Origin: Escherichia coli
GTDB taxonomy: Bacteria > Pseudomonadota > Gammaproteobacteria > Enterobacterales > Enterobacteriaceae
Reading direction: 5' to 3' (one strand)
Assembly (NCBI RefSeq): GCF_045037415.1
Contig: NZ_CP173438.1
Length of the DNA stretch: 64,000 nucleotides
Shown: positions 1 to 64,000 of the stretch, in pieces
Numbering within the stretch: the stretch's first letter is position 1
How the letters are laid out: each line of letters opens with the position of its first letter
Made by a program: the position numbers and the translations under genes
Notes under the pieces: model-generated
Database searches by the model: none
Told to the model about the DNA's origin: nothing
The model's input: only the letters and a program-made list of their open reading frames with translations

Positions 1-903
1 CGCTCAGACATTACGGTGACAGAATGGCTTGATAAATATATTTCTATCCAAGAGGACAGGCTGCAACATAATGAACTAAGACCCAACTCCTATCGGCAAA
101 AAGGCAAACCCATTCGTCTTTTCCGTGAGCATTGTGGAATGCAACACCTCAAGGATATTACCGCACTTGATATTGCCGAAATAATTGATGCTGTAAAGGC
201 TGAAGGTCATAACAGGATGGCGCAAGTCGTGAGAATGGTGTTGATCGACGTCTTCAAAGAAGCACAACACGCAGGACATGTTCCGCCAGGATTTAACCCA
301 GCGCAGGCAACAAAACAACCGCGAAATCGAGTAAACCGCCAAAGATTGTCACTGCCCGAATGGCAGGCAATATTTGACAGCGTAAGCAGACGGCAGCCCT
401 ATTTAAAATGCGGCATGCTACTTGCTCTTGTTACTGGACAACGTTTAGGCGATATCTGCAATTTGAAATTCTCTGATATATGGGACGACATGTTGCACAT
501 TACTCAGGAAAAAACCGGTTCAAAACTTGCTATTCCGCTTAACCTGAAATGCGATGCTCTGAATATTACCCTTCGTGAAGTTATATCTCAGTGCAGGGAT
601 GCTGTTGTTAGTAAATATCTGGTCCATTACCGTCACACTACCTCTCAAGCAAACAGAGGAGACCAGGTTTCTGCAAATACTCTGACAACGGCTTTTAAAA
701 AGGCCCGGGAAAAATGTGGCATAAAATGGGAGCAAGGAACTGCGCCCACATTTCATGAGCAGCGATCTCTGTCAGAACGGTTATATCGGGAACAGGGTCT
801 GGATACGCAAAAGTTGTTAGGCCATAAATCCAGAAAAATGACCGACCGATACAATGATGATCGTGGTAAAGACTGGATTATCGTAGATATCAAAACAGCA
901 TAG
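1..903 (+). CDS. int: Lambda-family tyrosine integrase, 5'-truncated by the window edge (frame open to position 1)
   Basis: Translation ends ...HEQRSLSERLYREQGLDTQKLLGHKSRKMTDRYNDDRGKDWIIVDIKTA, closely paralleling the lambda Int C-terminus including the catalytic Tyr in the RY(N/R)DDRG motif and the HxxR box. No in-frame stop between position 1 and the GTG at 16. Confidence 0.85.
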   Translation, partial: RSDITVTEWLDKYISIQEDRLQHNELRPNSYRQKGKPIRLFREHCGMQHLKDITALDIAEIIDAVKAEGHNRMAQVVRMVLIDVFKEAQHAGHVPPGFNPAQATKQPRNRVNRQRLSLPEWQAIFDSVSRRQPYLKCGMLLALVTGQRLGDICNLKFSDIWDDMLHITQEKTGSKLAIPLNLKCDALNITLREVISQCRDAVVSKYLVHYRHTTSQANRGDQVSANTLTTAFKKAREKCGIKWEQGTAPTFHEQRSLSERLYREQGLDTQKLLGHKSRKMTDRYNDDRGKDWIIVDIKTA

Positions 904-913
904 AAAATAGCCA

Positions 914-950
914 GTTTTGGGGAAGGGTTTTGGGGAAAGTTTTGGGGAAG
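914..950. repeat. Three tandem direct repeats GTTTTGGGGAAGG / GTTTTGGGGAAAG / (G)TTTTGGGGAAG between int stop and icd terminator
   Basis: Read directly from the sequence: head-to-tail copies with 13-bp periodicity immediately downstream of the int stop codon. Confidence 0.85.
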
Positions 951-970
951 ATTTTACATCATCATAAAAC

Positions 971-993
971 AACGGGCGTGTTATACGCCCGTT
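971..993. terminator. Hairpin AACGGGCGTGTTATACGCCCGTT; likely rho-independent terminator for icd (minus strand), possibly bidirectional
   Basis: Perfect 9-bp stem with a T-rich tract following on the minus strand (TTGTTTTAT), about 25 nt downstream of the icd stop. Confidence 0.55.
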
Positions 994-1016
994 TCAATAT
1001 TTAACACATGTAGTGA

Positions 1017-2267
1017 TTACATATTCTTGATGATCGCGTCACCAAACTCTGAACATTTCAGCAGTTTAGCGCCTTCCATCAGACGTTCGAAGTCATAGGT
1101 TACGGTCTTGGCATTGATTGCGCCTTCCATACCTTTAACAATCAGGTCAGCCGCTTCAGTCCAACCCATATGGCGCAGCATCATCTCAGCGGAGAGAATA
1201 ATAGAGCCTGGGTTTACTTTGTCCTGTCCGGCATATTTCGGCGCAGTACCGTGGGTGGCTTCAAACAGGGCGCATTCGTCACCGATGTTTGCGCCAGGGG
1301 CGATACCGATACCACCAACCTGCGCTGCCAGGGCGTCAGAAATGTAGTCACCGTTCAGGTTCATACAGGCGATAACATCATATTCAGCCGGACGCAGCAG
1401 GATCTGTTGCAGGAATGCATCAGCAATCACGTCTTTAATGACGATCTCTTTGCCGGTATTCGGGTTTTTAACTTTCAGCCACGGGCCGCCGTCGATCAGT
1501 TCACCGCCAAATTCTTCACGCGCCAGTTGGTAGCCCCAGTCTTTAAACGCGCCTTCGGTGAACTTCATGATGTTGCCTTTGTGCACCAGGGTCACAGAGT
1601 CACGATCGTTAGCAATTGCGTATTCGATCGCTGCACGAACCAGACGTTTGGTGCCTTCTTCCGAACACGGCTTAATACCGATACCGCAATGTTCCGGGAA
1701 GCGAATTTTCTTCACGCCCATCTCTTCACGCAGGAATTTAATCACTTTCTCAGCGTCGGCAGAGTCTGCTTTCCATTCGATACCCGCATAAATGTCTTCC
1801 GAGTTTTCACGGAAGATAACCATATCGGTCAGTTCAGGGTGTTTAACCGGGCTTGGAGTGCCCTGATAGTAACGTACCGGACGCAGGCAGATGTAGAGAT
1901 CCAGTTCCTGGCGCAGGGCAACGTTCAGAGAGCGAATACCGCCACCAACCGGAGTGGTCAGCGGGCCTTTAATGGCAACGCGATATTCACGAATCAGATC
2001 AAGGGTTTCAGCAGGCAACCAGACGTCCTGACCATAAACCTGTGTGGATTTTTCACCGGTGTAAATTTCCATCCAGGAGATTTTACGCTCGCCTTTATAG
2101 GCTTTCTCGACTGCAGCGTCGACCACTTTCAGCATGGCTGGGGTTACATCTACACCGATTCCATCACCTTCAATGTAAGGGATAATCGGATTTTCAGGAA
2201 CGTTGAGTTTGCCGTTTTGCAGGGTGATCTTCTTGCCTTGTGCCGGAACAACTACTTTACTTTCCAT
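1017..2267 (-). CDS. icd: Isocitrate dehydrogenase (NADP)
   Basis: 416-aa [41 protein letters not shown]..., full-length match to the E. coli Icd sequence known from memory. Confidence 0.97.
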
Positions 2268-2438
2268 TCACCTCTCCTTCGAGCGCTACTGGTTTGCTCG
2301 TCTGCCACCACGTTGCATATGCGTTTGCGTCCTGCGATACGGATGCTTTAGAGCAATTTTTTGTTAATGATTTGTAATTAGCTTGTCAATACTACCCTAT
2401 TGTTTGCCGTCATGAAAGATGCGCGTTATTAGGCTATA

Positions 2439-3092
2439 ATGCGGCAATTCATAATCTCTGAAAATACCATGCAAAAAACTTCTTTTAGAAATCACCAGGT
2501 TAAGCGATTCAGCTCGCAACGTTCTACCAGGCGTAAACCTGACAACCAGCCCACGCGTGTGATCCTGTTCAATAAACCCTACGATGTTCTTCCGCAGTTC
2601 ACCGATGAAGCCGGACGCAAAACATTAAAAGAATTCATCCCGGTTCAGGGGGTGTATGCGGCAGGTCGTCTCGACCGCGACAGCGAAGGGTTACTGGTGC
2701 TGACCAATAACGGCGCGTTGCAGGCGCGTTTAACCCAGCCGGGTAAACGCACCGGAAAAATCTATTATGTGCAGGTGGAAGGTATTCCCACACAAGACGC
2801 ACTTGAAGCCTTGCGCAATGGCGTAACCTTAAATGATGGCCCTACCCTGCCCGCAGGCGCGGAGCTGGTTGAAGAACCCGCGTGGTTATGGCCGCGGAAT
2901 CCACCAATTCGTGAGCGCAAAAGTATTCCCACCAGCTGGCTGAAGATCACCTTATATGAAGGACGTAATCGCCAGGTGCGCCGCATGACCGCCCATGTTG
3001 GTTTCCCCACGCTGCGACTGATTCGCTATGCGATGGGGGATTACTCTTTGGATAATCTTGCCAATGGCGAATGGCGAGACGCGACAGATTAA
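2439..3092 (+). CDS. rluE: 23S rRNA pseudouridine2457 synthase
   Basis: 217-aa ORF, divergent from icd as in E. coli; pseudouridine synthase family sequence. Confidence 0.9.
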
Positions 3093-3101
3093 GGATGCAA
3101 A

Positions 3102-4723
<1,622 letters not shown>

Positions 4724-4758
4724 TTATTATCTTTACTTAAAACAAGGAAGCAGTGAAC

Positions 4759-5400
4759 GTGGCAAAGAATTACTATGACATCACCCTCGCCCTGGCCGGT
4801 ATTTGTCAGTCGGCACGCCTGGTGCAACAACTCGCTCACCAGGGGCATTGTGATGGCGATGCGCTACACGTCTCACTCAACAGTATTATCGATATGAACC
4901 CCAGCTCAACGCTGGCGGTTTTTGGCGGCAGCGAAGCCAACCTGCGCGTCGGGCTGGAAACCTTGCTCGGCGTACTCAATGCCAGCAGTCGCCAAGGCTT
5001 AAACGCCGAATTAACCCGCTACACACTCAGTCTGATGGTGCTTGAGCGCAAACTCTCCTCAGCGAAAGGTGCGCTCGACACTCTGGGCAACCGGATCAAC
5101 GGCCTGCAACGCCAGCTCGAACACTTCGATTTACAGTCCGAAACGCTGATGAGCGCGATGGCTGCCATCTATGTTGATGTTATCAGCCCGCTTGGCCCGC
5201 GCATTCAGGTCACGGGTTCCCCTGCTGTACTGCAAAGCCCACAGGTGCAGGCGAAAGTTCGCGCAACCCTGCTGGCAGGCATTCGCGCCGCCGTGCTCTG
5301 GCACCAGGTCGGCGGCGGTCGTCTGCAACTGATGTTTTCTCGTAATCGCCTGACCACTCAGGCAAAACAAATTCTTGCTCATTTAACCCCGGAGTTGTGA
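4759..5400 (+). CDS. hflD: High-frequency-lysogenization protein HflD
   Basis: Sequence [28 protein letters not shown]...; GTG start at 4759 gives 213 aa (alternative GTG at 4753). Confidence 0.9.
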
Positions 5401-6774
<1,374 letters not shown>

Positions 6775-6787
6775 GCCTCAAATCAGT

Positions 6788-6815
6788 GCCGGATGGCGAT
6801 GCTGTCCGGCCTGCT
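6788..6815 (+). terminator. Candidate purB terminator / REP-like hairpin (GCCGGATGGCGATGCTGTCCGGC)
   Basis: GC-rich inverted repeat 14 nt after the purB stop followed by a T-rich stretch; weak U-tract. Confidence 0.4.
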
Positions 6816-6864
6816 TATTAAGATTATCCGCTTTTTATTTTTTCACTTTACCTCCCCTTCCCGC

Positions 6865-6882
6865 TGGTTTATTTAATGTTTA
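6865..6882 (+). promoter_or_regulatory. PhoP box (direct repeat TGGTTTA-N5-TGTTTA) in the phoPQ promoter
   Basis: Sequence TGGTTTATTTAATGTTTA about 60 bp upstream of the phoP ATG; matches the (T/G)GTTTA-N5-(T/G)GTTTA PhoP-binding consensus known for phoP autoregulation. Confidence 0.75.
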
Positions 6883-6942
6883 CCCCCATAACCACATAAT
6901 CGCGTTACACTATTTTAATAATTAAGACAGGGAGAAATAAAA

Positions 6943-7614
6943 ATGCGCGTACTGGTTGTTGAAGACAATGCGTTGTTACGTCACCATCTTAAAGTTCAGA
7001 TACAGGATGCTGGTCATCAGGTCGATGACGCAGAAGATGCCAAAGAAGCCGATTATTATCTCAATGAACATTTACCGGATATTGCGATTGTCGATCTCGG
7101 ATTGCCTGACGAGGATGGTCTGTCACTGATTCGCCGCTGGCGTAGCAATGATGTTTCACTGCCGATTCTGGTATTAACCGCCCGTGAGAGCTGGCAGGAC
7201 AAAGTCGAAGTATTAAGTGCCGGTGCTGATGATTACGTGACTAAACCGTTTCATATTGAAGAGGTGATGGCGCGAATGCAGGCATTAATGCGGCGTAATA
7301 GCGGTCTGGCTTCACAGGTCATTTCGCTACCACCGTTTCAGGTTGATCTCTCCCGCCGTGAATTATCTATTAATGACGAAGTGATCAAACTGACCGCGTT
7401 CGAATACACCATTATGGAAACGTTGATACGCAATAATGGCAAAGTGGTCAGCAAAGATTCGTTAATGCTACAACTCTACCCGGATGCGGAGCTGCGGGAA
7501 AGCCATACCATTGATGTACTGATGGGACGTCTGCGCAAAAAAATTCAGGCACAATATCCGCAAGAAGTGATTACCACCGTTCGCGGCCAGGGCTATCTGT
7601 TCGAATTGCGCTGA
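6943..7614 (+). CDS. phoP: Two-component response regulator PhoP
   Basis: 223-aa [43 protein letters not shown]...; OmpR-family receiver plus winged helix. Confidence 0.97.
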
Positions 7615-9074
7615 TGAAAAAATTACTGCGTCTTTTTTTCCCGCTCTCGCTGCGGGTACGTTTTCTGTTAGCAACGGCAGCAGTAGTATTGGTGCTTTCG
7701 CTTGCCTACGGAATGGTTGCGCTGATCGGTTATAGCGTCAGTTTCGATAAAACCACGTTTCGGCTGTTACGTGGCGAGAGCAATCTGTTCTATACCCTTG
7801 CGAAGTGGGAAAACAATAAGTTGCATGTCGAGTTACCCGAAAATATCGACAAGCAAAGCCCCACGATGACACTAATTTATGATGAGAACGGGCAGCTTTT
7901 ATGGGCGCAACGTGACGTGCCCTGGCTGATGAAGATGATCCAGCCCGACTGGCTAAAATCGAACGGTTTTCATGAAATTGAAGCGGATGTTAACGATACC
8001 AGCCTCTTGCTGAGTGGAGATCATTCGATACAGCAACAGTTGCAGGAAGTGCGGGAAGATGATGACGACGCGGAGATGACCCACTCGGTGGCGGTAAACG
8101 TCTACCCGGCAACATCGCGGATGCCAAAGTTAACCATTGTGGTGGTGGATACCATTCCGGTGGAGCTAAAAAGTTCCTATATGGTCTGGAGCTGGTTTAT
8201 CTATGTGCTCTCAGCCAATCTGCTGTTAGTGATCCCGCTGCTGTGGGTCGCCGCCTGGTGGAGTTTACGCCCCATCGAAGCCCTGGCAAAAGAAGTCCGC
8301 GAACTGGAAGAACATAACCGCGAATTGCTCAATCCAGCCACAACGCGGGAACTGACTAGTCTGGTACGAAACCTGAACCGACTGTTAAAAAGTGAACGCG
8401 AACGTTACGACAAATATCGTACGACGCTCACCGACCTGACCCATAGTCTGAAAACGCCACTGGCGGTGCTGCAAAGTACGCTGCGTTCTCTGCGTAGTGA
8501 GAAGATGAGCGTCAGTGATGCTGAGCCGGTAATGCTGGAGCAAATCAGCCGCATTTCACAGCAAATTGGCTACTACCTGCATCGTGCCAGTATGCGCGGC
8601 GGGACATTGCTTAGCCGCGAGCTGCATCCGGTCGCCCCACTGCTGGACAATCTCACCTCGGCGCTGAACAAAGTGTATCAACGCAAAGGGGTCAATATCT
8701 CTCTCGATATTTCGCCAGAGATCAGCTTTGTCGGTGAGCAGAACGATTTTGTCGAGGTGATGGGCAACGTGCTGGATAATGCCTGTAAATATTGCCTCGA
8801 GTTTGTCGAAATATCTGCAAGGCAAACAGACGAGCATCTCTATATTGTGGTCGAGGATGATGGCCCCGGTATTCCATTAAGCAAGCGAGAGGTCATTTTC
8901 GACCGTGGTCAACGGGTTGATACTTTACGCCCTGGGCAAGGTGTAGGGCTGGCGGTAGCCCGCGAAATCACCGAGCAATATGAGGGTAAAATCGTCGCCG
9001 GAGAGAGCATGCTGGGCGGTGCGCGGATGGAGGTGATTTTTGGTCGCCAGCATTCTGCACCGAAAGATGAATAA
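7614..9074 (+). CDS. phoQ: Sensor histidine kinase PhoQ
   Basis: 486-aa ORF overlapping the phoP stop (ATGA); histidine kinase motifs ([12 protein letters not shown]) and periplasmic sensor domain. Confidence 0.97.
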
Positions 9075-9149
9075 ATATGTCCATACTTCACGCATTACGT
9101 TAAGCATCCGTTATAATCGGTTGCAGATACCAGCCTGTGGATGCTTAAC

Positions 9150-10271
9150 ATGGAATACCAACTCACTCTTAACTGGCCCGATTTTCTTGAACGTCACTGG
9201 CAGAAACGTCCGGTGGTGTTAAAACGCGGCTTTAATAATTTTATTGACCCGATCTCTCCAGACGAGTTGGCGGGTTTGGCGATGGAAAGCGAAGTCGACA
9301 GTCGACTGGTCAGTCATCAGGATGGCAAATGGCAGGTCAGCCACGGTCCATTCGAAAGCTACGATCATCTCGGTGAAACTAACTGGTCATTGTTAGTGCA
9401 AGCAGTGAACCACTGGCATGAGCCGACCGCCGCGCTAATGCGACCGTTCCGTGAACTACCGGACTGGCGTATTGATGATCTGATGATCTCTTTTTCTGTA
9501 CCGGGCGGCGGCGTCGGCCCGCATCTCGATCAGTACGACGTGTTTATCATTCAGGGTACCGGTCGTCGTCGCTGGCGAGTGGGCGAAAAGCTGCAAATGA
9601 AACAGCACTGCCCTCACCCGGATCTGTTACAGGTCGATCCGTTCGAAGCCATCATCGATGAAGAGCTGGAGCCTGGCGATATTCTTTATATTCCGCCAGG
9701 ATTCCCGCATGAAGGCTACGCGCTGGAAAATGCGATGAACTATTCCGTGGGTTTTCGCGCGCCAAATACGCGGGAACTGATTAGCGGATTTGCCGATTAT
9801 GTGCTGCAACGTGAACTGGGCGGCAACTACTACAGCGATCCTGATGTTCCACCTCGCGCTCATCCTGCGGACGTTCTGCCGCAAGAGATGGATAAACTGC
9901 GTGAGATGATGCTCGAATTGATCAACCAGCCAGAACATTTTAAGCAATGGTTTGGCGAGTTTATATCCCAGTCACGTCATGAACTGGATATCGCGCCGCC
10001 AGAGCCGCCTTATCAGCCGGATGAAATCTACGATGCGCTGAAACAAGGTGATGTGCTGGTGCGCCTGGGGGGTCTGCGCGTATTGCGCATTGGCGACGAC
10101 GTGTATGCCAATGGTGAGAAGATCGATTCCCCGCACCGTCCGGCACTGGATGCGCTCGCCAGCAACATTGCGCTGACCGCGGAGAATTTTGGCGATGCGC
10201 TGGAAGATCCGTCATTCCTCGCGATGCTCGCGGCGCTGGTCAATAGCGGATACTGGTTCTTCGAAGGGTAA
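9150..10271 (+). CDS. roxA: Ribosomal protein uL16 arginine hydroxylase (JmjC/cupin oxygenase, YcfD)
   Basis: MEYQLTLNWPDFLERHWQKRPVVLKRGF...; start at the MEYQ methionine gives 373 aa. Confidence 0.9.
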   Translation: MEYQLTLNWPDFLERHWQKRPVVLKRGFNNFIDPISPDELAGLAMESEVDSRLVSHQDGKWQVSHGPFESYDHLGETNWSLLVQAVNHWHEPTAALMRPFRELPDWRIDDLMISFSVPGGGVGPHLDQYDVFIIQGTGRRRWRVGEKLQMKQHCPHPDLLQVDPFEAIIDEELEPGDILYIPPGFPHEGYALENAMNYSVGFRAPNTRELISGFADYVLQRELGGNYYSDPDVPPRAHPADVLPQEMDKLREMMLELINQPEHFKQWFGEFISQSRHELDIAPPEPPYQPDEIYDALKQGDVLVRLGGLRVLRIGDDVYANGEKIDSPHRPALDALASNIALTAENFGDALEDPSFLAMLAALVNSGYWFFEG

Positions 10272-10286
10272 GTTTGGATTTAAGCC

Positions 10287-10317
10287 GGATGCGGCATCAC
10301 ATGCCGCATCCCTTTTC
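10287..10317. terminator. Palindromic hairpin GGATGCGGCAT-CAC-ATGCCGCATCC between convergent roxA and pepT
   Basis: Perfect 11-bp stem followed by TTTT on the plus strand; lies between the two convergent stop codons. Confidence 0.6.
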
Positions 10318-10319
10318 GC

Positions 10320-11546
10320 TTACTTCCGTTGCGCCGTCAACTCGGCAATACGGACGATCACCTGCACCGCTTTTTCCATACCTTCCAGAGTCACAAACTC
10401 ATGCTTACCATGATAGTTGTAACCGCCAGTGAACAGGTTCGGGCACGGTAATCCCATAAACGACAACTGCGCGCCGTCGGTACCGCCGCGGATCGGTTTC
10501 AGTTCCGGTTCAATATCGCAGTCACGCATCGCCTGCTGGGCGATATCGAGAATATGCGGATGCTCAACCACTTTCTCGCGCATATTGTAGTAACTGTCTT
10601 CAATCACCAGTTCAATGTAGCAATCAGGATGTAACCCTTTGCCCACTTTTTTGGCGATCTCCATCATTTTACGTTTACGCGCTTCAAACTGTTTACGGTC
10701 GAAATCACGGATGATGTAGTGCATATCGGCCCGTTCAACGGTGCCTTTCATGCTCGCCAGGTGATAGAAACCTTCATAGCCTTCTGTCATTTCCGGGCTT
10801 TCATCCGCCGGAACTTCCGCATGAATACGTGCCGCCAGCGACAGCGCATTTACCATCACTCCTTTCGCCGTGCCCGGGTGAACATTGTTACCGACAATTT
10901 TGATATTGACCGACGCGGCGTTGAAGTTTTCAAACTCCAGTTCACCTACGCCACCACCATCAACGGTGTAAGCCCAGCGGGCATCGAAGGCGTCAACATC
11001 AAAATGTTTCGCCCCTTTGCCCACTTCTTCATCCGGGGTAAAGGCGACGCGAATATCACCATGCGGAATGTTTTTTTGTTGCAATACCGCCAGCGCGGTC
11101 ATGATTTCTGCAATACCTGCTTTGTCATCGGCACCTAACAAGGTTTTACCATCGGTGGTAATCAGCGTCTGACCCAGTAGCTGATGCAGCACCGGGAACA
11201 TAACCGGTGATAAAACTTCATCGCCGATACCCAGCGCAATATCGCCACCGCGATAGTTTTCAACAATTTGCGGATTCACATTTTTGCCGCTGCAATCCGG
11301 TGAGGTATCCACATGAGAAATAAAGCCAATCGCCGGGATATCGCCAGGGACGTTAGCCGGTAACGTCGCCATCAAAGTGCCCTTCTCACTTAAGGTCACA
11401 TTGATAAGCCCCATCTCTTCGAGCTGCTCTTTCAGCAGATGCAATAACTTCCATTGGCCTTCCGTGCTGGGAACCTGTCTCACCCCTGCCTTTGATTGGG
11501 TATCAAGAGACACGTAGTTCAAAAATCGCTCAAGTAGTTTATCCAT
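10320..11546 (-). CDS. pepT: Peptidase T (tripeptide aminopeptidase)
   Basis: ORF contains [35 protein letters not shown]...; start at MDKLL gives 408 aa (ORF track extends 14 codons upstream). Confidence 0.93.
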
Positions 11547-11795
11547 GTAGTCACCCTCACTTTTTGTGACAACATTATTAAGAAGCAAGAAAAGACAAAT
11601 ATTGCGTCAGGTCACTTTTAGCCCTGCAAGCGGGAATATTTATCAGCATTACCTTAATGAATATAAAGCTAAGCCAGTAATTCACAACAAAGATTGGCGA
11701 TTCAAGCGGTTTGCCGTAGAATTACCGCCCTCATTAAGAGTCACCAAGGTGGTTAACCACAAACCCCGCATCGGTAAGCCATCCGTTGCGTTTAC

Positions 11796-12932
11796 ATGGG
11801 ACAGAGTAAAAAATTGAATAAACAACCGAGTTCGCTTTCACCGCTGGTGCAATTGGCGGGAATTCGCAAATGCTTTGATGGTAAAGAGGTCATTCCCCAG
11901 CTGGATCTGACTATCAACAATGGCGAGTTCCTCACGCTGCTTGGCCCTTCTGGCTGCGGTAAAACAACCGTTCTTCGCCTGATTGCAGGTCTGGAAACTG
12001 TTGATTCCGGACGCATCATGCTGGATAACGAGGACATCACCCACGTTCCGGCGGAAAACCGCTATGTGAACACTGTTTTCCAAAGCTACGCACTTTTCCC
12101 CCACATGACCGTGTTCGAAAATGTGGCCTTTGGGTTGCGCATGCAAAAAACCCCCGCAGCTGAAATTACGCCCCGCGTGATGGAAGCCCTGCGGATGGTG
12201 CAGCTGGAAACCTTCGCTCAACGCAAACCGCATCAGCTCTCTGGTGGTCAACAGCAACGCGTCGCCATTGCTCGCGCGGTGGTTAACAAGCCTCGTCTGT
12301 TGTTGCTGGATGAGTCGCTCTCAGCGCTGGATTACAAACTGCGTAAGCAAATGCAGAACGAGCTGAAAGCGTTACAGCGTAAGCTTGGCATTACATTCGT
12401 GTTCGTAACTCACGACCAGGAAGAAGCACTTACCATGTCGGACAGGATCGTGGTGATGCGCGATGGTCGCATTGAGCAAGACGGCACGCCGCGTGAAATC
12501 TACGAAGAGCCGAAAAACCTGTTTGTTGCCGGGTTTATTGGCGAAATCAATATGTTTAACGCCACTGTCATCGAACGTCTCGACGAGCAGCGCGTACGCG
12601 CCAACGTTGAAGGCCGCGAATGTAATATCTACGTTAACTTCGCCGTTGAACCGGGGCAAAAACTGCATGTTCTGCTGCGCCCGGAAGACTTACGTGTTGA
12701 AGAGATTAACGACGACAACCACGCCGAAGGGCTGATTGGTTACGTTCGCGAGCGTAACTACAAAGGCATGACGCTGGAGTCGGTTGTTGAGCTGGAAAAT
12801 GGCAAGATGGTGATGGTCAGCGAATTCTTCAATGAAGACGATCCTGACTTTGACCACTCTCTCGACCAAAAAATGGCCATTAATTGGGTAGAAAGCTGGG
12901 AGGTCGTACTGGCTGATGAAGAACACAAGTAA
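11796..12932 (+). CDS. potA: Spermidine/putrescine ABC transporter ATPase
   Basis: 378-aa ORF with Walker A (GPSGCGKTT), ABC signature ([14 protein letters not shown]) and Walker B. Confidence 0.96.
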
Positions 12933-12945
12933 GTTCCAGAATGTA

Positions 12946-13773
12946 GTGATTGTCACTATTGTCGGTTGGCTTGTGTTGTTTATCTTTCTGCCCAACCTGA
13001 TGATCATTGGCACCAGCTTTTTGACCCGCGACGACGCCAGTTTCGTCAAAATGGTCTTTACGCTGGATAACTACACGCGTCTGCTCGATCCGCTCTATTT
13101 TGAAGTGCTATTGCACTCGCTGAATATGGCGCTGATCGCCACCCTCGCCTGCCTGGTGCTGGGCTATCCTTTTGCCTGGTTTCTGGCGAAGCTGCCACAC
13201 AAGGTGCGTCCGCTGCTGCTGTTTCTGCTGATTGTTCCGTTCTGGACCAACTCATTGATTCGTATTTACGGGCTGAAAATTTTCCTCAGCACCAAAGGCT
13301 ATCTCAACGAGTTTTTGCTCTGGCTGGGCGTTATCGATACACCAATTCGCATCATGTTCACGCCTAGTGCGGTGATTATCGGTCTGGTTTACATTCTGCT
13401 GCCGTTTATGGTGATGCCGCTGTACTCCAGTATCGAAAAACTGGATAAGCCGTTGCTTGAGGCGGCGCGCGATCTCGGTGCCAGCAAGTTGCAGACCTTT
13501 ATTCGCATCATTATCCCACTGACGATGCCGGGAATTATTGCCGGATGTCTGCTGGTGATGCTGCCAGCGATGGGCCTGTTCTATGTGTCCGACCTGATGG
13601 GCGGTGCGAAAAACCTGCTGATCGGTAACGTCATCAAGGTACAGTTCCTCAATATTCGTGACTGGCCGTTTGGTGCAGCCACCAGCATTACGCTGACTAT
13701 CGTAATGGGCCTGATGTTGCTGGTTTACTGGCGCGCTTCTCGTTTGCTGAATAAGAAGGTGGAACTCGAATGA
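12946..13773 (+). CDS. potB: Spermidine/putrescine ABC transporter permease
   Basis: Polytopic membrane protein overlapping the potA end; GTG start at 12946 gives 275 aa, alternative ATG at 12916 gives 285 aa. Confidence 0.88.
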   Translation: MIVTIVGWLVLFIFLPNLMIIGTSFLTRDDASFVKMVFTLDNYTRLLDPLYFEVLLHSLNMALIATLACLVLGYPFAWFLAKLPHKVRPLLLFLLIVPFWTNSLIRIYGLKIFLSTKGYLNEFLLWLGVIDTPIRIMFTPSAVIIGLVYILLPFMVMPLYSSIEKLDKPLLEAARDLGASKLQTFIRIIIPLTMPGIIAGCLLVMLPAMGLFYVSDLMGGAKNLLIGNVIKVQFLNIRDWPFGAATSITLTIVMGLMLLVYWRASRLLNKKVELE

Positions 13774-14564
13774 TCGGTCGACTGCTTCGCGGCGGTTTTA
13801 TGACCGCTATCTACGCGTACCTGTATATCCCAATCATTATTTTGATTGTGAACTCCTTTAACAGCTCGCGCTTTGGCATCAACTGGCAGGGTTTTACCAC
13901 CAAATGGTATAGCCTGCTGATGAACAACGACAGCCTGTTACAGGCAGCGCAGCATTCACTTACAATGGCGGTGTTTTCGGCGACGTTTGCTACGCTTATC
14001 GGTTCACTGACGGCAGTTGCGCTGTACCGTTATCGCTTTCGTGGTAAGCCGTTCGTTAGCGGAATGCTGTTTGTGGTGATGATGTCACCAGATATCGTAA
14101 TGGCGATTTCGCTGCTGGTGCTGTTTATGCTGCTGGGTATTCAGCTTGGCTTCTGGTCGCTGCTGTTCTCGCATATCACCTTCTGCCTGCCATTTGTGGT
14201 AGTGACAGTGTATTCGCGCCTGAAAGGTTTTGACGTGCGAATGCTGGAAGCGGCGAAAGATCTCGGTGCCAGCGAATTTACCATTCTGCGAAAAATCATT
14301 CTGCCACTGGCAATGCCAGCGGTAGCGGCGGGCTGGGTGTTAAGCTTTACCCTGTCGATGGACGACGTGGTGGTTTCTTCGTTTGTCACCGGGCCGAGTT
14401 ATGAAATTCTGCCGTTAAAAATTTATTCGATGGTCAAAGTCGGCGTATCGCCGGAAGTTAACGCGCTGGCAACCATATTACTGGTGCTGTCGCTGGTGAT
14501 GGTAATTGCCAGCCAGCTTATTGCTCGTGATAAAACGAAAGGTAACACAGGGGACGTTAAATGA
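13770..14564 (+). CDS. potC: Spermidine/putrescine ABC transporter permease
   Basis: 264-aa membrane ORF overlapping the potB stop (ATGA). Confidence 0.95.
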   Translation: MIGRLLRGGFMTAIYAYLYIPIIILIVNSFNSSRFGINWQGFTTKWYSLLMNNDSLLQAAQHSLTMAVFSATFATLIGSLTAVALYRYRFRGKPFVSGMLFVVMMSPDIVMAISLLVLFMLLGIQLGFWSLLFSHITFCLPFVVVTVYSRLKGFDVRMLEAAKDLGASEFTILRKIILPLAMPAVAAGWVLSFTLSMDDVVVSSFVTGPSYEILPLKIYSMVKVGVSPEVNALATILLVLSLVMVIASQLIARDKTKGNTGDVK

Positions 14565-15607
14565 AAAAATGGTCACGCCACCTGCTCGCGGCGGGTGCTC
14601 TGGCACTGGGCATGAGCGCCGCTCACGCCGATGACAACAACACGCTGTATTTCTACAACTGGACCGAGTACGTGCCGCCAGGACTGCTTGAACAGTTCAC
14701 CAAAGAAACCGGTATTAAGGTTATCTATTCGACTTACGAGTCGAACGAAACCATGTACGCGAAGCTGAAAACGTACAAAGACGGTGCCTATGACCTGGTG
14801 GTTCCTTCAACCTATTACGTCGATAAAATGCGTAAAGAAGGGATGATCCAGAAGATCGACAAGTCGAAGTTAAGCAATTTCAGCAACCTCGATCCAGACA
14901 TGCTCAACAAGCCGTTTGACCCGAATAACGACTATTCCATTCCGTATATCTGGGGTGCGACGGCGATTGGCGTTAACGGTGATGCGGTGGATCCGAAATC
15001 TGTCACCAGCTGGGCCGATCTGTGGAAGCCTGAGTACAAAGGCAGCCTGCTGCTGACCGACGATGCCCGTGAAGTGTTCCAGATGGCGCTGCGTAAGCTG
15101 GGCTACTCCGGTAACACCACCGATCCGAAAGAGATTGAAGCTGCATACAACGAGCTGAAAAAGCTGATGCCAAACGTCGCGGCGTTTAACTCCGATAACC
15201 CGGCGAACCCGTATATGGAAGGCGAAGTTAACCTCGGCATGATCTGGAACGGTTCTGCTTTCGTTGCACGCCAGGCGGGTACGCCAATTGATGTGGTGTG
15301 GCCGAAAGAAGGCGGTATTTTCTGGATGGACAGCCTGGCGATCCCGGCAAATGCCAAAAACAAAGAAGGCGCGCTGAAATTGATCAACTTCCTGCTGCGC
15401 CCGGATGTGGCAAAACAGGTTGCTGAAACTATCGGTTATCCAACGCCAAACCTTGCGGCGCGTAAGCTGTTAAGTCCGGAAGTGGCGAACGATAAAACGC
15501 TCTACCCGGATGCTGAAACCATTAAAAATGGTGAATGGCAGAATGACGTTGGCGCAGCCAGCAGCATTTATGAAGAGTATTATCAGAAGCTGAAAGCAGG
15601 ACGTTAA
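14561..15607 (+). CDS. potD: Spermidine/putrescine periplasmic binding protein
   Basis: 348-aa ORF with signal peptide MKKWSRHLLAAGALALGMSAAHA; overlaps the potC stop. Confidence 0.96.
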   Translation: MKKWSRHLLAAGALALGMSAAHADDNNTLYFYNWTEYVPPGLLEQFTKETGIKVIYSTYESNETMYAKLKTYKDGAYDLVVPSTYYVDKMRKEGMIQKIDKSKLSNFSNLDPDMLNKPFDPNNDYSIPYIWGATAIGVNGDAVDPKSVTSWADLWKPEYKGSLLLTDDAREVFQMALRKLGYSGNTTDPKEIEAAYNELKKLMPNVAAFNSDNPANPYMEGEVNLGMIWNGSAFVARQAGTPIDVVWPKEGGIFWMDSLAIPANAKNKEGALKLINFLLRPDVAKQVAETIGYPTPNLAARKLLSPEVANDKTLYPDAETIKNGEWQNDVGAASSIYEEYYQKLKAGR

Positions 15608-15611
15608 TTCA

Positions 15612-15648
15612 GCAAGCGGGCGGTGATATTACCGCCCGTTTTTTATTT
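15612..15648 (+). terminator. Rho-independent terminator of the potABCD operon
   Basis: GCGGGCGGT-GATATT-ACCGCCCG hairpin followed by TTTTTTATTT, 5 nt after the potD stop. Confidence 0.8.
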
Positions 15649-15664
15649 AGCAAGGATGTGGCTA

Positions 15665-16126
15665 ATGAGCCAGGACAGTAGAGTTTTCTTTCGTATATTC
15701 TTCGGTATCGGTCTGGTACTGATCCTCATTTCTGTTGTTATCTTTTATAACCAGTTCACCTATAGCAAAGACGCGATTCATACTGAAGGCGTCATTGTTG
15801 ATACCGTCTGGCACTCCAGTCATTCTCATCGCACGGGTAAAAATGGTTCGTGGTATCCCGTCGTTGCCTTTCGTCCGACGCCAGATTACACGCTAATTTT
15901 CAATTCGAGTATTGGCAGCGATTTTTATGAAGGCAGCGAAGGCGATAAAGTTAATGTTTATTATTCTCCAGGACATCCTGAAAAGGCTGAGATAAATAAC
16001 CCGTGGGTTAATTTTTTTAAATGGGGGTTTATCGGCATTATGGGCGTTATTTTTATCTCCGTCGGTTTATTAATCAGTATGCCCTCCTCTAAAAAGACAC
16101 GCAGGAAACGGAAGTCCCGCCCATGA
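15665..16126 (+). CDS. ymfA: Inner membrane protein YmfA (unknown function)
   Basis: [30 protein letters not shown]...; two hydrophobic segments; start at the MSQD methionine gives 153 aa. Confidence 0.8.
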
Positions 16127-16911
16127 AAAAAATCATAATATTGCTCAGTTTACTGATACTCCTGCCTCTGACGGCAACCAGTAAGCCCTTAATTCCAATA
16201 ATGAAGACACTTTTTACGGATGTTACCGGTACTGTACCAGATGCTGAAGAGATCGCGCATAAAGCCGAGCTTTTTCGCCAACAAACCGGAGTTGCACCGT
16301 TTATTGTGGTTTTACCCGACATTAATAATGAAGCCAGTCTCAGGCAAAATGGCAAAGCGATGCTGGCGCATGCGGCATCTTCAATGAGTAATGTAAAAGG
16401 AAGTGTTCTGTTACTCTTTACTACCCGCGAGCCACGGTTAATTATGATAACCAACGGCCAGGTTGAAAGCGGTCTGGACGATAAACATCTCGGCCTTCTG
16501 GTAGAAAATCACACGCTGGCTTATTTACATGCGGACCTCTGGTATCAGGGTATCAATAATGCATTGGCTGTTTTACAAGCACAGATATTAAAACAACCGA
16601 CGCCACCACTGACATATTATCCGCATCCCGGACAACAGCATGAAAATGATCCACCCGGCAGTACCACGACATTAGGCCTTTTTGCCTGGGCAGTTGCATT
16701 CATCGTCTTTGCTGCATTTTTTAACTACACAACGCGCCTTTATTATGCGTTAAAATTTGCAGTGGCGATGGCTGTTGCCAATATGGGTTATCAGGCTTTA
16801 TGTTTGTATATCGATAACAGCTTTGCGATTACCAGAATATCGCCACTCTGGGCAGGGCTGATTGGTGTCTGTACGTTTATTGCCGCGTTACTATGGACGA
16901 GTAAACGGTAA
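16123..16911 (+). CDS. ycfZ: Inner membrane protein YcfZ (unknown function)
   Basis: 262-aa ORF with N-terminal signal/TM and C-terminal TM segments; start overlaps the ymfA stop (ATGA). Confidence 0.85.
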
Positions 16912-16937
16912 AAGAGGCAGTAAAGTTCGCGTGTATT

Positions 16938-17037
16938 ATGCCGGATGCGGCGCGAACGCCTTATCCGGCCCACAAAACCCGCAAATTCAATTAATTGCGC
17001 CCCTTCACAGGCCTGACAAGCGTAGCGCATCAGGCAA
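16938..17037. repeat. REP/BIME element (two REP units)
   Basis: GCCGGATGCGGCGCGAACGCCTTATCCGGCC and GCCTGACAAGCGTAGCGCATCAGGC, typical E. coli REP palindromes between the convergent ycfZ and cobB. Confidence 0.85.
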
Positions 17038-17048
17038 TTTTTCCCGCT

Positions 17049-17870
17049 TTATAATCCCTTCAGCAACTTTTCAACAAACTCTGGCACCACCTGGCTTGCC
17101 GGACCGTAATATTTCTCGGCAAATTCATTACCAACCTGACTCGGTTCAAGATTCAGTTCCACGGTGTGCGCGCCATGCAGTTTCGCTTCGTGAACAAACC
17201 CAGCCGCCGGATAAACATGCCCCGAAGTACCAATGGCAATGAAAATATCGGCCATCGACAACGCCATATAAATTTCATCCATGCCGAGTGGCATTTCGCC
17301 AAACCACACTACGTGCGGGCGCAAGGGTGCCGGGAACTGGCAACAATGGCATTTATCTTCTGGCGTAACGTCTCCGGTCCAGTCGAGGACCTGGCCACTT
17401 TGCGAACAACGTACTTTCAGCAATTCCCCATGCATATGAATCACATTGGTATTGCCTGCGCGTTCATGCAGGTTATCGATATTTTGCGTCACCAGCAAAA
17501 AGCGATCGCCGAGAGCATCTTGCAGTTTCGCCAGCGCAAGATGTGCAGCGTTAGGCTGAATTTCTGGCTGCTGCAACTGTCGACGACGGGCGTTATAAAA
17601 CGTTTGCACCAGTTCAGGATCGCGATCAAAACCTTCCGGCGTTGCCACATCTTCAACCCGATGTTCTTCCCACAGGCCATCTGCGGCGCGAAAGGTACGA
17701 ATACCTGATTCCGCAGAAATCCCTGCCCCTGTCAGTACGAGTACTCTTGGTTTTTCCATTGCTTCCGGCACCACTTTATCTCTGAAAAAAATACGCTGAC
17801 GCAAACGCTCGCGCAGGCGGCGTTTATTTTTACGAAAACGACTTAACCGATGACCCCGACGCGACAGCAT
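17049..17870 (-). CDS. cobB: NAD-dependent protein deacylase (sirtuin) CobB, long isoform
   Basis: 273-aa ORF; Arg/Lys-rich N-terminal extension then [24 protein letters not shown] (Rossmann GAGISAESG) and a Zn-binding Cys cluster. A short isoform would start at the internal Met (about 17759). Confidence 0.93.
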
Positions 17871-17885
17871 AGCAACCTCTGTTGA

Positions 17886-18797
17886 TTAATCGGTTAGATG
17901 TAGGAAGGCCGCACCACGCATTCCTCCCGCATCACCGTGGCGCGCGCGTTCAATGCGCGGAACACGAGCTACAGGTAAGAGATGACGAGGCAACCTTTCC
18001 GCCAGTTGCGTTGTGATTGCCGGGAAATTCGATAAGCCACCACCAATGACGACCAGGTCAGGGTCAACAATGGTCAGGATATTTCCCAGACAAACCGCTA
18101 ATAAATCCAGATAACGCTCAACGTGCGCCCTTGCCTGCTCATCGCCTTGATCATAAAGCGCAATGATCTCAGGAGCCTGCAACGGTTGATGATAATAGTG
18201 TTGATACAGCCACGCAAAACCGCGACCAGACAGATAATTTTCAATGCAGCCATGCTGACCACAGCCGCAGCGGCGTAACGGGAAATCCAGCCCCATCATG
18301 GTTAACGCATCAACCGGCAGACGCATATGGCCAAACTCGCCGGTAATATAGCTTTTACCGGTAATTGGTTTACCGTTGAAAATCAGCCCGCCGCCAACGC
18401 CGGTGCCGAGAATCAACCCCATCACCAGTGGATATTGAGTAAATTCATCATCCCATGCTTCAGAAAGGGCAAAACAGTTGGCATCGTTATCAAGGCGTAC
18501 ATCGCGATCAAGACGTGCGCTCAGGTCGGCACGCAGCGGTTTACCGCTGGCAGCAGGGACATTGGCGGCATACAGCGTACCATCTTCTGTTTCCGGCATA
18601 CCCGGAATACCAATGCCGACAGAACCTTTACAGCCAAAACGTTGGTCAGCTTCGGCTACCAGCTCGCACACTGCATCTAAAAATGCGTCATAGCTGTCAC
18701 GCGGTGTCGGCACCCGCTTTTCCCACTGCAACTGCCGACCGCTATCAAACACGCCTAGCGCAATTTTTGTTCCACCAATATCAAACCCGTAATACAT
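17886..18797 (-). CDS. nagK: N-acetyl-D-glucosamine kinase
   Basis: [18 protein letters not shown]... ROK-family kinase; start at MYYGF gives 303 aa. Confidence 0.93.
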
Positions 18798-18825
18798 TGC
18801 CGCTCCTTGTTTTAATGTACTGCCT

Positions 18826-22074
<3,249 letters not shown>

Positions 22075-22223
22075 TCAATCGGCTAAAGTGCCTCATTTTA
22101 TCATCGGCCATGTGGCCTGATCTTTATCTGAAAAATAACCAAATACAGACAGATACGCATTACACCACGCGACTCGCCCCGCAGGATCAACCGCATGTTA
22201 AATAAAAAGAGCGTGTTGTCCCG

Positions 22224-23297
22224 ATGAAACAAAAAGAGCTATGGATTAACCAGATCAAAGGGTTATGTATTTGTCTGGTGGTGATTTATCACTCGGTCAT
22301 TACCTTTTATCCGCATCTGACCACTTTTCAGCATCCGTTATCGGAAGTCCTGAGCAAATGCTGGATCTATTTCAATCTTTACCTTGCACCCTTTCGTATG
22401 CCGGTTTTTTTCTTTATCTCTGGCTATTTGATTCGCCGCTATATCGACAGCGTACCGTGGGGAAATTGTCTCGATAAACGCATCTGGAACATCTTCTGGG
22501 TGCTGGCGCTTTGGGGCGTGGTGCAGTGGCTGGCGTTAAGTGCGCTGAACCAGTGGCTGGCACCTGAGCGCGATTTAAGCAATGCCTCCAATGCCGCTTA
22601 TGCCGATTCCACCGGTGAGTTCCTGCACGGGATGATCACCGCCAGCACCAGCTTGTGGTATCTGTATGCGTTAATTGTCTATTTCGTGATATGTAAAATT
22701 TTTAACCCCCTGGCCCTGCCGTTATTTGTTCTGTTTGTACTGATGAGTGTGGCTGTTAATTTCGTACCCACACCGTGGTGGGGAATGAACAGTGTGATCC
22801 GCAATTTGCCTTATTACAGCCTTGGCGCATGGTTTGGCGCAACATTAATGACCTGTGTTAAAGCGGTACCGTTGCGCCGCCATCTGCTGATGGCTTCTTT
22901 GCTGACCGTTCTGGCGGTCGGTGCCTGGTTGTTTAATATCTCGCTGCTGTTGTCGCTGGTATCGATTGTGGTAATCATGAAGCTGTTTTATCAGTACGAG
23001 CAGCGTTTCGGTATGCGTTCCTCCAGCCTGCTGAATGTGATTGGCTCCAACACCATTGCTATCTATACCACCCATCGCATTCTGGTAGAAATATTCAGCT
23101 TAAGCCTGATTCCGCAAATGAACGCGGTACGCTGGTCGCCGCAAGTCGAACTGACGCTCCTGCTGATTTACCCCTTTGTCAGTTTGTTGATTTGTACTGT
23201 TGCGGGCTTGCTGGTAAGAAAACTTTCACAGCGCGCATTCAGCGATCTGTTGTTCTCCCCGCCTTCTCTGCCCGCTACCGTCAGTTACTCCCGCTAA
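22224..23297 (+). CDS. ycfT: Acyltransferase family 3 inner membrane protein YcfT (unknown function)
   Basis: 357-aa polytopic membrane ORF divergent from lolC. Confidence 0.85.
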   Translation: MKQKELWINQIKGLCICLVVIYHSVITFYPHLTTFQHPLSEVLSKCWIYFNLYLAPFRMPVFFFISGYLIRRYIDSVPWGNCLDKRIWNIFWVLALWGVVQWLALSALNQWLAPERDLSNASNAAYADSTGEFLHGMITASTSLWYLYALIVYFVICKIFNPLALPLFVLFVLMSVAVNFVPTPWWGMNSVIRNLPYYSLGAWFGATLMTCVKAVPLRRHLLMASLLTVLAVGAWLFNISLLLSLVSIVVIMKLFYQYEQRFGMRSSSLLNVIGSNTIAIYTTHRILVEIFSLSLIPQMNAVRWSPQVELTLLLIYPFVSLLICTVAGLLVRKLSQRAFSDLLFSPPSLPATVSYSR

Positions 23298-23423
23298 GCC
23301 ATCGCCCCAGCCGGGGCGATTCAATTTGCTAAACCATGTCGATTACGGATAATGAACAGCATTGCTTATCAGAGATATGCCCCATATGTTGAGGCATATC
23401 CTAACGAGAATCTGACAACCGTT

Positions 23424-26400
23424 ATGCCTGAACAATATCGTTATACGCTGCCCGTCAAAGCGGGTGAGCAGCGTCTGCTGGGCGAGTTAACCGGCGCTGC
23501 CTGCGCGACGCTGGTAGCAGAAATTGCCGAACGTCACGCCGGTCCGGTGGTACTCATTGCACCAGATATGCAAAATGCTCTGCGTTTGCATGATGAAATC
23601 AGCCAGTTCACCGATCAGATGGTGATGAATCTGGCGGACTGGGAAACCCTCCCTTACGACAGTTTTTCGCCTCATCAGGACATTATCTCCTCGCGTCTTT
23701 CCACCCTTTACCAGTTACCATCGATGCAGCGTGGCGTACTGATTGTTCCGGTGAATACGCTTATGCAGCGCGTTTGCCCGCACAGCTTTCTCCACGGTCA
23801 TGCGCTGGTGATGAAAAAAGGTCAGCGCCTGTCACGAGATGCATTACGAACCCAACTGGACAGCGCCGGTTATCGCCATGTTGACCAGGTGATGGAGCAC
23901 GGCGAATACGCCACGCGCGGCGCGTTGTTGGATCTCTTCCCGATGGGGAGTGAGCTGCCTTATCGTCTTGATTTCTTTGATGATGAAATCGACAGCCTGC
24001 GGGTGTTTGACGTCGATAGCCAGCGCACGCTGGAGGAAGTAGAAGCGATCAATCTGTTGCCCGCGCACGAATTTCCGACCGATAAAGCGGCAATTGAACT
24101 GTTCCGCAGCCAGTGGCGTGATACCTTCGAAGTGAAGCGCGACCCGGAACATATTTATCAGCAAGTGAGTAAAGGCACATTACCTGCCGGGATCGAGTAC
24201 TGGCAGCCGCTATTCTTCAGCGAACCGCTGCCGCCACTGTTCAGTTATTTCCCTGCCAATACGCTGTTGGTGAATACTGGCGATCTGGAAAACAGTGCCG
24301 AACGTTTCCAGGCTGACACGCTCGCGCGTTTTGAGAATCGCGGCATCGACCCAATGCGCCCACTGTTGCCACCACAATCGCTCTGGCTGCGGGTGGATGA
24401 GCTCTTCTCAGAGCTGAAAAACTGGCCCCGTGTGCAGCTAAAAACTGAACATTTACCGACAAAAGCAGCGAATGCCAATTTAGGTTTCCAGAAACTGCCA
24501 GACCTGGCCATTCAGGCACAACAAAAAGCGCCGCTGGATGCGCTGCGTAAGTTCCTCGAGTCTTTCGACGGTCCGGTGGTGTTCTCGGTAGAAAGTGAAG
24601 GCCGCCGTGAAGCGTTGGGTGAACTGCTCGCGCGAATTAAAATTGCTCCGCAACGCATTATGCGTCTTGATGAAGCCAGCGACCGTGGGCGTTATCTGAT
24701 GATTGGCGCTGCAGAGCATGGTTTTGTCGATACGGTACGTAATCTGGCGCTGATTTGCGAAAGCGATCTGCTCGGTGAACGCGTTGCCCGTCGTCGTCAG
24801 GATTCTCGCCGCGCCATCAACCCCGATACACTGATCCGTAACCTTGCGGAGCTGCATATTGGTCAGCCGGTGGTCCATCTGGAGCACGGCGTCGGTCGTT
24901 ATGCCGGAATGACCACGCTCGAAGCTGGAGGCATTACTGGCGAGTATTTGATGCTCACCTATGCCAACGACGCCAAACTGTATGTTCCGGTGTCGTCACT
25001 GCATCTGATTAGCCGTTACGCGGGTGGCGCAGAAGAAAACGCACCACTGCATAAACTTGGTGGCGATGCCTGGTCACGCGCGCGGCAGAAAGCGGCGGAA
25101 AAAGTGCGTGATGTGGCGGCGGAATTGCTGGATATCTACGCGCAACGCGCCGCCAAAGAGGGCTTCGCGTTTAAACACGATCGCGAGCAGTATCAGTTGT
25201 TCTGCGACAGCTTCCCGTTTGAAACCACGCCGGATCAGGCGCAGGCCATTAATGCGGTGCTTAGTGACATGTGTCAGCCGCTGGCAATGGATCGTCTGGT
25301 GTGCGGCGATGTTGGCTTTGGTAAAACAGAAGTGGCGATGCGCGCCGCTTTCATGGCGGTAGATAACCACAAACAGGTGGCGGTGCTGGTGCCTACCACC
25401 CTTCTCGCGCAGCAGCATTACGACAACTTCCGCGACCGTTTCGCCAACTGGCCGGTACGTATCGAAATGATCTCCCGTTTCCGCAGCGCCAAAGAGCAGA
25501 CGCAAATCCTTGCGGAAGTGGCGGAAGGGAAAATTGATATTCTGATCGGTACGCACAAACTGCTGCAAAGTGACGTCAAGTTTAAAGATTTAGGCCTGCT
25601 GATTGTCGATGAAGAACACCGCTTCGGGGTGCGTCATAAAGAGCGCATTAAAGCGATGCGCGCGAACGTGGATATTCTGACGCTTACCGCAACGCCGATC
25701 CCACGTACGCTGAATATGGCAATGAGCGGAATGCGCGATCTGTCGATTATCGCCACGCCGCCCGCCCGTCGTCTGGCAGTTAAAACCTTTGTCCGTGAGT
25801 ATGACAGTCTGGTGGTCCGGGAGGCGATCCTGCGTGAAATTTTGCGCGGAGGACAGGTTTATTATCTCTACAATGATGTGGAAAACATCCAGAAAGCCGC
25901 CGAACGGCTGGCAGAACTGGTACCTGAAGCGCGGATTGCTATCGGTCACGGGCAAATGCGTGAGCGCGAACTGGAACGGGTGATGAATGATTTCCATCAT
26001 CAACGTTTCAACGTGCTGGTTTGTACCACCATTATCGAAACCGGGATCGACATTCCTACCGCCAACACCATTATCATTGAACGCGCGGATCACTTCGGTC
26101 TGGCACAGTTGCACCAGTTGCGCGGTCGCGTCGGGCGTTCGCACCACCAGGCATATGCATGGCTGCTGACGCCGCATCCAAAAGCGATGACTACCGATGC
26201 GCAAAAACGTCTTGAAGCGATTGCCTCGCTGGAAGATCTCGGTGCAGGTTTTGCGCTGGCAACGCACGATCTGGAGATCCGCGGCGCGGGTGAACTGCTT
26301 GGCGAAGAACAAAGCGGCTCAATGGAAACCATCGGTTTCTCGCTGTATATGGAGTTGCTGGAAAACGCCGTCGATGCGCTGAAAGCCGGACGCGAGCCGT

Positions 26401-26870
26401 CGCTGGAAGATCTCACCAGCCAGCAAACAGAAGTCGAGCTGCGGATGCCGTCGCTATTGCCAGATGATTTCATCCCTGACGTGAACACGCGTCTGTCGTT
26501 CTACAAACGTATTGCCAGCGCCAAAACGGAAAACGAACTGGAAGAGATCAAAGTCGAGCTTATCGATCGCTTCGGCCTGCTGCCGGATCCGGCGCGTACC
26601 CTGCTGGATATTGCCCGTCTGCGCCAGCAAGCGCAGAAACTGGGGATCAGGAAGCTGGAAGGTAATGAGAAAGGCGGCGTGATCGAATTTGCCGAGAAGA
26701 ATCACGTTAATCCGGCCTGGTTGATTGGTTTGCTGCAAAAACAGCCGCAGCATTACCGCCTTGATGGTCCGACGCGTCTGAAGTTTATTCAGGATTTGAG
26801 CGAGCGGAAAACGCGTATCGAATGGGTACGCCAGTTTATGCGTGAACTGGAAGAGAACGCGATCGCTTAA
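23424..26870 (+). CDS. mfd: Transcription-repair coupling factor
   Basis: MPEQYRYTLPVKAGEQRLLGELTG...; superfamily-2 helicase motifs (GDVGFGKTEVAMRAA, DEEHRFG); 1148 aa from the MPEQ start. Confidence 0.96.
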   Translation: MPEQYRYTLPVKAGEQRLLGELTGAACATLVAEIAERHAGPVVLIAPDMQNALRLHDEISQFTDQMVMNLADWETLPYDSFSPHQDIISSRLSTLYQLPSMQRGVLIVPVNTLMQRVCPHSFLHGHALVMKKGQRLSRDALRTQLDSAGYRHVDQVMEHGEYATRGALLDLFPMGSELPYRLDFFDDEIDSLRVFDVDSQRTLEEVEAINLLPAHEFPTDKAAIELFRSQWRDTFEVKRDPEHIYQQVSKGTLPAGIEYWQPLFFSEPLPPLFSYFPANTLLVNTGDLENSAERFQADTLARFENRGIDPMRPLLPPQSLWLRVDELFSELKNWPRVQLKTEHLPTKAANANLGFQKLPDLAIQAQQKAPLDALRKFLESFDGPVVFSVESEGRREALGELLARIKIAPQRIMRLDEASDRGRYLMIGAAEHGFVDTVRNLALICESDLLGERVARRRQDSRRAINPDTLIRNLAELHIGQPVVHLEHGVGRYAGMTTLEAGGITGEYLMLTYANDAKLYVPVSSLHLISRYAGGAEENAPLHKLGGDAWSRARQKAAEKVRDVAAELLDIYAQRAAKEGFAFKHDREQYQLFCDSFPFETTPDQAQAINAVLSDMCQPLAMDRLVCGDVGFGKTEVAMRAAFMAVDNHKQVAVLVPTTLLAQQHYDNFRDRFANWPVRIEMISRFRSAKEQTQILAEVAEGKIDILIGTHKLLQSDVKFKDLGLLIVDEEHRFGVRHKERIKAMRANVDILTLTATPIPRTLNMAMSGMRDLSIIATPPARRLAVKTFVREYDSLVVREAILREILRGGQVYYLYNDVENIQKAAERLAELVPEARIAIGHGQMRERELERVMNDFHHQRFNVLVCTTIIETGIDIPTANTIIIERADHFGLAQLHQLRGRVGRSHHQAYAWLLTPHPKAMTTDAQKRLEAIASLEDLGAGFALATHDLEIRGAGELLGEEQSGSMETIGFSLYMELLENAVDALKAGREPSLEDLTSQQTEVELRMPSLLPDDFIPDVNTRLSFYKRIASAKTENELEEIKVELIDRFGLLPDPARTLLDIARLRQQAQKLGIRKLEGNEKGGVIEFAEKNHVNPAWLIGLLQKQPQHYRLDGPTRLKFIQDLSERKTRIEWVRQFMRELEENAIA

Positions 26871-27012
26871 TGGTAAATCGGGGGCGTTTCTGCGCCCCCA
26901 TCTGCAATATTTACAAATTCTTTGCACTTCCCTGCATTATCCGACACTGTCACCCTCCATAATTCAGACTTACCTTTTTATTACAATAACCTTATATTTA
27001 TTATGGACTTTG

Positions 27013-27975
27013 GTGATGATCAAAACGCGTTTTTCTCGCTGGCTAACATTTTTTACGTTCGCCGCTGCCGTGGCGCTGGCGCTACCGGCAAAAGCCAACA
27101 CCTGGCCGCTGCCGTCAGCAGGCAGTCGTCTGGTTGGTGAAAACAAATTTCATGTTGTGGAAAATGACGGTGGTTCTCTGGAAGCCATCGCCAAAAAATA
27201 TAACGTCGGCTTTCTCGCTCTGTTACAGGCTAACCCCGGCGTTGATCCTTACGTACCGCGCGCGGGTAGCGTGTTAACGATCCCGTTGCAAACCCTACTT
27301 CCAGACGCGCCGCGCGAAGGCATTGTGATCAACATTGCGGAGCTGCGTCTCTATTATTATCCGCCGGGAAAAAATTCGGTAACCGTATATCCCATCGGCA
27401 TTGGTCAATTAGGTGGTGACACGCTGACACCGACAATGGTGACCACCGTTTCTGACAAGCGTGCAAACCCAACCTGGACGCCAACGGCAAACATTCGCGC
27501 GCGGTATAAGGCACAGGGAATTGAGTTGCCTGCGGTAGTTCCGGCTGGACCGGATAACCCAATGGGCCATCATGCGATTCGTCTGGCGGCCTATGGCGGC
27601 GTTTATTTGCTTCACGGTACGAACGCTGATTTCGGCATTGGCATGCGGGTAAGTTCTGGCTGTATTCGTCTGCGGGATGACGATATCAAAACACTCTTTA
27701 GCCAGGTCACCCCAGGCACCAAAGTGAATATCATCAACACCCCGATTAAAGTCTCTGCCGAACCAAACGGTGCGCGTCTGGTTGAAGTACATCAGCCGCT
27801 GTCAGAGAAGATTGATGACGATCCGCAGCTGCTGCCAATTACGCTGAATAGCGCAATGCAATCATTTAAAGATGCAGCACAAACTGACGCTGAAGTGATG
27901 CAACATGTGATGGATGTCCGTTCCGGGATGCCGGTGGATGTCCGCCGTCATCAAGTGAGCCCACAAACTCTGTAA
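27013..27975 (+). CDS. ldtC: L,D-transpeptidase LdtC (YcfS)
   Basis: MIKTRFSRWLTFFTFAAAVALALPAKA signal peptide, LysM region and YkuD catalytic motif (HGTNADFGIGMRVSSGCIRL). The ORF-track 5' extension overlapping mfd is not coding. Confidence 0.9.
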   Translation: MMIKTRFSRWLTFFTFAAAVALALPAKANTWPLPSAGSRLVGENKFHVVENDGGSLEAIAKKYNVGFLALLQANPGVDPYVPRAGSVLTIPLQTLLPDAPREGIVINIAELRLYYYPPGKNSVTVYPIGIGQLGGDTLTPTMVTTVSDKRANPTWTPTANIRARYKAQGIELPAVVPAGPDNPMGHHAIRLAAYGGVYLLHGTNADFGIGMRVSSGCIRLRDDDIKTLFSQVTPGTKVNIINTPIKVSAEPNGARLVEVHQPLSEKIDDDPQLLPITLNSAMQSFKDAAQTDAEVMQHVMDVRSGMPVDVRRHQVSPQTL

Positions 27976-27983
27976 AGCTCGGA

Positions 27984-28025
27984 TAAAAAAATCCCCGCGA
28001 CACGGCATGTCGCGGGGAAAAAAAC
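27984..28025. terminator. Bidirectional rho-independent terminator between ldtC and bhsA
   Basis: CCCCGCGACACGGCATGTCGCGGGG hairpin flanked by an A-run upstream and downstream (a U-tract on either strand). Confidence 0.8.
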
Positions 28026-28057
28026 AAGCAGTAGCAGGCATTAATGAGGGTTAATGC

Positions 28058-28315
28058 TTATTTATAAATTACTGCTGTTCCATGGAGGGTATTCGGACCG
28101 GTTACAGAAGTAATACGGAAAGATTTTGCGCCCATCTCATCCGCTTTTTGCGCCAGCTGCTCTTCCAGCGATCCCAGATTTGTCCCCGCGTTAGCACTGA
28201 TAGTACCGACTTTTTGTTGGCCTTCTGGCGTTGACTGAACTTCGACAGCCGCAAAGCTGGCAAATGACATGGAGCTTAAAATCGCCGCAGCGATGAGGGT
28301 TTTTACGTTTTTCAT
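28058..28315 (-). CDS. bhsA: Multiple stress resistance / biofilm protein BhsA (YcfR)
   Basis: 85-aa ORF MKNVKTLIAAAILSSMSFASFAAVEVQSTPEGQQKVGTISANAG... (YdgH/BhsA/McbA family, signal peptide). Confidence 0.93.
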   Translation of the reverse strand: MKNVKTLIAAAILSSMSFASFAAVEVQSTPEGQQKVGTISANAGTNLGSLEEQLAQKADEMGAKSFRITSVTGPNTLHGTAVIYK

Positions 28316-28555
28316 AATAGTGGCCTTATGCAGATGAATGACGTCGCAAGCAATTACTTAACGATCGATAACTAAATGATAGATGTGATCTGGATCACAT
28401 ACAAGATATTTTTTATAACAATCATTAATTAATTTAAAAACCTTTAAATTTCAGTTAAATAGAAAGCGATTATTTTTATGGTTTCTGGACTGGTGAACGG
28501 AGGTGATTATTTTTATAATAACCTTTCATTCACAGTCACCAGGTACAACGGCATC

Positions 28556-29188
28556 ATGGCAACTGACTCAACACAATGTGTAAAAAAAAGCCGTGGCCGC
28601 CCAAAAGTGTTCGACAGGGATGCCGCGCTTGATAAGGCCATGAAATTGTTCTGGCAGCACGGTTATGAAGCGACTTCTCTTGCGGACCTCGTTGAAGCGA
28701 CCGGAGCTAAAGCGCCCACGCTATACGCGGAATTTACCAACAAAGAGGGGTTATTCCGCGCCGTACTCGACCACTATATCGATCGTTTTGCCGCCAAGCA
28801 TGAAGCACAGCTGTTTTGTGAAGAGAAAAGCGTGGAGTCTGCGCTGGCTGACTATTTTGCTGCCATCGCCAACTGCTTTACCAGCAAAGACACTCCGGCT
28901 GGCTGCTTCATGATCAACAACTGCACCACCCTCTCCCCGGATTCAGGAGATATCGCCAATACGCTGAAATCACGCCATGCGATGCAAGAGCGCACTTTGC
29001 AGCAGTTTTTATGTCAACGACAAGCGCGCGGGGAAATCCCGACCCACTGTGACGTGACGCATCTGGCAGAATTCCTTAATTGTATTATTCAGGGGATGTC
29101 GATCAGCGCACGCGAAGGTGCATCACTGGAAAAACTGATGCAGATTGCCCGAACGACTTTGCGTTTATGGCCGGAACTGCTGAAATAG
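28556..29188 (+). CDS. comR: TetR-family transcriptional repressor ComR (YcfQ)
   Basis: MATDSTQCVKKSRGRPKVFDRDAALDKAMKLFWQHGYEATSLADL... TetR HTH; start at MATDS gives 210 aa. Confidence 0.9.
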   Translation: MATDSTQCVKKSRGRPKVFDRDAALDKAMKLFWQHGYEATSLADLVEATGAKAPTLYAEFTNKEGLFRAVLDHYIDRFAAKHEAQLFCEEKSVESALADYFAAIANCFTSKDTPAGCFMINNCTTLSPDSGDIANTLKSRHAMQERTLQQFLCQRQARGEIPTHCDVTHLAEFLNCIIQGMSISAREGASLEKLMQIARTTLRLWPELLK

Positions 29189-29193
29189 GTCGC

Positions 29194-29228
29194 AAAAAAA
29201 GCCCCTCAGCCTGAGCGAATGAGGGGCT
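29194..29228. terminator. Terminator hairpin between convergent comR and ycfJ (strong U-tract on the minus strand)
   Basis: GCCCCTCAGCCTGAGCGAATGAGGGGC preceded by AAAAAAA on the plus strand, which is TTTTTTT after the hairpin on the minus strand. Confidence 0.75.
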
Positions 29229-29249
29229 AAATTGCAGAGTACAGCCTTG

Positions 29250-29789
29250 TTATACTTTGTTATTCAAAATCAGCTGCCCGTTGCTATCTAGCGGGATCTG
29301 CGTACCCGGATCGCGGTCCATGCGGATTTTGCCCTGCTGATCGCCAATCTTATAGGTCACATCATAACCGAGCATTTTTTCTGACTTGTCATACACCGTT
29401 TTACAACGCTGTTGCGTAGTCGTGTAAGTATCGCTTTCCTGGAGAGAGCCCTGGATCTGGTTACCTGCATATCCACCCCCCAGCGCCCCCACAACAGTGG
29501 CGACATCTTTACCGCGACCACCTCCAAACTGATGCCCAATCACGCCGCCAGCAACAGCGCCGAGCACCGACCCGGTAATGCGATTTTCATCCTGCACCGG
29601 TCGACGATGGGTCACTGTAACGTTGCGACACTCCTGACGCGGTGTTTTAACCGTTTCCTTGATTGGGGTTGCAGAAACAACCTGAGCGTATTGCGGGCCA
29701 CGTTCAAACACGTTCAGACTGGCCACTGCCGCTACGCCCAGCGCAGCTGCGACACCAATCCCGATACCCGCCAACATTGACTTATTCAC
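29250..29789 (-). CDS. ycfJ: Glycine-zipper (Rick_17kDa_Anti family) outer membrane protein YcfJ
   Basis: Signal/TM N-terminus and Gly-rich GxxxG repeats (VLGAVAGGVIGHQFGGGRGKDVATVVGALGGGYAG); GTG start gives 179 aa. Confidence 0.85.
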   Translation of the reverse strand: MNKSMLAGIGIGVAAALGVAAVASLNVFERGPQYAQVVSATPIKETVKTPRQECRNVTVTHRRPVQDENRITGSVLGAVAGGVIGHQFGGGRGKDVATVVGALGGGYAGNQIQGSLQESDTYTTTQQRCKTVYDKSEKMLGYDVTYKIGDQQGKIRMDRDPGTQIPLDSNGQLILNNKV

Positions 29790-29914
29790 GGGAACACCTC
29801 CTTCTTTGTAGTTATGCCAATCATGCAAGCGAAGGAGAAAAGCAGCTATCAGACAGAAGATGAAAAGCGCGGGAATGGCTGGAAATACTCAGGGATTCGG
29901 AGGAGTCTGAAGGA

Positions 29915-30005
29915 ATGCCTGATGCGACGCTTAACGCGTCTTATCAGGCCTACCGCTCGTACCATTTGTCCAGGGCGGATAAGGCGTTTATGCCCCATCC
30001 GCCAG
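29915..30005. repeat. REP/BIME element
   Basis: GCCTGATGCGACGCTTAACGCGTCTTATCAGGCCTAC plus GGCGGATAAGGCGTTTATGCCCCATCCGCC in the ndh-ycfJ intergenic region. Confidence 0.85.
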
Positions 30006-30015
30006 TACAAGTCGA

Positions 30016-31320
30016 TTAATGCAACTTCAAACGTGGACGGATAACGCGGTTAATACTCCCCACCAGCATCATTAATCCGGTTTTAAAGTAACCATGCAGC
30101 GCAATCTGGTGCATTCGGTACAGCGAGATGTATACAAAGCGCGCAATTCGTCCTTCAATCATCATTGAGCCGCGCGTCAGGTTACCCATCAGGCTACCGA
30201 CTGTGGAAAAGTTCGACAGCGATACCAGCGAACCGTGATCTTTATACTGATAATTTTTCAGCGGCTTACCGTTCATCTGCGCCAGAATGTTGTTCATTGC
30301 GCAGGTTGCCATCTGATGTGCGGCCTGAGCGCGCGGCGGAACAAAGCCCCCTTCCGGACGCGGGCATGACGCGCAGTCGCCAATAGCGTATATGTCTGGA
30401 TCGCGAGTGGTTTGCAGCGTCGGTTCCACCACCAGCTGGTTGATACGGTTGGTTTCAAGACCACCGATATCTTTCAGGAAGTCTGGCGCTTTGATCCCGG
30501 CTGCCCACACCATCAGATCAGCCTCAATATATTCGCCATCTTTAGTGTGCAGGCCGCCTTCATCAGCACTGGTGACCATGGTTTGCGTCAGCACGCGAAC
30601 GCCAAGTTTCGTTAACTCACTATGGGCCGCAGCAGAGATACGTGGCGGCAATGCAGGCAAAATACGTTCGCCCGCTTCTACCAGCGTTACGTTCAGGGCT
30701 TCGTTGGTCAGACCTTTATAACCGTAACTGTGCAGTTGCTTGACCGCGTTGTGCAATTCAGCGGAGAGTTCTACACCCGTCGCGCCGCCGCCGACAATCG
30801 CAATGTTTACTTTGCCATTCGCGCCCAGGTTGGCGGAGTATTTCAGGAACAGATTCAGCATCTCCTGGTGGAAGCGACGCGCCTGGTGCGGGTTATCGAG
30901 GAAAATGCAGTTCTCTTTGACACCTGGTGTATTGAAATCGTTAGAGGTGCTACCCAGCGCCATTACCAGGGTGTCATAGGCGATTTTACGTTCCGGAACC
31001 AGCAGTTCACCTTTCTCGTCGCGCAGTTCTGCAATAGTGATTGTTTTCGCTTCACGATCAATATCAATTACGGAACCCAGCTGGAACTGGAAACCATGAT
31101 TGCGCGCATGGGCCAGATAGCTCAACGCATCGACGCCTTCATCAAGCGAGCCAGTCGCCACTTCGTGCAGCAGCGGTTTCCACAAGTGGCTGTGGTTACG
31201 ATCGACCAGCGTAATTTTGGCTTTTTTCTTGCGTCCCAGCTTATGCCCCAGCTGTGTTGCCATTTCCAGCCCACCAGCACCGCCGCCGACAATCACAATT
31301 TTTTTCAATGGCGTAGTCAA
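30016..31320 (-). CDS. ndh: NADH dehydrogenase II (NDH-2)
   Basis: [25 protein letters not shown]... (FAD GxGxxG motifs); 434 aa from a TTG codon preceded by an AAGGGGG Shine-Dalgarno. The ORF-track start at 31347 is an upstream extension. Confidence 0.92.
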
Positions 31321-31589
31321 CGTGACCCCCTTAAATTTATTAACCAATTGTTAATTAATGGTTATTAACATAGCTCTTAATTAACAACAGGTTATAGCAA
31401 TGAAAATGTTCTTCGCTATTGAGAATAACATGAATGGTGCATTGGTCATACCAAAATTGATGTTAATCAAGTTTTGTTGCTGAAAAGATAGGCGACTTTA
31501 CCGGGTGAGATCAAAAAACAGAGTTTGTTGTTCATTATTTGAGCTGATTTGTGAGAATGATATAGAGTGAGGTGTGTATGGAGGGCGTT

Positions 31590-31712
31590 CGGTAGGCCTG
31601 ATAAGAGGCGCATCAGGCATTGATGCTCGACTGTCGGATGCGGCGGAACGCCTTATCCAACCCACAGAATCAGGAGCGCATCAGGTACCGGCAAGGTTAC
31701 CTGATGCGACGA
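31590..31712. repeat. REP/BIME cluster (three REP-like palindromes)
   Basis: AGGCCTGATAAGAGGCGCATCAGGC, CGGATGCGGCGGAACGCCTTATCC, GCGCATCAGGTACCGGCAAGGTTACCTGATGCGAC in the ndh upstream region. Confidence 0.85.
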
Positions 31713-31718
31713 GGGCAT

Positions 31719-32261
31719 TTACCCGAGGGTTTTGAACGCTTTAATGCGCTGTAAATGCGGGGAGATATTCTTGAATTTGTGCGTCTGCTCTTCGTCCCAG
31801 ACAATCTCGTAATAATGATGCAACTCTTCAGATGTCCGCTGGCTGTTAAGCGCTTCATCATTACGCGACAAAATCACCAGGCAACGATCGCGATTCTTCT
31901 CACGGAAGTTGGTCACACACTTAGTGGCAATATCGGCATACTCTTCCGGGCGATCAATCTTCCCTTCCATGTTCTCATAAGGGAACAAATTGGGGTTGAA
32001 GATCACCTGGCGGATATCACAGAGAAAACCAATCCGCTCAGCCCAATAACCGCCCAGACCAACACCACAAATGAGCGGGCGCTCGTCGACGTTCAGTTGC
32101 AACATTTTGTCCACTTCTTTGAGCAAATGCTGCATATCATGTTTTGGATGCCGCGTACTGTAGCTTATTAGCCGTACATCCGGGTCAATAAACTGCAATT
32201 GTAAGACTTTCTCGTGGTTACCCGGACTGTTAGAGTCAAAACCGTGCAAATAGATAATCAT
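31719..32261 (-). CDS. ycfP: Alpha/beta-hydrolase-fold esterase-like protein YcfP (UPF0227)
   Basis: [22 protein letters not shown]...; start at MIIYLHGF gives 180 aa. Confidence 0.88.
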
Positions 32262-32283
32262 CGCTTCCTCACATAAGCCAGGG

Positions 32284-34124
<1,841 letters not shown>

Positions 34125-34144
<20 letters not shown>

Positions 34145-34766
34145 CTTTACCTGACCAGATAATTTCGCCCGTCTGCACCAGCATCAGCTGCATTTGTAGG
34201 GTCGGAGCGTTAACGTTGCCAGAGGCGCTGGAGTACAGCACGTAATGAGCGCCAACATTGCGGGCAATGCCTATGGCTTTACTACGGGTGCCTAAACTGT
34301 CCTGCGGCGACAAACCTAATTGTTGCTTAGCCATCGACAGCTGCTGGGCGGAAACCAGGGTAAATTTACCGTTATTAGCCAGCGCATTTCGCAGCGTTTC
34401 GGTCGCTTCTGCGGCATTCAACGAACCGTTAGTACGGTTGTTAACGCTATCAACCAGCAGGACGCTACCCGCAGTCACGCCATCAGCCCCAAGCATCTTA
34501 CTGACCATCGGCTGCATTGCGCCATTCCAGTCATAATGGCGAATATGCGGCGCAGGCGGTGCAGTTTGATCTTCGTGCTCAATTGGGCCTGGCTGCTGCG
34601 GTATCGTCGGCACCGATGGCACTGTGGGGACAGGCTGTTGTGGCTCGGTTGGTTGTTCCGGCGCTGGTTTCACTTCTTCTACCGGTGCAGGTTCACGTTG
34701 CCCCACACACCCGGCAAGAAACATCGCCAGCGCGGTAATCAAGGCGTAGCGACTCATTTTTGTCAT
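34125..34766 (-). CDS. lpoB: Outer membrane lipoprotein activator of PBP1B
   Basis: [20 protein letters not shown] lipobox, Pro-rich linker, C-terminal globular domain; overlaps thiK start. Confidence 0.93.
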
Positions 34767-34779
34767 CAAGATTCACCCC

Positions 34780-35157
34780 TTACAAATATAGATAAAGTCT
34801 GACTTTGTGCGCCCCCAGAAAATTGGCGCTGCCGTACAGCGTGACCGCCGAATGTGCGGGAATGGTAACGCTGCGTGGCCTTTCCAGAGGATGCATCTCC
34901 AGCCCTCTGGCGTCATACCAGTAAAAACGATAATGAACGGTAACGGGTTCTTGCCTTTCGTTATAAAGCGTTGAGGATGCTGAAGGTTGAATATCAGATG
35001 TCGAAAGGACGGGCTTTTCTGCACTGATGCCCGCAGCCAATAAAGATGACTCCATCACCAGCGATTGCTCATCATTCACCGGAATTTCCGGATGTGAACG
35101 ACAGCCCACCAGCACTAACAACGCCAGAGACACCAGCCCAAAGCATCCTTTTCTCAT
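34780..35157 (-). CDS. ycfL: Lipoprotein YcfL
   Basis: 125-aa ORF MRKGCFGLVSLALLVLVGC lipobox. Confidence 0.88.
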   Translation of the reverse strand: MRKGCFGLVSLALLVLVGCRSHPEIPVNDEQSLVMESSLLAAGISAEKPVLSTSDIQPSASSTLYNERQEPVTVHYRFYWYDARGLEMHPLERPRSVTIPAHSAVTLYGSANFLGAHKVRLYLYL

Positions 35158-35159
35158 CG

Positions 35160-35519
35160 TTACAGACCTTTATGCGCCAGCATTGGTCCCAGCGGACGGC
35201 CACCCAACAAGTGCATATGGATGTGGTAAACCTCTTGTCCGCCATGGCGGTTGGTGTTCATGATCAGACGATAGCCATCTTCGGCAATACCTTCTTGCTC
35301 AGCAATTTTTGCCGCTACGGTGATCATGCGTCCCAGCGCCTGCTCATGCTCAGCTGACACGTCGTTCACAGTCGGAATGAGGATATTCGGAATGATCAGA
35401 ATATGCGTTGGCGCTTGCGGCGAAATATCGCGAAACGCCGTTACCAGATCATCCTGGTAGACGATATCGGAGGGGATCTCACGACGAATAATTTTGCTGA
35501 ATATAGTTTCTTCTGCCAC
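35160..35519 (-). CDS. hinT: HIT-family purine nucleoside phosphoramidase
   Basis: [17 protein letters not shown]... and HIT motif HIHMHLLGG; GTG start gives 119 aa. Confidence 0.92.
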
Positions 35520-35729
35520 GACATTTTCCTTTTTCAAATAGCCATGCGTTGCGCCATGCTACGCCGCGCCACACTGCGAGTATAGAGTATGGTCGAGTTA
35601 AACCTGCTCTTTCAACCTTAACTCACGATTTCTTAAGCAAAAAACCGTTTTGCTGCCGTATATATCGCCATTATTCCCATTTCTGCCTGCGAATGCGCTG
35701 AAAAGACATTTTCTGTTTGGTTTACACAC

Positions 35730-35790
35730 CAAATATGAATGCGTATATTTCTCATTTGCATTTACATACAAAATTATTCGCACACTAAAT
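35730..35790 (+). promoter_or_regulatory. fhuE promoter region with candidate Fur-binding AT-rich hexamer repeats (approximate)
   Basis: AT-rich stretch ...ATGCGTATATTTCTCATTTGCATTTACATACAAAATTATTCGC... upstream of the iron-regulated fhuE; no exact Fur box could be confirmed by eye. Confidence 0.3.
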
Positions 35791-35852
35791 ATAACCGCTC
35801 ATCACCCTGCTCCGGCATGAGCCTGACGCCAACATAAACCAAGAGATTTCAA

Positions 35853-38042
35853 ATGCTTTCGACACAATTTAACAGGGATAATCAACATCAAGCCATCATC
35901 AAACCGTCACTCCTTGCCGGTTGCATAGCACTGGCACTATTACCTTCCGCCGCTTTTGCTGCACCAGCCACTGAAGAAACGGTGATTGTTGAGGGTTCAG
36001 CCACAGCCCCAGATGATGGCGAAAATGATTACAACGTAACGTCTACCTCTGCGGGTACAAAAATGCAGATGACTCAACGTGATATTCCTCAGTCGGTCAC
36101 TATTGTTAGCCAGCAGCGGATGGAAGATCAGCAGTTACAAACGCTGGGCGAAGTGATGGAAAACACGCTGGGGATCAGCAAAAGTCAGGCGGATTCCGAT
36201 CGTGCTCTTTATTATTCCCGCGGATTCCAGATCGATAACTATATGGTTGATGGTATCCCCACCTATTTTGAATCGCGCTGGAATCTGGGCGACGCACTTT
36301 CTGATATGGCACTGTTTGAACGCGTAGAAGTAGTGCGTGGCGCGACAGGCCTCATGACCGGGACGGGTAATCCATCTGCGGCAATTAATATGGTTCGAAA
36401 ACACGCGACCAGTCGTGAATTTAAAGGCGATGTCTCGGCGGAATACGGTAGCTGGAACAAAGAACGGTATGTGGCGGATTTACAAAGCCCACTCACCGAA
36501 GACGGTAAAATCCGCGCACGAATTGTCGGCGGCTACCAGAATAACGACTCATGGCTGGACCGCTACAACAGTGAAAAGACCTTCTTCTCCGGCATTGTCG
36601 ATGCTGATTTAGGCGATCTTACGATGCTTTCAGCCGGTTACGAATATCAGCGTATTGATGTTAATAGCCCAACCTGGGGCGGTTTACCGCGCTGGAATAC
36701 TGATGGCAGCAGCAACAGTTACGATCGCGCACGCAGTACCGCACCTGACTGGGCGTACAACGATAAAGAGATCAACAAGGTCTTTATGACCCTGAAGCAG
36801 CGGTTTGCTGATACCTGGCAAGCGACGCTGAATGCCACCCACTCTGAAGTCGAATTTGACAGCAAAATGATGTATGTCGATGCCTATGTAAACAAAGCGG
36901 ATGGTATGCTGGTTGGGCCATACAGTAATTATGGCCCTGGTTTTGATTATGTCGGAGGCACCGGTTGGAACAGCGGCAAACGTAAAGTTGATGCGCTGGA
37001 TCTGTTCGCTGACGGTAGTTATGAATTGTTTGGTCGTCAGCACAATTTAATGTTTGGTGGCAGTTACAGCAAACAAAACAATCGTTACTTCAGTTCATGG
37101 GCCAACATTTTCCCGGATGAAATTGGCAGTTTCTACAACTTTAATGGCAATTTCCCACAAACCGACAGGTCACCACAGAGTCTGGCGCAGGACGATACCA
37201 CACATATGAAATCGTTATATGCTGCCACTCGTGTCACCCTTGCCGATCCGCTGCATCTGATCCTCGGCGCACGTTATACCAAGTGGCGGGTTGATACGCT
37301 GACTTACAGCATGGAGAAAAACCACACCACGCCTTATGCTGGACTGGTGTTTGACATCAATGATAACTGGTCGACCTACGCCAGCTATACCTCTATTTTT
37401 CAGCCGCAAAATGATCGTGACAGTTCAGGCAAATATCTGGCACCAATCACCGGTAACAACTACGAGCTGGGTCTGAAATCGGACTGGATGAATAGCCGTC
37501 TGACCACCACGTTAGCCATCTTCCGTATTGAGCAGGATAATGTCGCTCAGTCCACCGGTACACCTATCCCCGGCAGCAACGGCGAAACCGCCTATAAAGC
37601 GGTGGATGGGACAGTCAGTAAAGGTGTGGAATTTGAACTCAACGGCGCAATTACCGACAACTGGCAGCTGACGTTTGGCGCAACGCGCTATATTGCAGAG
37701 GATAACGAAGGAAACGCCGTTAATCCTAATCTGCCACGCACCACGGTTAAAATGTTCACCAGCTATCGGTTGCCTGTCATGCCAGAGTTGACGGTCGGCG
37801 GTGGTGTTAACTGGCAAAATCGCGTGTATACCGACACCGTGACACCGTATGGCACCTTCCGCGCCGAGCAAGGTAGCTACGCGCTGGTGGATCTCTTCAC
37901 CCGCTACCAGGTGACGAAAAACTTCTCGTTACAGGGGAACGTCAATAACCTGTTCGACAAAACCTACGATACCAACGTGGAAGGTTCTATTGTCTACGGC
38001 GCACCGCGTAATTTAAGCATTACCGGCACGTATCAATTCTGA
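35853..38042 (+). CDS. fhuE: TonB-dependent ferric coprogen/rhodotorulic acid receptor
   Basis: 729-aa ORF with signal peptide, TonB box/plug and C-terminal beta-barrel ending ...ITGTYQF. Confidence 0.96.
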   Translation: MLSTQFNRDNQHQAIIKPSLLAGCIALALLPSAAFAAPATEETVIVEGSATAPDDGENDYNVTSTSAGTKMQMTQRDIPQSVTIVSQQRMEDQQLQTLGEVMENTLGISKSQADSDRALYYSRGFQIDNYMVDGIPTYFESRWNLGDALSDMALFERVEVVRGATGLMTGTGNPSAAINMVRKHATSREFKGDVSAEYGSWNKERYVADLQSPLTEDGKIRARIVGGYQNNDSWLDRYNSEKTFFSGIVDADLGDLTMLSAGYEYQRIDVNSPTWGGLPRWNTDGSSNSYDRARSTAPDWAYNDKEINKVFMTLKQRFADTWQATLNATHSEVEFDSKMMYVDAYVNKADGMLVGPYSNYGPGFDYVGGTGWNSGKRKVDALDLFADGSYELFGRQHNLMFGGSYSKQNNRYFSSWANIFPDEIGSFYNFNGNFPQTDRSPQSLAQDDTTHMKSLYAATRVTLADPLHLILGARYTKWRVDTLTYSMEKNHTTPYAGLVFDINDNWSTYASYTSIFQPQNDRDSSGKYLAPITGNNYELGLKSDWMNSRLTTTLAIFRIEQDNVAQSTGTPIPGSNGETAYKAVDGTVSKGVEFELNGAITDNWQLTFGATRYIAEDNEGNAVNPNLPRTTVKMFTSYRLPVMPELTVGGGVNWQNRVYTDTVTPYGTFRAEQGSYALVDLFTRYQVTKNFSLQGNVNNLFDKTYDTNVEGSIVYGAPRNLSITGTYQF

Positions 38043-38052
38043 ATAACGCCTG

Positions 38053-38079
38053 TAAAAAAGGCAGCCATCTGGCTGCCTT
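38053..38079 (-). terminator. ptsG rho-independent terminator (hairpin shared with the fhuE 3' end)
   Basis: GGCAGCC-ATCT-GGCTGCC hairpin with an A-run on the plus strand, which is a U-tract following the hairpin on the minus strand. Confidence 0.75.
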
Positions 38080-38101
38080 AGTCTCCCCAACGTCTTACGG
38101 A

Positions 38102-39535
38102 TTAGTGGTTACGGATGTACTCATCCATCTCGGTTTTCAGGTTATCGGATTTAGTACCGAAAATCGCCTGAACACCAGAACCAGCAACCACTACGCCCGC
38201 TGCGCCCAGTTTCTTCAGGCCAGCCTGATCCACTTTAGACACATCAGCAACGCTGACGCGCAGACGGGTAATACATGCGTCGAGGTTAGTAATGTTTTCT
38301 TTACCACCAAATGCAGCAACCAGAGCCGGTGCCATTTCGCTGGTACCTGTCGCTTTTGCGTCTTCAGTCGCGTCTTCACGACCCGGCGTTTTCAGATCCA
38401 GTGCTTTAATCAGCACGCGGAAGATGGTGTAGTAAACAATGGCATAACCGATACCGACGATCGGGAACAGCCACAGTTTGCTGCTGTTACCAGACAGAAC
38501 GATGAAGTCGATCAGACCGTGCGAGAACGACGTACCGTCACGCATCCCCAGAAGAATACAGATTGGGAATGCCAGGCCTGCCAGAATCGCGTGGATGATG
38601 TACAGGATCGGCGCAACGAACATGAAGGAGAACTCGATCGGCTCGGTGATACCGGTCAGGAACGAGGTCAGCGCCGCGGAGATCATAATACCGCCCACTT
38701 TCGCGCGGTTTTCTGGTTTAGCAGAGTGCCAGATAGCAATTGCGGCAGCTGGCAGACCGTACATTTTGAACAGGAAGCCACCAGACAGTTTACCCGCAGT
38801 CGGGTCACCCGCCATATAACGCGGAATGTCGCCGTGGAAAACCTGACCTGCTGCGTTGGTGTATTCACCAATCTGCATCTGGAAAGGTACGTTCCAGATG
38901 TGGTGCAGACCAAACGGTACCAGGCAACGTTCGATGAAACCGTAAATGCCAAACGCAACTACCGGGTTCTGGTAAGCAGCCCACTGAGAGAAGGTCTGGA
39001 TTGCAGAGCCAATAGGCGGCCAAATGAAGGACAGCACAACGCCAGTAAAGATGGCAGTCAGGCCTGAAATGATCGGCACAAAGCGTTTACCGGCAAAGAA
39101 GCCAAGATACTCAGGCAGCTTAATACGGTAGAAACGGTTAAACATGTACGCTGCGATCGCACCGGAGATAATCCCCCCGAGTACGCCAGTATCCGCCAGG
39201 TGTTTAGAGGCGATTTCTTCAGCAGGTAAATGCAGTACCAGTGGCGCAACCACGGCCATGGTTTTAACCATGATGCCATAGGCAACAACTGCGGCCAGCG
39301 CGGATACGCCATCGTTATTGGTAAAGCCGAGGGCGACACCGATCGCAAAAATCAGTGGCATGTTTGCAAAGACGGAACCGCCTGCTTCTGCCATAACATG
39401 CGATACAACGGCGGGCAGCCAGCTGAAATTCGCGGAACCGACGCCCAGCAGAATACCTGCGATAGGCAGTACGGATACCGGCAGCATCAGCGATTTACCG
39501 ACCTTTTGCAGGTTAGCAAATGCATTCTTAAACAT
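38102..39535 (-). CDS. ptsG: Glucose-specific PTS enzyme IICB
   Basis: 477-aa [36 protein letters not shown]... with C-terminal IIB domain (ITRLRVSV). Confidence 0.97.
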
Positions 39536-39570
39536 AATTGAGAGTGCTCCTGAGTATGGGTGCTTTTTTT
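39536..39570 (-). promoter_or_regulatory. ptsG 5' leader / RBS region, the known target of sRNA SgrS base-pairing
   Basis: mRNA sense sequence AAAAAAAGCACCCATACTCAGGAGCACTCTCAATT immediately 5' of the ATG; SgrS is established to pair across the ptsG translation-initiation region. Confidence 0.55.
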
Positions 39571-39630
39571 ACGTTCTCACGCGTGGCAAGGGGGGAGTGC
39601 CTCGCCGTGTACAGGGCATCTAAGCGCCCT

Positions 39631-39655
39631 TTATTTATTACACAGAGTAAAATAA
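39631..39655. promoter_or_regulatory. Candidate Mlc/NagC-type operator at the ptsG promoter
   Basis: TTATTT-N13-AAATAA palindrome (TTATTTATTACACAGAGTAAAATAA) centred about 108 bp upstream of the ptsG ATG, near the expected P1 start. Confidence 0.45.
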
Positions 39656-39829
39656 TTCAGTGCCGATTTGTTTGACGGCTATCACGTTTCAACTTCAGAT
39701 CATTGGAGAAGTTGCACATTTTGACAAAACATATGTCACAATATTTCAAACGTGGTTATTCACCGCCCGATTTTCGGCGGTGAACTTTACTCGTTTTAGC
39801 CATTAATTACGAGCTTTAAAAAAACTCAT

Positions 39830-40627
39830 TCAACGGATGGATTGAAGGCGGGAAGCATCGATGTGAAACAGACGGGCGAAGTTATCGGTGGTTACCTGCG
39901 CCAGTTCTTCAACGGCAACACCTTTCAACACAGCCATGTATTCTGCAACGTCACGAACCATCGCAGGTTGATTCTCTTTTCCTCGATGCGGTACTGGCGC
40001 AAGGTAAGGTGAGTCAGTTTCCACCAGTAACCGATCCAGGGGGACATAACGCGCAGCATCGCGCAGTTGCTCCGCATTACGGAAGGTCACAATGCCGGAA
40101 AAGGAGATGTAAAATCCGAGATCCAGTAATTTACCCGCCGTTTCTCTGTCCTCTGTAAAACAGTGTAGTACGCCACCGCAATCCGTCACTTTTTCTTCGC
40201 GCAGAATTGCCAGCGTATCGGCGCGGGCGTCACGGGTGTGGACGATAACCGGCTTGTTCAGTTCACGACCAATCTGGATATGATGGATGAAGGACTCTTG
40301 CTGACGTACTTTAGTTTCCGGCGTGTAATAATAATCCAGCCCGGTTTCACCCAGCGCTACAACGCCCTCTTCTGCCGCCAGACGACGTAAATCTTCTACA
40401 TCGTAGGGATCATTCTGGTTGAGTGGATGCACGCCACAAGAAAATACGACGTTGTCGCGTTCGCCTACCAGATCCCGCATGTGTAAATAACCCGGTAATG
40501 TTGTGGCGACTGCCAGACAAAATTTCACATCGCGTGCGGCGGCTTTCGCCAGAACGTCATCCACGTCCTTATGCAAAGATTCATAATCCAGACCATCGAG
40601 ATGGCAGTGTGAGTCGACTAAAAACAT
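39830..40627 (-). CDS. ycfH: TatD-family metal-dependent hydrolase YcfH
   Basis: [34 protein letters not shown]...; start at MFLVDSHCH gives 265 aa. Confidence 0.9.
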
Positions 40628-40637
40628 GATGTCTCTC

Positions 40638-53036: not shown

Positions 53037-56000
53037 ATGAAAAGAATGTTAATCAACGCAACTCAGCAGGAAGAGTTGCGCGTTGCCCTTGTAGATGGGC
53101 AGCGTCTGTATGACCTGGATATCGAAAGTCCAGGGCACGAGCAGAAAAAGGCAAACATCTACAAAGGTAAAATCACCCGCATTGAACCGAGTCTGGAAGC
53201 TGCTTTTGTTGATTACGGCGCTGAACGTCACGGTTTCCTCCCACTAAAAGAAATTGCCCGCGAATATTTCCCTGCTAACTACAGTGCTCATGGTCGTCCC
53301 AACATTAAAGATGTGTTGCGTGAAGGTCAGGAAGTCATTGTTCAGATCGATAAAGAAGAGCGCGGCAACAAAGGCGCGGCATTAACCACCTTTATCAGTC
53401 TGGCGGGTAGCTATCTGGTTCTGATGCCGAACAACCCGCGCGCGGGTGGTATTTCTCGTCGTATCGAAGGCGACGACCGTACCGAATTAAAAGAAGCACT
53501 GGCAAGCCTTGAACTGCCGGAAGGCATGGGGCTTATCGTGCGCACCGCTGGCGTCGGCAAATCTGCTGAGGCGCTGCAATGGGATTTAAGCTTCCGTCTG
53601 AAACACTGGGAAGCCATCAAAAAAGCCGCTGAAAGCCGCCCGGCTCCGTTCCTGATTCATCAGGAGAGCAACGTAATCGTTCGCGCATTCCGCGATTACT
53701 TACGCCAGGACATCGGCGAAATCCTTATCGATAACCCGAAAGTGCTCGAACTGGCACGTCAGCATATCGCTGCATTAGGCCGCCCGGATTTCAGCAGCAA
53801 AATCAAACTGTACACCGGCGAGATCCCGCTGTTCAGCCACTACCAGATCGAGTCGCAGATCGAGTCCGCCTTCCAGCGTGAAGTTCGTCTGCCATCCGGT
53901 GGTTCCATTGTTATCGACAGCACCGAAGCGTTAACGGCCATCGACATCAACTCCGCACGCGCGACCCGCGGCGGCGATATCGAAGAAACCGCGTTTAACA
54001 CCAACCTCGAAGCTGCCGATGAGATTGCTCGTCAGTTGCGCCTGCGTGACCTCGGCGGCCTGATTGTTATCGACTTCATCGACATGACGCCAGTACGCCA
54101 CCAGCGTGCGGTAGAAAACCGTCTGCGTGAAGCGGTGCGTCAGGACCGGGCGCGTATTCAAATCAGCCATATTTCTCGCTTTGGCCTGCTGGAAATGTCC
54201 CGTCAGCGCCTGAGCCCATCACTGGGTGAATCCAGCCATCACGTCTGCCCGCGCTGCTCCGGTACCGGTACCGTTCGTGACAACGAATCGCTGTCGCTCT
54301 CTATTCTGCGTCTGATCGAAGAAGAAGCGCTGAAAGAGAACACCCAGGAAGTTCACGCCATTGTTCCTGTGCCAATTGCTTCTTACCTGCTGAATGAAAA
54401 ACGTTCTGCGGTAAATGCGATTGAAACTCGTCAGGACGGCGTACGCTGTGTGATTGTGCCAAACGATCAGATGGAAACCCCGCACTACCATGTGCTGCGC
54501 GTGCGCAAAGGGGAAGAAACCCCAACCTTAAGCTACATGCTGCCGAAGCTGCATGAAGAAGCGATGGCGCTGCCGTCTGAAGAAGAGTTCGCTGAACGTA
54601 AGCGTCCGGAACAACCTGCGCTGGCAACCTTTGCCATGCCGGATGTGCCGCCAGCACCAACGCCAGCTGAACCTGCCGCGCCTGTCGTAGCCCCAGCACC
54701 TAAATCTGCACCGGCAACACCAGCCGCTCCTGCCCAACCTGGGCTGTTGAGCCGCTTCTTCGGCGCACTGAAAGCGCTGTTCAGCGGTGGTGAAGAAACC
54801 AAACCGTCCGAGCAACCAACACCGAAAGCAGAAGCGAAACCGGAACGTCAACAGGATCGTCGCAAGCCTCGTCAGAACAACCGCCGTGACCGTAATGAGC
54901 GCCGCGACCCTCGTAGTGAACGTACTGAAGGCAGCGATAATCGCGAAGAAAACCGTCGTAATCGTCGCCAGGCACAGCAGCAGACTGCCGAGACGCGTGA
55001 GAGCCGTCAGCAGGCAGAGGTAACGGAAAAAGCGCGTACCACCGACGAGCAGCAAACGCCGCGTCGTGAACGTAGCCGCCGCCGTAACGATGATAAACGT
55101 CAGGCGCAACAAGAAGTGAAGGCGCTGAATGTTGAAGAGCAATCTGTTCAGGAAACCGAACAGGAAGAACGTGTACGTCCGGTTCAGCCGCGTCGTAAAC
55201 AGCGTCAGCTCAATCAGAAAGTGCGTTACGAGCAAAGCGTAGCCGAAGAAGCGGTAGTCGCACCGGTGGTTGAAGAAACTGTCGCAGCCGAACCAATTGT
55301 TCAGGAAGCGGCAGCCCCACGCACAGAATTGGTGAAAGTTCCGCTGCCAGTCGTAGCGCAAACTGCACCAGAACAGCAAGAAGAGAACAATGCTGATAAC
55401 CGTGACAACGGTGGCATGCCGCGTCGTTCTCGCCGCTCGCCTCGTCACCTGCGCGTAAGTGGTCAGCGTCGTCGTCGCTATCGTGACGAGCGTTATCCAA
55501 CCCAGTCGCCAATGCCGTTGACCGTAGCGTGCGCGTCTCCGGAACTGGCCTCTGGCAAAGTCTGGATCCGCTATCCAATTGTACGTCCGCAAGATGTACA
55601 GGTTGAAGAGCAGCGCGAACAGGAAGAAGTACAAGTGCAGCCGATGGTGACTGAGGTCCCTGTCGCCGCCGCTGCCGAACCTGTTGTTAGCGCGCCAGTT
55701 GTTGAAGAAGTGGCTGAAGTCGTAGAAGCCCCCGTTCAGGTTGCCGAACCGCAACCGGAAGTGGTTGAAACGACGCATCCTGAAGTGATTGCTGCCGCGG
55801 TAACTGAACAGCCGCAGGTGATTACCGAGTCTGATGTTGCCGTAGCCCAGGAAGTTGCAGAACACGCAGAACCGGTGGTTGAACCGCAGGAAGAGACGGC
55901 AGATATTGAAGAAGTTGCCGAAACTGCTGAGGTTGTGGTTGCTGAACCTGAAGTTGTTGCTCAACCTGCCGCGCCAGTCGTCGCTGAAGTCACAGCAGAA

Positions 56001-56222
56001 GTTGAAACGGTAGCTGCGGTTGAACCTGAGGTCACCGTTGAGCATAACCACGCTACCGCGCCGATGACGCGCGCTCCGGCACCGGAATATGTTCCGGAAG
56101 CACCGCGTCACAGTGACTGGCAGCGCCCTACTTTTGCCTTCGAAGGTAAAGGTGCCGCAGGTGGTCATACGGCAACGCATCATGCATCTGCCGCTCCTGC
56201 GCGTCCGCAACCTGTTGAGTAA
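53037..56222 (+). CDS. rne: Ribonuclease E
   Basis: 1061-aa [34 protein letters not shown]...; catalytic N-terminal half then low-complexity Arg-rich and acidic C-terminal degradosome scaffold. Confidence 0.98.
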
Positions 56223-56241
56223 TAGTTAGCTCAAGTAATCA

Positions 56242-56272
56242 AGCCCTGGTAACTGCCAGGGCTTTTTTATTT
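56242..56272 (+). terminator. rne rho-independent terminator
   Basis: AGCCCTGG-TAACTG-CCAGGGCT hairpin followed by TTTTTTATTT, 20 nt after the rne stop. Confidence 0.8.
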
Positions 56273-56337
56273 CATCTTTGAGTCAACATATTAAAATTCA
56301 TCAAATGGCATCCTTGCTAACCAACAATACAAAATAG

Positions 56338-56375
56338 GCAAAAAAATGCCCGCTCCGGCGATCCCAGAGCGGGCA
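56338..56375 (-). terminator. flgL rho-independent terminator
   Basis: Minus-strand hairpin GCCCGCTCTGGGATCGCCGGAGCGGGC followed by ATTTTTTTGCC. Confidence 0.75.
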
Positions 56376-56416
56376 GACAAAACATACCCAGTTTCATGAT
56401 ATGTTTTAAAGCGAGC

Positions 56417-57370
56417 TTATTTGTTGAGCTGGAAGAGCGACAATCCCTGCATATCGGTAAATGCTTTATACGATGCCTGCAATGCCGTTTGCTGCATGAT
56501 GTAAGATGAAATAGTTGCATTCCAGTCCACATCAACCAGATCGCTCATCTGCTGCGTTTGCCCTAAAGCGCGATCGCTACCTAATGAATCCAGCGACTCC
56601 AGTTCGTTCAGTTGCGTGCCTAATTCCGCGCGAACAGTCAGCACATTGTTCAGCGAGTTTTTCAGTCCGCGGTTGGTTTTATCCAGTGCCGCAGCGGCGG
56701 TTTCTTTATCCGCTTCGCTATCCGCGACCGGCGTTTTCAGGGCTGCGATGGCGCTATCCAGCATGGCAAAAAGATTGGTTTCAGAAGCGCTACCGTCTGG
56801 TTCCGCTACCGCGTTGCTAGTAATACTGTCGAAAATTTTGTCGCCCGTATGTCCTATCACCATCGAACGCGAAGCATCGACCTGTTGTTTAATACTTTCT
56901 GCTCCGCCTTCGTATTTGCCATCCGCCTCGCTAAACGGTGCGGATTCTGTTTTATAACCGGCAAAAATGTAGCGCCCGTTACCGTCAGTGGTGTTCGCCA
57001 GATTCAGCAACTGGTCACGAAGCCCCTGAATATCCGTAGCCAGCGAGGCCCGGTCATCGTCACTCAAGGTGCCATTGCTGGCGTAGACAATTTTTTCCTG
57101 AGCATTCTGTATAGCGGTTGTGACCTGGCTAAGTACACTCTCTTCCAGTGACACTTTTTGAGTGGCGAAAGTACGCGCCAGCGTGTACTGGCTGTTTTGC
57201 GCCTGTGCCTGGGAGAGAACAACAGCTTGTGATGCAGCAATGGGATCATCTGAAGGGTTAACGACTCGCTTACCCGTCGACATCTGTTCGCCGTACTTCA
57301 TCCATTCTGCCTGAGAATTGGTGATGCCGCGCATGTTTTGCTGGTACATCATCTGGGTACTGAAACGCAT
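56417..57370 (-). CDS. flgL: Flagellar hook-filament junction protein 2 (HAP3)
   Basis: 317-aa ORF MRFSTQMMYQQNMRGITNSQAEWMKYGEQMSTGKRV... Confidence 0.96.
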   Translation of the reverse strand: MRFSTQMMYQQNMRGITNSQAEWMKYGEQMSTGKRVVNPSDDPIAASQAVVLSQAQAQNSQYTLARTFATQKVSLEESVLSQVTTAIQNAQEKIVYASNGTLSDDDRASLATDIQGLRDQLLNLANTTDGNGRYIFAGYKTESAPFSEADGKYEGGAESIKQQVDASRSMVIGHTGDKIFDSITSNAVAEPDGSASETNLFAMLDSAIAALKTPVADSEADKETAAAALDKTNRGLKNSLNNVLTVRAELGTQLNELESLDSLGSDRALGQTQQMSDLVDVDWNATISSYIMQQTALQASYKAFTDMQGLSLFQLNK

Positions 57371-57381
57371 TTTATCTCCCC

Positions 57382-59025
57382 TTAGCGAATGTTAATCAGC
57401 GCATCAAAAATCGCGTTTGCCGTCTGCAGAACCTGCGCATTCGCGAGGTAATACTGCTGAAAACGTTGCAGATTTCCGTACTCCTCATCGAGATTGACAC
57501 CGGAAATCGACTGCTGCTGATTGGAAAGCTGCGTCACCACATTACCTTGAGTGGTGCTACTGGTTTTCAACGTCGCGGTTTTATTACCGATATCACTCAC
57601 TAACGAGGCATAAGCGTCGTTAAAGGATTTCGCACCGCCCACCGTTTTACTGTTGCTTTGCAGATCGAGCAGGGCCTGACCGTTGCGGTTGTCGCTATCA
57701 CCCGCATCTTCTGCGCTCGCCATGGCGATTTTCGCTTCGTCGGTGATTAATACATCCATGTTGACGATGGCGTCACTTACCGGTTTCAGCGTGAAGCTGT
57801 CGTTAACGGCAGGCGTTCCTGTAAACGTCAACTCCAGACCATCAAATGCCACTTTACCGTTGGCATCCGGCGTCACCGTAAAAGTGGTATTGCTGGCAAG
57901 GCGGGTGACCTGCCACTGATTATTATCGAACGAGATTTTGTAATCTGTCGCCAGTACCGCGGAGGTATCAGTTACCGTTGCACCGATCGCAACGTCACCT
58001 TTGTTTTTCGTGTTTTGCAGAACCGCGGGCTTACCGATAGCAAAGAAATCTTCACCGGCATCGCCGTTAGCATCAAATCCGGCTTTGTGTTGGGTGTTGA
58101 AAGCCTCGGCAAATGCCAGCGCCAGTTGTCCAAGCGTATTACGCGTCTGGTCCAGATCCTGAGAACGGAATGTCAGAATGCCGCCCAGCGACCCGGTATT
58201 CAGTAATTTCTCCGGGATCTCAATATTGCCTGCCGTCCCATCAACATAAGCGACAGTCGTACGAGAAGGGTCGGCGCTGGAAGGAACTGCCGCAAGTTGC
58301 CGCGCCGTACTTCCCTGAACCAGTGAGTAGCCATTGGCCATCGTGATGTTATAAGTGCCACCATCCTGAACACTGACTTCTACGCCAACAATCTGGTTTA
58401 ATTCGCTCACCAGTTGATCGCGTTGATCCAGCAGATTGTTAGGTGACGCCCCTGCCCCCACGCCTGTCAGGCGGGAGATCTGATCGTTCAGGCTGGCGAT
58501 TTGTTTAGCGTAATTGTTGATCTGATCAACACTGGCACCTATCGCGATATTGACCTGTTTGTCCTGGTCGCGCAGATATTGATCGGTGGTTTTAAACTGA
58601 TTCACCAACCCTTCTGATTTCCCAATCAGCGCCTGGCGCGCTGCCGGATCTTCCGCGTTACTCACCAGCGTTTGCAGGCTGGTGAAGAAATCCTGCATCT
58701 GTGTTGCCAGCGAAGAGGTACTGGTGGAGAGCATATTGTCGATTTTCGACATCTGCTCATAGCGGGCAGTCAGGCCGCTACTTTGCGTCTGCGCCGCACG
58801 TAACTGGTTGGTAATAAACGCATCATACTCACGCTGCACACCAGAAACGTAGACGCCATTGCCAACCCAGCCGCCAGCGCCCAACGTGCTATTGGCCTGC
58901 GCCATAATAGTGGTTTGGCGGGTATATCCGGCAACGTTATAGCTGGAGATATTATTACTTGCCGTATTTAACGCCGCCTGGGCCGCGTTCAGTCCGCTCA
59001 TGGCGTTATTGATCAAGCTGGACAT
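57382..59025 (-). CDS. flgK: Flagellar hook-filament junction protein 1 (HAP1)
   Basis: 547-aa ORF MSSLINNAMSGLNAAQAALNTASNNISSYNVAGYTRQTT... Confidence 0.96.
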   Translation of the reverse strand: MSSLINNAMSGLNAAQAALNTASNNISSYNVAGYTRQTTIMAQANSTLGAGGWVGNGVYVSGVQREYDAFITNQLRAAQTQSSGLTARYEQMSKIDNMLSTSTSSLATQMQDFFTSLQTLVSNAEDPAARQALIGKSEGLVNQFKTTDQYLRDQDKQVNIAIGASVDQINNYAKQIASLNDQISRLTGVGAGASPNNLLDQRDQLVSELNQIVGVEVSVQDGGTYNITMANGYSLVQGSTARQLAAVPSSADPSRTTVAYVDGTAGNIEIPEKLLNTGSLGGILTFRSQDLDQTRNTLGQLALAFAEAFNTQHKAGFDANGDAGEDFFAIGKPAVLQNTKNKGDVAIGATVTDTSAVLATDYKISFDNNQWQVTRLASNTTFTVTPDANGKVAFDGLELTFTGTPAVNDSFTLKPVSDAIVNMDVLITDEAKIAMASAEDAGDSDNRNGQALLDLQSNSKTVGGAKSFNDAYASLVSDIGNKTATLKTSSTTQGNVVTQLSNQQQSISGVNLDEEYGNLQRFQQYYLANAQVLQTANAIFDALINIR

Positions 59026-59058
59026 GGAGGTTCCTTATAAGCCTTCAATTACAGAGTA

Positions 59059-59085
59059 TTATCGGCAGCGACCCGCCGGACTTGA
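59059..59085 (-). promoter_or_regulatory. Candidate sigma-28 (FliA) class 3 promoter for flgKL
   Basis: Minus-strand TCAAGTCC-N11-GCCGATAA: the -10 is an exact GCCGATAA match, the -35 is a weak match to TAAAGTTT; about 35 nt upstream of the flgK ATG. Confidence 0.5.
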
Positions 59086-59090
59086 GTTAT

Positions 59091-60032
59091 TCAGAACAGA
59101 TTATCAATGTTCATGCTGTAGGTTTTGCTCACCTTGTCGCTTATCGATTTCATCTGCTGAATCATGTTGGTGAGTTTGCGGGCATAGTGAGGATCGGTGG
59201 CATAGCCCGCGTCCTGTAGGGCCTGCGCCCCCTGCTCCGCACTCGCGGCGGTCGTCACGGCGGCGTAGCGCGGGTTACGCGTTAACAGCCCAACGTAATC
59301 CGACAATGCTTCCAGATACGAGCTGTAGACCCGAAACTTCGCTTTTACTTTCTTCGCTTCGCCATTTTCATATTCAGTCGTGGTGATTTCAGTGACTGGC
59401 CCTTTCCAGTTGCCAGAGGCTTTGACACCAAACAGGTTATAGCTCGGCTCGCCGTTTTCACGGCGGATTTGCCGTTGTCCCCAGCCAGATTCCAGCGCCG
59501 CCTGAGCGAGGATCAAATGATGTGGCACACCACTTTGCTGGCTTGCCAGTTGGGCGGGCAGCGAGAGTTGCGCGAGGAATGCTTTACTGTCACCCGGCAG
59601 CGAATCATCGTAGTTACGTGGTACGGCCTTTTGCACCAGCTGCGAAAGCGTCTGATTTTGATAACGCACCACGGTTTCGAGCGGGAATTTTATCGGTGCT
59701 GCTGGCGTGGACTCCTCTGGCAATGGTTGTTCTGGCGTCATCTGTTTAACCATCATCTCTGCCAGCCCCAGACCTTTGCCCGCCGTCATCTGTTGGGCAA
59801 TCTGCTGGTCATACATACTGGTATACAGGCGAGTGTGCTCGCTGCTGAACAGGCCATCTTTTGGTAAAGCGTCGCGCATGCTTTTCAACATCATCTGCAC
59901 GAACATCCCTTCCACCTGGCGGGCCACCGGACGGATATTTGCCGCTGGATCTTCGCCCGCTTTCGCCTTTAGTTCGTTGAGTGATTGCGCATCCCAGGCC
60001 GCACTTGCCAGTAGTTTGCTGTCGCTGATCAT
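59091..60032 (-). CDS. flgJ: Flagellar rod assembly protein / peptidoglycan hydrolase
   Basis: [26 protein letters not shown]... with C-terminal muramidase domain; start at MISDSK gives 313 aa. Confidence 0.94.
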   Translation of the reverse strand: MISDSKLLASAAWDAQSLNELKAKAGEDPAANIRPVARQVEGMFVQMMLKSMRDALPKDGLFSSEHTRLYTSMYDQQIAQQMTAGKGLGLAEMMVKQMTPEQPLPEESTPAAPIKFPLETVVRYQNQTLSQLVQKAVPRNYDDSLPGDSKAFLAQLSLPAQLASQQSGVPHHLILAQAALESGWGQRQIRRENGEPSYNLFGVKASGNWKGPVTEITTTEYENGEAKKVKAKFRVYSSYLEALSDYVGLLTRNPRYAAVTTAASAEQGAQALQDAGYATDPHYARKLTNMIQQMKSISDKVSKTYSMNIDNLF

Positions 60033-61129
60033 CAGATGATTTCCAGTTTTGCCCGCAGACATCCCGCACTTTGCATTGATTGCAGTATGGACATCAGATC
60101 CATCGGCGTAGCGCCCAGCGCATTGAGCGCACGCACCACGTTATTGAGGCTGGCGCTGGAACGTACGCTTTGCAGCGAACCGCCGCTCTGGCGTAAATCG
60201 ATCTGCGTTTGTGGAGTAACCACAGTCTGCCCACCACCAAACGGTGTATCTGGCTGGCTGACATTGGCCTGACGATTAACTGTTACTGAGAGATTCCCCT
60301 GCGCTACCGCGCAGCTGTCGAGGGTCACTTCGCGATTCATCACCACCGAACCAGTGCGCGAGTTAATCACTACTTTAGCGTCCTGCGGGGTGACATTAAC
60401 CTGCATATTCTGGATATCGGCAAGGAAACGGACCTGGGAACTGTTGCCACTTGGTACGCGCACCTGAATAGTCCGCGCATCTAACGCGGTGGCGCTGCCA
60501 TATCCACGCACGCGGTTGATGGTGTCAGCGATTTGCTGCGCCATACTGAAATCTTCGTCGTTAAGTTGCAAATTAAGGGTATTCCCGACGCCAAACTGGC
60601 TGGGCAATTCACGTTCAATAACCGCACCATTGGTGATCCGTCCACCGTTCAGTTGATTCACCTGAACACTGCTACCGCCAGCGGAGGCCCCTGCGCCGCC
60701 AACCAGAATATTGCCCTGCGCCAGCGCATACACCTGACTGTCAACGCCCTTAAGCGGTGTCATCAATAACGTACCGCCACGCAGACTTTTGGCATTTCCC
60801 ATGGAAGAAACCACCACGTCAATGGTTTGCCCCTGACGTCCAAACGGTGGAAGTGACGCTGTCACCATAACCGCAGCGACGTTTTTTAGCTGCATATTAG
60901 TGCCCGTCGGAACGGTAATTCCCAGCTGTGAGAGCATGTTATTAAGCGTTTGTGTGGTAAACGGCGTCTGAGTTGTCTGGTCACCTGTACCATCAAGCCC
61001 CACCACCAGGCCATAGCCAATCAGTGAGTTTTGCCTTACCCCCTGAACACTGGTGAGATCGCGAATACGCTCAGCCTGAGCCGCCGTGGTAACCAGTAAA
61101 AGAATTAATGCAGAGAGAAATTTAATCAC
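60032..61129 (-). CDS. flgI: Flagellar P-ring protein
   Basis: [49 protein letters not shown]...; GTG start gives 365 aa. Confidence 0.95.
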
Positions 61130-61140
61130 CACAGCCTCAC

Positions 61141-61839
61141 TTACATTGGCGACAGGTTAAGGAAGAAACGCTGCAACCAGCCCATATTTTGCGCTTCGTT
61201 AATGTAGCCATTGCCTACGTATTCAATGCGCGCATCTGCCACCTGAGTAGACGGTACGGTATTGCTGCCGCTGATAGTGCGTGGATTAACCACCCCAGAG
61301 AAGCGAATAAATTCGGTACCCTGATTAATGGCGATCTGTTTTTCACCCACCACATGCAGGTTGCCGTTGACCAGTACCTGGTCAACCGTCACCGTCAACG
61401 TACCGCTAAAGGTATTGCTGGCATTGGCCCCGCCTTTTCCGTTGAACGTGTTACCACCGGAGGCTTCGACATCGGCACGAGCGTTACCAAACAACCCCTG
61501 CAAATAGCGCGGCACAGTATCAAAGCCAAAATTAGTTTTACCGTCACGGCTGGCATTCGCAGAGGAGCTTTTGCTGGCGCTGACGTTCTCCTGCAACACG
61601 ATAGTCAGCGTATCGCCAATATTGCGTGGTCGACGATCTTCAAACAGCGGTTGATAGCCATAGTTAATCGGCTGAGCAGACTGGAAAATAGACCCGTTGG
61701 CGACGGGCGTCGGACCGGGAACCGGTTGTGCACTGGTCGCCCCCTGTACCAGCGGCGTGGAGGGTATCCAGGCGCAGCCGGTTAGTGAAAGCGCCAACAA
61801 GCTGGAAATGGCATAAGTATGCGCAGCGTTTTTTTGCAT
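61141..61839 (-). CDS. flgH: Flagellar L-ring lipoprotein
   Basis: [22 protein letters not shown] lipobox; start at MQKNA gives 232 aa. Confidence 0.95.
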
Positions 61840-61892
61840 GGCTATCATCTTCAAAAATCAGTAAACCGGTGAACCTGCCCACCGGTTAAGCC

Positions 61893-62693
<801 letters not shown>

Positions 62694-62720
62694 TTAGTGA
62701 CAAAGTGCATATGTCTTCTT

Positions 62721-62754
<34 letters not shown>

Positions 62755-62846
62755 AAGAGCTCGCAAAATCGATAAATTGCGATTGCCCCCATAGACCCGA
62801 TAAACTTGCGCATAGGGCAACTTATACTTGTCATGTATCCTTTCAA

Positions 62847-63602
62847 TTAACTCATCGACAGCAGTTGGTTGGCACGGCCTGCGTTATCATCGACGCTGCT
62901 GATCACCTTCATCTGCATTTCAAAACGCCGTGCGCTGGCAATCATGTCGCTCATTGCCGCAACGGCATTGACGTTACTGCCTTCCAGAACCCCCGACATC
63001 ACACGCAAGGTTGGATCTGCCTGCAGTACCGGCCCACGCGTAGCCTGGCTTTCTGCGCTTAAACGAAAAATGCCATCGTCACCGCGCTGGACTTCGCTGC
63101 CCGTGGCTTTCACCAGCTTCAGACGCCCCACTGGCGCAACCGTATTTGCCGGATCGCCCGGATTCAGCGCCGAGATTGTGCCATCGGCAGCAATAGTGAT
63201 TTCCGCCCCTTCCGGCACAGCAATTGGCCCCGCCTCGCCTACCACCGGATGTCCCTGAATTGTCAGTTGCCCGGTGGGATCAACCTGAATGCTGCCATTA
63301 CGCGTATACCCTTCACTGCCGTCAGCGGTCTGCACGACCAGCCAACCATCCTGCTGCAACGCAACGTCCAGCGGGCGCGAGGTGTAATCCATCTTGCCGG
63401 GCGTCATGTCTGCACCCGGTGTTGACGCCGTTACCAGCGTGCGCGTGGGCAGTGAAAGCCCTTCCACCGGCACTGCGCGCAAGGCGTTTAACTGCGCGCG
63501 AAAACCGGGCGTAGAGGCATTGGCCAGATTACTGGCGGTTACCGCCTGTTGATTCAGCGTCTGGCTGGCTGCTCCCATCGCGGTATAAATTGCGTGATCC
63601 AT
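62847..63602 (-). CDS. flgF: Flagellar proximal rod protein
   Basis: 251-aa ORF MDHAIYTAMGAASQTLNQQAVTASNLANASTPGFRAQ... Confidence 0.96.
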   Translation of the reverse strand: MDHAIYTAMGAASQTLNQQAVTASNLANASTPGFRAQLNALRAVPVEGLSLPTRTLVTASTPGADMTPGKMDYTSRPLDVALQQDGWLVVQTADGSEGYTRNGSIQVDPTGQLTIQGHPVVGEAGPIAVPEGAEITIAADGTISALNPGDPANTVAPVGRLKLVKATGSEVQRGDDGIFRLSAESQATRGPVLQADPTLRVMSGVLEGSNVNAVAAMSDMIASARRFEMQMKVISSVDDNAGRANQLLSMS

Positions 63603-63621
63603 TGAGCTATCCCGTCAGCGA

Positions 63622-64000
63622 TTAGCGTAAGTTAACCAGCGTATTGAGGATCTGGTCCTGGGTTTTGATGGTCTGGGCGTTAGACTGATAGTTACGCTGG
63701 GCAACGATCATATTGACCAGTTCTTTACTGAGATCGACGTTGGACGCTTCCAGCGCACCGTTGGTCAGGGTGCCAAAGTTGCCCGTCCCGGCTGTCCCCA
63801 ACAGCGCCACGCCAGAAGATTGCGTAGCGGACCAGACGTTGTCGCCTTCGGATGCCAGACCTTCGTTGTTGGCAAAGTTCGCCAGTACAATCTGCCCCAG
63901 CAGTTGGGTTTGTTCGTTGGAATAGTTGCCGACAACCGTACCGTCATCATTGATTTGATAACTCACCAGATCGCCCGGTTTGTAGCCGTTCTGGGTGGTT
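63622..64000 (-). CDS. flgE: Flagellar hook protein, C-terminal part (N-terminus lies beyond the window)
   Basis: Minus-strand translation ends ...NVDLSKELVNMIVAQRNYQSNAQTIKTQDQILNTLVNLR, the conserved flagellar hook C-terminus; the frame is open to the window end. Confidence 0.93.
   Translation of the reverse strand, partial: TTQNGYKPGDLVSYQINDDGTVVGNYSNEQTQLLGQIVLANFANNEGLASEGDNVWSATQSSGVALLGTAGTGNFGTLTNGALEASNVDLSKELVNMIVAQRNYQSNAQTIKTQDQILNTLVNLR

Follow-up and report, generated by a model that had tools for sequence, protein, structure and literature searches.

A phage 21-type integrase and attachment site at the 3' end of icd in an Escherichia coli chromosome matching ST131

The window, by which we mean the whole 64,000-nucleotide stretch of Escherichia coli DNA analysed, opens inside an integrase gene that runs toward icd. 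The int reading frame (1–903, plus strand; listed as 16–903 in the ORF scan) is open from base 1 and ends with a TAG at 901–903, so the gene is cut by the window edge: the window begins at codon 81 and retains the C-terminal 300 of 380 codons, while the N-terminal arm-binding domain and xis lie to its left. The icd gene (1017–2267, minus strand), identified by ORF scan and protein comparison, is intact, with a product of 416 aa. It runs toward int, and 113 bp (904–1016) separate the two. The sequence-only reading had described a lambda-family integrase truncated at the window edge, 113 bp from the icd stop and convergent with it, and the ORFs and the lambda Int alignment bear this out exactly. 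The 300 aa align with residues 73–356 of lambda Int (E = 3.5e-52), and the catalytic R, K, HxxR, H, and Y are conserved in the segments VTGQRLGD, KTGSKLAIP, FHEQRS, LLGHKS, and DRY. The product is a tyrosine recombinase of the lambda Int family with core-binding and catalytic domains and the R-K-H-R-H-Y residues in place, and the frame, judged by these alignments, is no chance ORF.

The integrase fragment is 100% identical to the 380-aa integrase of strain JJ1886 (WP_000741335.1) and 99.0% identical to phage 21 Int, with three substitutions in 300 aa; phage 21 Int and the full JJ1886 protein share 99.2% over 380 aa. At the DNA level, positions 1–1016 matched 28 phage records at 97.5–99.9% identity, with the phage 21 records OL657228.1 and M61865.1 at 99.0–99.1%. 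By all these comparisons, the integrase is essentially identical to that of phage 21, and published work on that phage makes it probable that the Int/Xis module is of an active type.

The spacer between int and icd consists of two elements. The P' arm of the att site (904–963, no strand assigned) is phage-specific: it matches phage 21 attP exactly and is missing at prophage-free icd loci. The arm contains three putative arm-type Int-binding dodecamers on the minus strand, at 915–926, 928–939, and 940–951, which were recovered both as repeats and as consensus matches. They read TTTTGGGGAARR on the plus strand and YYTTCCCCAAAA on the minus strand and constitute a direct-repeat family (D1) with 13/12-bp spacing and exact matches to the consensus at 915, 928, and 940. 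The phage 21 record OL657228.1 annotates the same three sites as P1P2P3 with the consensus YYTTCCCCAAAA, and the three dodecamers between int and the icd homology are thus the P' arm sites of a phage 21-type module; from published phage 21 work, Int would be expected to bind them. The second element is the Rho-independent icd terminator (971–993, minus strand), a hairpin with a 9-bp stem and a 5-nt loop followed by GTTTTAT, which was detected as an inverted repeat (I1) and by a terminator scan and is part of the phage 21 annotation. The annotated order in phage 21 is int, attP P1P2P3, terminator, and a 165-bp ICDH-like pseudogene, and the order in the window is identical. As the 113-bp spacer is made up of the P' arm and the icd terminator, its compact length is phage-encoded.

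We aligned the window with phage 21 attP, the far-end icd' copy of JJ1886, icd and icdC of K-12, and icd of the prophage-free strain YZ22MPE6. Positions 880–963 matched phage 21 without a difference and bore no relation to the prophage-free locus, positions 964–1180 were common to phage and host, and past 1180 the window followed the host icd while phage 21 diverged. Among genomes without the integrase, homology to the window ended at 964. The 217 bp at 964–1180 (minus strand) are the attP/attB homology, comprising the terminator and a surrogate icd 3' end of 165 coding bp, and the last 54 icd codons lie inside it; these codons are the part that a phage 21-type insertion would supply. The genomes of phages 4A7, 3W, and Perceval carry 904–1180 at 99.3% identity. 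Because phage 21 attP carries the spacer as well as the final 165 bp of icd, the junction between host and prophage lies inside icd, near 1181, and not at 1016. The earlier placement of a prophage boundary at icd thus holds for the gene but not for the position, as phage-type homology reaches to 1180. In the same way, the integrase does abut icd in a compact layout, but the adjoining icd 3' end, previously taken for the host gene, is the phage-borne surrogate. The Int crossover must fall within 964–1180; we would put it at the icd-proximal edge of the homology, at about 1165–1180, because the homology runs 217 bp downstream and the phage must supply the icd tail.

The Icd protein of the window is identical to that of the prophage-free YZ22MPE6 (both WP_000444487.1), which means that a 21-type integration is silent at the protein level. 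K-12 Icd differs from it only at E398D and K414E, both in the tail supplied by e14. The arrangement is, on the alignments, one in which a phage-borne icd 3' surrogate and terminator stand beside int and icd is kept intact.

At the nucleotide level, the window and the type phage 21 differ by 13 substitutions within the 217 bp of 964–1180 (94% identity), and 964–1148 is identical in the window and in the prophage-free host allele of YZ22MPE6. Given these 13 differences and the host-identical segment, sequence alone cannot prove whether the tail arrived with the phage or was acquired by later exchange between the copies. A phage origin is nevertheless fully compatible with the alignments: the variants of the icd tail recur in phage copies, displaced copies, and prophage-free hosts in our polymorphism comparison and are common to the phage and host pools. 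Within the duplicated segment, the window has C and C at positions 1149 and 1152, like K-12 icdC, where the far-end icd', phage 21, and the prophage-free host have T and G, and the phage 21-specific GCTG at 1050–1053 is found in neither ST131 copy. Such a mosaic of SNPs suggests that phages and hosts share these alleles or have exchanged them.

The layout is that expected under the Campbell model for phage 21, and what we say of Int activity, arm binding, and the point of crossover is modeled on that phage. Under the model, the tyrosine integrase would exchange strands between attP and attB, its N-terminal domain (outside the window) binding the arm dodecamers. The icd 3' end and terminator would come with the phage as a 217-bp copy beside int, and a crossover at the upstream edge of this homology would swap the host icd tail for the phage copy. 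With the host tail replaced by the phage copy, icd would stay intact and its protein unchanged, and the original tail would be displaced by ~48 kb to become a pseudogene, icd'. For e14 the model would involve the same attB and a 62%-identical integrase, but with ymfD-ymfE-lit in the P'-side arm. The integration of phage 21 and e14 at icd is reportedly the subject of a 1997 study by Wang et al. from the Campbell laboratory, which PMC12803456 cites as J Bacteriol 179:5705.

The far end of the element lies outside the window, and what the prophage carries to the left was predicted from JJ1886 and the other genomes that match. Over its first 25 kb, the window shows 100% identity to many ST131 chromosomes, among the matches listed JJ1886, JJ1887, O25b:H4, MNCRE44, and uk_P46212, and every genome identical over 25 kb in that list is ST131. 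From 14192 to 64000, the window and JJ1886 differ by one mismatch in 49,809 bases (99.998%). On this evidence, we assign the window to an E. coli ST131 chromosome.

Left of int, JJ1886 carries a complete lambdoid prophage of ~48 kb that extends from icd to a displaced icd' pseudogene, as the earlier proposal to extend the sequence leftward had anticipated. From the int side (JJ1886 coordinates are those of L004), the prophage consists of xis overlapping int, exo, bet, gam, and a kil-like gene, followed by an S24 repressor, a cro-like gene, and O/P-like replication genes. Next come a gene for a 1,421-aa inverse autotransporter, an alpha/beta hydrolase gene, nin-region genes, Q, and lysis genes, and then iss (19604–19897), terminase, head, and tail genes, sitABCD (43176–46625), and a gene for a 256-aa hypothetical protein. 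At the far end, beside ymgL/ycgX, is a 168-bp pseudogene annotated as [quoted passage not shown] The second att copy, which the sequence-only reading had proposed to look for as a duplicated icd 3' segment, was found here at 48543–48760, with 94.5% identity to window positions 964–1180. A fourth consensus dodecamer, of the P arm, is found at 48412 and precedes icd' by 131 bp, exactly as it does in phage 21 attP, and we interpret this pair as the distal attachment site of the JJ1886 element. The xis gene is directly upstream of int and overlaps it in both JJ1886 and a second genome, SK1144.

In JJ1886, the gene for the side tail fibre (40482–42503) is annotated as two pseudogene pieces with an unannotated gap of ~630 bp between them, and the prophage may lack side fibres, like laboratory lambda.

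Taken together, the identity and architecture of the locus, the att copies of the matching genome, and the prevalence of the junction (below) make it almost certain that positions 1–1180 are the int-proximal end of a phage 21-type lambdoid prophage at the classical icd attB in ST131. The alternative that fares best is an orphan remnant, a decayed island of which only int and the att arm are left beside icd. The window is cut at int codon 81 and so contains no proof of a complete prophage, and shortened icd islands do exist, such as the 12-kb PAI-ED1a-icd and the 29-kb PAI-UM146-icd (PMC7545054). We nevertheless consider a remnant very improbable: the genomes identical over 25 kb were all ST131 among the matches listed, JJ1886, with its single mismatch over 49.8 kb, has a complete 48-kb prophage with both att copies, and its first 23 kb of prophage are covered to at least 80% in 310 genomes.

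The second alternative derives the locus from e14 by deletion of ymfD-ymfE-lit, which would have brought intE beside icd. The e14 element shares with the phage 21-type element the icd attB, the convergent orientation of int and icd, the surrogate icd 3' end, and the displaced icdC (PMC6379469), a pseudogene that marks its far end in K-12. In K-12 MG1655, the icd and intE stops are 3,305 bp apart, with C0293, ymfD, ymfE, and lit in between, so that the placement of ymfD-ymfE-lit given in the sequence-only reading was right, with the sRNA gene C0293 there as well, and the suggested comparison of int–icd spacing gave 113 bp here against 3,305 bp in K-12. The window has neither an IntE-type integrase nor ymfD-ymfE-lit between icd and int, and our Rfam scan of the whole window at the gathering threshold found no match in 1–2300 and no C0293-like sRNA downstream of icd. 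Its Int is 62% identical to IntE as against 99% to phage 21 Int, which upholds the earlier suggestion of a phage 21-like element and not e14; its spacer is identical to phage 21 attP, dodecamers included; and its icd tail lacks the e14-type D398 and E414. The e14 element itself is a 15-kb defective element whose icd tail changes two residues. The integrase, spacer, and Icd alignments refute the deletion reading, which retains hardly any credibility.

A third icd-targeting integrase lineage, known with the same layout, a 112-bp spacer, and similar dodecamers, is equally hard to credit as the source of the window and is refuted by integrase identity, the window Int being 99% identical to phage 21 Int and not 82%. 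We found this lineage in E. coli 98227 (NZ_CP173466.1; L008, 2200–3342), where xis and int lie in that order and the repeats (TTTTGGGGAA) resemble the dodecamers of the window. Int of this strain shares 82% identity with phage 21 Int and 61% with IntE; the junction DNA is 81% identical. The lineage may correspond to the "Atlas"-type icd prophage of ECOR strains.

The phage 21-type prophage of ST131 is not phage 21 throughout. The two agree at the int end, where Int is 99% identical, the P' arm and its three dodecamers are identical, the terminator and 165-bp icd surrogate have equal order and spacing, and xis and the red region beside int show 97% DNA identity; phage 21 also carries sitABCD and a bor/iss-like gene. 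Over the whole JJ1886 prophage, however, phage 21 aligns to only 68%, with identities of 95–99.7% in the int-red, tail, sit/att, and lysis-cos regions and 66–69% in the head genes. The immunity region and most of the replication region do not align, nor does the stretch that begins just past P and takes in the autotransporter/hydrolase insert, nin, Q, and the first lysis genes. The insert consists of the genes for the 1,421-aa inverse autotransporter and the 347-aa alpha/beta hydrolase (10141–15486), which lie between replication gene P and ybcN; it is absent from phage 21, whose alignment leaves 9882–19110 uncovered.

The element has been catalogued under another name. Pathogenicity islands of the PAI-icd type (PAI-536-icd, PAI-CFT073-icd, PAI-UTI89-icd, and, in ST131, PAI-EC14142-icd) have the same insertion site and a size of ~46–49 kb; they encode the Iss and Sit systems, and their integrase, of the Phi21 type, follows immediately downstream of icd (PMC9686529, PMC7545054). 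They are the same element under a pathogenicity-island name, with mosaicism from strain to strain. Both Iss and Sit are listed for the islands of 536, UTI89, RS218, IHE3034, S88, APEC O1, and LF82, and the Sit system alone for that of CFT073 (review, PMC7545054). With ~48 kb at icd, sitABCD, and iss, the JJ1886 prophage is such an island. Prophage NC-SV of the AIEC strain NC101 is related by description; its reported sRNA, svsR, maps to the cI 3' end, a region outside the window.

To assess prevalence, we searched 5,426 complete E. coli genomes with a 1,001-bp junction probe over int, spacer, and icd, counting matches at ≥80% coverage. The phage 21-type junction was present in 1,676 genomes (31%), always annotated as "icd | site-specific integrase," and an equivalent probe for the K-12 e14 junction found 281. 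The arrangement in the window is therefore the commoner and the e14 layout of K-12 the rarer one in E. coli. The feature is an already known and very common phage 21-like prophage end, catalogued as the ExPEC "PAI-icd," and carries little weight as a discovery. The phage is a textbook example: it inserts into a gene of an essential pathway but brings along a replacement 3' end, so the gene is not inactivated. The practical import is for annotation, as the segment that a phage 21-type insertion supplies takes in both the terminator and the final 165 bp of icd, which is an MLST locus, and the prophage end should be drawn accordingly within the gene.

The att/int boundary holds nothing new. The sequence-only reading had pointed to the cargo left of the window as the likeliest place for novelty, an expectation that does not hold up: what the prophage carries is the Sit/Iss set familiar from PAI-icd (PMC9686529, PMC7545054), and none of nine accessory proteins scanned in JJ1886 had a PADLOC match. 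The nine were the hydrolase, the 256-aa hypothetical protein by sitA, YdaT-like, TonB-like, and ASCH proteins, two tail-distal small proteins, a 71-aa protein, and the inverse autotransporter. The 600 bp that separate the kil-like gene from the repressor gene in JJ1886 are unannotated, and apart from the ORFs of these two genes they contain only ORFs of ≤40 aa. There is only a slim chance that the source prophage carries an unrecognised accessory function, for which the autotransporter/hydrolase insert in the nin region and the small genes around the immunity region might be candidates. As the prophage varies between strains, ≥80% coverage of the first 23 kb of the JJ1886 form being limited to 310 genomes, the exact cargo of the source strain can only be predicted from its relatives.

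The icd prophage of SK1144 (coordinates of L001) illustrates this variation. It has another Q/lysis region, with QuuD, and an ompC-like porin gene near the lysis cassette (1645–2727) that is absent from JJ1886. Beside its repressor, at the site where lambda carries rexAB, lies a gene for a 337-aa hypothetical protein (13929–14942) without a JJ1886 counterpart, followed by ~900 bp of unannotated DNA. SK1144 matches the window at 99.99% identity up to window position 13761, the potB/potC junction, and then diverges (L001, 33761 onward): phage tail-fibre genes follow potB, indicating another prophage there, and potABCD of the window is uninterrupted.

Further observations concern the surroundings of the site. 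In the prophage-free YZ22MPE6, iraM, ymgK, ymgL, and ycgX follow directly after icd. The phage genome ON470584.1 (vB_EcoM-689R6) contains, at 37353–37567, an icd 3' fragment with 90% identity to window positions 966–1180, and this phage, named as a myovirus, may be another, unrelated icd-targeting phage. Elsewhere in the window, the gathering-level Rfam matches were the SraB sRNA (50647–50815, minus strand) and the RNase E 5' UTR element rne5 (52676–53012, plus strand), both expected core-genome features beside rne.

What the first reader, a model, noticed from the sequence alone, without database searches (positions are those of the whole stretch)
914..950. Triple tandem GTTTTGGGGAAG repeat between int and icd
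Three head-to-tail copies of a 12-13 bp G-rich motif sit just after the integrase stop and before the icd terminator hairpin. This is not a REP element and not part of any CDS. The position next to int at a prophage end fits arm-type integrase or accessory-factor (Xis/IHF-like) binding sites of an attachment site, but it could also be a G-tract regulatory element; I cannot assign it from memory.
Basis: seen in the sequence. Interest (0 to 1): 0.5.

Follow-up and report, generated by a model that had tools for sequence, protein, structure and literature searches.

The report
Phage 21 integrase arm-binding sites
The three tandem GTTTTGGGGAAG copies are the already-annotated sites on the attachment-site arm where a phage-21-type integrase docks, at the end of a prophage inserted in the E. 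coli icd gene; this is a real but ordinary, known feature.

Summary
The repeat is real: three co-oriented 12-mers at 914-925, 927-938 and 939-950, between the integrase stop (903) and the icd terminator hairpin (971-993). None of 400 simulated windows contained such an array. Window 1-1180 is 98.3% identical to phage 21. GenBank record OL657228.1 annotates the same 37 bp as "attP ... 3 subsites P1P2P3; consensus YYTTCCCCAAAA".

A fourth exact copy sits 128 bp beyond the crossover point on the other arm, both in phage 21 attP and at the far prophage end of a genome identical to the window. Prophage-free strains lack the motif.

e14, which uses the same attB with a 60%-identical integrase, has three TTTTGATAAC copies at the same offsets (-257, -244, -233) and one at +128. 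Other icd elements carry further variants.

The integrase has a lambda-type arm-DNA-binding domain (PF09003, E = 4.9e-28).

Best explanation: these are the P'-arm arm-type Int sites of a phage-21-type att site, here part of the int-proximal prophage junction (confidence 0.9). Binding itself was not tested here. Novelty: already known. Interest is low.

The parts
1..903 (+). 3' part of a phage-21-type tyrosine integrase gene. The window begins inside the gene; the prophage lies to the left, outside the window.
   Evidence: The reading frame stops at 901-903. It is 98.3% identical to phage 21 int. The full-length protein from an identical genome (L004 48021-49163) has Arm-DNA-bind_1 PF09003 (E = 4.9e-28, residues 1-71) and Phage_integrase PF00589. 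It matches lambda Int 1z1b at E = 2e-55.
914..925 (+). Arm-type site GTTTTGGGGAAG, the copy furthest from the core (P'3 by analogy with lambda numbering). It marks the outer limit of the att arm.
   Evidence: The TTTTGGGGAA core starts 257 bp before the GGCGCAGCA anchor, the same offset as e14's first TTTTGATAAC copy. Similarity between the 21-type and e14-type arms begins at this repeat.
927..938 (+). Arm-type site GTTTTGGGGAAA, the middle copy (P'2 by analogy).
   Evidence: Offset 244, identical to the offset in e14 and phage 689R6.
939..950 (+). Arm-type site GTTTTGGGGAAG, the copy nearest the core (P'1 by analogy).
   Evidence: Offset 232, against 233 in e14 and 689R6.
971..993 (-). Phage-borne intrinsic terminator hairpin for icd, lying inside the P' arm.
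   Evidence: Terminator scan: 9-bp stem with 6 G-C pairs, then GTTTTATGAT. It is annotated as a terminator in phage 21 OL657228.1.
1017..1180 (-). Phage-borne replacement 3' end of icd (about the last 54 codons plus stop), forming the core-proximal part of the P' arm.
   Evidence: Identity to free phage 21 DNA runs to window 1180 and then stops. Phage 21 annotates this stretch as an icd pseudogene. The displaced host copy (icd') is at the far prophage end in SK1144.
1172..1180 (.). GGCGCAGCA, the last bases shared by the phage attP, both prophage junctions and host icd. The strand-exchange region lies at or just left of here; the exact overlap was not determined.
   Evidence: Alignments A1 and A2 and anchor positions.

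Best explanation
The three tandem GTTTTGGGGAAG units are the P'-arm arm-type binding sites of a phage-21-type lambdoid integrase. In the window they belong to the int-proximal prophage junction, equivalent to lambda attL (B-O-P', read here right to left).

Proposed mechanism, by analogy with lambda Int. The small N-terminal domain of Int binds these 12-mers with high affinity. The C-terminal domains of the same protomers bind the core sites inside icd, 232-257 bp away, where the strands are cut and rejoined. A fourth, co-oriented copy lies 128 bp beyond the crossover on the other (P) arm, at the far end of the prophage and outside the window. DNA-bending proteins fold the arms so that Int bridges arm and core sites, building the integrative complex (on attP) or, with Xis, the excisive complex (on the two prophage junctions).

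The P' arm is unusually long because it must carry a replacement 3' end of icd plus its terminator, so that lysogens keep a working isocitrate dehydrogenase.

Shown here: identity with annotated phage 21 attP; copies in both arms at fixed offsets; phage origin; an Int with an arm-binding domain; a parallel architecture with a different motif in e14 and other icd elements. Inferred: actual binding by the Int N-domain, which sites serve integration versus excision, and how the distant P' array is brought to the core.
For: (1) Window 1-1180 is 98.3% identical to phage 21. OL657228.1 annotates the homologous 37 bp as 'integration site attP consists of 3 subsites P1P2P3; consensus YYTTCCCCAAAA'.

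(2) In phage 21 attP, TTTTGGGGAA occurs exactly four times in 4.2 kb: three in the array and one at +128 on the other side of the crossover, all co-oriented. It is the only family with more than two copies that has members in both arms; the only other cross-core matches are two 9-10-nt two-copy pairs of the kind expected by chance.

(3) In strain SK1144, 100% identical to the window, about 74 kb covering the prophage and its flanks holds exactly four perfect copies: the array, plus one copy at +128 from the crossover at the far junction.

(4) Prophage-free E. coli match only from window 964 onward and lack the motif.

(5) e14 and phage 689R6 have three copies of TTTTGATAAC at offsets 257, 244 and 233. 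For e14 one further copy was found at +128, in the K-12 far-end junction. Their P' arms align without gaps to the window from the first repeat onward and are unrelated upstream of it.

(6) In IMG/VR phage contigs carrying an icd 3' fragment, arrays of 2-3 tandem units occur at this position with variant sequences (TTTTGGGGAA, TTTTGATAA, TTTTGGTGAA, TTTTGCAGAA). L071 has its own variant again at +129. P arms from different classes are only 32-43% identical ungapped, about the level expected of unrelated AT-rich sequence, yet keep the 10-mer at +128 to +130.

(7) The Int has the lambda arm-DNA-binding domain (PF09003, E = 4.9e-28) and is homologous to lambda Int over its full length.

(8) Ints paired with TTTTGGGGAA arrays diverge to 63-76% identity in the central and catalytic domains but keep N-domain residues 18-24 (KLDKRTG) invariant. 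Ints paired with TTTTGATAAC all have LYSRKVN there.

(9) The span from the outermost P' copy to the P copy in phage 21 is 397 bp (L001 2415-2811). This fits my recollection of Wang et al. 1997 (J Bacteriol 179:5705; the citation is confirmed, but the text is not held), in which the minimal 21 attP lay between 366 and 418 bp and had to include the outermost repeated dodecamers.

(10) The lambda model of arm-type sites, the heterobivalent Int and bending proteins is described in PMC4880445.
Against: No binding or recombination experiment could be run or read here. The GenBank note is an annotator's statement, and my account of the 1997 paper is from memory.

The array lies 232-257 bp from the crossover, far more than in lambda. 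No IHF-consensus site (up to 1 mismatch) lies between the array and the core in the window, so how the P' arm folds is unexplained.

Xis co-varies with motif type just as Int does, and discriminating columns are not strongly enriched in the Int N-domain (19 of 70, against 27 of 110 and 32 of 200). The covariation is therefore confounded by shared descent.

Only one clear P-arm copy is seen, whereas lambda has two (P1 and P2). An inverted, weaker candidate (TTTTGGCTAA, 2 mismatches, L001 2747-2756) is at chance level.
Confidence: 0.9

Rival explanations
1. The repeats are binding sites for the excisionase (Xis) or another accessory DNA-bending protein rather than for Int. Lambda Xis binds three tandem direct repeats (X1, X1.5, X2) as a short filament in the same way.
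For: Three head-to-tail units at about one helical turn resemble an Xis filament site. Xis sequence co-varies with motif type: 67-78% identity within the TTTTGGGGAA group, against 36-42% for the e14 and L071 types.
Against: The motif has copies in both arms, at the two outer limits of attP. In lambda, Xis sites are confined to the P arm, next to the core-proximal region, while the tandem triple next to int is the Int P'1-P'3 set (PMC4880445, and established lambda knowledge). An Int with a PF09003 domain needs arm sites in both arms, and apart from two 9-10-nt two-copy matches no other repeat family is available. Within the TTTTGGGGAA group the Int N-domain is better conserved (80-96%) than Xis (67-78%). 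From memory, Wang et al. 1997 delimited attP in Int-only integrative assays.
Confidence: 0.05
2. The array is a G-tract regulatory element. A G-quadruplex in the int 3' UTR, or in the DNA, would affect int mRNA stability, termination or recombination.
For: The + strand carries four G-runs (GGGG, GGG, GGGG, GGGG). ViennaRNA with G-quadruplex energies predicts a three-layer quadruplex: -5.4 kcal/mol for the array alone, and -24.6 against -21.8 in context.
Against: e14 and 689R6 have a G-poor motif (TTTTGATAAC) at exactly the same positions, and it cannot form a quadruplex. The lone copy at +128 on the other arm has no partners for a quadruplex. The variants TTTTGCAGAA and TTTTGGTGAA break the G-runs yet keep the architecture.
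Confidence: 0.03
3. It is a chance or slippage-generated simple repeat with no function.
For: Copy number can vary: L077 has two units instead of three, as slippage would produce.
Against: None of 400 simulations give such an array. The sequence and position are conserved across integrases that are only 63-76% identical outside the N-domain. A matching single copy sits at a fixed distance in otherwise unrelated P arms.
Confidence: 0.02

Closest known systems
Phage 21 attP arm sites (GenBank OL657228.1 misc_feature 27563-27599; M61865.1; Wang et al. 1997, J Bacteriol 179:5705)
   Same: The sequence is the same: all three 12-mers are identical and in the same place between the int stop and the icd terminator, within 98.3% identical DNA. 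The integration site in icd is the same.
   Different: Here the site is in the integrated state, so only the P' arm is in the window. The prophage is a phage-21-type int/att module on a different lambdoid backbone: the SK1144 prophage carries sitABCD, iss and other cargo.
Lambda attP arm-type sites P'1-P'2-P'3 (and P1, P2) bound by the Int N-terminal domain
   Same: There are three co-oriented tandem sites in the int-proximal arm, immediately after the int stop, and a co-oriented site near the outer end of the other arm. The Int is homologous and has the same arm-binding domain. IHF-consensus sites lie in the P arm at +29 and +96.
   Different: The motif differs (GTTTTGGGGAAG; lambda's arm-type consensus, from memory, is C/AAGTCACTAT). 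Spacing is 12-13 bp. The array is 232-257 bp from the crossover rather than, from memory, roughly 50-90 bp, because the arm contains an icd 3' fragment and terminator. Only one clear P-arm copy is present. No recognisable IHF site lies in the P' arm.
e14 att site (E. coli K-12 cryptic prophage in icd)
   Same: It uses the same attB and the same architecture: three tandem units at -257, -244 and -233 and one at +128. The shared half-motif is GTTTTG. The Ints are 60% identical.
   Different: The unit is TTTTGATAAC instead of TTTTGGGGAAG. Int residues 17-24 differ throughout. In e14, lit, ymfE and ymfD lie between int and the array.

Membership tests
Arm-type Int binding sites of a lambda-family (heterobivalent) tyrosine integrase att site | The cognate integrase carries an N-terminal arm-DNA-binding domain. 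| tested here: met
   PF09003 Arm-DNA-bind_1, E = 4.9e-28, residues 1-71 of the full-length Int from an identical genome. Full-length homology to lambda Int 1z1b, E = 2e-55.
Arm-type Int binding sites of a lambda-family (heterobivalent) tyrosine integrase att site | A repeated motif, unlike the core sequence, is present in both arms of attP and flanks the crossover site. | tested here: met
   Three copies in the P' arm and one at +128 in the P arm of phage 21 attP. The same holds at the two junctions of the SK1144 prophage. It is the only family with more than two copies that has members in both arms.
Arm-type Int binding sites of a lambda-family (heterobivalent) tyrosine integrase att site | The sites are phage-borne and absent from the unoccupied attB. 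| tested here: met
   Prophage-free genomes match only from window 964 onward. The motif is absent from the prophage-free locus L010.
Arm-type Int binding sites of a lambda-family (heterobivalent) tyrosine integrase att site | The motif changes together with integrase specificity in related elements. | tested here: met
   TTTTGGGGAA goes with KLDKRTG at Int residues 18-24, TTTTGATAAC with LYSRKVN, and TTTTGCAGAA with FTDARTQ. Caveat: this is confounded by shared descent, and Xis co-varies too.
Arm-type Int binding sites of a lambda-family (heterobivalent) tyrosine integrase att site | Binding sites for DNA-bending proteins lie between the arm sites and the core. | tested here: inconclusive
   In the P arm, the IHF consensus recurs at +29 (15 of 36) and +96 (17 of 36) of unique arms. 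In the P' arm of the window there is none with up to 1 mismatch.
Arm-type Int binding sites of a lambda-family (heterobivalent) tyrosine integrase att site | The Int N-domain binds the sites directly, and recombination requires them. | not testable with these tools
   This needs gel-shift, footprinting and att-deletion assays. Wang et al. 1997 (PMC179457) is cited but its text is not held. My memory of it, that the minimal attP must include the outermost dodecamers, agrees with the 397-bp span measured here.
Phage 21 attP specifically | Sequence identity of int, array, terminator and icd fragment to phage 21. | tested here: met
   98.3% identity over window 1-1180 to OL657228.1 and M61865.1. 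The array is identical base for base.
REP/BIME or other host intergenic repeat | Many dispersed copies in the host chromosome, with a palindromic unit. | tested here: not met
   There is no other copy with up to 1 mismatch in the 64-kb window. The unit is not palindromic. It is absent from prophage-free strains.

The most novel reading that the evidence does not exclude
In 21-type elements only, the arm-site array may have a second function. It has the sequence of the Oxytricha telomere unit (T4G4) and four G-runs. It could fold into a G-quadruplex in the int 3' UTR, or on the unwound + strand, and so tune int mRNA fate or Int loading. A separate small lead: a single Int N-domain change (K18R) accompanies the TTTTGGGGAA to TTTTGGTGAA variant. 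If causal, this would be a one-residue, one-base recognition rule for arm-binding domains.
Probability: 0.05. Interest if true: 0.35.

Novelty: already known. Interest (0 to 1): 0.1.

Why it matters
The finding itself matters little, because it re-identifies the annotated arm-type sites of phage 21 attP. It is useful for annotation. The array marks the exact outer boundary of the att site of a very common prophage class: 1632 of 5426 complete E. coli genomes carry this int-array-icd junction. It also shows that the last 165 nt of icd and its terminator in such strains are phage DNA.

The side survey adds a modest point. Different icd-integrating elements keep the same geometry (three sites at about -257, -244 and -233, and one at +128) while changing the motif. 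This makes a natural panel for studying how arm-binding-domain specificity evolves.

Tried and rejected
(1) Retrieving Wang et al. 1997 (PMC179457, PMID 9294425) and Mehta et al. 2004 (PMC331406): neither is held. Full-text searches for phage 21, attP, arm-type and dodecamers found nothing that describes the sites. The phage 21 genome announcement does not discuss attP.

(2) An ungapped periodicity test for chance gave only 2 of 100, because the array has 13/12 spacing. I replaced it with an exact k-mer-triple test.

(3) Single-motif counts in the window are uninformative: matches with up to 2 mismatches are at chance level.

(4) The IHF consensus scan of the P' arm found nothing with up to 1 mismatch.

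(5) Using covariation to separate Int from Xis failed, because both track the motif.

(6) The GGTCAGCGG and GGACAGCGG tandem repeats in L055 and L069 were considered as a further arm-site type. They were rejected as probable host flank (B' side), because they sit at far-end junctions whose P arm carries a 21-type or e14-type site.

(7) Junctions with mismatched arm types were considered as hybrid attP sites. They were rejected: for L019, BLAST shows a 21-type prophage directly abutting e14 DNA, that is, tandem elements.

(8) A P2-like inverted copy in the phage 21 P arm (TTTTGGCTAA, 2 mismatches) is not above chance.

Full report
OBSERVATION. The window begins inside a tyrosine integrase gene whose frame stops at 901-903. 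icd lies on the minus strand at 1017-2267. Between them are three co-oriented units: GTTTTGGGGAAG (914-925), GTTTTGGGGAAA (927-938) and GTTTTGGGGAAG (939-950), with start-to-start spacing of 13 and 12 bp. Tandem Repeats Finder reports the array at 913-955 (period 13, 3.4 copies, score 65), the best-scoring array in the window. With up to one mismatch the 12-mer occurs nowhere else in 64 kb. None of 400 first-order Markov simulations of the window contained any exact 9-mer or 10-mer three times within 40 nt. A terminator-like hairpin (9-bp stem, T-rich tail on the minus strand, so serving icd) follows at 971-993.

IDENTITY. Megablast shows window 1-1180 is 98.3% identical to phage 21 (OL657228.1, M61865.1) and 98-99% identical to some 25 other lambdoid phage genomes. 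Identity to free phage DNA stops at 1180, inside icd. So the integrase, the repeat, the hairpin and the last ~165 nt of icd are all phage DNA. This is the known arrangement in which phage 21 and e14 integrate within icd and supply a replacement 3' end (PMC6379469; PMC12803456). The phage 21 genome record annotates the homologous 37 bp as 'integration site attP consists of 3 subsites P1P2P3; consensus YYTTCCCCAAAA'. It annotates the hairpin as a terminator and the icd fragment as a pseudogene. The three units are base-for-base identical between window and phage 21. In complete E. coli genomes, 1632 of 5426 carry this int-array-icd junction. Genomes without it match the window only from position 964 onward, that is, from the hairpin. 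A prophage-free locus (strain L73) contains neither motif.

In phage 21, TTTTGGGGAA occurs exactly four times in 4.2 kb around attP: the three array copies, and one co-oriented copy on the other side of the crossover. In strain SK1144, which is 100% identical to the window over 1-1200, the far junction lies about 50 kb away, next to the displaced icd' remnant. It carries one exact copy (ATTTTGGGGAAAG). About 74 kb covering the prophage and its flanks holds only those four perfect copies. Measured from the shared GGCGCAGCA at the end of the phage/host identity, the array copies start at -257, -244 and -232 and the lone copy at +128. It is the only family with more than two copies that has members in both arms; the other cross-core matches are two 9-10-nt two-copy pairs of the kind expected by chance.

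COMPARATIVE ANATOMY. e14 uses the same attB with an integrase 60% identical to this one. Immediately before its icd terminator it has three tandem copies of a different unit, TTTTGATAAC, at -257, -244 and -233. One more copy sits at +128 at its far end. Phage vB_EcoM-689R6 shows the same P'-arm array. The 21-type and e14-type P' arms align without a gap from the first repeat to the crossover and are unrelated upstream of the first repeat. In e14, the genes lit, ymfE and ymfD lie between int and the array. The array therefore marks the outer edge of the conserved att arm.

A scan of IMG/VR for a conserved icd 3' 21-mer returned 72 loci. Elements there carry two or three tandem units at this position. 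The units are TTTTGGGGAA, TTTTGATAA, TTTTGGTGAA (L011, L073) or TTTTGCAGAA (L071). Where the P arm is present it has a single unit at +128 to +130, including L071's own variant. P arms of different classes are only 32-43% identical ungapped, about the level expected of unrelated AT-rich sequence, yet keep the 10-mer. Junctions with mismatched arm types are tandem elements. L019 is a 21-type prophage abutting e14 DNA, including mcrA.

THE PROTEIN. The full-length integrase from the identical genome has the lambda arm-DNA-binding domain (PF09003, E = 4.9e-28, residues 1-71) and the catalytic domain. It matches lambda Int structures over its full length (1z1b, E = 2e-55). Across 24 integrases recovered next to arrays, those paired with TTTTGGGGAA diverge to 63-76% identity in the central and catalytic domains. 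They keep the N-domain at 80-100% identity, with residues 18-24 (KLDKRTG) invariant. Those paired with TTTTGATAAC all have LYSRKVN there. L071 has FTDARTQ. The TTTTGGTGAA pair differs from its nearest relatives by one private N-domain change, K18R. This covariation has limits. Xis tracks the motif as well, and discriminating columns are not strongly enriched in the N-domain. The covariation is consistent with Int recognition but does not prove it.

MECHANISM. The best-supported reading is that these are the P'-arm arm-type sites of a heterobivalent lambda-family integrase. The N-domain binds the 12-mers. The C-terminal domains bind core sites at the crossover inside icd. Bending proteins fold the arms so that Int bridges arm and core sites. 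The +128 copy on the other arm completes the set (lambda model: PMC4880445). The parallel with lambda is close: three co-oriented tandem sites right after the int stop, and a co-oriented site near the outer end of the other arm. IHF-consensus sites recur at +29 and +96 in P arms.

The differences are the motif, the 12-13 bp spacing and a P' array 232-257 bp from the crossover. The length arises because the arm must carry the icd 3' replacement and terminator. No IHF consensus is recognisable in that arm, so its folding is unexplained. The span from the outermost P' copy to the P copy in phage 21 is 397 bp. This agrees with my recollection of Wang et al. 1997: a minimal 21 attP between 366 and 418 bp that must include the outermost repeated dodecamers, first proposed as arm sites by Schneider in 1992. 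That paper's citation is confirmed, but its text could not be retrieved, so this point rests on memory.

RIVALS. Xis or another accessory-factor site (0.05). Tandem repeats do resemble lambda's X1-X1.5-X2. Against this, the motif has copies at both outer limits of attP, the array is in the int-proximal arm, and apart from two 9-10-nt two-copy matches no other repeat is available for an Int that carries an arm-binding domain. G-quadruplex element (0.03). A three-layer quadruplex is predicted for the + strand. However, e14 and other variants keep the architecture with G-poor units. Chance or slippage (0.02) is excluded by conservation of position and sequence across diverged elements.

VERDICT. 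The feature is already known and annotated, so interest is low. The family-wide conserved geometry with changing motifs is a tidy by-product rather than a discovery.

Noticed in passing
L019 3560-5053 (also L037, L054, L064, L077; reverse kind L039, L015): These junctions carry a 21-type array on one side of the crossover and an e14-type single site at +128 on the other, or the reverse. For L019, BLAST shows a 21-type prophage int end directly abutting the e14 far end, including mcrA. So two different elements sit in tandem at icd.
   Followed up: partly
L077 (reverse strand), around anchor 3566: A natural variant has only two GTTTTGGGGAAG units. It also has a 51-bp in-frame deletion in the icd fragment, between the two GCGCCTTCCAT direct repeats (anchor-to-core distance 92 instead of 143).
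   Followed up: no
L011 and L073 (array about 110 bp upstream of the icd anchor); Int residue 18: The variant array is TTTTGGTGAA / TTTTGGTGG / TTTTGGCGAA. Its integrase N-domain differs from the nearest TTTTGGGGAA-type integrases by a single private residue, K18R. This could be a one-residue, one-base specificity change, but there are only two closely related examples.
   Followed up: partly
L071 (array, and +129 in the P arm); P arms of L013, L027, L045: A third att type at icd has the unit TTTTGCAGAA and an integrase only about 55% identical in the N-domain. Its P arm carries its own unit at the same offset.
   Followed up: partly
P arms, +29 and +96 from GGCGCAGCA (e.g. L001 2768-2780; L005 about 19546 and 19613): IHF-consensus sites (WATCAANNNNTTR, up to 1 mismatch, minus strand) recur at two fixed offsets in 15 and 17 of 36 unique P arms that are otherwise unrelated. 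None is found in the window's P' arm (900-1180).
   Followed up: partly
L055 and L069, just upstream of the icd-type terminator: A 9-bp tandem repeat, GGTCAGCGG or GGACAGCGG, is present in 4-5 copies in what appears to be the host flank downstream of icd in a non-E. coli host.
   Followed up: no
L004 and L005 (strain SK1144; prophage left of the window, outside it): The icd prophage that ends in the window's integrase carries cargo genes: sitABCD, iss, an ompC-like porin, an inverse autotransporter and an alpha/beta hydrolase.
   Followed up: no
window 914-950: The unit contains TTTTGGGG, the Oxytricha telomere repeat. ViennaRNA predicts a three-layer G-quadruplex for the + strand transcript (-5.4 kcal/mol for the array alone).
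   Followed up: partly
window 1091-1101 and 1142-1152 (GCGCCTTCCAT, 51 bp apart, inside icd): An exact 11-bp direct repeat lies within the phage-borne icd 3' fragment. It is conserved in phage 21 and 689R6 and is the likely substrate of the deletion seen in L077.
   Followed up: no

Follow-up and report, generated by a model that had tools for sequence, protein, structure and literature searches.

The icd locus and the adjoining integrase gene

The window, i.e., the whole stretch of 64,000 nucleotides of Escherichia coli DNA analyzed here, begins inside the gene of a phage-21-type tyrosine integrase (int) that is convergent with icd and lies 113 nt downstream of it (Table 1). The portion of int contained in the window covers the C-terminal ca. 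300 codons and shows 100% nucleotide identity to the full-length copy of E. coli SK1144, where the gene encodes a protein of 380 aa annotated as site-specific integrase. This full-length integrase carries the arm-binding and catalytic domains of the lambda type (Pfam Arm-DNA-bind_1, 1.8e-28; Phage_integrase, 8.9e-24) and is identical to phage 21 Int at 377 of 380 positions (99%), compared to 60% identity with IntE of the e14 element. Downstream of int, the three arm-type dodecamers are adjacent exact copies and the sole matches to TTTTGGGGAARR within the 64-kb window. Their position agrees with the annotation of phage 21 record OL657228.1 ("attP consists of 3 subsites P1P2P3; consensus YYTTCCCCAAAA"), and the far arm of the corresponding prophage in SK1144 holds one more copy of the YYTTCCCCAAAA dodecamer (SK1144 segment L002, 10645-10656). 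The stretch from 904 to 963 as a whole is shared without change by each of the five free phages that were aligned. Closer to icd, a terminator-like hairpin at 971-993 with nine pairs (six of them G-C) and the tail GTTTTATGAT lies where the phage 21 record has an annotated "terminator". Beyond icd, the host side continues with rluE, nudJ, mnmA, hflD, purB, and phoPQ, the same as in other E. coli.

Table 1. Features at the int-icd junction (window coordinates)
Feature	Position	Strand	Remarks
phage-21-type tyrosine integrase gene (int), 3' part	1..903	+	truncated by window start; ORF 16..903
three tandem arm-type integrase-binding dodecamers TTTTGGGGAARR	915..951	+	int-proximal arm of attR; phage 21 annotation
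phage-supplied icd 3' UTR and intrinsic terminator	964..1016	-	stem-loop 971-993, then T-run
icd	1017-2267	-	intact ORF, 416 aa
phage-supplied icd 3' coding end	1017..1170	-	codons including ...AIIKNM and stop; 4A7/Perceval alleles
putative crossover zone (core) TGGCGCAGCA	1171..1180	.	last phage-host homology; four-way att comparison
host-derived icd 5' 1087 nt	1181..2267	-	0 differences from prophage-free ST131 strain 2822

An ORF of 393 aa on the plus strand antisense to icd (1170-2351) arises mechanically from the codon structure of icd, a gene with high expression, and is not a gene of its own. Scanning window positions 1-3000 against Rfam returned no family at the gathering score and no C0293-like sRNA, and a promoter scan of positions 850-1250 gave a single weak match that does not exceed chance expectation.

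Free phages and the recombination site

Searching window positions 1-1300 against 50,697 phage records, we found matches to 29 records of Escherichia phages. Where free phage genomes end at attP, the match spans window positions 1-1180 and ends exactly at 1180, with identities over this stretch of 99.1% for 4A7, Perceval, and 3W, 99.0% for Lambda_4C10 and 1W, 98.9% for ev207, 98.6% for ev017, and 98.3% for phage 21 itself; none of the records that terminate at attP matches anything to the right of 1180-1181. For a group of 1H12-like phages, the match ends at 1175 owing to two core substitutions. The core of 1H12 (record L009, equivalent to 1171-1180) reads TGGCGCTGAA instead of TGGCGCAGCA in a phage with an integrase of the same family, and the match of around eleven related "Lambda_ev" records to the window also extends no further than 1175.

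The phage 21 record is annotated in the order of excisionase, tyrosine integrase, attP subsites, terminator, and a 165-nt "ICDH-like" pseudogene, and in free phages the window-type icd 3' segment (icd') is contiguous with the same int gene. The icd' copies nearest to the window are those of 4A7 and Perceval with two coding differences each, compared to nine for phage 21, and the stretch at 964-1016 has no difference at all from phages 4A7, Perceval, and ev207. Across the attP regions of phages 21, 4A7, ev207, ev017, 1H12, and Perceval, the icd' copies are mosaics: ev017 combines the alleles native to ST131 at 1110, 1149, and 1152 with the allele of the phage type at 1170, T1149 and G1170 occur in ev207, and T1149 and G1152 in phage 21. 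This mosaicism suggests that host and phage copies have exchanged sequence repeatedly.

We compared the sequences on both sides of the exchange at all four att sites. The attP of 4A7 reads ...CCCATATGGCGCAGCA on the left and GTATATAAAAAC on the right, attB of an empty ST131 site ...CCCATGTGGCGCAGCA and TCATCTCAGCGG, attR in the window ...CCCATATGGCGCAGCA and TCATCTCAGC, and attL at the far end of the SK1144 prophage ...CCCATGTGGCGCAGCA and GTATATAAAAAC. Recombination of attP with attB thus yields the observed attL and attR, and a single reciprocal exchange fits this four-way comparison. The core TGGCGCAGCA is identical in attP, attB, attL, and attR, an A/G marker at 1170 segregates with the arm on the int side, and 1180 is the last homologous position. 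Because the marker at 1170 stays with its own arm, the exchange would fall within TGGCGCAGCA at 1171-1180, and the exact cleavage positions would likewise lie in this core. On the far (P) arm, the match is to 4A7 and not to phage 21.

The earlier note on this locus had given the span of the replaced segment as 1017-1200. The gene's tail has indeed been replaced, but the coding part of the replacement is the 164 nt from 1017 to 1180, where homology ends, and phage-derived DNA also extends to the left via the 3' UTR, the terminator, the arm sites, and int up to window position 1.

The displaced tail and the empty site

Window positions 1-2400 are 100% identical to many chromosomes of the ST131 type, including those of SK1144, JJ1887, O25b:H4, and SaT040, and two copies of the icd tail are present in 30 of 30 such genomes among the matches listed. 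It is in these other genomes, identical over 1-2400, that the prophage body and the displaced icd fragment are seen, the window itself beginning inside int. In SK1144, the DNA to the left of int forms a lambdoid prophage of ca. 50 kb whose modules cover recombination, immunity, replication, lysis, head, and tail. At its far end, a truncated pseudogene annotated as "isocitrate/isopropylmalate dehydrogenase" sits beside ymgL/ycgX. This displaced icd fragment (L002 10362-10525) aligns with the window from the terminator (ca. 964) to 1180, beyond which the sequences are unrelated, and it encodes the same amino acids as the in-gene tail, E398 and K414 included, except for the first codon at the junction. 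The cargo of the SK1144 icd prophage (L001 1-20000 and L002 10530-40001) is virulence-associated and comprises iss, an ompC-like porin gene, a 3.9-kb inverse autotransporter gene, and sitABCD, of which the last adjoins the far att site in the icd prophage of ST131-type genomes.

An attB sequence of 1246 nt was reconstructed by fusing L002 9900-10525, which holds the displaced fragment with its flank, to window positions 1181-1800. A total of 25 prophage-free genomes with a single copy contain the reconstructed site without interruption at 100% identity, among them strains 2822 and 5392, both labeled O25b:H4-ST131, and in prophage-free strain 2822 icd directly follows ymgL. Since the reconstructed empty site is intact in prophage-free genomes, the far-end fragment is the native tail of icd and the in-gene tail is the import.

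The genome of the window is not that of SK1144; the two are 99.993% identical over the first 13.8 kb, but the window lacks a second prophage at potB/potC. In SK1144, this second lambdoid prophage of ca. 44 kb lies between potB and potC with an integrase gene of its own beside potC. We looked for a second gene-end replacement at potB/potC of the window and found no prophage there, with potB continuous into potC. When placed on the window, the two flanks of the SK1144 potB/potC prophage have 14 bp in common (13748-13761), probably the empty attB core of this phage.

At the level of the population, the integration site in icd is heavily used. Of 5426 complete E. coli genomes, 1660 have the arrangement of int plus icd at a coverage of at least 80%, and the 3' 184 bp of icd match 7349 places in 5425 genomes, i.e., ca. 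1900 extra copies, with the best place at only 90-95% identity in 2235 genomes. By comparison, the 5' 1087 bp occur practically once per genome (5433 places in 5425 genomes, never more than two in any one), and their best places all reach at least 95% identity, the weakest of the rows sampled being at ca. 98%. The 3' end is therefore far more variable than the remainder of the gene across the 5425 genomes, in agreement with the notion that it is often polymorphic. Both this polymorphism and the heavy use of the site were reportedly described in 1997 by Wang, Whittam and Selander and by H. Wang et al., and the homology in attP is said to have been given as ca. 209 bp by Wang et al. in that year.

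Origin of the icd 3' end

As reference for substitutions, we used icd of the prophage-free O25b:H4-ST131 strain 2822. The window differs from it at four positions, 1110 (G/C), 1149 (A/T), 1152 (C/G), and 1170 (A/G), and all four differences are synonymous; the two Icd proteins are identical and both annotated as WP_000444487.1. Small as this coding signal of four substitutions is, they all fall into the last 164 nt as opposed to none in the remaining 1087 nt (Fisher p = 2.9e-4), which is the confinement to the icd 3' end that had been proposed as a check for a replaced segment. Another eight differences from prophage-free ST131 lie at 964-1016, composed of seven substitutions at 994-1015 and one 1-bp indel. 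At 12 of 12 diagnostic sites, the window has the allele of 4A7/Perceval and the far-end fragment of SK1144 has the allele of prophage-free ST131, including C, T, G, and G at 1110, 1149, 1152, and 1170, respectively.

The phage match up to 1180, the displaced native tail, the empty site, and the clustered substitutions together bear out the earlier note's main proposal of a prophage-supplied icd 3' end. We are nearly certain that window positions 1-1180 are the int-proximal end of a lambdoid prophage with phage 21 specificity, that the sequence from 1181 onward belongs to the host, and that the tail of icd was supplied by the phage. With regard to the window's own genome, we infer that the element is still complete and still excisable.

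Could the same pattern have arisen by ordinary allelic variation, that is through point mutations or homologous recombination with a different icd allele of E. coli, the integrase gene alongside being a coincidence? The icd gene is known to be recombinogenic, and icdC of K-12 (L004 16540-16900) shares 10 of the 12 diagnostic alleles with the window, including G1110, A1149, C1152, and A1170, which demonstrates that this type of allele exists in host chromosomes. Indeed, the cassette borne by the phage resembles an icd allele of the K-12 type that was carried into an ST131 host, and from the sequence of the tail taken by itself, apart from the junction, phage origin and allelic recombination would be indistinguishable. 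Yet the identity to phages is unbroken from int to the coding tail and stops where the homology between attP and icd stops, the native tail is displaced in the same genomes, and the differences end exactly at the att core, all of which makes allelic variation highly improbable as an explanation. A reversed assignment, with the in-gene stretch 1017-1180 as the native one and the far-end fragment as the phage-borne one, would be compatible with the protein sequence, which cannot discriminate between copies that encode the same residues except for the junction codon, but is refuted beyond practically any doubt: it is the far-end fragment and not the in-gene tail that equals prophage-free ST131 at all 12 diagnostic sites and that is contiguous with ymgL and ycgX exactly like the empty site, while the version in the window is contiguous with int in free phage genomes. 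An e14-like defective prophage instead of a phage-21-type element as the source of the segment is just as firmly refuted despite the use of the same attB boundary by e14, whose annotated left end in MG1655 maps to window position 1181, because the integrase shares 99% identity with phage 21 Int but only 60% with IntE, because the e14 copy has 12 differences in 164 coding positions and 17 more in 964-1016 and encodes D398 where the window encodes E398, and because the identical genomes carry a full lambdoid prophage of ca. 50 kb and not a remnant of 15 kb.

The earlier note had also pointed out, correctly, that K-12 Icd differs from the protein encoded here by D398 and E414 (in MG1655) in place of E and K, which are the only two protein differences. 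Its suggestion that E398 and K414 might be the signature of the replacement, however, does not hold, given that the protein of prophage-free ST131 strain 2822 is identical and that the displaced native fragment has codons for E and K as well. These residues occur alike in the tail borne by the phage, in the displaced native one, and in prophage-free ST131, and they are uninformative with regard to replacement. K-12 is a misleading reference for the tail of icd because e14 sits in the icd gene of K-12: the tail supplied by e14 encodes D398, D410, and E414, whereas the native icdC encodes E398, E410, and E414, so the D398 of K-12 stems from the e14 copy. E414, judging from its presence in both icd and icdC of K-12, is the allele of that lineage.

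The same tail replacement by e14 in K-12 goes back to Hill et al. 1989 as summarized in PMC6379469, and a preprint (bioRxiv 10.64898/2026.06.14.732165) agrees with this account of e14 and icdC. Published support for the icd arrangement is second-hand and stems from PMC6379469, PMC12803456, and this preprint. Like the element described here, e14 has inserted at the same position in icd, provides a replacement 3' end, and has left the native end behind as the icdC pseudogene on its far side. Unlike the silent swap observed here, the e14 copy alters the protein (D398 and D410 compared to E and E in icdC), and e14 is a remnant of 15 kb with ymfD, ymfE, and lit between icd and int.

Coliphage 21 and its relatives 4A7, Perceval, ev207, and ev017 share with the window an Int of 99% identity, the same endpoint of icd homology, and the same core TGGCGCAGCA, with a common order of xis, int, three YYTTCCCCAAAA arm sites, terminator, an icd' segment of 164-165 nt, and the core. 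The NC-SV prophage of the AIEC strain NC101, compared with the window by description, is another close known system; its sRNA svsR is reported to lie at the 3' end of cI, i.e., outside the window. Elements that regenerate the 3' ends of tRNA genes, such as DLP12 at argU, similarly carry in attP a copy of the 3' end of their target so that the gene survives insertion (PMC6379469). The segment carried by DLP12 is 47 bp long compared to ca. 215 bp here, and, unlike for integrators into tRNA genes, the target is protein-coding, so that reading frame, stop codon, and terminator must be preserved.

The attP of the phage carries the end of the icd transcript in ca. 215 bp (164 coding nt, stop codon, 3' UTR, and terminator), flanked by the arm-type sites for Int binding on one side and the crossover core on the other. 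Int would recombine within TGGCGCAGCA, where this homology has its edge toward the interior of icd. The first 1087 nt of the host's icd are thereby joined to the phage tail to leave a gene that is both intact and terminated, while the host's own tail is moved by ca. [quoted passage not shown] Insertion into a gene of an essential pathway is tolerated because attP supplies a working spare tail, and in the ST131-type lineage the swap amounts to four synonymous changes and a 3' UTR altered at eight positions. The terminator may also shield int from convergent transcription of icd, and the native tail should return once Int and Xis excise the prophage.

An attR junction of the phage 21 type within icd is a textbook arrangement. 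The present analysis fixes the boundary of the prophage at window position 1180/1181, which aids correct annotation and little more. The last 164 nt of icd and the 3' UTR are unfit for phylogeny and should not be read as host mutations. What we take to be the Achtman MLST primers for icd both match exactly (1390-1408 and 2239-2267), and since the amplicon (1390-2267) lies wholly in host-derived icd, MLST allele calls are unaffected by the phage tail. More speculatively, and improbable in our view, the exchange of the entire icd 3' UTR from stop codon to terminator (seven substitutions at 994-1015), together with the convergent int, might alter stability, termination, or 3'-UTR-based regulation of the icd mRNA and so tune the flux through the TCA cycle in lysogens. 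The same improbable reading has phages of this type shuttling 3' alleles of icd from one E. coli lineage to another, as suggested by a cassette that agrees with K-12 icdC at 10 of 12 diagnostic sites and by attP copies that are mosaics of host-like alleles.

Follow-up and report, generated by a model that had tools for sequence, protein, structure and literature searches.

The DNA analysed here (the window, 64 kb in length) is a piece of E. coli chromosome from a non-K-12 strain, in which the genes around the site of interest are arranged in the order rluE, nudJ, mnmA, hflD, purB, phoP, phoQ, roxA, pepT. The features that frame the purB-phoP intergenic region are as follows.

5404–6774, + strand: purB, the upstream neighbour (NCBIfam NF006764, 806 bits)
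6788–6810, + strand: GC-rich hairpin 3' of purB (terminator-like pattern in a scan; conserved in E. coli strains)
6943–7614, + strand: phoP, response regulator of 223 aa (NCBIfam NF008078 equivalog, 479.8 bits, residues 1–223 of 223)
7614–9074, + strand: phoQ, sensor kinase of 486 aa (NCBIfam NF008077 equivalog, 957 bits)

Both phoP and phoQ are intact, with full-length equivalog matches that exceed the curated cut-offs; the phoQ start overlaps the phoP stop, and the phoP annotation is also present in genomes matching the window. The purB-phoP intergenic region is AT-rich (40% GC), and an Rfam search of this region returned no known RNA family. Elsewhere in the window, gathering-score matches in Rfam were found to the RNase E 5' UTR element rne5 (52676–53012, + strand, 260 bits) and to the sRNA SraB (50647–50815, − strand, 208 bits), both of which are expected in this part of the chromosome.

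Upstream of phoP, positions 6865–6882 read TGGTTTATTTAATGTTTA, that is, T, GGTTTA, TTTAA and TGTTTA in that order, in exact agreement with the motif string and coordinates that an earlier note on this DNA had given for a PhoP box. The elements of the site and of the two promoters that surround it, P1 and P2, were placed as follows.

6847–6875, + strand: putative core of the constitutive promoter P2, TTTACC (6847–6852), 17 nt, TATTTA (6870–6875) (assigned from the published start and the sequence)
6866–6871, + strand: promoter-distal half-site of the PhoP box, GGTTTA (from the sequence)
6872–6876, + strand: 5-nt spacer between the half-sites, TTTAA (from the sequence)
6877–6882, + strand: promoter-proximal half-site of the PhoP box, TGTTTA, at the −35 position of P1 (from the sequence)
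6883–6894, + strand: linker between box and −10, 12 nt, one helical turn (from the sequence)
6895–6900, + strand: putative −10 hexamer of P1, CATAAT, −12 to −7 (assigned by its position relative to the published P1 start)
6907, + strand: P1 transcription start, A, PhoP-activated (published 36-nt leader, mapped onto the window)
6907–6942, + strand: phoP leader, 36 nt (published length; invariant in seven E. coli strains)

The repeat is in direct orientation on the + strand, which it shares with phoP and phoQ, and 60 nt lie between its end and the phoP ATG (6943), bearing out the claim that it stands at the expected distance upstream of phoP. When both strands of the window were searched for KGTTTA-N5-KGTTTA without mismatches, 6866–6882 was the only site. 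Under a null model of 100 dinucleotide-preserving shuffles, the perfect pattern is expected on average 0.01 times per window, a single shuffle containing any match at all. With up to two mismatches allowed, the window holds 23 matches (the true box included) against 13.4 ± 3.9 expected, a count reached by one shuffle in 100; the degenerate matches are somewhat commoner than in shuffles, and only the perfect site is informative. Further credible PhoP boxes were sought throughout the 64-kb window, and the search yielded only 2-mismatch matches (22 sites, for example 11808–11824 on the − strand, TGTTTATTCAATTTTTT).

The geometry of the site was read against the characterised promoter. Coornaert et al. 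2013 (PMC3536696), on the basis of Kato et al. 1999, describe P1 as the proximal, PhoP-activated phoP promoter with a 36-nt leader; the positions of P1 and P2 used here were taken from this later paper by other authors, whose constructs were built on the coordinates of Kato et al. 1999. Because the window is the same as K-12 from the box to the ATG, these published coordinates transfer directly, placing the P1 start at A6907 and the box at −41 to −25. Alignment to the characterised P1 promoter, the check that had been proposed for the site, therefore put the known PhoP box on these very positions and not elsewhere. In the E. coli K-12 phoPQ P1 region (Kato, Tanabe & Utsumi 1999, cited in PMC3536696), the box, −10, start, leader and ATG are identical to those of the window and the flanking genes purB and phoPQ are held in common; the window differs by a C>T change at 6859 and by a few substitutions just past the purB stop, none of them in the box or core promoter. 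The leader carries a Shine-Dalgarno sequence, AGGGAG, at 6929–6934, and a 66-nt phoP fusion spanning −36 to +30 is all that MicA and GcvB need for repression (PMC3536696).

The hexamer located 17 nt upstream of CATAAT is TTTAAT, which matches TTGACA at only 2 of 6 positions, and a sigma-70 consensus scan found no −35/−10 pair at P1, as expected of an activator-dependent promoter without a usable −35. This arrangement corresponds to architecture I of Zwir et al. 2012 (PMC3335776), in which a single PhoP box in direct orientation ends 12 nt short of the −10, overlapping the −35 position; such sites are predicted to act as class II sites, phoP is listed in the class, and one of the listed architecture I promoters has 11 nt instead of 12. 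The window displays the hexamer repeat, its orientation, the 12-nt spacing, the lack of a functional −35, intact PhoP and PhoQ, and the corresponding conservation footprint. We are thus nearly certain that 6866–6882 is the PhoP box of the E. coli phoPQ P1 promoter, serving class II activation and positive autoregulation. The site is already known, ordinary and in its expected place, and the earlier note was right to call it expected rather than novel, as it is the known box of P1.

In the mechanism that we favour, low periplasmic Mg2+ would cause PhoQ to phosphorylate PhoP, and a dimer of phosphorylated PhoP (PhoP-P) would bind the GGTTTA and TGTTTA hexamers head-to-tail, one helical turn apart. 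Because the box occupies the −35 position, 12 nt from CATAAT, in a promoter with no usable −35 of its own, PhoP bound there would be expected to recruit RNA polymerase as a class II activator. Transcription from A6907 would then raise the levels of both PhoP and PhoQ, closing a positive autoregulatory loop, with the basal level supplied by the weak constitutive P2, which would start at the last base of the box.

In E. coli, the constitutive P2 transcribes phoPQ in addition to the PhoP-P-responsive P1. A construct that mimics P2 transcripts starts at −61 from the ATG and has the sequence acccccataaccacataatcg (PMC3536696), which matches window positions 6882–6902 exactly and sets the P2 start at A6882, the last base of the box. 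The consensus promoter scan did not call the putative P2 core at 6847–6875. P1 remains PhoP-responsive once the P2 −35 and the region upstream are deleted, a result that agrees with a location of the P2 −35 upstream of the box, where TTTACC at 6847–6852 is the candidate; the putative P2 −10, TATTTA at 6870–6875, falls inside the box. This overlap with P2 core elements, along with the 40% GC of the region and the commonness of matches with up to two mismatches in the window, is what could be said for regarding the repeat as a chance product of AT-rich intergenic DNA, or as just the −10 region of P2, with no regulator bound. We consider such an origin very improbable, given that chance would produce a perfect match only 0.01 times per window, that the hexamers are kept across genera when the 5 nt between them are not (as befits a dimeric site and not a −10 element), that a constant 12 nt separates the repeat from the P1 −10, and that electrophoretic mobility shift assays (EMSAs) have been published on identical DNA (PMC5775216; bioRxiv 10.1101/516872).

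Since the P2 start and its likely −10 both lie within the box, PhoP binding may occlude P2 while activating P1. One might go further and propose that PhoP binds here chiefly to repress P2 by occlusion, a dual function that is compatible with P1 activation and that would follow from competition between PhoP and RNA polymerase over 6870–6875 and 6882. We think it unlikely that this is the chief role, for at high PhoP-P the response of P1 alone is like that of the full promoter, phoPQ is on balance induced by low Mg2+, and the feature that is conserved is the 12-nt phasing to the P1 −10. Activation of P1 from the box is thus the reading we retain.

Published binding and regulatory data come from several close relatives. 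The phoP box reported for Shigella flexneri 2a 301, tGGTTTAtttaaTGTTTAc (PMC5775216, Table 5), is identical to window positions 6865–6883, with no difference in the site although the host lineage differs. In S. flexneri, a phoPQ promoter fragment was shifted by PhoP-P in an EMSA; the authors also constructed a phoP::lacZ reporter plasmid to confirm regulation by PhoPQ, and reported autoregulation (PMC5775216). Similarly, the E. coli phoP promoter was shifted by the PhoP of E. cloacae, PhoP(Ecl) (bioRxiv 10.1101/516872). From these EMSAs, performed on fragments with an identical site, we infer that PhoP-P binds at 6866–6882. In Salmonella, deletion of the box in the phoP promoter produced the same growth defect in low Mg2+ as a phoP mutation (PMC2650801), and the phoP promoter of Salmonella enterica likewise has a single direct box 12 nt from the −10, with class II action and positive autoregulation (PMC3335776; Soncini et al. 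1995). The Salmonella loci in our comparison (L041 and L054) read GGTTTATTAACTGTTTA, with a spacer of TTAAC versus TTTAA in the window and a box-to-ATG distance of 62 nt versus 60 nt. By sequence identity, the K-12 P1 and Salmonella data predict PhoP- and low-Mg2+-dependent transcription at this locus, and the Mg2+-responsive autoregulation that the earlier note had read from the box is likewise to be expected in this strain. A different arrangement is found in Yersinia, where no box lies directly upstream of phoP and the PhoP-bound promoter is upstream of the preceding gene, y1795 (PMC2650801); phoPQ expression in Yersinia pestis is PhoP-dependent and induced by low Mg2+ (PMC2650801, Perez et al. 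2009). The window, unlike Yersinia, has the standard proximal box.

Members of the OmpR/PhoB family bind direct repeats with a periodicity of 10–11 bp, and the closest paralogues of PhoP score well against the PhoP sequence, so a repeat of this kind might in principle be recognised mainly by another member of the family, such as RstA or PmrA. We give this very little credence, as the hexamers are the exact PhoP consensus, the site has been both listed and tested as a PhoP target, and it is linked to phoP in ∼25 genera.

That linkage was established on 80 phoP loci from species-representative genomes, which were picked by the PhoP protein alone (91–100% identity, ∼25 genera). purB was within 640 nt upstream in 59 of the 80 loci, and 57 of these 59 had a box with at most two mismatches, in most cases 59–64 nt from the ATG. 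In Klebsiella and Pseudocitrobacter the upstream gene is a different one, and the box is still present. A footprint was derived from 65 unique box-bearing 72-mers aligned on the box. Information content averaged 1.63 bits per position in the distal half-site (GGTTTA in 43 of the 65 unique sequences) and 1.78 bits in the proximal half-site (TGTTTA in 57), as compared to 0.68 bits in the spacer, which occurred in 27 variants; the linker averaged 0.79, the −10 averaged 1.40 and the 25 nt upstream of the box averaged 0.37. The spacing from box to hexamer was 12 nt in 57 of the 65 unique sequences and 11 nt in four. At the level of sequence, half-sites that are kept around a spacer that is free to vary are the footprint expected of a dimeric direct-repeat site phased with the −10.

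Two loci, those of C. amalonaticus S646 (L021) and Intestinirhabdus alba (L075), have a perfect box at 187 and 211 nt from the ATG, respectively. Insertions of ∼125–150 bp lie between promoter and ATG in these loci, implying an unusually long phoP leader; L075 has CATAAT 12 nt 3' of the box, and L021 has a stretch AACATAAT.

Within E. coli, a 301-bp query running from the purB end to the phoP start was found in 5,425 of 5,426 complete genomes, with 100% identity to strains SK1144 and AH19E004 and 97.3% identity to K-12. Seven E. coli strains taken across the identity range differed from one another upstream of the box (just past the purB stop, in a T/C-rich tract and at the C>T of 6859), save for one linker site, C/A at 6892, which was the sole variable position downstream of the box. 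Accordingly, the 50-mer 6861–6910 was 100% identical in 4,053 records and had one mismatch in 1,371, and the 31-mer 6861–6891, which contains the whole box without 6892, was 100% identical in every one of the 5,424 records that it matched, representing 5,422 of the 5,426 genomes. Because megablast needs an exact word of 28 bases, a mutated box would give no match, and at most 4 of the 5,426 genomes could therefore carry one. Of the 5,427 matching records, a single one had an interrupted purB-phoP interval, owing to an IS1 insertion in strain GPT21-003.

This IS1 copy lies between purB and phoP (NZ_OY754834.1; L005, 2288–2985) at a point corresponding to window position ∼6845/6846; it ends ∼20 bp upstream of the box, abutting the putative P2 −35, and leaves the box, P1 and leader intact. 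The T at 6859 of the window is a lineage-specific change located 7 nt upstream of the box and within the putative P2 spacer; C occupies this position in the six other E. coli strains aligned, of which two carry an additional C in the neighbouring C-tract. Between 11 and 16 records labelled as plasmids also carry the purB-phoP interval. These are non-mobilizable, range from 90 kb to 4.9 Mb and contain chromosomal genes, and in most of them the match covers annotated purB and phoP; we rejected a plasmid location of the interval and regard these records as mislabelled pieces of chromosome.

For the window itself, the value of these results is one of annotation: the strain appears to carry the standard, intact PhoPQ positive-feedback circuit, and positions are now fixed for the box, for P1 and P2 and for the leader. 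PhoPQ controls Mg2+ homeostasis, envelope remodelling, resistance to acid and to antimicrobial peptides, and virulence. The comparative data add a quantitative footprint and indicate that the site is essentially invariant in E. coli.

The box is missing from some related genera, a property of those genera and not of the window. No box was found within 260 nt of phoP in 16 of the 80 loci. Three of the 16 simply lack a box; in the other 13, phoP is directly adjoined by a tyrosine integrase or by what is left of it, and the upstream gene is not purB. These box-less, integrase-adjoined loci are the following.

C. freundii complex: L015, L019, L024, L025, L028, L031
Lelliottia: L027
Enterobacter: L036, L038, L040, L047, L048, L057

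The integrase is a protein of 429 aa with Arm-DNA-bind_2 and Phage_integrase domains, of which only fragments are left in some loci. Its gene stands at the end of a lambdoid, Rac-like prophage, which sits directly upstream of phoP-phoQ-roxA-pepT (also in L090, L091, L093 and L096) and carries xis, recE/recT, cI/cro-like, replication, lysis and terminase genes. In these 13 loci phage-derived DNA has taken the place of the box and its 12-nt linker. Homology to the box-type promoter begins again only ∼10 nt before the −10 hexamer, and the prophage junction, as read from its sequence, offers TTCATA-17 nt-CATAAT as a plausible constitutive sigma-70-like promoter. In five loci (L036, L038, L057, L061 and L077) purB and phoP were both present in the fetched DNA, with a remnant of 340–900 bp replacing the box and linker, and no + strand box with up to two mismatches was found anywhere between the two genes. 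Two of these, L061 and L077, have purB upstream and ∼340–400 bp with short integrase-like fragments before phoP, without a box. The assembly behind L077 is labelled Chryseobacterium sp. 18061 and its purB-phoP locus is enterobacterial, being nearly identical to that of Citrobacter sp. 18056 (L061); it is probably mislabelled or contaminated.

Near-boxes on the reverse strand upstream of phoP in box-less loci, TGTTTATTNACTGTTGA, were rejected as regulatory sites, because in L025 the motif is inside the integrase ORF (138–1427), where it is translated in frame (...STVNKQ...), and in the remnant loci it overlaps stretches that still match the integrase. No plausible −10 hexamer was found 12 nt downstream of the near-box on the reverse strand of L057.

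A search for attP in a phage collection produced no close relative of the integrase, the best being IntR of Rac at ∼50% identity. Walking along contigs toward the far prophage junction led through a mosaic tail module, the last steps reaching prophages that end at a CSS-EAL gene, and neither the box nor the −10/leader block was found in the latter. The metagenome contigs linked to phoP probably do not extend far enough for this purpose. As a tentative proposal, which we hold to be possible and on balance doubtful, the stretch comprising box and linker could be a recurrent target of a family of Rac-like prophage integrases in related genera, such that the prophage can switch off PhoP autoregulation and the window would represent the unoccupied ancestral state. 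Prophage integration at purB-phoP was seen in no E. coli genome among the 5,427 matching records, and papers describing prophage integration next to phoP were not found in the literature searched. Kang et al. 2019 reported that the phoP promoter of the E. cloacae strain they studied has a putative box and is bound by PhoP (bioRxiv 10.1101/516872); the box-less state may thus be specific to certain lineages, or a degenerate site may remain. If confirmed, prophage-driven loss of the box in some Citrobacter, Lelliottia and Enterobacter could affect PhoPQ-dependent phenotypes, e.g., colistin heteroresistance.

The Enterobacter remnants also contain a gene of 130 aa between purB and phoP, divergent from phoP, which was located in two loci.

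L111, 1696–2088, − strand: 130-aa IraM-like gene (E. cloacae M-7, the same genome as L057)
L038, 633–1097, − strand: 130-aa IraM-like gene

A precomputed Pfam label identified its product as PmrD; we rejected this identity after hmmscan did not reproduce it at E≤0.01, and the E. cloacae complex is said in the literature to have no PmrD homologue. The N-terminal 77 residues of the product resemble the RssB anti-adaptor IraM, which was the best match among solved structures (PDB 8twd, E = 3.8e-5). The iraM gene of E. coli is one of those activated by PhoP.

Follow-up and report, generated by a model that had tools for sequence, protein, structure and literature searches.

The stretch of DNA analysed here (hereafter, the window) spans 64,000 nucleotides of Escherichia coli contig NZ_CP173438.1 (assembly GCF_045037415.1) and carries the sirtuin gene cobB directly after nagK (Table 1). 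An earlier note on this DNA had read the gene as cobB with its long-isoform start, opening with a highly basic 37-residue leader, containing an internal Met (MEKPRVLV) able to give a short isoform, and having its ATG 15 bp from the nagK stop behind a GAGG Shine-Dalgarno (SD) sequence. All of these points held: the peptide quoted for the leader is exact, the internal ATG coincides with the published start of the short protein, CobB-S, and the stop, spacer and GAGG lie where the note had placed them. In E. coli SK1144, RefSeq labels the same DNA as cobB, 822 nt long, and many complete E. coli genomes match it at 100% DNA identity, with the RefSeq order lolE–nagK–cobB followed by convergent ycfZ–ymfA–potD. 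In the ORF list, nagK runs on to a TTG at 18857 and overlaps the end of lolE (18826); in RefSeq it starts at the ATG at 18797, 28 nt past the lolE stop, and the location of the ROK domain agrees with this.

Table 1. Features of the nagK–cobB region, in window coordinates.
Feature	Position	Strand	Evidence
nagK (N-acetylglucosamine kinase, ROK family; stop TAA 17888–17886)	17886–18797	minus	Pfam ROK E = 1.3e-71, RefSeq
Candidate CobB-L sigma70-like site TTGCGT-17-TATCAT, –347 to –319, inside nagK	18189–18217	minus	relaxed position weight matrix (PWM)
GAGG Shine-Dalgarno serving the long start, 5 nt before its ATG	17876–17879	minus	anti-SD duplex
ATG, long-isoform start	17868–17870	minus	first start codon past the in-frame stop (TAA of nagK)
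cobB CDS, CobB-L (273 aa, 822 nt; stop TAA 17051–17049)	17049–17870	minus	ORF list, translation, Pfam
37-residue Arg/Lys-rich N-terminal extension (leader), CobB-L only	17760–17870	minus	translation, conservation
Weak candidate CobB-S sigma70-like site CTGCGC-17-TATTTT, +55 to +83	17788–17816	minus	relaxed PWM
Low-synonymous-diversity stretch, codons 26–40, with conserved TTTTTCAGAGA and ATGGAAAAACCAAGAG	17751–17795	minus	codon entropy
Met38 ATG, CobB-S start (236 aa here)	17757–17759	minus	translation, published start
Sir2 catalytic domain, residues 48–221, common to CobB-L and CobB-S	17208–17729	minus	Pfam PF02146

The catalytic core is unambiguous. Pfam PF02146 (SIR2) matched CobB with E = 4.4e-54 and 183.6 bits (cut-off 24), covering profile positions 1–180 of 180, and the GAGISAES motif (G48–S55), H147, C155, C174, C176 and C177 were invariant in 32 sequences; residue 147 is the active site and Cys155 and Cys174 are Zn ligands (PMC10965786). 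The core is homologous to the class III sirtuins (SIRT5-like; Sir2Af1/Af2, Sir2Tm), with PDB matches to human and zebrafish SIRT5 and to Archaeoglobus and Thermotoga Sir2 at E values of 1e-22 to 1e-46. E. coli CobB chains in the PDB (1S5P, 6RXJ and others) are around 100% identical over residues 39/40–273. NAD+-dependent deacylase activity has been shown for the essentially identical K-12 CobB (PMC6209979, PMC12926920), and the protein encoded here is predicted from its sequence to share it.

Every solved CobB structure begins at residue 39 or 40 and lacks the leader. That all crystal structures represent the short form, that the extension is dispensable for the Sir2 domain and that CobB-S is catalytically active (PMC6209979, PMC12926920) could be taken to mean that the 37-codon extension is an annotation artefact, with translation truly starting at Met38 and the upstream ATG fortuitous and untranslated. 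The composition and conservation of the leader point elsewhere. It contains 12 Arg, 3 Lys, 1 His and 3 acidic residues, for a net charge of +12, and its 15 Lys and Arg in the first 37 residues are the maximum among the 65 ORFs of at least 150 aa in the window (next highest, 9; median, 4); such a content (at least 15 Lys plus Arg) is reached by 0.06% of all 37-aa windows. A scan of species-representative genomes yielded 80 Enterobacteriaceae loci, the best 80 of 449 relatives, from genera including Escherichia, Citrobacter, Salmonella, Kosakonia, Enterobacter, Cedecea, Buttiauxella and Klebsiella. The comparison of the leader across Enterobacteriaceae that the earlier note had pointed to thus covers 80 species, and the leader was kept in all 80 (best 80 of 449 relatives). 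Fourteen of its residues are invariant among these best 80 of 449 (M1, R4, R8, L9, F12, K16, R17, R22, L23, R24, Q25, R26, F28 and F29). Because the invariant Arg and Leu positions are encoded by two to six synonymous codons in the same set (best 80 of 449 relatives), the conservation acts at the level of the protein. The leader had a median dN/dS of 0.116 and the core one of 0.030 (best 80 of 449 relatives), and the most variable part of the leader is the linker at residues 32–37 (mean conservation, 0.69). The leader is real coding sequence under protein-level purifying selection. Together with the strong and conserved SD of the long start and with CobB-L itself, which has been purified and seen in native-locus westerns (PMC6209979, PMC12926920, PMC10965786), this pattern leaves the artefact reading with a negligible probability; we regard it as refuted by the way the extension is conserved and by westerns in the literature.

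The two proteins have an established biology. Reports on Salmonella (2010) and E. coli (2018, 2026) describe CobB-L and CobB-S in both organisms, differing by 37 N-terminal residues; both isoforms are produced in K-12 DH10B (PMC6209979) and, as judged from anti-CobB westerns, from the native locus in MG1655 (PMC12926920). Polyphosphate (KD 48.8 nM) and dsDNA are bound by CobB-L only, and inhibition by polyphosphate is limited to CobB-L (PMC12926920). Binding of c-di-GMP requires CobB residues 1–37, with R8, R17 and E21 needed, so that CobB-S escapes it, and the tail also mediates CobB dimerization (bioRxiv 10.1101/362293); in Salmonella, SeCobB-L is oligomeric and SeCobB-S monomeric, the oligomerization being mediated by the N-terminal domain (PMC10965786). 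The long-isoform N terminus is reported to be acetylated by YiaC/NatB, with lowered activity as the result; in published experiments c-di-GMP, polyphosphate and N-terminal acetylation each cut CobB-L deacetylase activity, and bound DNA left it unaffected. The c-di-GMP residues R8, R17 and E21 (RxLxE motif) are present in the leader of the window. R8 and R17 do not vary among the best 80 of 449 relatives, and position 21, where three residue types occur in total, is Glu in 63%; Asp and Gln are found there in listed sequences.

AlphaFold (32-sequence alignment) predicted the Sir2 core confidently, a single helix at residues 3–27 with low pLDDT (52–69) and a disordered linker at residues 28–41; on this model, the tail is probably a tethered polycationic helix that is not integral to the fold. 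A profile built from the leader only and searched against 1.84 billion representative proteins returned 30 matches, all of them truncated, frameshifted or chimeric fragments of enteric CobB-L, with none in other protein families within this library, which is clustered at 50% identity so that cobB orthologs are collapsed. Class III sirtuins share the core with CobB; a CobB-like tail was not found by the leader profile outside enteric CobB fragments. The predicted long helix, along with the mix of basic and hydrophobic residues described in the literature (PMC6209979, PMC10965786), might instead indicate that the tail is chiefly a membrane-targeting amphipathic helix or signal-like sequence and not an appendage that binds polyanions and ligands. 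We consider this very improbable. The hydrophobic moment of the tail gave no amphipathic signal (0.45, compared with a shuffle mean of 0.52; 67% of 2,000 shuffles equalled or exceeded the tail), a hydrophobic core segment is absent, the net charge is +12, and binding of c-di-GMP, polyphosphate and DNA has been shown directly (bioRxiv 10.1101/362293, PMC12926920).

At the long start, the 15-nt spacer between nagK and cobB (17885–17871) reads TCAACAGAGGTTGCT and differs from that of K-12 by one SNP. The anti-SD duplex of this start has a predicted energy of –6.5 kcal/mol, ranking it among the strongest 5% of the window's ATG triplets, and GAGG, GGAG or GGGG precedes the long ATG in 81 of 81 sequences (best 80 of 449 relatives). 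The junction is conserved as well: 80 of the 81 sequences (best 80 of 449 relatives) have a nagK-like ORF ending 2–19 nt 5′ of the cobB ATG. The earlier note had taken the short spacing to imply expression coupled with nagK. The conserved junction upholds this in part, but the linkage is not strict, as a promoter within nagK, between –417 and –30, is also able to drive CobB-L (PMC6209979).

Published constructs from K-12 define where the two isoforms are driven. A fragment from –417 yields both isoforms, a –30 fragment or the bare ORF behind a terminator yields CobB-S only, and a construct beginning at Met38 yields no CobB (PMC6209979); these results place the CobB-L promoter in nagK (–417 to –30) and the CobB-S promoter within +1 to +111 (PMC6209979). 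The leader-coding 114 nt of the window are identical to those of K-12, and the K-12 experiments therefore transfer directly. The earlier note had suggested that the internal Met could give the short isoform; the second start is real, but in K-12 CobB-S has its own promoter within +1 to +111 (PMC6209979).

An alternative is that CobB-S arises only by internal initiation at Met38 on the nagK–cobB mRNA and that cobB, with no promoter of its own, is strictly coupled to nagK. Several observations are compatible with this: the tight junction is conserved, a weak SD-like GGUG/GGAAG and an unstructured A-rich region lie at Met38, and no consensus promoter was found in the leader-coding DNA. As quoted in PMC6209979, an earlier study using reporters and RT–qPCR also located nagK–cobB promoter activity only upstream of nagK and saw zero activity in cobB –400 to +151. 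Against it stand the K-12 plasmids that start at –30 or carry the ORF only, which make CobB-S without CobB-L, the failure of the Met38 construct to make anything (PMC6209979), and the identity of the +1 to +111 DNA to K-12. We judge this exclusive form unlikely. The two routes are not mutually exclusive, and internal initiation on the long mRNA may contribute beside the dedicated promoter.

Sequence scans did not by themselves localize these promoters. A sigma70 consensus promoter and terminator scan of 16900–19000 found zero promoter-like sites above threshold. A relaxed sigma70 PWM, a heuristic with hexamer frequencies drawn from general knowledge, was then applied to –450 to +150; its best site there, at –347 to –319 inside nagK, scored 9.3 bits, below the shuffle maxima (95th percentile, 11.4). 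The –10 end of this candidate is present at –318 to –320 in 52 of 81 sequences (best 80 of 449 relatives), and its coordinates equal the BPROM call of Umehara 2018, inside the active –417 to –30 fragment. A weaker candidate for CobB-S, at +55 to +83, scored 4.0, again not above the shuffle maxima, with its –10 end at +83 in 35 of 81 sequences (best 80 of 449 relatives); it falls within the Umehara 2018 BPROM call at +51 to +83. Since neither PWM score exceeds those of shuffled sequences, the promoter positions rest on the published reporter constructs and not on sequence. Hentchel 2015 gives no cobB transcription start site, and the main text of the Ribo-RET paper (bioRxiv 10.1101/520783) does not name cobB.

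The internal start is widely kept. At codon 38, which precedes EKPRVLV, 76 of 81 sequences have ATG, 3 have GTG and 2 carry no start codon (best 80 of 449 relatives). The GTG codons belong to three Citrobacter (L013, L015 and L016) and the non-start codons (GTA and ATA) to Yokenella regensburgei (L063) and an uncultured Klebsiella MAG (L065); in the Yokenella sequence, an ATG stands at codon 33. In the genomes with an altered codon 38, CobB-S may start elsewhere or be absent. The anti-SD duplex at Met38 is weak (–3.6 kcal/mol), a value that around 25% of ATGs reach.

Synonymous variation was lowest at the two starts. With synonymous diversity measured as codon entropy normalized by amino acid in 8-codon windows (n = 266), codons 1–8 tied for the lowest value in cobB, and the windows starting at codons 26–33, jointly covering codons 26–40, held ranks 1–7 and 9 of 266 (rank 0 = lowest). 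In the alignment, near-invariant TTTTTCAGAGA precedes Met38, and ATGGAAAAACCAAGAG lies at Met38 and beyond. Codon choice was also skewed here: Arg30 (17781–17783) is AGA in 69 of 81 sequences, whereas the ten remaining Arg positions of the leader hold one AGA between them and are almost always CGN (best 80 of 449 relatives). Separately, Arg42 (17745–17747, minus strand) is AGA in 21 of 22 aligned species, so that, with Arg30, the rare AGA codon flanks the internal start. Synonymous variation in cobB has its two deepest troughs at codons 1–8 and 26–40, and extra nucleotide-level constraint therefore appears to act at each start. The pattern points to a nucleotide-level signal at both cobB starts, and codons 26–40 are likely a promoter-proximal or translation-initiation region for CobB-S.

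RNA structure does not account for this constraint. RNAalifold found no conserved structure near Met38 (six weak pairs with zero covariation), the predicted fold of the Met38 region is less stable than those of its shuffles (z = +1.17), and an Rfam scan of 15000–21000 gave no match. A structural RNA switch at Met38 was rejected on the absence of covariation and the weaker-than-shuffled folding. An unstructured, constrained stretch at Met38 is compatible with a promoter or with an initiation region kept open. We also considered that codons 26–42 (TTTTTCAGAGA...ATGGAAAAACCAAGAG, with AGA at Arg30 and Arg42) could form a conditional regulator of the CobB-L:CobB-S ratio, for example as the target of a protein or sRNA or as a rare-codon pause that couples translation of the long form to initiation of the short one; this is speculative and quite improbable.

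We favour, with a probability of roughly nine in ten, the reading that 17759–17870 is the 5′ end of cobB with a dual role, coding for the CobB-L tail and carrying the expression signals of CobB-S. On this reading, translation of CobB-L would start at the ATG at 17870 behind GAGG, 15 nt past the nagK stop, an anatomy that, like the conserved linkage to nagK, was observed here. The same leader DNA would supply CobB-S with a promoter and with an initiation region free of structure; CobB-S would begin at Met38 (17759) and amount to the Sir2 catalytic core alone, unregulated. Production of both proteins, their promoters and the ligands are taken from the literature, and synonymous constraint at both starts was seen in our alignments; the exact promoter and transcription start positions, the setting of the L:S ratio, the share of internal initiation on the long mRNA and any translational coupling to nagK are inferred. 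The tail, on which purifying selection was seen here, would be a flexible, probably helical polycationic appendage outside catalysis, rendering CobB-L regulatable and differently localized through sensitivity to c-di-GMP and polyphosphate, association with polyanions and DNA, oligomerization and an acetylatable N terminus.

The locus corresponds to the CobB-L/CobB-S pair described in Salmonella enterica (Tucker & Escalante-Semerena 2010) and in E. coli K-12 (Umehara et al. 2018), with the same gene in the same place after nagK (ycfX), the same second Met and the same R8, R17 and E21. The 37-residue tail is the same as in K-12, across 114 identical nucleotides, and the proteins differ at the C terminus only: the isoforms of this strain measure 273 and 236 aa, as in Salmonella, and those of K-12 measure 279 and 242 aa with an extra KAGSIA tail. 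A single ORF giving two proteins with a common C-terminal core and differing N-terminal extensions is also known from infB (IF2-alpha/beta) and clpB. The cobB case differs from these in that CobB-S is assigned its own promoter inside the long-form coding sequence (PMC6209979), beyond an internal ribosome-binding site. The anatomy of the CobB-L/CobB-S pair, its promoters and the functions of the tail are already known from the literature, and our check alters little in the existing picture of cobB. Its additions are quantitative: the presence of the tail and the nagK linkage throughout the species sampled (best 80 of 449 relatives), purifying selection on the tail, a leader profile that matched enteric CobB-L fragments only in the library searched, and starts located at synonymous troughs. 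E. coli relies on CobB as its main lysine deacetylase; the tail makes one of its isoforms respond to c-di-GMP, polyphosphate and N-terminal acetylation and bind DNA. Because the tail sets isoform responsiveness, correct annotation of both cobB starts matters to users of the gene.

Several minor features were seen around the gene. At 17030–17060 (minus strand), CobB ends here in ...KLLKGL, compared with ...KGLKAGSIA in K-12, through a 1-nt T insertion (GGATTA-T-AAAGCGGG) beside REP-like repeats; around 1,058 of 5,202 complete E. coli genomes are at least 99% identical to the cobB 3′ end of the window, and 3,945, including K-12, fall in a 90–95% band. The convergent cobB–ycfZ intergenic region holds REP-like palindromes GCCGGATGCGGCG/CGCCTTATCCGGC and an AGGCCT-centred palindrome (16940–16969 and 17003–17020), and part of the 16900–18000 query is present two to six times per E. 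coli genome. A 180-aa ORF with a GTG start (17166–17708, plus strand) lies antisense to the core of cobB and is most likely a by-product of coding on the opposite strand. Finally, nagK codons ~8–13 (18759–18775, minus strand) contain the exact sigma54 ChIP–seq site IS12, GTGGAACAAAAATTGCG (Bonocora et al. 2015), an intragenic site oriented in the sense direction, toward nagK–cobB.

Follow-up and report, generated by a model that had tools for sequence, protein, structure and literature searches.

The UUG initiation codon of ndh in an Escherichia coli chromosome: start site, conservation and upstream region

The ndh start and its annotation

The minus strand of a 64 kb stretch of E. coli chromosome (the window) carries ndh, whose reading frame can be entered near its 5' end at either of two TTG codons. 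The questions raised by this locus are which codon initiates translation and whether a non-ATG start makes synthesis of this respiratory enzyme unusually dependent on context. The TTG at 31320–31318 is almost certainly the well known UUG initiation site of E. coli ndh (NADH dehydrogenase II). Identity with the annotated gene makes its product a type II (non-proton-pumping) NADH:quinone oxidoreductase. The features on which the argument turns are the following.

31320..30016, minus strand: ndh coding sequence, 434 codons plus a TAA stop (open reading frame, translation and RefSeq CDS mapping)
31320–31318, minus strand: ndh initiation codon TTG (UUG) (sequence, annotation, published profiling peaks and orthologs)
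31332–31326, minus strand: Shine–Dalgarno (SD) sequence AAGGGGG, separated from the TTG by a 5 nt spacer (TCACG)
31347–31345, minus strand: upstream in-frame TTG, a decoy and not the start (sequence, lack of an SD, comparative evidence)
31353–31351, minus strand: in-frame TAA that closes the frame upstream, directly before the upstream TTG (sequence and candidate listing)

The start TTG is followed by ACT ACG CCA TTG AAA AAA, which reads TTPLKK, and the in-frame stop lies ten codons 5' of it. The maximal open reading frame, which is the range quoted in the initial annotation, extends over 31347..30016 and would encode 443 residues. The earliest in-frame ATG is codon 20 (31263–31261), with two weaker in-frame candidates, a TTG at codon 5 and a GTG at codon 9, also inside the gene. 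According to the candidate listing there is no better in-frame AUG near the UUG, which opens the frame of the mature protein. The initial annotation had noted this TTG with AAGGGGG at good spacing, and both are present at 31320–31318 and 31332–31326. It had also named the TTG at 31347–31345 as the only in-frame candidate upstream, with no upstream ATG, which the sequence bears out; its description of the upstream side was exact, but its list of candidates omitted the two weaker ones downstream, at codons 5 and 9.

A comparison with reference annotation, which the initial annotation had proposed as a check, gives exactly the same codon in both genomes consulted. The RefSeq ndh CDS of strain SK1144 (NZ_AP018784.2), which is 100% identical to the window around ndh, maps exactly onto 31320..30016, and RefSeq annotates ndh of K-12 MG1655 (b1109) at 1166085..1167389 with a TTG start at 1166085. 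The K-12 start region reads ...AAGGGGGTCACG TTG ACT ACG... and contains the same TTG and SD as the window. The title of the original ndh sequence paper contains the words 'UUG initiation codon' (Young et al., 1981). The TTG start has thus been known since 1981 and stands in every reference annotation, and what the initial annotation presented as an open question is a textbook fact.

The K-12 and window loci share the gene, its start codon, its SD and its upstream region, as well as the gene order ycfP–ndh–ycfJ. Over 105 nt around the start they differ only by a synonymous change in codon 7 (AAA against AAG); the strain of the window departs from K-12 by a few substitutions, synonymous or minor, and nothing relevant differs.

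Several other features of the surroundings were recorded. REP-type palindromic repeats are present on both sides of ndh, at 31580–31700 and 29900–30010 (GCCTGATGCG.../...CGCATCAGGC, CTTATCCG...), and account for multiple BLAST placements per genome. In the neighbouring ycfJ (29250–29828, minus strand), the longest open reading frame begins at TTG 29828 (192 residues), while the RefSeq start is GTG 29789 (179 residues), which is preceded by a perfect AAGGAGG; the longest open reading frame thus over-extends ycfJ, as it does ndh. Farther away, SK1144 carries a lambdoid prophage by potC (integrase, excisionase, exonuclease, dicB and hokD), at the position of which the window (1–13700) instead contains potA, pepT, phoQ, purB and icd. 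Some other strains that are identical around ndh have an ISEc52 insertion in the 1–13700 stretch.

Ribosome profiling, the protein and rival start codons

Published ribosome profiling, the kind of evidence that the initial annotation had called for, places initiation at the annotated TTG. In Table S2 of the INRI-seq study, the entry for K-12 ndh (b1109, start 1166085) gives 16.6, 27.7, 16.0, 37.2 and 40.0 CPM and is called TRUE, so that an in vitro initiation peak is listed in five of five replicates; the same table gives an in vivo retapamulin peak (Ribo-RET; Meydan et al., 2019) of 101.8 at this start, also TRUE (PMC9825163). The INRI-seq criterion as given there assigns a peak to an annotated start when it falls 12–18 nt into the coding sequence, which excludes candidates 27 nt upstream and 12 nt downstream of the ndh TTG. 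By these criteria Ribo-RET is stated to confirm only about 18% of annotated starts (PMC9825163), which puts ndh among the well supported ones. The profiling data are from K-12 and not from the window strain, the initiation region being the same save for the synonymous change in codon 7. Among the rows listed, ndh appears in no other INRI-seq supplementary table. It (ndh/b1109) likewise has no entry among the rows listed of the 2026 N-terminomics set (TRAINSPOTTER); its tryptic N-terminal peptide, TTPLK, is very short, so that the lack of an entry carries little weight.

The protein also fits a start at 31320–31318. NADH:quinone oxidoreductase activity is established for E. coli Ndh, and would extend to the window product through its identity with the annotated gene. 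The Pfam domain PF07992 (Pyr_redox_2) covers residues 6–338 (E = 1.8e-64), with PF00070 (Pyr_redox) nested within it at residues 172–255 (E = 4.4e-16), and the two GxGxxG motifs for FAD and NADH are GGGAGG at residues 12–17 and GGGATG at residue 177. Alignments to solved NDH-2 structures begin at Ndh residues 4–7; the matches include YjlD (PDB code 9pxk; E = 1.4e-42) and the enzymes from Staphylococcus aureus (5na1), Caldalkalibacillus (4nwz) and Plasmodium (5jwa). Given these alignments, the first β-strand and GGGAGG need the start at 31320–31318.

Against this background, translation that begins wholly or partly at the upstream TTG (31347–31345), giving a 443-residue protein, is very unlikely. 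Standing in frame just after a stop, this codon opens the longest open reading frame, and its A/U-rich surroundings could in principle favour 30S binding; however, it has no SD (predicted duplex with the 16S rRNA 3' end of +1.9 kcal/mol), it forms part of the hairpin stem predicted for the 5' UTR (see below) and the profiling peak is positioned 12–18 nt after the annotated start and not 27 nt further upstream. Moreover, in ten relatives' loci, which include several Citrobacter species, Buttiauxella, Pluralibacter, Erwinia and a 93%-identical relative, the upstream TTG does not share the ndh frame or is followed by an in-frame stop; it therefore cannot be a conserved start. The nine-residue N-terminal extension that it would add has no counterpart in relatives. 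It is just as improbable that translation begins instead at the downstream TTG of codon 5, GTG of codon 9 or ATG of codon 20, with the annotated TTG a mere convention. These codons are present in frame, codon 5 is ATG in the Pantoea septica group, and databases carry both 434-residue and 430-residue gene calls for relatives (once both from one Erwinia genome). The predicted SD pairing upstream of codons 5, 9 and 20 is nevertheless weak or absent (−2.7, +0.4 and −5.4 kcal/mol, respectively), and neither of the first two is kept as a start: Salmonella has TTA at codon 5, and Pantoea has GTT or ATT there and GTT at codon 9. A start at codon 9 or 20 loses the first β-strand or the GGGAGG FAD-binding motif and would destroy the first Rossmann unit, and the profiling window rules out any start at least 12 nt downstream of the annotated TTG.

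The remaining alternative is that an ancestral ATG was changed to TTG by a mutation in this strain alone, or reads as TTG through a sequencing error; it can be dismissed with near certainty. Of 5,426 complete E. coli genomes, 5,425 have the ndh region, and at least 5,323 contain an exact copy of the 34 nt string from the SD through the TTG to codon 6; the ATG and GTG versions of this 34-mer match none of them. The 1.8 kb around the start are 100% identical to many independent complete genomes, and TTG is found at this position in about ten other genera. A sequencing error that created or removed an ATG, which the initial annotation had named as a possible refutation, is excluded by these exact matches, by the identity with K-12 and by the lack of any ATG or GTG variant. 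The reading that ndh starts at TTG 31320–31318 and not at the upstream TTG, as the initial annotation had proposed, is accordingly upheld by RefSeq, the 1981 title, the ribosome peaks and conservation across genera.

Conservation across genera and Shine–Dalgarno strength

Orthologs were collected with a degenerate DNA pattern from one genome per species, which returned 50 stretches, four of them unrelated matches in metagenome-assembled genomes (MAGs); the sample is without a named Klebsiella, Serratia, Yersinia or Vibrio locus. Of the 44 scan orthologs with enough flanking sequence, 43 (Escherichia, Salmonella, Citrobacter, Pantoea and Mixta) have TTG at the homologous position, the sole exception being Intestinirhabdus alba, with ATG at the same position. 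Five further relatives were reached through protein homologs, and four of them have TTG (Buttiauxella, Pluralibacter, Erwinia persicina and a 93%-identical relative); in the fifth, Shimwellia blattae, the start is ATG and the N-terminus four codons shorter. Overall, 47 of the 49 orthologs sampled, which represent about ten enterobacterial genera, therefore carry TTG at this codon, and on sequence comparison Intestinirhabdus and Shimwellia would represent two independent switches to ATG. The run of Gs in the SD is nearly invariant across genera (four or five Gs), with variation in the spacer and at synonymous sites. In the Pantoea and Mixta loci the region reads ...GGGGGTCTTTG TTG ACT..., with a further TTG directly before the homologous one, so that two in-frame TTG codons stand in tandem.

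The SD of ndh is unusually strong. Its predicted duplex with the 16S rRNA 3' end has a free energy of −11.9 kcal/mol, which ranks second among the 47 genes annotated along the colinear stretch of the window (from 13770 onward). In the predicted minimum-free-energy fold of the 5' UTR the SD is unpaired and the start codon lies in a weak local stem.

IF3 accepts AUG, GUG and UUG as start codons. From established knowledge of initiation, the 30S subunit would be positioned on ndh by the strong AAGGGGG, which could base-pair with the 3' end of 16S rRNA at seven positions, one being a G–U pair. fMet-tRNAfMet would read the UUG, so that Ndh would start with fMet, and the methionine would then be removed because residue 2 is Thr, leaving TTPLKK as the mature N-terminus. 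Young and coworkers reportedly gave an N-terminal sequence of the Ndh protein that begins at the codon after UUG.

The strong SD may compensate for the weaker start codon. A general tendency for a switch to GUG or UUG to be accompanied by a stronger, compensating SD has been published (PMC5622118), and the strong SD at the ndh UUG fits this trend. Separately, the four strongest SD duplexes among the 47 starts are all found at non-ATG codons (ycfJ GTG, ndh TTG, fabF GTG and nagZ GTG). This distribution agrees with weak start codons being compensated by the SD. Annotation bias could also produce it, with gene callers taking a non-ATG start more readily if an SD is present.

Upstream region and the use of UUG

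The region 5' of the start contains the following elements.

31347–31388, minus strand: AT-rich 12 bp inverted repeat GTTGTTAATTAA ... TTAATTAACAAT with GTTAATTAA-type words, in the 5' UTR, predicted to form a hairpin
31422–31430, minus strand: probable extended −10 element TGtTATTCT, proposed from its conservation
31442–31454, no strand assigned: palindrome TTGGTATGACCAA, a probable PdhR operator (sequence; kept in Enterobacteriaceae)
31457–31470, no strand assigned: perfect FNR consensus box TTGAT-N4-ATCAA (consensus match)

Almost all of the 16 genera aligned retain the TG and TATTCT of the extended −10 element; Shimwellia has TATGAT. This element would place the transcript start near 31413 and give a 5' UTR of about 93 nt. 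A simple two-hexamer promoter scan called no ndh promoter, its sole promoter-like match lying inside the coding sequence at chance level; the promoter is apparently of the extended −10 type without a −35 element, which that scan cannot detect. A terminator scan detected no intrinsic terminator after ndh. The FNR box is the only zero-mismatch match in the 64 kb window and is kept in nearly all of the 16 aligned genera, and a TTGAT half-site lies 44 bp further upstream. The spacing of the extended −10 element to the FNR box fits the published position of −50.5. The palindrome TTGGTATGACCAA is presumably bound by PdhR, an assignment made from the PdhR consensus.

The 155 nt fold that includes the 5' UTR hairpin has a predicted z-score of −2.46, and the hairpin lies a short way 5' of the SD. 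The two arms are conserved as sequence, and no compensatory changes are found in Pantoea. ArcA sites have been predicted at +36 to +68 of ndh (PMC3411108). An RNA regulatory structure was rejected as the preferred reading of the repeat in view of the lack of compensatory changes and its coincidence with the predicted ArcA sites, and the GTTGTTAATTAA...TTAATTAACAAT repeat is likelier to be an ArcA DNA operator than an RNA element. A six-codon upstream reading frame was also considered (31371–31351, minus strand; ATG TTA ATA ACC ATT AAT TAA), whose stop codon is the TAA at 31353–31351, directly before the upstream TTG. The ATG is unconserved, since E. albertii, C. koseri, Buttiauxella and others have ATA or ATT instead, and the frame was rejected as probably meaningless.

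Repression of ndh by FNR, ArcA and PdhR is documented (PMC3411108). The upstream sites agree with this repression. Thus, ndh expression is controlled mainly at transcription, and nothing found here points to special translational control.

These observations bear on the further claim of the initial annotation that a non-ATG start would make translation of ndh unusually dependent on context, which finds no support. E. coli has three canonical start codons, which in reporters yield 10–100% of AUG-level initiation; UUG belongs to them and is used by about 3% of genes (10.1101/063800). Of the 47 annotated starts in the window, two are TTG (ndh and plsX) and seven are GTG. Context matters for non-AUG starts in general (PMC5499595), but nothing sets ndh apart, with its canonical codon and very strong, well spaced SD.

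Like ndh, rpsT (listed with TTG in the N-terminomics data), cdsA (PMC11448367) and, in the window, plsX combine UUG with the initiator tRNA. The last of these (48713–49783, minus strand) is the only other TTG-annotated gene in the window and has a weak SD (−5.8 kcal/mol), in contrast to that of ndh. The AUU start of infC, which is autoregulated through IF3 (10.1101/063800), resembles the ndh UUG in being a non-AUG codon that lowers the intrinsic efficiency of initiation. The infC codon, however, is truly non-canonical, and its discrimination by IF3 is the regulatory mechanism, whereas the ndh UUG is a canonical start. Start-codon regulation of the IF3 type is not known for ndh.

The persistence of the codon invites an adaptive explanation, namely that UUG and the near-maximal SD were selected in Enterobacteriaceae and Erwiniaceae as a tuning device, and are not a neutral relic, either to give moderate synthesis of NDH-2 or to respond to the IF3 level, ppGpp or nutrient limitation. 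The retention of TTG in all but two of the sampled orthologs speaks for this explanation, which we nonetheless consider doubtful. Genome-wide analyses are reported to show weak selection for the highest initiation rate, for which AUG is optimal (PMC5622118). Sensitivity to ppGpp and nutrient limitation is reportedly greater for non-AUG mRNAs, the UUG mRNA being the least affected (PMC5499595). The TTG may have been kept since a moderate level of Ndh is of benefit, or at least does no harm.

The ndh TTG is one of more than 100 TTG starts in E. coli; it is ordinary and matters little in itself. It can serve to check that start-site calling is sound but is not a discovery, and the longest-ORF choice, the upstream TTG, can be ruled out by comparison with relatives and by ribosome profiling. 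The other additions made here are equally modest: no ATG or GTG version was found among 5,426 complete E. coli genomes, and TTG and a strong G-rich SD are kept over about ten genera, with two apparent switches to ATG. Such long-term conservation of TTG together with a near-maximal SD could be neutral or could reflect selection for moderate NDH-2 synthesis.

Follow-up and report, generated by a model that had tools for sequence, protein, structure and literature searches.

The ycfH-ptsG intergenic region of an Escherichia coli chromosome as the native, two-level control region of ptsG: two Mlc-type operators, a CRP site and the SgrS pairing site

Positions 39536-39829 of the 64-kb window (the whole stretch of E. 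coli DNA analysed here, 64,000 nucleotides in length) are, with a probability that we put at about 0.95, the native control region of ptsG, in which the gene is controlled at two levels, by transcription and post-transcriptionally. The region contains a proximal Mlc-type operator (O1) overlapping the start of promoter P1, a distal one (O2) near the end of ycfH, a CRP (cAMP receptor protein) site between the two, and the sequence in the ptsG leader that pairs with the small RNA SgrS. The regulation of ptsG by Mlc, CRP and SgrS is textbook knowledge and is already known. This work established the features themselves and where they lie, showed that they agree with published rules and residue numbers and stand out statistically, and measured how well they are conserved; the binding of proteins and RNA, as well as the regulatory outcomes, are taken from the literature.

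The region coincides exactly with the gap between the two genes, since the A of the ptsG start codon is located at 39535 and the stop codon of ycfH at 39830-39832. The regulated gene, ptsG (38102-39535, minus strand), encodes the 477-aa EIICB-Glc according to both the open reading frame list and the RefSeq annotation, and a second minus-strand open reading frame, which is ycfH, terminates at 39830. Because ptsG is transcribed on the minus strand, all of the elements of 39536-39829 are read on this strand. This orientation, as well as O2 and the CRP site, had been omitted from a preliminary description of the region. In a BLAST search, a 451-bp query across the gap showed 100% identity to many complete E. 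coli chromosomes, in which the flanking genes are annotated as ycfH and ptsG, and the query was found in 5424 of the 5426 E. coli genomes. Only three intergenic SNPs were detected relative to K-12 MG1655, and none of them falls in the O1, O2, CRP or SgrS sites: 39769 (C/T) is in the loop of a hairpin that follows ycfH, 39665 (C/T) is between the CRP site and O1, and 39598 (A/T) is in a leader loop. One further SNP, at 39857, lies in the end of ycfH. Over O1, O2, the CRP site, the start zone and the entire SgrS site, the sequence does not differ from that of MG1655 at any base. Elsewhere in the window, Rfam gave gathering-level matches to the RNase E 5' UTR element rne5 (52676-53012, plus strand, 260 bits) and to the sRNA SraB (50647-50815, minus strand, 208 bits), both of which are expected in this neighbourhood.

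The proximal operator O1 (39633-39655, minus strand; TTATTTTACTCTGTGTAATAAAT) lies within the palindrome TTATTT-N13-AAATAA, which the preliminary description had placed at 39631-39655 and which is present at exactly those positions. It is the sole match in the 64-kb window on either strand, and no match was obtained in any of 100 dinucleotide-preserving shuffles. The palindrome had also been proposed to lie where the Mlc operator overlapping ptsG P1 is expected, and this proposal holds: it covers O1, agrees with the published operator rules and overlaps the P1 start. [quoted passage not shown] With its centre at 39644, O1 shows the TT-N9-AA arrangement, with TT at 39650/39649 and AA at 39639/39638. 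A register centred at 39643 brings TA and AT to the invariant positions, in disagreement with the TT/AA rule, and was rejected. Therefore, the location given in the preliminary description was correct, as the operator is covered, whereas its symmetry centre, 39643, is one base away from the centre that fits the rule. All ten positions from +/-7 to +/-11 are A/T in O1, and likewise all ten in O2. ptsG is the reference target of Mlc, and the literature includes it among the Mlc targets that carry A/T at +/-11 (PMC4288165). The P1 start (39638 for the classical start and 39636 from deep 5'-RACE) lies 6-8 bp downstream of the centre of O1, and the operator overlaps the likely -10 region and the start site. 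Enrichment of Mlc at ptsG was not observed by ChIP-qPCR in MG1655 cells grown on glucose (PMC8846999); since Mlc should be released from the DNA in glucose, the missing signal in these cells is the expected outcome.

For the analysis of conservation, one genome per species was searched with a degenerate pattern corresponding to the 14-15 codons at the beginning of PtsG, a procedure that avoids a bias toward conserved upstream DNA. The scan gave 120 loci from Escherichia, Citrobacter, Enterobacter, Klebsiella, Kluyvera, Cedecea, Pantoea, Erwinia, Serratia, Yersinia, Rahnella, Hafnia, Edwardsiella, Pectobacterium, Dickeya, Brenneria, Lonsdalea and others, including one Vibrio. The 109 loci with at least 340 bp of upstream DNA were aligned together with the window, resulting in 110 sequences, and the upstream identity to the window ranged from 34 to 96%. 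The per-column agreement with the window averaged 0.62 over the intergenic region, and the conservation peaks of the region were O1, O2, the CRP site and the SgrS site (0.79-0.94). O1 was the top-ranked 23-bp conservation window of the intergenic region, at exactly 39655-39633, with a mean of 0.91 among the 110 sequences, and its TT-N9-AA was kept in 109 of 110 species. The exact outer palindrome TTATTT-N13-AAATAA was retained in just 52 of 110, which indicates that the outer symmetry is partly a by-product of the A/T-rich flanks.

A search of the 64 kb with the strict skeleton W5-TT-N9-AA-W5 gave three matches, against 0.48 expected, and two of the three are O1 and O2. The same skeleton yields a site in each of the K-12 ptsH, manX, malT and mlc promoter regions; the native Mlc sites number six (PMC4288165), which corresponds to these four skeleton sites plus the two ptsG sites. 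A weight matrix was derived from the ptsH, manX, malT and mlc sites alone, which were picked by the skeleton and not from footprints, and 63,978 window positions were scored with 20 shuffled windows as a control. O2 ranked first (18.1 bits) and O1 third (17.1 bits), while the maximum in the 20 shuffles was 15.8, in a test whose power is limited by the four training sites. The matrix optimum at O1 sits one base out of the TT-N9-AA register, and the register of O1 is thus certain only to +/-1 bp, the small matrix favouring a centre at 39645. The site at rank 2 (27353-27375, 17.9 bits) is within the coding open reading frame 26842-27975 and lacks AA at +5 and +6, and it was rejected as a chance occurrence. 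The third skeleton match, at 35772-35794 (AATTATTCGCACACTAAATATAA), precedes the start codon of fhuE (35853) by 59-81 bp. Its matrix score of 12.0 is inside the range of the shuffled sequences, and it is probably a chance match in an A/T-rich promoter.

The distal operator O2 (39802-39824, minus strand; TTTTTTTAAAGCTCGTAATTAAT) has the TT-N9-AA skeleton and is placed 6 bp past the ycfH stop codon. From its centre at 39813 to the classical +1 of P1, which is downstream, the distance is 175 bp. This position agrees with the distal Mlc footprint reported for ptsG (Kimata 1998, Plumbridge 1998). The mean conservation of O2 was 0.79, as compared with the intergenic average of 0.62. Of the 110 species, 83 have the strict TT-N9-AA and 96 have A/T at both +/-11 positions; in many Pantoea and Erwinia species, the left half has TC instead of TT. 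The other native Mlc operators (ptsH P0, manX, malT and mlc) share with those of ptsG the 23-bp quasi-palindrome, TT-N9-AA, the A/T-rich flanks and A/T at +/-11, and they are likewise situated at or near the promoters of sugar-uptake genes. ptsG differs from them in having two operators, 169 bp apart, and the central 9 bp of O1 (ACTCTGTGT) are without the CG-rich centre of the ptsH, malT and mlc sites.

The conservation of O1 could be explained without Mlc, if the sequence were kept only as a core promoter or as a site for Fis or another nucleoid protein and its resemblance to an Mlc operator were incidental. O1 overlaps the -10 region and the start, Fis and ArcA were reported to bind the ptsG promoter region (PMC8846999), and A/T-rich DNA is common in promoters. 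However, the skeleton occurs again at O2, 169 bp upstream and away from P1, and was found in all four of the other Mlc-controlled promoters tested. Conservation at O1 covers the full 23 bp, with the flanks as well as the invariant TT/AA, and goes beyond a hexamer. Moreover, a published oligo that includes the O1 sequence was used as the ptsG Mlc-binding site (PMC2936295). We therefore consider this explanation very unlikely.

A role of the palindrome as an operator for the Mlc paralogue NagC is highly improbable, even though the logos of these two ROK-family repressors can hardly be told apart and NagC can cross-repress when overexpressed (PMC4288165). The NagC operators at nagE-nagB and galP have the same architecture and the same invariant TT/AA, and the helix-turn-helix is nearly identical. 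The distinction is at +/-11, where C/G is present in NagC sites of high affinity. Both ptsG sites carry T/T there, and A/T was found at both of these positions of O1 in 108 of 110 species. In addition, wild-type NagC does not repress ptsG, an Mlc target (PMC4288165). A NagC operator would predict that repression is lost in a nagC but not in an mlc mutant, and the published result is the opposite.

The P1 start zone extends over 39630-39638 (minus strand), with the classical start at 39638, which gives a 103-nt leader, and the deep 5'-RACE starts at 39636 and 39630. A ptsG template transcribed from -103 to +104 relative to the ATG was used previously (PMC3089445), and +1 was assigned to 39638 because the residue numbers of that paper, A82-G89 and G76-A78, fit the sequence only with this start. 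The range "C92 to C95" in the same paper reads GCAC here, a trivial mismatch in its wording. Deep 5'-RACE in K-12 placed ptsG starts at two positions, which precede the ATG by 101 and 95 nt (PMC3415461 supplement file 2), and the upstream sequences given for them are identical to the window apart from the SNP at 39665. From these mapped starts, we infer a putative -10 hexamer of P1, TACTCT (39644-39649, minus strand), whose bases are strongly conserved.

The CRP site (39668-39689, minus strand; AAACGTGATAGCCGTCAAACAA) reads CGTGA-N6-TCAAA with its centre at 39678.5, and each of its halves matches TGTGA-N6-TCACA at 4 of 5 bases. The centre is at -40.5 from the classical start or -42.5 from the 5'-RACE start at 39636, consistent with a class II position, which is expected around -41.5. 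The site is presumably the one footprinted by CRP at -40.5 on ptsG (Kimata 1997). Its mean conservation was 0.89, and the spacing from the CRP site to the centre of O1 was 35 bp in all of the 108 species scored. CRP-cAMP activates ptsG (PMC4393010).

The second level of control is encoded in the leader. The preliminary description stated that the sequence pairing with SgrS is located immediately 5' of the ATG, and it was indeed found at 39544-39563 (minus strand; mRNA nt 76-95), 9-28 nt upstream of the start codon, where it matches the verified core A82-G89. The core, nt 82-89 (AUACUCAG at 39557-39550), reads ATACTCAG in the mRNA, including C85 and C87. It is complementary to nt 174-181 of K-12 SgrS (C174-U181), which read CTGAGTAT / CUGAGUAU and include G176 and G178. 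Footprinting and compensatory mutations have identified A82-G89 as the core of the interaction (PMC3089445, PMC2760806), and the pairing pattern of SgrS with ptsG is 5-8-4 (PMC2760817). The duplex predicted here from short segments, with nt 167-188 of SgrS, likewise consists of 5+8+4 pairs, between leader nt 76-95 and SgrS nt 168-187, at -27.8 kcal/mol. This was the best value among 31,986 tiles covering both strands (mean -10.7, sd 3.0), with the runners-up reaching -26.9. Predictions with full-length SgrS or a 139-nt target were abandoned in favour of the short segments, as they gave long, loop-ridden and meaningless structures, for which other tiles scored better. The listed SgrS target string (PMC3415461 supplement file 7) is identical to the window.

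The conservation among the 110 sequences was 0.85 for the whole SgrS region, 0.94 for the core and 1.00 for the Shine-Dalgarno sequence AGGAG (39547-39551, minus strand; mRNA nt 88-92), of which the first two bases fall in the core duplex. A chance match of SgrS to a purine-rich ribosome-binding region is hardly credible: although this SgrS segment attains -25 to -27 kcal/mol at further positions of the window, so that the energy alone is not decisive, the site is the best of all tiles, corresponds residue for residue to a footprinted and genetically tested core (PMC3089445) that is highly conserved among the species, and the published compensatory-mutation tests succeeded (PMC2760806, PMC3089445). 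In comparison with the known SgrS-ptsG interaction (Vanderpool and Gottesman 2004; Kawamoto et al. 2006; Rice and Vanderpool 2011), the target is identical, with the same 5-8-4 pattern, the same core and the same overlap with the Shine-Dalgarno sequence.

The sgrS gene is outside the window and was found in 5399 of 5426 complete E. coli genomes; its presence in this particular strain, and that of mlc, is assumed from the species. Two alleles of sgrS occur in E. coli, one with at least 99% identity to that of K-12 (3230 genomes) and the other with about 88% (2157 genomes), and they differ in the 3' end of sgrT and in the terminator stem, outside the seed. Among K-12 and the two divergent copies aligned, nt 162-186 of SgrS, containing the seed, were identical. 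In one of the aligned copies, sgrT is frameshifted.

[quoted passage not shown] When these properties are placed on the present DNA, P1 transcription would start at 39636-39638 and be activated by cAMP-CRP at 39668-39689, in the class II position. Mlc on O1 would overlap the -10 region and the start, and so exclude RNA polymerase, with O2 as a second operator 169 bp upstream, just past ycfH. When glucose is transported, the dephosphorylated EIICB-Glc, which is the product of ptsG itself, would capture Mlc, and both O1 and O2 would be vacated. Under sugar-phosphate stress, the Hfq-dependent SgrS, encoded elsewhere, would pair with leader nt 76-95, and its core duplex would cover the beginning of the Shine-Dalgarno sequence, leading to a block of translation and then to RNase E-dependent decay.

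The distance between the centres of O2 and O1 has a median of 168 bp (about 16 helical turns) with an sd of 2.1, and was 166-171 in 76 of 80 species. No part of the region is less conserved than the spacer between the operators (0.45). The distance from O1 to the SgrS core has an sd of 8.2, and that from O1 to the ATG varies from 95 to 233 across the species. The constancy of the O2-O1 length in spite of the poor conservation of the spacer sequence suggests a phasing constraint and possibly a DNA loop. Mlc is a tetramer. The spacing fits helical phasing and suggests that the two operators may cooperate, possibly through looping by oligomeric Mlc. At nagE-nagB, looping between two operators is established for NagC, whereas at ptsG it is something that we infer; a literature search for Mlc looping at ptsG returned nothing relevant.

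Alternatively, the length of the spacer could be constrained by a hairpin and by the promoter P2 inside it. A GC-rich hairpin, read from the sequence as TTCACCGCC-loop-GGCGGTGAA, is located downstream of ycfH at 39759-39784 (minus strand). It is not followed by a T-run and was not called as a terminator by the scan. Among the 110 species, 81-86 have canonical bases at its inner pairs, and some of the changes are compensatory (e.g., GC 64 / CG 15); the C of the window at 39769, which is T in K-12, adds a closing G-C pair. The minor promoter P2 is presumably located around this hairpin. The deep 5'-RACE table contains no upstream P2 start (PMC3415461 supplement file 2). A sigma-70-like sequence, TTGTCA-17-AATGAT (39727-39699, minus strand), between O2 and the CRP site, is in poorly conserved DNA with no mapped start and was not adopted.

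Two further elements were observed in the leader. The first is a stem-loop, AGGGCG-CUUAGA-UGCCCU (39613-39630, minus strand; mRNA nt 9-26), which has a 6-bp stem 8 nt from the 5' end of the mRNA and appears in both the minimum-energy and centroid folds. Over the 110 Enterobacterales species, 91% of its pair cells are canonical, compared with 35-52% when the partners are slid, and none of 500 column shuffles reached 91%. Compensatory changes were found at the pair 13-22 (CG 69 / UA 26) and at the pair 14-21 (GC 52 / AU 30 / GU 26). Rfam showed no family over the ptsG leader at the gathering threshold or at E<=1, and no description of the stem-loop was found in the accessible literature, while subscription papers may cover it. 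The other element is an A7 tract (39564-39570, minus strand; mRNA nt 69-75) directly 5' of the SgrS site, whose conservation is mostly high, from 3 to 9 tenths per base and 8-9 for the last four A's. It is possibly an A-rich element to which Hfq binds. Taken jointly, we regard it as a tentative and rather unlikely reading that the Mlc operators loop via oligomeric Mlc and that the stem-loop is a cis element not described so far, which may, for instance, stabilise the 5' end and set the basal half-life of the mRNA against which SgrS and RNase E act; either of the two may already have been published.

The observations on the operator spacing and the stem-loop give small leads that can be tested on a promoter already studied intensively. 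Once the register is shifted by one base and O2 and the CRP site are included, the map becomes usable for motif training. As an anchor and not a discovery, the region fixes the identity of the window (the ycfH-ptsG-fhuE neighbourhood of E. coli), its strand and its register. The strain retains intact each known cis element that sets the level of the glucose transporter, for induction through Mlc, activation by cAMP-CRP and silencing by SgrS.

Follow-up and report, generated by a model that had tools for sequence, protein, structure and literature searches.

The flagellar genes flgJ, flgK and flgL lie in this order on the minus strand of the window, the whole 64,000-nt stretch of E. coli DNA that was analyzed (contig NZ_CP173438.1, assembly GCF_045037415.1). 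The feature described here is read on the same strand and lies in the gap between flgJ and flgK. The strain is a non-K-12 E. coli; the 351 nt surrounding the site are 99.1% identical to MG1655, and this stretch is matched in 5425 of 5426 complete E. coli genomes. The gene assignments were made with NCBIfam models, and RefSeq annotation of identical DNA agrees with them for flgJ, flgK and flgL (Table 1). The open reading frame of flgJ spans 59091-60062, and the gene as annotated by RefSeq, 942 nt long, has the extent given in the table. The rne gene (53037-56222) is on the plus strand, convergent with flgKL. The flgJ stop codon, TGA at 59093-59091, is separated from the flgK ATG (59025-59023) by a gap of 65 nt. 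In coding-strand order the elements are the TGA, ATAAC, TCAAGTCC, GGCGGGTCGCT, GCCGATAA, TACTCT, a G, a leader bearing AAGGAA, and the ATG. The two octamers are thus intergenic and co-oriented with flgK, a late flagellar gene.

Table 1. Features of the flgJ-flgK-flgL region, in the order in which they are read on the minus strand (coordinates are positions in the window)
Feature	Coordinates	Strand	Basis
flgJ, last gene of the class 2 flgB operon	59091..60032	minus	NCBIfam TIGR02541, 436.7 bits
Sigma-28 -35 element TCAAGTCC	59078..59085	minus	Sequence; part of the published flgKL FliA motif; conserved TCAAG
11-nt spacer GGCGGGTCGCT	59067..59077	minus	Sequence; length fixed, bases variable across loci
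Sigma-28 -10 element GCCGATAA, 8/8 match, 'GC' extended -10 plus CGATAA core	59059..59066	minus	Sequence; consensus in PMC2859248 and PMC12784957
Predicted transcription start, G (inferred)	59052	minus	RegulonDB flgKp TSS 1137574, evidence code HIPP
Rest of the 27-nt flgK leader, Shine-Dalgarno AAGGAA at 59036-59031	59026..59051	minus	Sequence
flgK CDS, hook-filament junction protein 1, 547 aa	57382..59025	minus	TIGR02492, 340.6 bits; RefSeq
flgL CDS, hook-filament junction protein 3, 317 aa, second gene of the operon	56417..57370	minus	TIGR02550, 350.8 bits
flgL 3' UTR and intrinsic terminator, end of the flgKL transcript	56340..56416	minus	Terminator scan, sequence

The two blocks have the sequence and the geometry of a sigma-28 (FliA) promoter, both observed directly in the window. 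The -10 octamer matches the GCCGATAA consensus at all eight positions. A sequence-only reading of the window had pointed to an exact -10 octamer about 35 nt before the flgK ATG; the octamer, read from 59066 to 59059, is there with 33 nt between it and the ATG, and the span 59059-59085 assigned to the feature is exact. The -35 octamer TCAAGTCC agrees with the consensus TAAAGTTT at 5 of 8 positions, keeping T1, A3, A4, G5 and T6, and a match of at least 5/8 is expected by chance with a probability of 0.027. The spacer between the octamers is exactly 11 nt; at a spacing of 10 or 12 nt the -35 match falls to 2/8. An exact octamer combined with a -35 match of at least 5/8 would arise on the coding strand of the flgJ-flgK gap with a chance of ~2.5e-5. 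At the aer sigma-28 promoter, single substitutions at T1, A3 or G5 of the -35 element reduce the activity from 223 to 23, 26 and 50 units, respectively, a loss of 4.5- to 10-fold with the G5 change at 4.5-fold (PMC2859248). The C at position 2 of the flgK -35 element is a variant found also in the E. coli FliA sites of fliL, modA, ybhK and evgS.

By itself the octamer is weak evidence, since the window holds seven copies of GCCGATAA against 2.24 expected, a number that none of 100 shuffles reached. The surplus could reflect codon usage. The copies start at positions 16029, 19057, 20925, 43111, 43983, 45751 and 59059. Six of the seven are inside genes, and the flgK copy is the only one that lies between genes and faces a flagellar gene. 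Two of the seven copies have, across an 11-nt spacer, a -35 element that agrees at 5 or more of the 8 positions; five of the six intragenic ones have no -35 match at that distance. The surplus would suit the view that the octamer before flgK arose by chance and has no role as a promoter, as would the six intragenic copies, which are without a -35 element or a ChIP peak and indicate that the octamer is insufficient to make a promoter. Against this view, the flgK copy has a correct -35 element at the correct spacing; the binding and conservation data described below bear on it further.

The site was also scored with a FliA weight matrix, a check that the sequence-only reading had proposed. The matrix was built from 51 published E. 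coli FliA sites (Fitzgerald 2014, PMC4183435 Table 2) with flgKL left out. In this leave-one-out scan the flgK site scores 18.3 bits, second among the ~128,000 positions of the window and mid-range among real FliA sites. The top match in the window, at 23 bits, is TAAAAATA-N11-GCCGATAA at 16028-16055 on the minus strand. It is antisense within ymfA (DUF3592), its -35 element is without G5, and the identical 28-mer is present in K-12 MG1655, for which Fitzgerald 2014 reported no FliA ChIP-seq peak there. Because this higher-scoring match has no reported peak, the matrix score alone is no proof of function. Elsewhere in the window, the flgF-flgG spacer (~62676-62846, minus strand) gave a weak peak of 6.7 in genomic SELEX with sigma-28 holoenzyme (Shimada 2017); it holds no recognizable sigma-28 promoter, since the best FliA-matrix match nearby reaches 8.5 bits.

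Binding of FliA to this very sequence has been published. Fitzgerald 2014 (PMC4183435) gives the 28-mer TCAAGTCCGGCGGGTCGCTGCCGATAAT as the FliA ChIP-seq site of flgKL, with a score 47-fold above threshold that is close to the 48 of flgMN. The RegulonDB promoter flgKp (ECK120009892) has the same sequence, which is reproduced in Table S3 of PMC4183435. The identity of the window's sequence with this bound site is a direct observation: its 68-nt flgJ-flgK intergenic sequence is shared without a mismatch by 4931 of 5424 E. coli genomes, K-12 records (~1138310-1138377) among them. Data from K-12 therefore transfer directly to the window, and the statements on FliA occupancy, FliA-dependent expression and read-through made here come from the literature on the identical K-12 sequence. 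ChIP-chip placed a sigma-F region, SigF_10, at 1137178-1137740, with an RNA polymerase region present and a sigma-70 region absent (Cho et al. 2014). In genomic SELEX with the purified sigma-28 holoenzyme alone, the flgJ>flgK spacer showed a peak of 27.2, which was called high-level; the sole peak reported above it was the highest one, 46-fold, at rpoF (Shimada et al. 2017). In vitro transcription of flgK by the sigma-28 holoenzyme is also cited in that study (Shimada 2017). Expression of flgK decreased 5.5-fold in a fliA deletion and increased 2.2-fold 5 min after induction of FliA (Zhao et al. 2007).

Conservation was followed across genomes with an anchor that excludes the promoter, a degenerate motif for the FlgK N-terminal coding sequence M-S-G-L-N-A-A-Q. 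One genome per species was scanned, 81 loci truly encoding FlgK were kept, and the 250 nt upstream of each were scored with the matrix. The pattern observed is a pair of conserved boxes held at a constant distance. TCAAG-N14-CCGATAA is present in 67 of the 81 upstream regions, spanning more than 20 genera, and in nearly all 81 the best match is TCAAGT[T/C][T/C]-N11-GCCGATAA or a sequence close to it. Among the genera are Escherichia, Salmonella, Citrobacter, Phytobacter, Trabulsiella, Pluralibacter and Cedecea, as well as Serratia, Rahnella, Yersinia, Proteus, Hafnia, Ewingella, Erwinia and others. The TCAAG box occurs in 72/81 orthologous loci with 1.5-2.0 bits per position; the -10 octamer is exact in 57/81, and ACCGATAA takes its place in 13/81. 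When the loci are aligned on the motif, both boxes carry 1.5-2.0 bits per position, whereas the spacer and the flanks carry ~0-0.5. The spacer is always 11 nt in the motif-bearing loci, with 63 distinct sequences among the 81. A score of at least 17 bits is reached by 75% of the flgK upstream regions versus 0.29% of 250-nt control windows taken from these loci, and several of the control windows that reach it resemble other real FliA promoters. This result agrees with a published statement of good conservation in 24 gamma-proteobacterial genera for the well-characterized flagellar FliA promoters, fliL excepted (preprint 10.1101/188474).

The -35 element had been described in the sequence-only reading as a weak match. 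That stands as far as its 5/8 agreement with TAAAGTTT goes, but it understates the element, which keeps T1, A3 and G5 and whose TCAAG is nearly invariant in Enterobacterales. The C at position 2 is itself nearly invariant at flgK across the Enterobacterales; Pandoraea has TCAAT. The CC at positions 7-8 is clade-specific, being confined to Escherichia, Salmonella, most Citrobacter and one Erwinia, while most other genera have TT or TC there. The -35 box of the clade containing E. coli is thus TCAAGTCC, and that of most other genera is TCAAGTTT or TCAAGTTC. The C directly before the -35 box is kept in 88% of the loci. The flgK ATG follows the -10 octamer at 32-33 nt in Escherichia, Salmonella and most Citrobacter, at ~39-43 nt in other Enterobacteriaceae, and at ~70-100 nt in Serratia, Rahnella, Yersinia and Proteus.

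Diversity within E. coli is too low to inform much, because 91% of the genomes are identical across the gap; in the three variant genomes that were fetched, all differences are in the spacer or just beyond the boxes. One of the 5426 complete genomes (NIPH17_0020, NZ_AP024560.1; locus 1501-1749) has a deletion that fuses the 3' end of flgJ to flgK. The whole flgK promoter and the flgK start are gone, and flgK is annotated as a pseudogene that lacks its N-terminus.

The comparative and binding data decide against a chance origin of the octamer. In more than 20 genera both boxes and the spacer length are kept and the spacer bases vary, and FliA occupancy of the exact sequence has been published in vivo and in vitro. 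A chance octamer is already refuted by these data and has next to no probability left.

A different account would be that the two blocks are kept for a reason that has nothing to do with sigma-28, such as coding for the C-terminus of FlgJ, folding of the read-through RNA, or a promoter for sigma-70. It draws on the position of the -35 box, which in Enterobacteriaceae begins just 5-6 nt past the flgJ stop. However, the box is downstream of the stop in 74 of the 81 loci, the exceptions being artefacts of a crude ORF caller, and in several genera it is 10-91 nt away. Coding constraint was rejected as the source of the -35 conservation and fails to explain it, because the box is outside the flgJ coding sequence in those 74 loci. 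An RNA leader structure was rejected as well: the class 3 leader and the read-through junction fold no better than shuffled sequences (z = -0.23 and +0.06, respectively), and an Rfam scan found no family match in 56200-59300, which includes the flgL 3' UTR, at E values up to 0.1. The sigma-70 candidate was rejected on two grounds, as the flgJ-flgK gap yielded no sigma-70-like promoter and the ChIP-chip data list no sigma-70 region for it. These findings already contradict a constraint unrelated to sigma-28, and it is exceedingly improbable.

The element is therefore best read as flgKp, the class 3 FliA (sigma-28) promoter of E. coli flgKL, with a probability of about 97%. The promoter is real and functional, and it is already known and catalogued. 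It belongs to the textbook flagellar hierarchy, in which the junction proteins are made late, after FlgM export, and independently of FlhDC. It also exemplifies a real regulatory element that could be recognized at the right coordinates from the letters of the DNA.

Transcription is predicted to begin with the G at 59052. The start given by RegulonDB for flgKp, 1137574, carries the evidence 'human inference of promoter position' only (through Table S3 of PMC4183435), and it corresponds to this G, the 7th nt past the octamer, inside the 6-8 nt that the sequence-only reading had expected. Of the seven E. coli sigma-28 promoters with initiation-mapping evidence, six have an octamer that ends at -7 and one has an octamer that ends at -6. 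Applied to flgK, the -7 spacing gives the same G. In a dRNA-seq study, starts were located 18-22 bp downstream of the motif center at most well-characterized flagellar FliA promoters, and 18-23 bp from it at 38 of 52 FliA sites (preprint 10.1101/188474); the flgK motif center, 1137556, is 18 bp from the start at 1137574. The portions of the Cappable-seq supplements that were available (PMC4782308) have no entry near 1138352 or 1137574, and those of the SMRT-Cappable-seq supplements (PMC6131387) have none near either position or for flgK; the strains used in both were poorly motile. No single-nucleotide experimental start for flgK was found in the sources accessible to search, and in these the exact start rests on inference.

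On flgKp, the sigma-28 RNA polymerase binds the -35 element TCAAGTCC through region 4 of sigma and the -10 element GCCGATAA through regions 2 and 3. Within the latter, 'GC' serves as an extended -10 motif and the core is CGATAA; the two octamers are held 11 nt apart. In a Pseudomonas complex, GCCGATAA is placed at -15 to -8 with 'GC' as the extended -10 motif (PMC12784957). Structural work also indicates that weak contacts between sigma-4 and the -35 element are offset by the beta-prime zinc-binding domain, which contacts the spacer backbone in a sequence-nonspecific manner. Such a contact fits a spacer of conserved length and free sequence. Initiation at the predicted start would then produce an flgKL mRNA with a 27-nt leader that ends at the terminator past flgL. 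FlgM keeps FliA inactive until the finished hook-basal body exports FlgM (PMC4183435), so flgKp fires late.

The flgKL genes are transcribed earlier as well, when transcripts started at the FlhDC-dependent flgB promoter read through into them, and they are thus under dual class 2 and class 3 control. A terminator scan of 59026-59090, from flgJ to flgK, found no terminator-like site, and because no terminator separates the two genes, read-through also feeds flgKL. RT-PCR across the flgJ-flgK junction showed read-through from the flgB operon that is lost in an flhD deletion (PMC4183435). Overexpression of FliA in an flhD deletion brings flgK back to the wild-type level or above (PMC4183435). With the published FliA site, these two results bear out the earlier suggestion that a class 3 promoter lets flgKL be expressed separately from the class 2 flgB operon.

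The transcript ends at a strong intrinsic terminator ~77 nt past the flgL stop (56419-56417), with a stem at 56375-56347 and a T-run at 56346-56340. The flgL 3' UTR with this terminator matches FlgO in position and size. FlgO is an Hfq-binding sRNA, seen as a ~75-nt doublet, that is processed from the flgL 3' UTR and whose level is strongly fliA-dependent (PMC10578931). The 3' UTR of the flgKL mRNA would thus be the source of FlgO, and flgKp would drive the transcript from which this sRNA is cut.

How much flgKp contributes in ordinary growth is a separate matter. In a fliA deletion of motile MG1655, flgK RNA changed from 318 to 138, with no significance flag, and it was concluded that FliA adds little to dual-regulated transcripts under the conditions used (Fitzgerald 2014, PMC4183435). 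The modest RNA-seq change can be attributed to class 2 read-through, since this also supplies flgK. It is possible, with the odds somewhat against it, that flgKp is a real FliA-bound promoter but a minor source of flgKL mRNA in ordinary growth, most FlgK and FlgL being made through class 2 read-through. The class 3 promoter would then serve mainly in swarming, in regrowth of broken filaments, in states of high FliA activity and in FlgO output. This would refine the assignment to flgKp, not replace it. Besides the unflagged RNA change, it is favored by the more than 100-fold reduction of dual-regulated genes in an flhDC deletion (PMC4183435), by reports that Salmonella requires the class 3 promoters of flgKL and fliDST for swarming and rapid repair (cited in PMC4183435), and by the weaker -35 element of the E. 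coli clade relative to TCAAGTTT and TCAAGTTC in most other genera. Evidence for a larger contribution comes from the 5.5-fold drop of flgK in the fliA deletion (Zhao 2007), from the return of flgK to at least the wild-type level when FliA alone is overexpressed (PMC4183435), from a ChIP occupancy like that of flgMN (PMC4183435), and from the strong fliA dependence of FlgO (PMC10578931).

An evolutionary extension, which is speculative and unlikely though not far-fetched, would treat the flgK promoter as an ancient conserved -35 subtype, with C-TCAAG for TAAAG in nearly all Enterobacterales. In Escherichia, Salmonella and Citrobacter, the change from TT to CC and the shortening of the octamer-to-ATG distance from ~80-100 to ~33 nt might then reflect an evolved weakening toward class 2 dependence, with the class 3 promoter kept for high-FliA states and for FlgO.

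Among known systems the closest is flgKp of E. coli K-12 (ECK120009892). The whole flgJ-flgK intergenic sequence, including TCAAGTCCGGCGGGTCGCTGCCGATAAT, is identical to that of the window, and the neighbors are the same: flgJ upstream, flgKL downstream and rne convergent. There are no promoter differences. The flgK class 3 promoter of Salmonella enterica, attributed to Kutsukake and Ide 1995 and Wozniak et al. 2010 (cited in PMC4183435), has the same TCAAGTCC, 11 nt and GCCGATAA (subsp. arizonae and diarizonae). It is also 5 nt past the flgJ stop, with 32 nt from the octamer to the ATG versus 33 in E. coli. The spacer differs, being ACGTCGTAGCT or ACACAGTAGCT in Salmonella and GGCGGGTCGCT in E. 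coli, and the base after the octamer is C in Salmonella and T in E. coli. The canonical E. coli promoters of tar, flgM and tsr (TAAAGTTT-N11-GCCGATAA) share with flgK the -10 octamer, the 11-nt spacer and the predicted distance from the -10 element to the start. The flgK -35 element departs from their consensus with C at position 2 and CC at positions 7-8, and the matrix score of flgK is 18.3 bits versus 22.7-27.7 bits for tsr, flgM and tar.
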